Origin: Eledone cirrhosa
Taxonomy: Eukaryota
Length of the DNA stretch: 64,000 nt
Direction: 5' to 3'
Assembly (NCBI GenBank): GCA_964016885.1
Contig: OZ024754.1
Location: 23,994,001 to 24,058,000 of the forward strand
The translations under genes and the position numbers were made by a program. This document shows, piece by piece, positions 1 to 64,000 of this stretch (positions within the stretch are counted from its first letter, which is position 1; each line of letters begins with the position of its first letter). The notes below the pieces were generated by a model, which was not told the DNA's origin, did not search any database, and saw only the letters and a program-made list of their open reading frames with translations.

Positions 1-2438
1 CGATGATAAAAAGGTAGGGAGCCAATGTATCTCCCTGGAGCACTCCAGCCAGTATCTCAAAGAACTCTGTCATCCCATCAGGTGTAATGACTTGGGCTTT
101 GGTGTTGGTGTAGAGCAGTGATATCAGGTCCACTATCCTCTTGGGGATTCCATAAGCCTGTAAGATCTTCATCAGGCAGTAACGGTCCACAGAATCAAAG
201 GCCTTCCTAAAGTCAATGAAAACCATGACCGCAGGAAGGCACTTTGCTCTAGCTCCCTCTAATATCCTCCTCAGCATCAGGATGTGACTGGTGGTTGATC
301 TACCCTCTCTGAAGCCGTTCTGGTTGTCCCTGAGCTTCTTCTCCATCTCAGGCTGGATCCTCTTAAGAATCATCCTGTTGAGGGTCTTTGCCACAAGTGA
401 CGTCAGTGAGATCCCCGGTAGTTGTTGGTGTTAGAGAGATCTCCCTTCTTTGGCACTGGGACGATGTTACTGATCCTCCACTGATTCGGGGCAACTCCTT
501 TCTCCAGTGCCCCGTTACAGAACCCCAGGATGATATCATCAAAATCACACCTCTTCATCACCTCTGATGCCACTCCATCTTCTCCATGAGCCTTGCCCTC
601 CTTGATCTTCTTCTTGGCTCTCTGAAGCTCCTCTCTGGTGAAGGGCTCTGTCTCAACATCCAGTTCCTCAAACAGCCGCCTGATCTCCCCAGTGCTCCGG
701 GCTGTGGAGGGTGGCTCTCCTAGTAGGGTCCTAAAATGGTCTGGCCATTTCCTCTTCCTATCCTTGGGCCCCGTTCCCTGGATCTGACTCGAACACCTTT
801 TCTTCCTCCCTGTGATCTCGTTGATGATCATCCAGCTCTCCTTACATCCAGATCTGTCAACCGCTCTCTCCACACTTCTGATCTTCTCTATCAGTGCCTC
901 CTCTCTGACCTCAGTGTAAGCGGTACAGAGCTCTTCCCTCATCACCTCCACAGTCTCCATCCTCTCCTCCGTAGGATCAGCATAGAATTGGTCCCTGGCA
1001 GCTTTCAGGTGTTCTCTGGCTGCACACACTTTTGGGTTTGCAGAGCTGACGTGCTTCCCTTTGTTCTTTTTCCTCGGCACCAGGGTTTCACTTGCTTTCG
1101 CCACTGCATTGGTGAAGTGCCCGTACCTCCTCGTCACACTCTCCTCAGTCCATCCAATCTCTCTCTCCTCTGACTCTCCACACAGAGCACTAAACCTGTT
1201 TCTCACTTCCACTGTGAACCTCTCCTGTAGCTTATCATCTTCCTTGAAAGATCCCCAGTCATAGATTGTTCTCCGGGGCTGAGCCTTGCTCTTTCTTAAG
1301 CTCACGCGGACCTCACTCATAACAAGCCGGTGGTCACTACCCAGTGTACTGAAATAGCTGTATGGTTCAGTGTTCAGAACACTATTCCGCCACTTTTTCC
1401 TCACCAGAATGATATCAATCTGGGACTTGGACAGGTGCATATCTGAGATGTAGGTCCACATCTTCCCCAGATTCTTCCTAAACCTTAGGTTGGTCGCCAT
1501 CAAGTTCGCCTCCAGCAGGGTGTCTCTCAGTAGTCTTCCATTTCGGTTGGTGTTGTTATGGAAGTACCAGCAAGGATCTTCACTGCCCTCCTTACTCAGA
1601 TGTGCATTGAAGTCCCCCAAAACAAGCAGGATATTGTGTGCCTGAGTGGTGTTGACAGCTCTACACACCTCCTCATGGAACTCCTCGGCATTCACATCAC
1701 TGTCCCCCTCGGTTGGACTATAGGCTGAGATGACTGTCAGTCTTGGGTTTCCATTGAAGGTCACCCTCAACACTCGCGGGGAGATAGGCATTATTTCCCT
1801 CACCAACAAATTGGTTTTTGCACTGAACACAAAACCCACTCCTCCCACTGCAGCATTTGTTGTGTTCTTCACTGCCGATGTAGTGATGAGCTGGCTCTTC
1901 CTCCCGATCATCACACTCCTCACGGGCTCATCGTGTAGAATCCTGTGTTCTTGGATCGCAAGTATCTGTATACCACTCTCCTCGAACAGATGTCCCAACT
2001 CCTCTCTCTTCTCCAGCGTTCGAATAGTCCTCACATTCAAAGTGCCCATTTTGATGGCTCTTCTGCAGGACAAAACTGCATTCTTTATATTTGTCTCAGA
2101 GACAGTTGATCCATCATCCACTGACCCTCTCTATCGCTCTAAGCCAGCAGAGTCATAACGACCAGGCTGCTCCTTGACAGTGTAATTAGGGGCTCTAACC
2201 CTAGTGCTGTTAGATCGACTCTCCATATTTCTTTTCAATGGCTGACAATACCTTACCGGCACCACTCGAATAAGGTAGTTATTTAACCCATAAATGGAGC
2301 CCTAACAGGTACTACCACCCCGGGCCAGGGCAGACCTGGGAGTCATGACAACTAAGGGGTAACTCCACATTCCCCACATCTCCTGAACTCCCGAACTGGA
2401 GCCTTGCCACTGGATGTAGTTTAATGTCATACCCAGGA

Positions 2439-2440
<2 letters not shown>
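1..2440 (-). mobile_element. RTE-group non-LTR retrotransposon, 5' portion (5' UTR, APE endonuclease, N-terminal RT), defective copy running off the window
   Basis: ORF 403-2121 has APE motifs (TLNVRT, IQEHR, AYSPT, GDFNA, IDII, SDH). After a frameshift near 410-420 (RGSH instead of RGISL), bases 1-50 read GVLQGDTLAPYLFII. An in-frame ATG at 2226 is followed by a premature TAG at about 2131-2133. Confidence 0.9.
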
Positions 2441-3958
<1,518 letters not shown>

Positions 3959-3961
<3 letters not shown>

Positions 3962-6243
3962 CAAACCCAATGTCACAATATACAAACCCAATGTCATCTC
4001 TCCTGTCCATCCGTTTGACGCTATGGATTTCCACAATGCAACCTGGGAAGCGATCAGTCATGATCTTGCACATGTCGACTGGTCCTTCACGCACACTCAT
4101 ACACCCACTAACATCAAAAAGTCCTGGCAGACATTTGTGGACACTGTTACAAACATATGTGCTAAACACACCCCATTAAGAACTATAAACAAATCTAAGA
4201 GCAGAATCCCTAGAAATAGAAAAACGCTCATCAGAAAAATTAAGAGAACGAACAAAAAAATCAACAAGCTGAAATACCGTCAGCAGCAACACATCAACTT
4301 GACTGCCATTTCATCACTAGAGATTAAAAAACATAACCTCCAAAACAACATAATGTCCCTCATCAACAATCAGAGAAGAGCTGAAGAGGCCTGGGCCATT
4401 GAGAAGATCAAACTCAATCCCAAAGTGTTCTTTTCATTTGCAAAAAACACAAAATCACTGGCTCTACTGTTGGCCCTCTAATAGATGAAAATGGCACTCT
4501 TCAAGACAATGCTAAAACCATGGGTGAGATACTGCAGAAACAATACTGCTCTGTTTTCAGCAATCCTGATATGGCCGATCTGGGCTGTATCGGCGATGTT
4601 ACTCCCCATTACACCTTATCGGACATAACATTTGGCGCCCCTGATGTCTCGGCGGCAATAAAGGAAATCAAGCATAATTCAGCAGTAGGTCCCGATAGGT
4701 TCCCTGCTTGTGTCTTGAAGGCGTGTCAACACCAACTTGCATCTCCTCTTGCGAATCTGTGGCGGAACTCACTGGATGCTGGATATGTGCCAGAAAACCT
4801 TCTATCCCAATCTGTTGTCCCAGTTTTCAAAAAGGGAAACAAACAAGTGGTGAGATCGCGAATGACCCACTTCCTTGAGAGTAACAATATGCTGAACTCT
4901 AACCAGCATGGATTCCGTAATGGAAGGGATTGCCTGACGCAGCTACTGCATCACTTTGATGACATTTTGAGAGCCTTGGGAGAGGGTCCCAACACTGATG
5001 TTATCTACCTTGATTTCAGCAAGGCCTTTGACAGGCCTCATAACATTCTACTGAGAAAGCTGTCCAATATTGGTGTCATTGGAAAGCTGCTGCAGTGGAT
5101 CAAGAGCTTCCTGTCAAACAGAACCCAACATGTTGTAGTTGAAGGAGTCAAATCCAGCCCAGCCAAAGTCAGTAGTGGGGTCCCACAAGGCACTGTGTTG
5201 GACCCACTTCCCTTCATCATCTATATTAATGACATCACTGACATCATCAAACACAGCAACATTAAAATTTTCGCTGATGATTGCAAGCTCCAAAAGGTCA
5301 TCAATGGCGTGGATGACTGGATAAGCCTTCAGTCAGACCTATTGGCTGTTACCCAATGGGCGGAAAAGAACAACATGTTACTGAACGAAGACAAATTCGA
5401 ACTGATCCACTTTGGAAAAGAGGATGCTCTGAAACTCCCGTACTCCCTTCCCTCCGGGGAAACTCTCGTGGCATCTAACAACATCAGAGACTTGGGAGTA
5501 ACCGTGGACAGCAACATAAGCTGGGCCACGCATATAAGCAGCAAAGTTGACATGGCCCGCAGAATGTGTTCCTGGATCCTCAGAACCTTCCAGTCGAGAG
5601 ATTCCCACACCATTATCCTTCTCTTCTCGACTTTTGCCCGACCACACCTTGAATACTGTTGTCCACTGTGGTCTCCCCACACGAAACAAAGTATCATGAA
5701 ACTTGAAGCTCCTCAAAGGGCAATCACCAAAAAGATAGATGGCATGTCAGACCTTGACTACTGGGGTCGACTAGAAAACCTGAAACTTTACTCACTCCAA
5801 CGTCGCCGCGAGCGTTATATTATCTGCATGATGTGGAAAATGTTCCATCATCACTGCCCAAATGATGTTGGCATCGCCTTCAAGATACACCCAAGGCTTG
5901 GGCCCCGTGCTATCCGTCCCATACAAAAATCTAAATCACAACTCATAACAACAATACGGCACAATTATTTCACCTCAATCGGCCCTGCTCTCTTCAACAT
6001 CACACCAGGACACGTCAAAACAGAAACTGACCACACAAAATTCAAGAAGTCTTTGGACAAATTCCTCCAAGTAATCCCGGACAAACCACCCACACCCGGA
6101 TATGTCTCTGCAAACAGTAATTCTCTTCTCGAATGGGCCATGGTGCCCAAATCCTGAATTGAAAGACTTCGCCAGGTGGTGCTATTAAGCTAGATATGGC
6201 CTGGGCCAATACTGGCCAAAACATTTCAAAGTTATTCAAAGTT

Positions 6244-6245
<2 letters not shown>
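3959..6245 (+). mobile_element. CR1-group LINE, 5'-truncated defective copy 1
   Basis: Near-identical to the reverse complement of 18066-20395. Has a frameshift near 4445 and lacks the [17 protein letters not shown] segment. RT motifs [14 protein letters not shown] and FADD are present. Ends TTCAAAGTTATTCAAAGTTA then (TA)n. Confidence 0.95.
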
Positions 6246-7548
<1,303 letters not shown>

Positions 7549-8126
7549 GATAAGTCGGCAGACCTCGCAGGGACTCTATATCTTTATGATGTATTGTTTT
7601 TGTTTATGCCACGAAACTACGTAGTCGAGGAATCTAGGAGCAGTTTAGGTATGATACATTTTATTACTAATTATATCTAAATGTTCCTTCTCTCTTCATA
7701 ATGTATTTTTAACTATGATACTGGTTCAGTCTGGTTCAACCGGATTGGTTTGTCCCAGTCATTCATTGAGCAACATCGGTGAGGTTGGCACCCTTAACTC
7801 ACGGTTGGGTGTGGATGCATTCATGTGTGTCCGCATGTATCTGTGTGTTTCTAAATATATTGTTAATAACTCCCTCTGGTTGAGTAATCTTTGAAGTGTG
7901 GTGGCTGCTGGAAAGCTGCCATTACTCATACTTCTCGCCTCCTTCACCACCTCTTCTACGGCTTCGATATGAATACCCCCTCCGCCTCTGTGGTATTTTC
8001 TTCGGGGTTATAAGAGGCTTAGCTCTGTTTCTCGACCGTTATATCGCGTGACTATCTCCCCCTCCGCCTTTTGGGATTCTTTCTCACGTCGTGTAGACGC
8101 GTTCTTGAGACTAGTAAAATGAGGTA

Positions 8127-8216
8127 TCCGCTTGATAAGTCGGCAGACCTCGCAGGGACTCTATATCTTTATGATGTATTGTTTTTGTTTATGCCACGAA
8201 ACTACGTAGTCGAGGA
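8127..8216 (+). ncRNA. Type I hammerhead ribozyme, U3-A8 core variant (stem I mismatch in this copy)
   Basis: TCCGC-TTGATAA-GTCGGCA..TGCCAC-GAAA-CTACGTAG-TC-GAGGA. Confidence 0.65.
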
Positions 8217-8719
8217 ATCTAGGAGCAGTTTAGGTACGATACATTTTATTACTAATTATATCTAAATGTTCCCTCTCTCTTCATAATGTATTTTTAACTC
8301 TGATACTGGTTCAGTCTGGTTCAACCGGATTGGTCTGTCCCAGTCATTCATTGAGCAACATCGGTGAGGTTGGCATCCTTAACTCACGGTTGGGTGTGGA
8401 TGCATTCATGTATATGTGTGTGTCCGCATGTATCTGTGTGTTTCTAAATATATTGTTAATAACTCCCTCTGGTTGAGTAATCTTTGAAGTGTGGTGGCTG
8501 CTGGAAAGCTGCCATTACTCATACTTCTCGCCTCCTTCACCACCTCTTCTACGGCTTCAATATGAATACCCCCTCCCCCTCTGTGGTATTTTCTTCGGGG
8601 TTATAAGAGGCTTAGCTCTGTTTCTCGACCGTTATATCGCGTGACTATCTCCCCCTCCGCCTTTTGGGATTCTTTCTCACGTCGTGTAGACGCGTTCTTG
8701 AGACTAGTAAAATGAGGTA

Positions 8720-8809
8720 TCCTCTTGATAAGTCGGCAGACCTCGCAGGGACTCTATATCTTTATGATGTATTGTTTTTGTTTATGCCACGAAACTACGT
8801 AGTCGAGGA
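8720..8809 (+). ncRNA. Type I hammerhead ribozyme, U3-A8 core variant
   Basis: Stem I TCCTC/GAGGA. Core TTGATAA (8725-8731). Stem II GT(C)GGCA/TGCCAC with a long loop. GAAA, palindromic stem III CTACGTAG, GUC site at 8804. Confidence 0.78.
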
Positions 8810-8878
8810 ATCTAGGAGCAGTTTAGGTATGATACATTTTATTACTAATTATATCTAAATGTTCCTTCTCTCTTCATA

Positions 8879-8939
<61 letters not shown>

Positions 8940-8964
8940 TATATATATACATATATATATATAC

Positions 8965-8995
<31 letters not shown>

Positions 8996-9004
8996 CATAT
9001 ATAC

Positions 9005-9116
<112 letters not shown>

Positions 9117-9120
9117 CTAT

Positions 9121-9338
9121 CTAAGGCGGGTAAAATTCCCGAGATCCATGGACGAGTTCTCTCCAGCGGTCTCTGTCCCTCATTATCGCTGCCATATCCT
9201 GCATCTCCAACAGACCAGTGTCTGTCCTTAGGGCATCAACATATGTTAACCTTGGTCTTCCTCTTCTAGTGTGTCCATGTAGGGGCTCCCAAAGGAGCAC
9301 TGAGTGCAATGTCAACTCTGGATGTCGGTGAGCATGTC

Positions 9339-9340
<2 letters not shown>
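9121..9340 (-). mobile_element. 3' end fragment of an RTE-group LINE
   Basis: [22 protein letters not shown]...DRDRWR is the typical RTE C-terminus. The stop is followed directly by ATAGATA(TA)n. Confidence 0.85.
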
Positions 9341-10850
<1,510 letters not shown>

Positions 10851-10856
10851 TACATA

Positions 10857-10888
<32 letters not shown>

Positions 10889-10941
10889 CATACATATATA
10901 TATATACATACATATATATATATATACATATATATATATAC

Positions 10942-10990
<49 letters not shown>

Positions 10991-10993
10991 GAC

Positions 10994-11026
<33 letters not shown>

Positions 11027-11029
11027 CAT

Positions 11030-11224
11030 ATAGGAACCAGTAAGACCCCGACAGCTGAGCTCAAGCCGTTTCGACGGCTAATTCTGTCCAGAATTAGCCG
11101 TCGAAACGGCTTGAGCTCAGCTGTCGGGGTCTTACTGGTTCCTATTACCCACTCTACTACCTCAAGTATTGAGTACTTTGGTGCGTTATGGTCCACCTGG
11201 TTCCTTACCACATTTCCTTCGTTA
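11030..11224 (+). mobile_element. 3' end of the hammerhead family also at 31268, 42753 and 47200, starting as a perfect ~56 bp-arm palindrome
   Basis: 11030-11143 is a perfect hairpin centred on CTG-TC-CAG. The right arm continues to ...CCTTCGTTA(TA)n. Confidence 0.85.
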
Positions 11225-11231
11225 TATATAC

Positions 11232-11262
<31 letters not shown>

Positions 11263-11275
11263 CATATATATATAC

Positions 11276-11308
<33 letters not shown>

Positions 11309-11321
11309 CATATATATATAC

Positions 11322-11352
<31 letters not shown>

Positions 11353-11534
11353 CATATATATATATACATATATATATATATACACATATATATATATACA
11401 CATATATATATACATATATATATATATACACATATATATATATATACATATATATATATACATATACACATATATATATACATATATATATATATACATA
11501 TACACATATATATATATACATATATATATACATT

Positions 11535-11640
<106 letters not shown>

Positions 11641-11659
11641 TATATATACATATATATAC

Positions 11660-11746
<87 letters not shown>

Positions 11747-12052
11747 CATATATATATAAAAACAAATAACGAAACGAAATTAAATTTCGTTTCGTTTGTA
11801 ACTCACTTTTGTATGACTGACGCTTAAACAATTAAGTTAAAAATGTACATCTACATATGCATACTGAAATACTAGTGTGTATATGAATACACACACGTAT
11901 ACATATGTAGGTGTACCAAGTCTTTCACTGGTCGCTTTACAGTGAGCGGCCCAGCTATTCTGTATGTAAACACACAGACAAACCGGTTTTTAGAGTCATA
12001 CTGGTTTTTCGGGGGAACACCTTCCCCCTATTCTCCAGAAAGCCAGACAAGG

Positions 12053-12097
12053 AATATTGAACTAGTTTCGTTGTTGTTACAACTCATCAGCAATATT
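12053..12097 (-). ncRNA. Canonical minimal type I hammerhead ribozyme (GUU site)
   Basis: Minus strand AATATTG-CTGATGA-GTTGT aaca ACAAC-GAAA-CTAG-TT-CAATATT. Confidence 0.9.
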
Positions 12098-12633
12098 TTC
12101 CTATCTACCGGCCTTTCTGGAGAATTGTAAAGGCACATATCGTTATATGCTTTTTCTATGAAAATTAGTAGTGGGCAGACTAATTTGCATAGAGTGTGAG
12201 TACGCACCGGTTCAGCGGAGACGATAAAAACAAATAACGAAACGAAATTAAATTTCGTTTCGTTTGTAACTCACTTTTGTATGACTGACGCTTAAACAAT
12301 TAAGTTAAAAATGTACATCCACATATGTATACTGAAATACTAGTATGCATATGAATACACACACGTGTACATATGTAGATGTACCGAGTTTTTCACTGGT
12401 CACTTTACTGTGAGTGTCCAGCTATTCTTAATTGTTTAAGCGTCAGTCATACAAAAGTGAGTTACAAACGAAACGAAATTTAATTTCGTTTCGTTATTTG
12501 TTTTTATCGTCTCCGTTGAACCGGTACGTACTCACGCTCTATGCAAATTAGTCTGCCCACGACTAATTTTCATAGAAAAAGTATATAACGACATGTGCTT
12601 TTACGATTCTCTAGAAAGGCCGGAAGATAGGTA

Positions 12634-12678
12634 AATATTGCTGATGAGATGTAACAACATCGAAACTAGTCCAATATT
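12634..12678 (+). ncRNA. Canonical minimal type I hammerhead ribozyme (GUC site at 12671)
   Basis: AATATTG-CTGATGA-GATGT aaca ACATC-GAAA-CTAG-TC-CAATATT. All three stems are perfect. Confidence 0.92.
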
Positions 12679-12925
12679 CCTTGTCTGGCTTTCTGGAGAA
12701 TAGAGGAAAGGTGTTTCCTCAAAAACCAGTATGACTCTAAAAACCGGTTTGTCTGTGTGTTTACATACAGAATAGCTGGACACTCACAGTAAAGTGACCA
12801 GTGAAAAACTCGGTACATCTACATATGTACACGTGTGTGTATTCATATGCATACTAGTATTTCAGTATACATATGTGGATGTACATTTTTAACTTAATTG
12901 CATATATATATATATACATATATAC

Positions 12926-12956
<31 letters not shown>

Positions 12957-13007
12957 CATATATACATATATATATATATATACGTATATATATACATATA
13001 TATATAT

Positions 13008-13051
<44 letters not shown>

Positions 13052-13079
13052 GTATATATATATATACATATATACATAT

Positions 13080-13112
<33 letters not shown>

Positions 13113-13120
13113 TATATATA

Positions 13121-13608
13121 GAAGGGCCCTAAATAAACATAAACTCAACATTAAGATAGTAGAAAGACCAGGTACCTCCGTAAAAACACTTATTAGCAAG
13201 ACATACCCGTTCCAAAGACCCTCATTTATAAATAAGAAATGTATAACCTGTAAAATAAGCCCCCATATTAACTGTAAAACTAGAAATGTAGTGTATAGCA
13301 TAAGATGTACTGAGGGACAATGTAGAAACAAAAATATAGTGTACATAGGTGAGACAGCTCGTAGTATAGGGGAACGAATAAATGAACACTGGCGAGACCT
13401 TCAAGATAATAAAGAATCATCTGTGCTCTACCAACATGCTAAGATAGAACACAGGGGTAGATTAGAGAACATAGAAATAAAAATAGAATCCACACACAGA
13501 AAAGATGCAATGTTTAGGAAAATTACAGAGGGAGTAAGCATAAAAGAATTACAACCAAAATTAAATAGAAAATATGAGTGGAACAGCAACATCACAACTT
13601 ACAATTAA
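13121..13608 (+). pseudogene. GIY-YIG endonuclease domain of a PLE (partial ORF)
   Basis: VVY/YIG motifs, catalytic R/E/N positions, Cys/His ligands and a Cys-rich linker. Confidence 0.88.
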
Positions 13609-13912
13609 GGACAAAATGAAAACACACACAGGACAAAATGAAAACACACACACACATAGAACAAACAACTTACAATTAAGGACAAAATGAAAACCACGCA
13701 GGACAAAATGAAAACACACACACACATAGAACAAACAACCAACCAACAATAAATAAATAAATAAATAAATAAACAAATAGATAAATGAACACAAACACAC
13801 ACAGACACCCGGATGTGGCGCATGCGCAAACTGAGCACACAACACACACACAGAAACAAAATGGCGTAGGATAGAAGAAAGGAAAGGCACAGAAACTAAG
13901 AAAGGAATCCCC

Positions 13913-13957
13913 AGTCACTGAAGAGGTCACAGAGTGTGTGACGAAAGGACTATGACT
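13913..13957 (+). ncRNA. Minimal PLE-type hammerhead
   Basis: AGTCA-CTGAAGA-G-GTCACA gagtg TGTGAC-GAAA-GGAC-TA-TGACT. Confidence 0.75.
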
Positions 13958-14178
13958 ATATATAAACAACTATCTGGTTGTGGAACCAACCAACCAACCA
14001 GAAATTTATAAGTTTGTAGATTTGTAAATTTATAAATTTATAAATATATAATATATTGAAGTGAAAGCAACTGGGGCGTGTGTTTCTTATTGGCAACATG
14101 ACCCTCCCAAAGTATAACAATATCGGTTTCAACACACGATTTCAGATAAAGAATCTTGCTAAACAAATTCAGAAACGA

Positions 14179-15457
<1,279 letters not shown>

Positions 15458-15460
<3 letters not shown>

Positions 15461-16970
15461 TGAAATATAAGAATCAAAGAACTGCTCAAAACATTATTGT
15501 GCTTACAGCTGTTTCCTCTAAACCGAGGTTTGGATTCTTCGGAGCAATTTATTAATGCATGGACAGTTATATGACCTCCTCTTCAGCCAAGAGACATACC
15601 GATACATATGCAAATATTGTGGGTCAACACTCATTACAGAATTTAGAGTGGCAGTACACACTTCGAGATTACATTCATATTAAGAGGTACAATCAAAAAT
15701 CAAAAATACAGGTTAAAATACAACATGAAGATAAGCGGTTATATAGTGCAAATGTTATATGTGTGGCAAGCATGTGCGTCTTGTTTATATAGTGTGGCAG
15801 AGAGATATGTGTGGTAGAGGCACTTAGGTAGGTAAACAAGAATGTTAGGTTGGTAGATCTGGTGGCAAATTCTTTATATGATTGATATAGTCTGTGTGTG
15901 GAGAAATGTTATAAGCATTAAAAATAGTGCAAGTATTAAAAGTATTAAAAGTATTGGAGATGCACAGCGAAGGGATGTCAAGTATTTCATGTACTTCGAC
16001 ATTTTCATGATTAGGGGAGTGTATTTTTCGATTATATGCCGCTCACATAATCCACGACAATTCGATATTGAGCGTTTGACAATCCAGTTAGAGAATCGTA
16101 GTCTGATGTTCTTTAGTTCAATGTCGTTTTTCGAAACGTAACAGCCTCCTGTATTGAACTAAAGAACATTAGACTACGATTCTCTAACTGGATTGTCAAA
16201 CGCTCAATATCGAATTGTCGTGGATTATGTGAGGGGCATATAATCGAAAAATACACTACCCTGACCATGAAAATGTCGAAGTACATGAAATACTTGACAT
16301 CCCTTCGCTGTGCATCTCCAATACTTTTAACACTTTTAATACTTGCACTATTTTTAATGCTTATAACATTTCTCCACACACAGACTATATCAATCATATA
16401 AAGAATTTGCCACCAGATCTACCAACCTAACACTCTTGTTTACCTACCTAAGTGCCTCTACCACACATATCTCTCTGCCACACTATATAAACAAGACGCA
16501 CATGCTTGCCACACATATAACATTTGCACTATATAACCGCTTATCTTCATGTTGTATTTTAACCTGTATTTTTGATTTTTGATTGTACCTCTTAATATGA
16601 ATGTAATCTCGAAGTGTGTACTGCCACTCTAAATTCTATAATGAATGTTGACCCAGAATATTTGCATATGTATCGGTATGTCTCTTGGCTGAAGAGGAGG
16701 TCATATAACTGTCCATGCATTAATAAATTGTTCCGAAGGAGCCAAACCTCGGTTTGGAGGAAACAGCTGTAAGCACAATAATGTTTTGAGCAGTTCTTTG
16801 ATTCTTATATTTCATATAACTGCTCTGTAAATCATCTGATGTTTTTACATTGAGCTACTTAACTTACTGGCTACTAACATTACTGCCTACCACTATTTAG
16901 GGTGTGTATATAAAAAATACTTATAACTGCATAAGGTTTGGTATTTACATAACCATAAATAGTATAACTA
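15458..16970. mobile_element. Large foldback (arms 15458-16122 and 16153-16817, 30 nt spacer), PLE-derived 3' region with a hammerhead-like motif in each arm
   Basis: The arms are reverse complements with scattered substitutions. Motif TGCT-CCGAAGA-A-TCCAAACC tc GGTTTAGA-G-GAAA-CAGCTG-TA-AGCA at 15500-15546(-), with a variant at 16729-16775(+). Confidence 0.8.
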
Positions 16971-16974
16971 ATAC

Positions 16975-18066
<1,092 letters not shown>

Positions 18067-18151
18067 ACTTTGAATAACTTTGAAATGTTTTGGCCAGTAT
18101 TGGCCCAGGCCATGTCTAACTTAATAGCACCACCTGGCGAAGTTTTTCAAT

Positions 18152-34000: not shown

Positions 34001-34667
34001 CCGAATTGGTGTGGGAAAGACAGGTACACATGTTGTTGAAGTGTGTTTTACTCCGTCAATACATCGATATGTCCAGCTCCTCAGAGGAATAACAACACAA
34101 CCAGGAGCTGGACATATCGATGTATTGAAATTAAAAAATTAAGAAATTAAAAAGTAATTAAATTAAAAATTTATTTACTTTTTTAATTTCTCAATTTTTT
34201 AATTTTTTTAATCTTTTTAATTCTTTTTAATTTTATTATATTATTTTATTATCTTATTATCTTTTATTATTTTTATTTTATTATTTTTTATTTTTTTATT
34301 ATTTTTTTTAATTATTTTTCATTATATTTTATTAATTTTTTTTATTATTTTACTTTATTTTATTTTATTATCTTTATTATTTTTATATTTCTTATTACTT
34401 TATTATAATTTATATTATGTTTTAACCTTTGTCTGTATTTTTTATGTATTTTTTTATACTTTTGCATTTTTTGTTTTTACATTCTTTGTGTGCCATCTAT
34501 TATATCTTCATCTTGTTTAATCCGCTTATGCCTTGACATTTAGCAGAGATGCTTAACAACCCCAGCATGCACCTCTTTGTTCGCCATCTCCAATCTCACT
34601 ATCTTTATTCTGATTGTTCGTGTGACTAGGTTTTTGTGGAGTTTATACTCAACACTGTATTTATTAG

Positions 34668-34712
34668 GCTATGAGGATTCCTGCCAAAAGGTGAGGATGA
34701 AACATTGTAAGT
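34668..34712 (+). ncRNA. Decayed hammerhead (C3>A)
   Basis: GCT-ATGAGGA-tTCCTGCC aaaa GGTgAGGAt-GAAA-CATTG-TA-AGT then AATAAA, after a T-rich tract. Confidence 0.45.
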
Positions 34713-34774
34713 AAATAAAGACTGTTTGAGTATGTAAGCGTTCTTTGGTTTCTTTTGCATATATATATATATAT

Positions 34775-35038
34775 ATAATTATATATTTGTGTACAGATAT
34801 TTTTGTATACACAATAACAAAATATAAACAAAAGTATTTATTTCGCGATAAAGTATTGATTTTCTTCGCACGGAAAAAAAGACCCTGGTAATCAACGACG
34901 AAATTTTTTTATAAGCACAAAATTTAGACACCTCCCGAGGCCGAGGTATTCCGTACTTCTCTGTACTGTTTCAGAAAGGAGGGATAAACATGCCAATCTA
35001 TGTTTAGAATCCGGAGCAACGCCGGGCCATTCTGCTAG
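34775..35038 (+). mobile_element. Non-autonomous Helitron-like 3' segment
   Basis: CCGG..CCGG hairpin then CTAG|T. Body homologous to 54500-54848. Confidence 0.7.
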
Positions 35039-35179
35039 TATATTACTATTATTGATATTCTGCTCCCCAAGAGCATCGAGTGTTCATTCGGCATACCGCT
35101 TACGGGCGCAATTAATTTGCACCTTTAATACATACATACATACATACATACATACATACATACATACATACATACATGG

Positions 35180-35786
35180 TAGTGGCTGCCAACTCGTTTT
35201 CGAGTACGACCACTACTTTATATCCATGTAGGAGAACCCCTACCGATGCGCTGAACGAGTGTGAATTTTTAGTCCAGCCAGCGACTTGAAAACTCTGGTA
35301 CAAACACTACACTTGTGACAATTATTGACACAGTGCTTTGCCTTTGGTACCATGTGACGACAAGTGCAGAGAGATCTCCAGATACAAAGCAATGCCTGTG
35401 CCGTGAAGCTTTTATAGTGAGAAAAGGCACTGCACAAAGCCAGTCCCACTCTCTTAACCAAGATGATATTTACCAAAAAGAAGAACAAGTCAACATCATT
35501 GGATACCATCAGGGTTGCAGGTGTTATATCAGAGTTTTCCTTCTCCTAGAATTCTGCCTTGACAAAGGCTAAGGGGTCATCTCTCCCAGTGATTTTGGAT
35601 GGCCATTGACTCTTAAGAGCTCCTTTGCCCTTTGACAGGTTTTGTTTTTAGTCCTGCAGGATGTCCAAAGTCACCCTCCTCACCAAGAAACCTTTGTGGG
35701 GTTGCCAGTTTAGTCGCCAACGACCCGACCATGAGACAGGTTGTACTGGGATACATGTTACCAGTAGCACCAAGTGGTGACCTGAC
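35180..35786 (-). mobile_element. Internally deleted RTE-like remnant (UTR-like 5' part plus C-terminal C2H2 finger)
   Basis: CSVCTRVFKSLAGLKIHTRSAH resembles the C-terminal finger of RTE/BovB-type elements. Flanked by (CATA)n on both sides. Confidence 0.6.
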
Positions 35787-35792
35787 ATACAT

Positions 35793-35906
<114 letters not shown>

Positions 35907-36141
35907 GTTATATACCAACCCGCTTGGGCCAAAGTATGACTGAACTTGGATTTGCGGACAAAAAGCGCAGCTCCCTGATTCATAGTCTACAAATGGCTGC
36001 GATAGCTGGCACCTTCAAAATGTGCAAAACATTCTTGCGATTCAAGGGATGACAATTTCTTTTCTTTTACAACCTTGCCACCAGGAAGGTGGCCGGTCAA
36101 AAAAATATACTCGAAATTAAGAGAAAGAGATACATACATAT

Positions 36142-36416
36142 ATGGCTTAGTGGTTAGAGCGTCGGGATTACAATTGAGAGGTTGTGAGTTCGATTCTCAA
36201 GTTCACTCAGATGTAAAAGTGACTTGCGACGTCACTGGTGCCAAGCTGTACCGGCCTTTGCCTTGGACAACATCGGTGACATGGAGAGGGGAGACTGGTA
36301 TGCATGGGCGACTACTGGTCTTTCACAAACAACTTTGCCCGGACTTGTGCCTCAGATGGAAACTTTCTAATTGCAAATCCCAAGGTCATTCGTGACCGAA
36401 GGGGCTTTTACCCTTT
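36142..36416 (+). mobile_element. tRNA-derived SINE
   Basis: A box TGGCTTAGTGG and B box GAGTTCGATTC. Confidence 0.88.
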
Positions 36417-36514
36417 ATGTATATAAATAGGTTCAAGTTGCGTGTTGTTCATATATATAAAGTCAGCTCGAAAGTGACACAGAGGAGACTGGGGTTAATT
36501 TAGACATAGAAGCT

Positions 36515-36655
36515 CCCGTGTCATGAGACACAAGACGCAGCCAAAGTGCTCCAATGACCACAGTCAATTGTATCTATCAATACACCCCGCGTCATGAGAC
36601 ACATGAGGCATCCAAAGTGCTCCAATGACCACAGTCAATTGCATCTATCAATATA
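36515..36655. repeat. Tandem duplication of ~71 bp
   Basis: GTCATGAGACAC...CCAAAGTGCTCCAATGACCACAGTCAATTG occurs twice. Confidence 0.9.
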
Positions 36656-36959
36656 TCGTTCCGACTTTTGTTGACAGATTTCATGTCTCTGTCGATTGTC
36701 TGACGCCAGTTCATCTTCTTCGTCTCTTTCCATTAGGGTACAGGACCTAATTCAGGTACTAATACAGGACCTAATCAGCAGGTCTCTTACGACACTTGCA
36801 CTTGATGTTAGACACACATTGTTGGTGTATTTGTTGACAGATTTCTTTGGTGATGATAAAGTTATCACAACTGATGTTTTAGGTCAACTAGCAATTCGAG
36901 AGTTAGAATAATAATTGTTAACTGTGATGATATTGGCCAAGATATGTTACTATGAAATG

Positions 36960-37086
36960 GTGTCAAGATGAGATTTTACAACAGCAATGTGCTTTCAACA
37001 CCTCTGTATGGATGCTAAACATGGAGTGTAAAGACCAGCCAAGAGAACCAATTAGATGCTTTAGACACCAAATGCCGAGGATTTTC

Positions 37087-37090
<4 letters not shown>
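36960..37090 (+). pseudogene. Decayed RTE RT C-terminal fragment
   Basis: Reads YNSNVLSTPLYGC*TWSVKTSQENQLDALDTKC. Confidence 0.6.
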
Positions 37091-38057
<967 letters not shown>

Positions 38058-38632
38058 AAAGAATAGAGGTGTAACACACGAGTTATGATATATTGGTAAA
38101 CGGAAAAGAAAATGCTGACAAATTGTTCACAGTGAAAAATAGTTTAATTAGGAATAAGTAAAGATTAGTAATAGTATTGGTTAGTATTCAGTTTGGGTTT
38201 TAAGTTTTACCGGTTGCGCATTTCTAATGCTTTTCAAAAATAATTTTGAGATAGAGCGCCCGTGATGTTTGCTCTAATCTGATTAGTTTTTGAAATTCTA
38301 CCTGTTTTATGTGAAAAAAGTGGCTCCAGATGTATTAAAATAAGTTTCGCGCCAATTCGTGTTGCAAAAATTCTTGTGGTCAAAACAATTTTGATTGGTC
38401 GGTAGAGTTCATGTGAATGTTAAAAATTGATTTTGCGCCAAAAGTAGGTTTGTGTCGGCTGATTGAGAAGTCACTGAAAAATAAGTCTTTCAAAACAAAT
38501 ATGTGTGTGTGTGTGTGTAGTAGTAGTAGTAAAGAGGTTCGTTGTTGTGATAATGGTCAGCAGGGACGTCTGTGCGAACCGCAGCCTGTTGACAGTTCAA
38601 ATGCCTATTAAGACAAGTGTGTGTGGGTGTGG

Positions 38633-38668
<36 letters not shown>

Positions 38669-38849
38669 TTTATATATATATATATATATTTTATATATAT
38701 ATATATATATTTTATATATATATATATATATTTTATATATATATATATATATTTTATATATATACATATATATATATATATTTTATATATATATATATAT
38801 ATATATTTTATATATTTTATATATATATATATTTTATATATATATTTTA

Positions 38850-38923
<74 letters not shown>

Positions 38924-39025
38924 CGTAATTGAACCACAAAGTTACTAAGACAAAACCTATATATTTGCTAGCATCTGTATGTATGTATATGTTACTAGAT
39001 ATTAATTCTTTATATATATATATAT

Positions 39026-39725
39026 AATGTATAAAAATCAATACAATATAATTACCTCATTACCAGAGGTTTCCCGAATGAGGCGAATACGAAATAAACG
39101 ACTTCATTCGTTCGTCAGACGAGGCAATATAAAACATGGGCAAATACTTAGAAAAACACATCAAGAAAATCAAAAAAAGATATAGATAAATGAAATAGAA
39201 ATTGAAATATATAAAAATCTATCAAGAAATATAGTTAGGTGTGTGTATATGTATGTATATACGCTCGCAGATGTGCATATATGTATATGTGTACATGTAT
39301 ATGTATAGTGAGAAAGTGTGCGTAATTCTAAAATAGGGCAAATGTATCTATATGTCTGTATTATACAGACAGAAATGGTTACATGTATAATACAGACATA
39401 TAGATACATTTGCCCTATTTTAGAATTACGCACACTTTCTCACTATACATATACATGTACACATATACATATATGCACATCTGTGAGCGTATATACATAC
39501 ATATACACACACCTAACTATATTTCTTGATAGATTTTTATATATTTCAATTTCTATTTCATTTATCTATATCTTTTTTTGATTTTCTTGATGTGTTTTTG
39601 TAAGTATTTGCCCATGTTTTATATTGCCTCGTCTGACGAACGAATGAAGTCGTTTATTTCGTATTCGCCTCATTCGGGAAACCTCTGGTAATGAGGTAAT
39701 TATATTGTATTGATTTTTATACATT
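39026..39725. repeat. Near-perfect foldback (~340 bp arms, 16 nt spacer) with a hammerhead in each arm
   Basis: The arms differ at only a few positions. Ribozymes at 39052-39127(-) and 39624-39699(+). Confidence 0.93.
39624..39699 (+). ncRNA. Type I hammerhead (mirror copy at 39052-39127, minus)
   Basis: TTGCCTCGT-CTGACGA-A-CGAATGA..TCATTCG-G-GAAA-CC tct GG-TA-ATGAGGTAA. Stem I is 9 bp. Confidence 0.82.
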
Positions 39726-39797
39726 AAATTTTGCTCTGATACTTACATAGAGCACTCTTCATTTCTATGACCTTTTCTGTTTCCAACGGAAATTTCA

Positions 39798-39854
<57 letters not shown>

Positions 39855-39904
39855 AAAAATGAAGATTAGCGTAGTTGGCTGTACAATAAGGGCTTTATTT
39901 AAAG

Positions 39905-40013
39905 TACTGACAATTGTTTCGTTGAACATGTTGGTCTAGAGTTCGCTAATCGCTTGATGTTGCGTTATTCGATCTCCAATACATTATTCACTTATGGTCA
40001 ACACATCAGAGTA
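39905..40013 (-). ncRNA. Type I hammerhead with long loop II (A9>U)
   Basis: TACT-CTGATGT-GTTGACCA..TGTTCAAC-GAAA-CAATTG-TC-AGTA, with AATAAA just downstream. Confidence 0.65.
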
Positions 40014-40228
40014 TGTAGATATGAAAATAATTCACTCGAAGCAAGACTTAATGTTCATTCTTTAACTATTATTACTCCAAGTATAACATGCATAAAAATT
40101 ACCGCGAACTCGCTGCATAACTATGGAAGCATCTTGTTGAGTCAAAAAAAGCCGTACGTTAAAACTATCCACAACGCAGAGTACTCACAACCTCTAACTG
40201 GATTGCCTATATCGATAGCTTGTTACCC

Positions 40229-40276
<48 letters not shown>

Positions 40277-40289
40277 CACACACATATAC

Positions 40290-40624
40290 ACACATGTGAG
40301 TGTGGTGGACAAAAGGTCGCAATGCATAGGAAAAATCATTGTTTTTATTAGAAAAGAACACGTTAAAAGACAAGTAAATATGGAAACTTAAAAATATAAT
40401 TATTTTTCCTATGTATTGCGACATTTGGTCCACCCTGTTTATGTATGTATATATGTATGTATATACATACATAAACAGGGTGGACCAAATGTCGCAATAC
40501 ATAGGAAAAATAATTATATTTTTAAGTTTCCATATTTACTTGTCTTTTAACGTGTTCTTTTCTAATAAAAACAATTATTTTTCCTATGCATTGCGACTTT
40601 TTGTCCACCACACTCACATGTGTG

Positions 40625-40625
<1 letters not shown>
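40290..40625. mobile_element. Two mirror-image copies of a ~145 bp Tc1/mariner-like MITE
   Basis: TIR CAGGGTGGACCAAATGTCGCAATACATAGGAAAAAT. The whole block is a palindrome centred near 40457. Confidence 0.7.
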
Positions 40626-40657
<32 letters not shown>

Positions 40658-41285
40658 ATGTGTGCGCGCGTGTGTGTGTATATATATATATATCTTTAAT
40701 ATATCTCATATAAAATAATACAGCCAATTATCCACACAATACAATATAGTTAGCACCCCAAGCGTTTAATTGGGAATATACTCCGGTATTTCCTAATGTT
40801 TGTTGAGTGAGTTGGAAATTGGTCGGAGTATCGCTAATAGCTTTCTCCGTTTATGTATTTATATATGTATATATAGGGTCGGTAACGGTCATTCCTTAAA
40901 TTAGCACTCGAACTAAAACCTGTTGAAAAAGTGGCTTCCTTGTTCAATCATCTTACCAGAAGCCTAACATTATTTGTGTAAGCGGACAGTACTTGATTTA
41001 GGAGTCGTAGAAACCCAAATGCTGGATTTTACCAACCATCCAGGGGTCCGGGTAAATTTTCAATCACATATATTTTTATTTGTTTGACCCGAATTACTTG
41101 GTCGTTTTTATGGCTGTGCGGATGATTGTTTAACCATCGTCTCAGTGTGTTTGGCCTTTAACGTATGTTGTAGCTCTGGTTCATCTGAATCATTGAGCGC
41201 TTGCCACACATCTCGGAAGTTGTTTTTCGTTAATTCCTAAGCCGAAATACGATTCTCGCTAATTTATATATATATATATATATAT

Positions 41286-42200
41286 TTGAAAAAAAGGAAA
41301 AGAATGACTTGTAGTGTTAAAAAATGTTATGATTTAATGTTGAGTTGGTAGATCCAGTAAGTTCTTTGATTAACTTCGGTGGGAAGAATTTTAGAGATTC
41401 CTGGTTAACTTGGGTTGGAAAACTTTCTCGCATTCGTCTGTCTGTGGCGATTGTCAAACTGAGATCAGGTTGTGTTGAAATGTGAGACTATATATAAGAG
41501 AGATTTGGATGTGTCTGGGGTGTGGCGTTTTGTGTTAATGAGTGTTGTCATCCCCAAAAGACATGTATCTTACACCTCATTAAAACCCAGACAAGCATCT
41601 AAATTCATCTTTGATATAGAAATCTGTAGAAGATATTCTTTATAGATTTTGAAGAGCTATGCCATTATAAACTCATCAAAGGTCAGCTAATGAAATAAAA
41701 CCAGCAGGAGACAAACACCCTTATCTTACAACCTCGCCATTTTCTGAGTGTATATATATATATGTGTGTGTATGTATGTATACTTTAATTCCTTGGGACC
41801 TTCATCATCATCAACACTCATTAACACCGGACGCCACACCTCAGACACATCCAAATCTCTCTTAGTCACACATTTCAACACAACCTGATCTCAGTTTGAC
41901 AATCGCCACAGACGAATGCGAGAAAGTTCTCCAACCCAAGTTAACCAGGATCTTTAAAATTCTTCCCACCGAAGTTAACAAAGAATTTACTGGATCTACC
42001 AACTCATAATATTATAATTGTTTCTACTTTTGGCACAAGGCCAGTAAATACCCAGTGTATTACTGGTACTTTATTTTATCGACCCCATAAGGATGAAAGG
42101 CAAAGTTAACCTCATAATATTATATTATCATATTATAACATTAAATCATAAATTTTTTAACACTATAAGTGAAGTCATTCTTTTCTTTCTTTTCAAATAT
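41286..42200. repeat. Diverged inverted repeat (41286-41550 vs 41812-42200) with a SINE fragment inserted at ~42017-42112
   Basis: Shared blocks such as GTGGCGATTGTCAAACTGAGATCAGGTTGTGTTGAAATGTG. A partial self-folding copy lies at 43435-43580. Confidence 0.85.
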
Positions 42201-42289
42201 ACCTAACTGTACCAAGGATCTCACATACTTTCCAATATATATATATATATATATATATGTAAGTATGTGTGTGTGTATATATATATATA

Positions 42290-42328
<39 letters not shown>

Positions 42329-42538
42329 TTATGTATGTATATATATATATGTATGTATGTATATCATATGTATGTATATATAAATACATATATATATATA
42401 TATATATATGTATAAATATATATGTATATACATATATATATGTGTGTAAATATATATATGTATATATATGTATGTATAAATATATATGTATATACATATA
42501 TATGTGTGTAAATATATATATGTATATATATATGTATG

Positions 42539-42569
<31 letters not shown>

Positions 42570-42682
42570 ATGTATATATATATATGTATGTGTGTGTATA
42601 TATATATGTGTATGTATATATATATATGTATGTATATATATATATGTATGTATATATACATATATATGTGTGTATATATATG

Positions 42683-42752
<70 letters not shown>

Positions 42753-42755
<3 letters not shown>

Positions 42756-43378
42756 CGAAGGAAATGTGCTAAGGAACCAGGTGGACCATAACGCACCAAA
42801 GTACTCAATACTTAGGGTAGTAGAGTGGGTAATAGGAACGAGTAGGACCCCGACGGCTGAGCTCAAGCTGTTTCGACGGCTAATTCTGGACTAAATGAAA
42901 ATTTTTATCCTGGTATATGAATAGCCGAGCTTCTCAGGGGGTAATTCCATATATGGTAAAAGTGATTGTCACAAGGATTGGTCAAAAGTTTATTGTTGAG
43001 ACACATAATTCTATCATGGCAATTTGTGGAAGGAAGGGGTAGCTGAACCTGCCAGTAGAAGAAAGAGGGAGAGGGAGTGGAGGAAACCCAGTCGTGCGTT
43101 GATAGTGCCAACTACAGCAGGGCAGGAGGTCAAGCAAGTATACTGGGAGGGGGAGGAAGTCGAAACAATAAGTAAATCAATATGAAGTAAATATATAGAA
43201 GAATACCAAGAATGTTAAAAATATAAAAAAATCAATTTCTGGTTACTATTCCCTAACCACAGTCATCAAGTCTCTCACTGGTACTGCTAAACTATAGAAA
43301 AGTTTACTAGGTGGGACGGAATTGTAGTGAGACCATTTTAAGAGTTAGTAGTAATCAACCGAGTATATCTTACGGTGA
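42753..43378 (-). mobile_element. Copy of the 31268 family; hammerhead-like motif at 42847-42942 (core CTGAGAA)
   Basis: Sequence homology. The 3' end CCTTCGTTA joins (TA)n. Confidence 0.85.
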
Positions 43379-43799
43379 TATATGTATATATATGTAATTA
43401 TATATATATATATGTGTGTCTGTGTGTGTGTAGTATGACTTCACTTGTGTTAAAAAAATTATGATTTAAAGTTATATTATAATATTATAACATTAAATCA
43501 AATTTTTTAAGTGAAGTCATTCTTTTCCTTTTTTTCAAATAGACCTAACTGTGCCAAGGATCTCACACATTTTCCAATATTATATATATATGTAATCGAT
43601 GTATAGCTTAGTGTAGTATATAGTGTGTTAGTGTTGGTTTTATTATGTTAGTTGTTATATTAATGTGGGAGGCAATATTGCAGCTGGTGATGTAACAATG
43701 ATCGGTGCACAATACTGTCGGCAATTTAACAATGCACTACTATTGCACAGCTGCACTGATCTAGCACCCACTAATAATATGCATAACTTCTGCTGCACC

Positions 43800-43922
43800 A
43801 TTACTACTATTACTATTAGTGATACTACTACTACTAATACTACTACTACTACTACTATTACTACTACTATTAGTGTTGCTACTACTATTAGTGTTGCTGC
43901 TACTACTACTACTACAACAACA

Positions 43923-43999
<77 letters not shown>

Positions 44000-44035
44000 G
44001 ACTATTAGTGCTGCTACTACTACTGCTATTACAAC
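43800..44035. repeat. (CTA)n microsatellite
   Basis: Read directly. Confidence 0.97.
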
Positions 44036-44789
44036 TACACATGCACCATCACTGCTGCTACAGTGACCGCATCATTATAGATGCACTACTAATGTTGTAC
44101 GCACCAATAATGCTGCTGAATCATTGTAGATACATCACACGTACTGTAAAGTGCACCAATAATGCTGCTACTTTCATATTGTTATCTAACTTCTCTTGCA
44201 TTTCTATATGTGCAATAATGGAGCACCAATAAGGCTACTACTTCATTACAGCTGTCTAACTACAATTGCAAAGTTGCATCAATACATCTTATTGCAGAAC
44301 TACTGTTGCAACACACCTCTTGTACAGCACTACAACTGCACATCTGATGCTTCGTTAAAGTTGTGCAACTGTTACGGCACTAACACTACACAACTACACA
44401 TTACTATTGCATCACTATACTACCCACAGCACCGCCACTGTTGCATCGTTGGTACTGCTGCATAACTCATTTTGCATTAATACTACTGAGCTACTACTGC
44501 TGCACCAATACTGCATCATTACTGCTGCCATATGCCAGGAGTATTTGTTGATGTACCGAACTAGTGTTATGGTTCTTGCTGTTGGATCTCTGTCGCTTAC
44601 GAAGACAAGTGTGCCAATCGATCGAACGATGGAACAGCCTGCTCATGAAATTAACGCGCAAGTAATAGCTGAGTATTCCATACACACGTGTATTCCTTAT
44701 TTTTAAGTCAGAGTTATCAAACACAATAATGTTATTTTCTCTCTTTCACTCACTGCCTCCGTCTCTCTCGCTCTCCCCATCTCTCACTA

Positions 44790-44985
44790 TTATATACAAA
44801 TGGGAGCCCACGTGCCGGCCGCCCGGTAACTACTCAGATAGATTTATCGTGACAAAGAATGTGACAAGGCTGGCTCTTTGAATTATAACTATAATTCAAT
44901 TTTGCCAACCGAATGGACTGGGGCAACATGAAATAAAGTGTCTTACTCAAGGGCACAACGCGAGCCGAACATCTTAACTACTAAA
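44790..44985 (-). mobile_element. SINE fragment
   Basis: GCAACATGAAATAAAGTGTCTTACTCAAGGGCACAAC core, also seen at about 45990-46090. Confidence 0.65.
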
Positions 44986-45079
44986 ATGAAACAGTTATCC
45001 TCGGAATTGATGGAGCTCCAACACACGGGCCATCCTCGCTATATTCACCCGCCTTTTAACAAACGTACTGGGGGATGGG

Positions 45080-45395
45080 GTAGCATTTCCCTCTCCACCC
45101 ACACCTTCCTTTCCAAGTGGAACTTGAAAAAGTTGATGAAGGATTGGCTGAAGAGGAAAGTGTCTGTCTTCAGTCCTTTCAGCCGCGTCTATCAGGCAAA
45201 AGAAAACTGTCTGCCCTTTCCAGCCAAAAAAAGTCGGCGGGGTGATCTTCACGATGGACCGGTCGATAGCCGGATACGTTTTACACGTGATAATAGCTGT
45301 TTAACGAAACTCCACAAGTCAGTAATGCATGGACACCGGACGAGTGTGTGAAAAACGGTTTCGTCGCTTTGCGCACATCCCAGACAGGGCCGGTG
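45080..45395 (-). pseudogene. L1/Tx1-type LINE ORF2 C-terminal CCHC fragment
   Basis: CLGCAQSDETVFHTLVRCP...LW. Confidence 0.7.
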
Positions 45396-45659
45396 GTGGT
45401 TGTGTTGCCAGTTGGGGTGGTTGTGAAGGTGGTGATTCAAAATTTTGGCGGAGATGGTAACAAAATCCCGCTATGGAATGGGCTAAAACGCCCATTCCAC
45501 GTTGATTACAGGTAAGATAATTCTTCGGCGGATAAAACACAACCTTATGTAATAGACTAGAAAAATTTTGTGACAATTGTCGACAAAAATATAACAAAAT
45601 TCAAAGACTCACTAGCGACGAACACAGCCAGGCGTGATCCCTCATGTTCAAATGTTCAA

Positions 45660-45875
45660 TAATAATAATCGTTTCTACTTTAGACACAAAGCCAGCAATT
45701 TGAAGGGAAGGGGAAAGTCGATTAAATCGACTCCAGTGTGTGACTGGTACTTTATTTTATCGACTCTGTAAGGATGATAGGCAAAGCTAACCTGGACGGG
45801 ATTTGAACTCAGACTGTAAAGCGACGTAACTATATCGCGAAACATGGTGGTCGACGCTTTACAGATACTGGCAAT
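45660..45875 (-). mobile_element. Cephalopod-type SINE
   Basis: GACTGGTACTTTATTTTATCGAC...GGATTTGAACTC (reverse B box) and an (ATT)n tail. Related fragments at 31196, 42017 and 50915. Confidence 0.75.
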
Positions 45876-46139
45876 CCTTTGGAATTTTACAGCTCCCACC
45901 AATGCAAGATTAGTTGGCCTCCTGCGAAGTTGCACCTCAGAAATTTTTTTGCGTGTTTTAAAGATAAATATCCCAGTCCTATCATAAAAAGCAACGTAAA
46001 GTAAAGCGTCCTGCTCAAGAACACAACTCACCGCTCAGTCTAGGAATCGAAACCATGACCTTATAATCGAGGATCAAATACCTTAACCGCGAGACAACCC
46101 CCCCCCCCCCTCGTAGTAGTAGTAGTAGTGAAGAAGATA

Positions 46140-46725
46140 AATGTCTACAGATAAACGTCCTCAATATTCCTGAACCATGAGATTACTTCCTGGGTGCTAA
46201 CCCATAGGCTAAGTCTCACGTTTTGCTTAACTTTTGGTATAACGCCGTCTAAGATTTTTTTTACTGATTCTCCCTGTGTCCGACTTCGTCGGGTTTATAA
46301 GCCTGATGGATGGTTTGCGGTCGAAGTCGGATTTATGGTCCTTCAGTGTGAAGTAGGGGATCGTGGATCGAGGGGTTCAGTGCGGTCTGCGACCCCGAGG
46401 CTAGAGGTAATTTGTTGTCCCTCTAGATTTATGTCCTCGATAATTGAGTGGTTAGCCTTTTTATAGGTGGAGTTTAGGCTGCTTCTGATCAGTGTATTAT
46501 CTATCCGGGTTGACGAAATAGAGGTTTCCAGTTTTGTCGGAGTGCACCAGGATGCCGTTGGTGCTTTCATACTCCGTTATTTTGCTACGGAGTTGTTGTA
46601 GGAATCGGTTGTGTCTGGGTTTAAATTTAATACCCTTGACCAGTTGGAAAAGGTCGTTCTCGAAGGGTGAGAGCATAGGGTTCGGTGGGGGAGATTTGTA
46701 GGTAATGAATCCGAATCACCCCACT
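46140..46725 (-). pseudogene. Decayed Penelope-like RT N-terminal region
   Basis: Across frameshifts: FGFITYKSPPP..PFENDLFQLVKGIKF..LVHSDKTGNLY..FTLKDHKSDFDRKPSIRLINPTKSDTGRISKK..QEVISWF. Confidence 0.8.
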
Positions 46726-47199
46726 TGCCGAATAAGATAGGGTAAACCCCTACTGATATAGATAGATGTACCTCTTTTCTTTTCCTCCATGTTTTCTTCC
46801 CTTTGTCTCCCCTATCACTTCTTTCCACCACCGAACTTCTTCCTCGTTCGTTTCTTTGTTTTTTTGTTTTTTTTTTCCCTTTCGCCTACCCCGAGGCTGC
46901 CCATCGGGCCTCTTTAGCCTCAGTACTCCCACCCCAGTAACTTACAGATAGCTTTCGCTGATTACGCTATACTAACTATTCACAGCAGTTGTGTTAGACC
47001 CCAGATGTGTGGTATTAATTTTTAATACTAAATTATTAATACTAAATTTTTCAATTATTCTCATCTAGCAACTCATTCTGTGGCTTTGGCCGAAATATAG
47101 CAGCTGTGTTAGACTCCTTTTTTCACTTCTCACTTTCCAATCTTACTTTGTTACATATTTCTCTCATTTTTTTTATTATATTCTTTTTTATTATATTTT

Positions 47200-47677
47200 T
47201 TCTTTGTCCCCTAATCGCATTTGATTTACTATCTCTATAACGTCCCTCCTCCTCTTTCTAAACATACCATTTTTCGCCAACCTCCTCTGGCCTTTTCATA
47301 CACATTCCTTTGAATTTGCCGTGTAGATTTCACCTTCTACGCTTGACTGGCTCTACCCACTCCCCTATCGTTCTACAGGCAAGTTCAGCCATCCCCACCC
47401 CGCACCTACTGCCATGATAGACTTTTCTGTGTCCGCTACAAATTTTGACCAATCCCCTTGACAACTACAATATTTCCATATAAGGAAGTACCCCTGAAAA
47501 GTTCGGCTATTTATTTACCAGACTAAAAAAACTCTTACTTAGTCCAGAAATAGCCGTCGAAACGGCTTGAGCTCTGCCGTCGGGGTCATACTTTCTCCTA
47601 TTACCCACTCTACTACCCTCAGTATTGAGTACTCTGGTGCGTTATCGTCCATCTGGTTCCTTACCACAACTCCTCCG

Positions 47678-47680
<3 letters not shown>
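47200..47680 (+). mobile_element. Diverged copy of the 31268 family; hammerhead-like motif at 47490-47586
   Basis: TTAGTCCAGAAATAGCCGTCGAAACGGCTTGAGCTC. Ends CCGTTA(TA)n. Confidence 0.8.
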
Positions 47681-47732
<52 letters not shown>

Positions 47733-47751
47733 TATATATATTATATTATAT

Positions 47752-47824
<73 letters not shown>

Positions 47825-47829
47825 TATAT

Positions 47830-47900
<71 letters not shown>

Positions 47901-48019
47901 GAGAGAGAGAGAGAGATGATATATATATATATACAATACAAGGGCGGTACCAGCATGGCCTCAGCCGGATGGCTGGATCAGGTAAAAGAGTATATATATA
48001 TATATAATATATATATATA

Positions 48020-48127
<108 letters not shown>

Positions 48128-48197
48128 ATATAGTATAGTATAGTATAGTATAGTATAGTATAGTATAGTATAGTATAGTATAGTATAGTATAGTATA

Positions 48198-48198
<1 letters not shown>
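48128..48198. repeat. (TAGTA)n microsatellite
   Basis: Read directly. Confidence 0.97.
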
Positions 48199-48229
<31 letters not shown>

Positions 48230-62600: not shown

Positions 62601-63087
62601 TTTGCCAGAGCAGATGCTTGCCCCAGTCGATCTTTCTACTCAGGATCCTACACTCTATGTGAATCGTTTGCGTTCGTATTTTCAAGTCCTGCCACCCATG
62701 AACACTCGGCACCAAGCCGTTAAATCTTCGGTCCCTAGGGACATTGCCTCGTGGACCCATGTTTTCGTCAGCAATGACGCAGTGAGAAGTCCTCTCACTC
62801 CACCTTACTCTGGACCAAATGGCGTGCTAGCACGTTCAGACAAACATTTCACTATTAACTATAACGGGTCTAGAGACACGGTCTCTATTGATAGACTGAA
62901 GCGGGCCTACTCAGATACTCTTACACCAGAGCCTCATACTCCCCCTCCTACACTATGTCACGACAAATGCCTACACCACCGCAAGCACCACAAGCTCACA
63001 CATACACACCTCCACCTTCAACATACGTCACGACAAACCGTAACAGTCCATTGCCCCAAGAAACTGTGTAAAACTATTTTCATATGA
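59690..63087 (+). mobile_element. Decayed Ty3/Gypsy element of the CsRn1/Kabuki/Boudicca type (gag end, PR, RT, RH, IN); no LTRs seen
   Basis: gag WYHKRFAERARRCIKPC, slippery GGGAAAC at 59954-59960, [30 protein letters not shown] (from YIDD), [26 protein letters not shown]. Confidence 0.92.
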
Positions 63088-64000
63088 ACTAGTCACTTAG
63101 TGCCTTTTTATTGTATTGCCTTTTTCATTCTTACACTCATTCATGTTGTTTTCTTTGCCCTGTATGCGATTATTTGTTCACTTTTCATGACATGCGCTCA
63201 AATATGATATCTCAATTGTCATTTCTCTTTCAACTTACCACATTAAAAAAAAGAAAGAACGAAAACGGGAGTAACTCGTTAATATTTATTGAAATATTCG
63301 AAGCATTACTGCTTCGGACGTGATTAAAAGGAAATTATATAGAGAATTTTAAATATTTCGAAAGCACAAGCAATCGTCAAGGACTTTATATACTAATTCC
63401 TTTCTTTCTGTGTTCGTGGCAGCTGGCAGCTGAGTATCAACCGTCCATAAATAATTTTTACCCGCTAAGAATCTCAATGGGGAACATTTTCTTCAATTTC
63501 TGCCAGTATTACAAAACAAGGTTATCTTGTAGTTACCCGCGTTAAATTGTTTTTTTTTTTAAAGAAAGTCGGTAGTATCGGCCCCATGAACTTCATTTGT
63601 TTTCTAATTCGATAACTATGACTATGAAATAAAACGCGTGGTGATATGAAAACAAATCGATTACGCTAAACGTAAATAAACATAAATAAGTTGCAAATAC
63701 GTGTATTATCCCAAAGTGAAAAACCAAGTTTATTTATTTACACATGGTGCTGGTGGTGATACGGAAATAAACGATGGTTGACGAATGACGTCAGATTGAC
63801 GTCACATTCTTCTACTTTCACTTCTGACAGCCTTATTCTGTTGCAGTGCCGCATTATTTGCTAAATCTTCTTCACATTCTAGCTTTTTAAATAAAAAAAA
63901 AAAGACAACATAAAGGCGCTCTTTTGTAAGCGGTAGACGAAATGTAAACAAACGAATCGGCATATTCCGTAATTCTCCGAAATTCAGCTGACAAATATTC

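What the first reader, a model, noticed from the sequence alone, without database searches (positions are those of the whole stretch)
7548..8883. ~590 bp tandem unit with a non-canonical U3-A8 hammerhead core
Seen: the core reads TTGATAA instead of CTGANGA, so the C3-G8 pair is replaced by U3-A8. It sits in a full fold (TCCTC/GAGGA, GT(C)GGCA/TGCCAC, GAAA-CTACGTAG-TC). The sister array at 23859-24795 keeps the core and stems while loop II varies, and it starts and ends at different points of the unit. No meaningful ORF. Established: positions 3 and 8 form a Watson-Crick pair and U3-A8 variants retain activity, but canonical pattern searches miss them. Inference: a large retrozyme copied from a circular or multimeric RNA.
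Basis: partly seen in the sequence, partly recalled or inferred. Interest (0 to 1): 0.85.

Follow-up and report, generated by a model that had tools for sequence, protein, structure and literature searches.

The report
Retrozyme copied from two fixed starts
This is one of thousands of copies of a 593-base non-coding repeat that carries a predicted self-cutting "hammerhead" RNA with an uncommon but published core pair and sits in TA microsatellites; its ends suggest that a Penelope-type jumping gene likely copies a single, probably circular, RNA from two fixed start points, which is untested.

Summary
Observation confirmed. 7548-8884 is 2.27 copies of a 593-bp unit with a type I hammerhead fold and a U3-A8 core; the sister array has a 591-bp unit. 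The genome holds 6,350 such cores, 99 of the first 100 listed being U3-A8. The core is not new: natural U3-A8 hammerheads, about 1,300 tied to Schistosoma Penelope-like elements (PLEs), are in print, and the size is within the published retrozyme range. Added here: (1) 3' ends are fixed at two internal sites, +83-87 and about +250 nt after the cut (94 of 100 ends), not at the cut; (2) 31 of 35 two-armed insertions pair one site with the other, none repeats a site; (3) all units and both arms of an insertion share one haplotype, pointing to one monomer template; (4) a Neptune-type PLE here has a U3-A8 hammerhead, (TA)n targets and paired ends, but no detectable homology to the unit; (5) a possible stem I-loop II pseudoknot. 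Cleavage, expression and circles are untested. The scan met this family twice before in this genome, and similar elements in two others. Verdict: new variant of a known kind.

The parts
7548..8884 (+). Single-armed insertion, 2.27 head-to-tail units; 5' end truncated inside the first core, 3' end at site A
8713..8809 (+). Intact type I hammerhead fold: stem I 8720-8724/8805-8809; core 8725-8731 (U3 8725, A8 8730); stem II 8732-8738/8785-8790 with one bulge; loop II hairpin 8746-8780; GAAA 8791-8794; stem III with palindromic loop 8794-8803; predicted cut after C8804
   Evidence: sequence, folding, pair counts
8713..8745 (+). Possible 6-bp pseudoknot between 8713-8718 (5' of stem I) and 8740-8745 (loop II)
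   Evidence: complementary in 99.1% of cells; one pair seen as U-A, U-G and C-G; competes with an extension of stem I; not probed
8120..8216 (+). Second hammerhead, stem I mismatch at 8130; predicted cut after 8211
7548..7631 (+). First hammerhead, lacks U3 context and the 5' strand of stem I; not expected to fold alone
8212..8804 (+). Predicted 593-nt monomer between two cuts, 43% GC, no ORF; circular fold z -4.8 on this strand, 0.1 on the other
8880..8884 (+). Site A (unit positions 155-159, +83 to +87 after the cut): 3' junction into (TA)n; 2,702 such junctions genome-wide
8452..8458 (+). Site B (unit positions about 320-326, about +250 after the cut), internal here, used as the 3' end by other copies
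6243..7547 (.). (TA)n-type microsatellite, left target flank
8885..9120 (.). (TA)n-type microsatellite, right target flank
23858..24797 (+). Sister insertion, 591-bp unit, two intact U3-A8 hammerheads (23872-23966, 24463-24557), 3' end at site B; the 322 overlapping bases of its two units are identical

Best explanation
A non-coding 593-bp retrozyme family whose copies sit in (TA)n and end at two fixed internal sites; its RNA is predicted to self-cleave to monomers, likely circularises, and is likely copied by the RT-endonuclease of a Neptune-type Penelope-like element. Steps: (1) transcription through a tandem array (inferred; promoter not found); (2) cleavage after C17 by the U3-A8 hammerhead, probably as a dimer through the palindromic stem III and perhaps helped by the pseudoknot (predicted); (3) ligation to a circle (inferred from known retrozymes and from the single-haplotype arrays); (4) the PLE protein cuts (TA)n on both strands and primes reverse transcription inside the RNA at site A from one DNA end and site B from the other (ends shown; enzyme inferred); (5) each cDNA runs a variable length, often past the ligation junction, giving tandem units (shown as genomic structure); (6) the two cDNAs are joined head to head, or one arm alone is joined to the target, often at TA-like microhomology (structure shown; repair path inferred).
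For: 6,350 cores, 99 of first 100 listed U3-A8; canonical version 3 hits, none in a copy of the unit. 94 of 100 3' ends in 65 insertions at A (55) or B (39); 30 5' ends scattered. Genome-wide junctions into TA: site A 2,702, site B 1,086 on the + strand alone, cut site 1. 31 of 35 complete two-armed insertions are A+B, 0 A+A, 0 B+B, 4 irregular. At 45 recurrent polymorphic sites discordance is 23/2351 within an arm, 9/681 between arms, 33784/117917 between insertions; 17 private variants are shared by all covering units of an insertion, 9 across both arms; a loop II deletion is shared by both tandem units of one insertion. No indel at the cut junction in 158 copies. Stem I pair seen as U-A 14, C-G 11, U-G 10. 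A Neptune-type PLE (RT plus C-terminal GIY-YIG; CxxxxCxxC linker) has a U3-A8 minimal hammerhead in both terminal repeats, ends in (TA)n at +82 and +150, and pairs +82 with +150 in 8 of 9 head-to-head copies. A PLE protein in vitro cuts AT-rich DNA on both strands and starts at two internal RNA sites about 85-92 nt after its hammerhead cut (PMC11167929).
Against: No cleavage, expression or circle data. No PLE terminal repeat homologous to the unit: none among 50 PLE loci (one locus held an ordinary copy inserted beside a PLE), and alignment to the best candidate scores 114 against 115 +/- 8.6 for shuffles. Stem III and the base of stem II are weak as a monomer. Only one of nine Xenopus retrozymes tested in vitro cleaved (bioRxiv 10.64898/2026.07.22.740005). 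In the in vitro PLE system hammerhead cleavage was not needed and uncut RNA was the main template, and priming was not homology-based (PMC11167929), whereas sites A and B are TA-like. The A-B spacing (about 165 nt) is longer than 68-69 nt in two other families here and 30-40 nt in print. A second Neptune-type family ends both arms at about the same site in 2 of 2 loci. Two long arrays show partial sharing of private variants, so later local duplication occurs. U3-A8 is invariant, so the pair itself shows no covariation.
Confidence: 0.65

Rival explanations
1. Same PLE-driven element, but the template is an uncut linear multimeric transcript of a homogeneous source array; the hammerhead is slow or vestigial and no circle is needed.
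For: PAc used uncut RNA in vitro (PMC11167929). Weak stem III. Most Xenopus retrozymes did not cleave (bioRxiv 10.64898/2026.07.22.740005). A young source array would be homogeneous, and conversion could homogenise units.
Against: Nearly every one of 37 insertions has its own haplotype yet is internally uniform, and unit-to-unit differences are mostly single-unit changes (107) rather than patterns recurring between insertions; fixing a new variant in all units needs a one-unit bottleneck. Core and stems are kept across subfamilies 83% identical.
Confidence: 0.2
2. The monomer is cut out but stays linear; tandems arise by the RT jumping from the monomer's 5' end back to its 3' end.
For: Also gives single-haplotype arrays. 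Inverted joints show that the machinery switches templates.
Against: 158 of 158 junctions have no inserted or lost base, although imprecise jumps would be expected (own knowledge of non-LTR RTs); circles are shown for coral, mussel and axolotl retrozymes (PMC7229834).
Confidence: 0.08
3. The element is mobilised by one of the (TA)n-associated APE-RT LINEs, or spreads as DNA (satellite-like), and the hammerhead is incidental.
For: APE-RT LINE frames lie between TA tracts in this window. No homologous PLE found.
Against: Two internal paired ends and head-to-head arms match PLEs of this genome and published PLE structure (PMC8557442); arm overlap does not fit LINE twin priming (own knowledge); short arrays at thousands of dispersed sites with strand-polarised ends do not fit DNA-level satellite growth.
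Confidence: 0.07

Closest known systems
Metazoan non-LTR retrozymes (Cervera and de la Pena 2020, PMC7229834, parts 2-4 of 6 read, supplement not seen; Li, Clavereau and Pollet 2026, bioRxiv 10.64898/2026.07.22.740005, parts 1-3 of 5 read, supplements closed)
   Same: Tandem non-coding units each with a type I hammerhead, GC under 50%, palindromic short stem III, co-occurrence with PLEs.
   Different: U3-A8 core, long loop II hairpin, possible pseudoknot; longer than the 150-450 bp of the first paper but inside the 51-972 bp of the second; the parts read do not describe paired fixed ends or within-insertion haplotypes; no pLTR homologue found here.
U3-A8 hammerheads: Schistosoma mansoni Cercyon PLE variant (Cervera and de la Pena 2014, PMC4209133, parts 1-2 of 4 read) and natural core variants (Perreault et al. 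2011, PMC3088659, section 8 and passages read)
   Same: Same covariation of the 3-8 core pair; association with PLEs.
   Different: The Schistosoma motifs are minimal, heterogeneous and mostly single; this one has all three stems and is uniform in a young tandem family.
Penelope-like elements, Neptune and Poseidon clades (Craig et al. 2021, PMC8557442, passages and section 15 read; Frangieh et al. 2024, PMC11167929, parts 1-2 of 4 read)
   Same: Microsatellite or AT-rich targets, tandem and inverted insertions, a 'tail' at one end only, two internal RT starts downstream of the hammerhead.
   Different: No ORF; tail about 165 nt rather than 30-40 nt; starts coincide with TA-like tracts; more than two units per arm.

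Membership tests
Type I hammerhead ribozyme | Core positions U4 G5 A6, A9, G12 A13 A14, A15.1-U16.1, H17, G10.1-C11.1, with a Watson-Crick pair at 3-8 | tested here: met
   All present at 8725-8804; 3-8 is U-A in 36 of 36 aligned copies
Type I hammerhead ribozyme | Three stems round the core, stem I open | tested here: met
   97.3% of cells paired, compensatory change in stem I; stem III weak as monomer
Type I hammerhead ribozyme | [quoted passage not shown] | tested here: inconclusive
   6-bp complementarity kept, one pair varies compatibly; low divergence, alternative pairing exists
Type I hammerhead ribozyme | Match to an Rfam hammerhead model | tested here: not met
   No hammerhead match at E up to 10; expected from the core change and long loop II
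Type I hammerhead ribozyme | Self-cleavage after N17 | not testable with these tools
   Needs in vitro transcription
Metazoan non-LTR retrozyme | Tandem units each with a type I hammerhead | tested here: met
   52 of 65 sampled insertions have two or more cut sites in one arm (sample favours long copies)
Metazoan non-LTR retrozyme | No coding capacity, GC under 50%, no LTR layout | tested here: met
   Longest ATG frame 48 codons, GC 43%; head-to-tail units; no tRNA gene; PBS and PPT not searched
Metazoan non-LTR retrozyme | Expressed as linear and circular monomers | not testable with these tools
   No RNA run was listed
Metazoan non-LTR retrozyme | Target-site duplication when present | tested here: inconclusive
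   Hidden by (TA)n on both sides
Non-autonomous derivative of a PLE | PLE-type ends: internal fixed 3' ends, one-sided tail, inverted 5'-truncated arm | tested here: met
Non-autonomous derivative of a PLE | EN+ PLE with the same target in the genome | tested here: met
   10,597 GIY-YIG candidates, 150 scored; Neptune-type copies end in (TA)n
Non-autonomous derivative of a PLE | Sequence homology to a PLE terminal repeat | tested here: not met
   None in 50 PLE loci; score 114 vs shuffles 115 for the best candidate; no intermediate family by pattern; only a small part of the PLEs was sampled

The most novel reading that the evidence does not exclude
The copies are a genomic record of a PLE mechanism not yet shown: a dimeric PLE protein loads one circular RNA, cuts both strands of (TA)n and runs two reverse transcriptions round the same circle from two obligately different start sites. 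This would explain the tandem units, the inverted arm and the one-sided tail in one reaction, and would be direct sequence evidence that animal retrozymes move through circles using PLE enzymes, with the U3-A8 core shared as a lineage trait between parasite and helper.
Probability: 0.4. Interest if true: 0.72.

Novelty: new variant of a known kind. Interest (0 to 1): 0.45.

Why it matters
That animal retrozymes are copied from circles by PLE enzymes is proposed but, in the papers read, not shown, and how PLEs make tandem, inverted and tailed insertions is called an open question (PMC8557442). A young family with roughly 3,000 insertions (my estimate), two mapped start sites, single-haplotype arms and a candidate helper in the same genome turns both questions into defined experiments. 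It also shows that Rfam models and canonical-core searches miss a whole high-copy family, so retrozyme counts built on the canonical core are underestimates. The U3-A8 pair by itself is known and of modest interest.

Tried and rejected
Rfam on the whole window (list flooded by TA-repeat matches, 150 of 413 shown) and on 8690-8850: no hammerhead match to this element. RNA runs: no RNA holder listed. Four contig sets laid on the unit cover it and show head-to-tail joints, but they are contigs of unknown kind and say nothing on expression; the two low-depth sets from other coded organisms were not used as evidence. Metagenome contigs: 0 matches to a 20-base motif. Canonical-core ancestor in the genome: 3 hits, below the 83 of the reversed control, none in the unit. 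Intermediate families between the unit and the Neptune-type hammerhead: 13 hits, all duplications or deletions of the two known families. Homology to the Neptune-type terminal repeat: not above shuffles. An early reading of a PLE end at +14 was a regex artefact and was dropped. Ends at the cleavage site (linear monomer inserted as such): 1 junction, rejected. Classical LINE twin priming: rejected because the arms overlap and the inversion points are scattered. tRNA-derived head: none by ARAGORN; polymerase III boxes not tested further. TA-likeness alone does not explain the sites: tracts at unit positions about 39, 134 and 285 score as high or higher than site A and are not used as 3' ends. 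Paper searches listed no paper on this family or on paired ends and haplotypes of retrozyme insertions; one search returned mostly shark papers; the library lacks most subscription journals, and supplements of the retrozyme papers were not seen and may hold U3-A8 retrozymes. The host species was not identified.

Full report
Observation. The stretch 7548-8884 is 2.27 head-to-tail copies of a 593-bp unit between (TA)n-type microsatellites; the sister at 23858-24797 is 1.6 copies of a 591-bp unit, 94% identical. The core TTGATAA stands at 8132, 8725, 23884 and 24475. Of the three cores in the named array only the last is a complete fold: the first lacks the 5' strand of stem I and the second has a stem I mismatch. 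Both sister cores are intact and its two units are identical over 322 shared bases, so it is very young. There is no ORF over 48 codons from ATG. Rfam does not see the motif.

Family. A DNA search of the 3.0-Gb own genome gave 2,029 candidates; the 40 scored held 146 matches. An exact pattern allowing either core finds 6,350 sites (control 2); 99 of the first 100 listed are U3-A8 and one is U3-G8. The fully canonical version finds 3 sites, none in the unit. A subfamily 83% identical keeps the core. So U3-A8 is the family state, not decay of one copy.

Structure. On 36 aligned copies chosen from both subfamilies (33 of the 75 distinct variants plus three window copies, picked by hand to span the subfamilies) 97.3% of cells pair under my structure; 0 of 500 shuffles reach that, though relatedness inflates this test, and slid controls give 36-53%. 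One stem I pair occurs as U-A (14), C-G (11) and U-G (10). The loop II hairpin varies mostly by G-U to A-U. Positions 3 and 8 never vary, so their pairing rests on established structure, not on covariation here. I note a 6-bp complementarity between 8713-8718 and 8740-8745, placed where a stem I-loop II contact is needed; pseudoknots do this job in about 40% of natural hammerheads (PMC3088659, passages). It is supported by one compatible variable pair only. Stem III has about 0.09 probability as a monomer, but its loop is a 10-base palindrome, the usual sign of dimer cleavage (PMC4209133). The predicted circular monomer folds at -169 kcal/mol against -141.5 +/- 5.8 for 40 shuffles, z -4.8; the opposite strand gives z 0.1.

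Ends. In 65 complete insertions (of 68 rows; one cut by the locus edge, one nested, one duplicate left out) 94 of 100 3' ends on the ribozyme strand fall at site A (+83 to +87 after the cut; 55) or site B (about +250; 39), while 30 5' ends are scattered. Genome-wide there are 2,702 site A junctions into TA, 1,086 site B junctions on the + strand alone (the minus count is inflated by overlapping gap lengths) and 1 at the cut. This polarity is what target-primed reverse transcription from internal starts leaves (inference). Thirty-five insertions have two arms head to head with both 3' ends outward: 31 pair A with B, none A with A or B with B, 4 are irregular. With independent choice about half would repeat a site; 31 of 31 has a chance near 1e-10 to 1e-9 (hand calculation). 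The sample favours long copies and the start of one chromosome.

One template per insertion. For 37 insertions of the main subfamily (141 segments, 45 recurrent polymorphic sites) discordance is 1.0% within an arm and 1.3% between arms, near the 0.5-0.7% background, against 28.7% between insertions; nearly every insertion has its own haplotype; 17 private variants are shared by all covering units (9 across both arms) and 107 are single-unit. A loop II deletion is present in both tandem units of one insertion. The cut junction has no indel in 158 copies. The simplest reading is one monomer read round more than once and from both sites, that is a circle. Against: two long arrays show partial sharing, so later duplication or conversion occurs, and a young homogeneous linear multimer is not excluded.

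Likely helper. GIY-YIG gives 10,597 candidates; the loci whose output I could see (one search was cut) are PLEs with RT, a CxxxxCxxC linker and a C-terminal endonuclease, the Neptune or Nematis layout (PMC8557442); I call them Neptune-type from this motif and built no tree. Three such families carry U3-A8 minimal hammerheads in their terminal repeats. One (L094, 938-codon frame) ends in (TA)n at +82 (10 ends) and +150 (35; query biased to this site) and pairs the two in 8 of 9 head-to-head copies; its two sites resemble A and B by eye only. A second family ends both arms at about +200 in 2 of 2 loci, so pairing of different sites is not universal. No homology between the unit and any sampled PLE was found: shared machinery is inferred, descent is not shown. 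A second, canonical-core retrozyme in this window (11757-12901, 466-nt unit) pairs +233 with +302 in 15 of 15 complete two-armed insertions, so the pattern does not depend on U3-A8.

Comparison with print. Natural U3-A8 covariation was reported in 2011 (PMC3088659, section 8), and about 1,300 such motifs were found from a Schistosoma PLE (PMC4209133). Retrozyme circles are shown for coral, mussel and axolotl, and PLE mobilisation is proposed there (PMC7229834); family sizes of 51-972 bp and pLTR kinship are in bioRxiv 10.64898/2026.07.22.740005, where one of nine tested elements cleaved. A PLE protein in vitro cuts both strands of AT-rich DNA and starts at two internal sites 111-118 nt into its ORF, the hammerhead cut being at +26, without needing cleavage or homology (PMC11167929). 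My eight searches listed no paper on paired ends or haplotypes of retrozyme insertions; supplements were not seen. Earlier scan notes, looked up after this reading was formed, report the same family twice in this genome and similar elements in two other genomes; they are unchecked AI notes and add no independent support. A look-up by place returned nothing.

Verdict. Real, young, high-copy retrozyme: a new variant of a known kind. The headline feature, the U3-A8 core, is known; the value lies in the end and haplotype record, which makes the circle-plus-PLE model testable. Shown: anatomy, copy number, fixed and paired ends, single haplotypes, co-resident PLEs with like features. Inferred: cleavage, circularisation, identity of the helper, two RTs on one RNA. 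Interest 0.45.

Noticed in passing
window 11757-12901: Second retrozyme family: canonical-core type I hammerhead (Rfam HH9, E 2.5e-6 and 2.4e-5, below gathering), 466-nt unit, two-armed insertion in (TA)n; ends at +233 and +302 paired in 15 of 15 complete two-armed copies; only 42 candidates in the genome search.
   Followed up: partly
L094, L095, L099, L103, L105; L032, L034, L042, L112; L110: Three Neptune-type PLE families with U3-A8 minimal hammerheads, and another (L109, L111) with a canonical core: the core pair differs between PLE families of one genome.
   Followed up: partly
L181, L182, L179, L183: Copies with the loop II hairpin deleted; in L181/L182 both tandem units share the deletion and keep the pseudoknot strand, so the hairpin seems dispensable for transposition.
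   Followed up: partly
L123: A main-subfamily insertion appears nested in an older-subfamily copy.
   Followed up: no
window 403-2130, 4403-6157, 18152-21289, 24645-26986, 55486-56064: APE-RT LINE frames, one of 1,045 codons, most of them bounded by long (TA)n tracts; possibly a TA-targeting LINE.
   Followed up: no
window 60450-63087: Broken LTR-retrotransposon pol (RT, RNase H, integrase order as in Gypsy).
   Followed up: no
window 40401-40512, 39322-39429, 16087-16188: Near-perfect hairpins of about 100 bp round a TA-rich centre, probably small inverted-repeat elements; Rfam microRNA matches are below gathering.
   Followed up: no
window 8300-8335: Stretch of the unit between sites A and B that looks by eye like a polymerase III A box followed by an imperfect B box (motifs recalled, not from a call); ARAGORN finds no tRNA.
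   Followed up: no
window 51159-51867: 32-bp minisatellite, about 23 copies.
   Followed up: no
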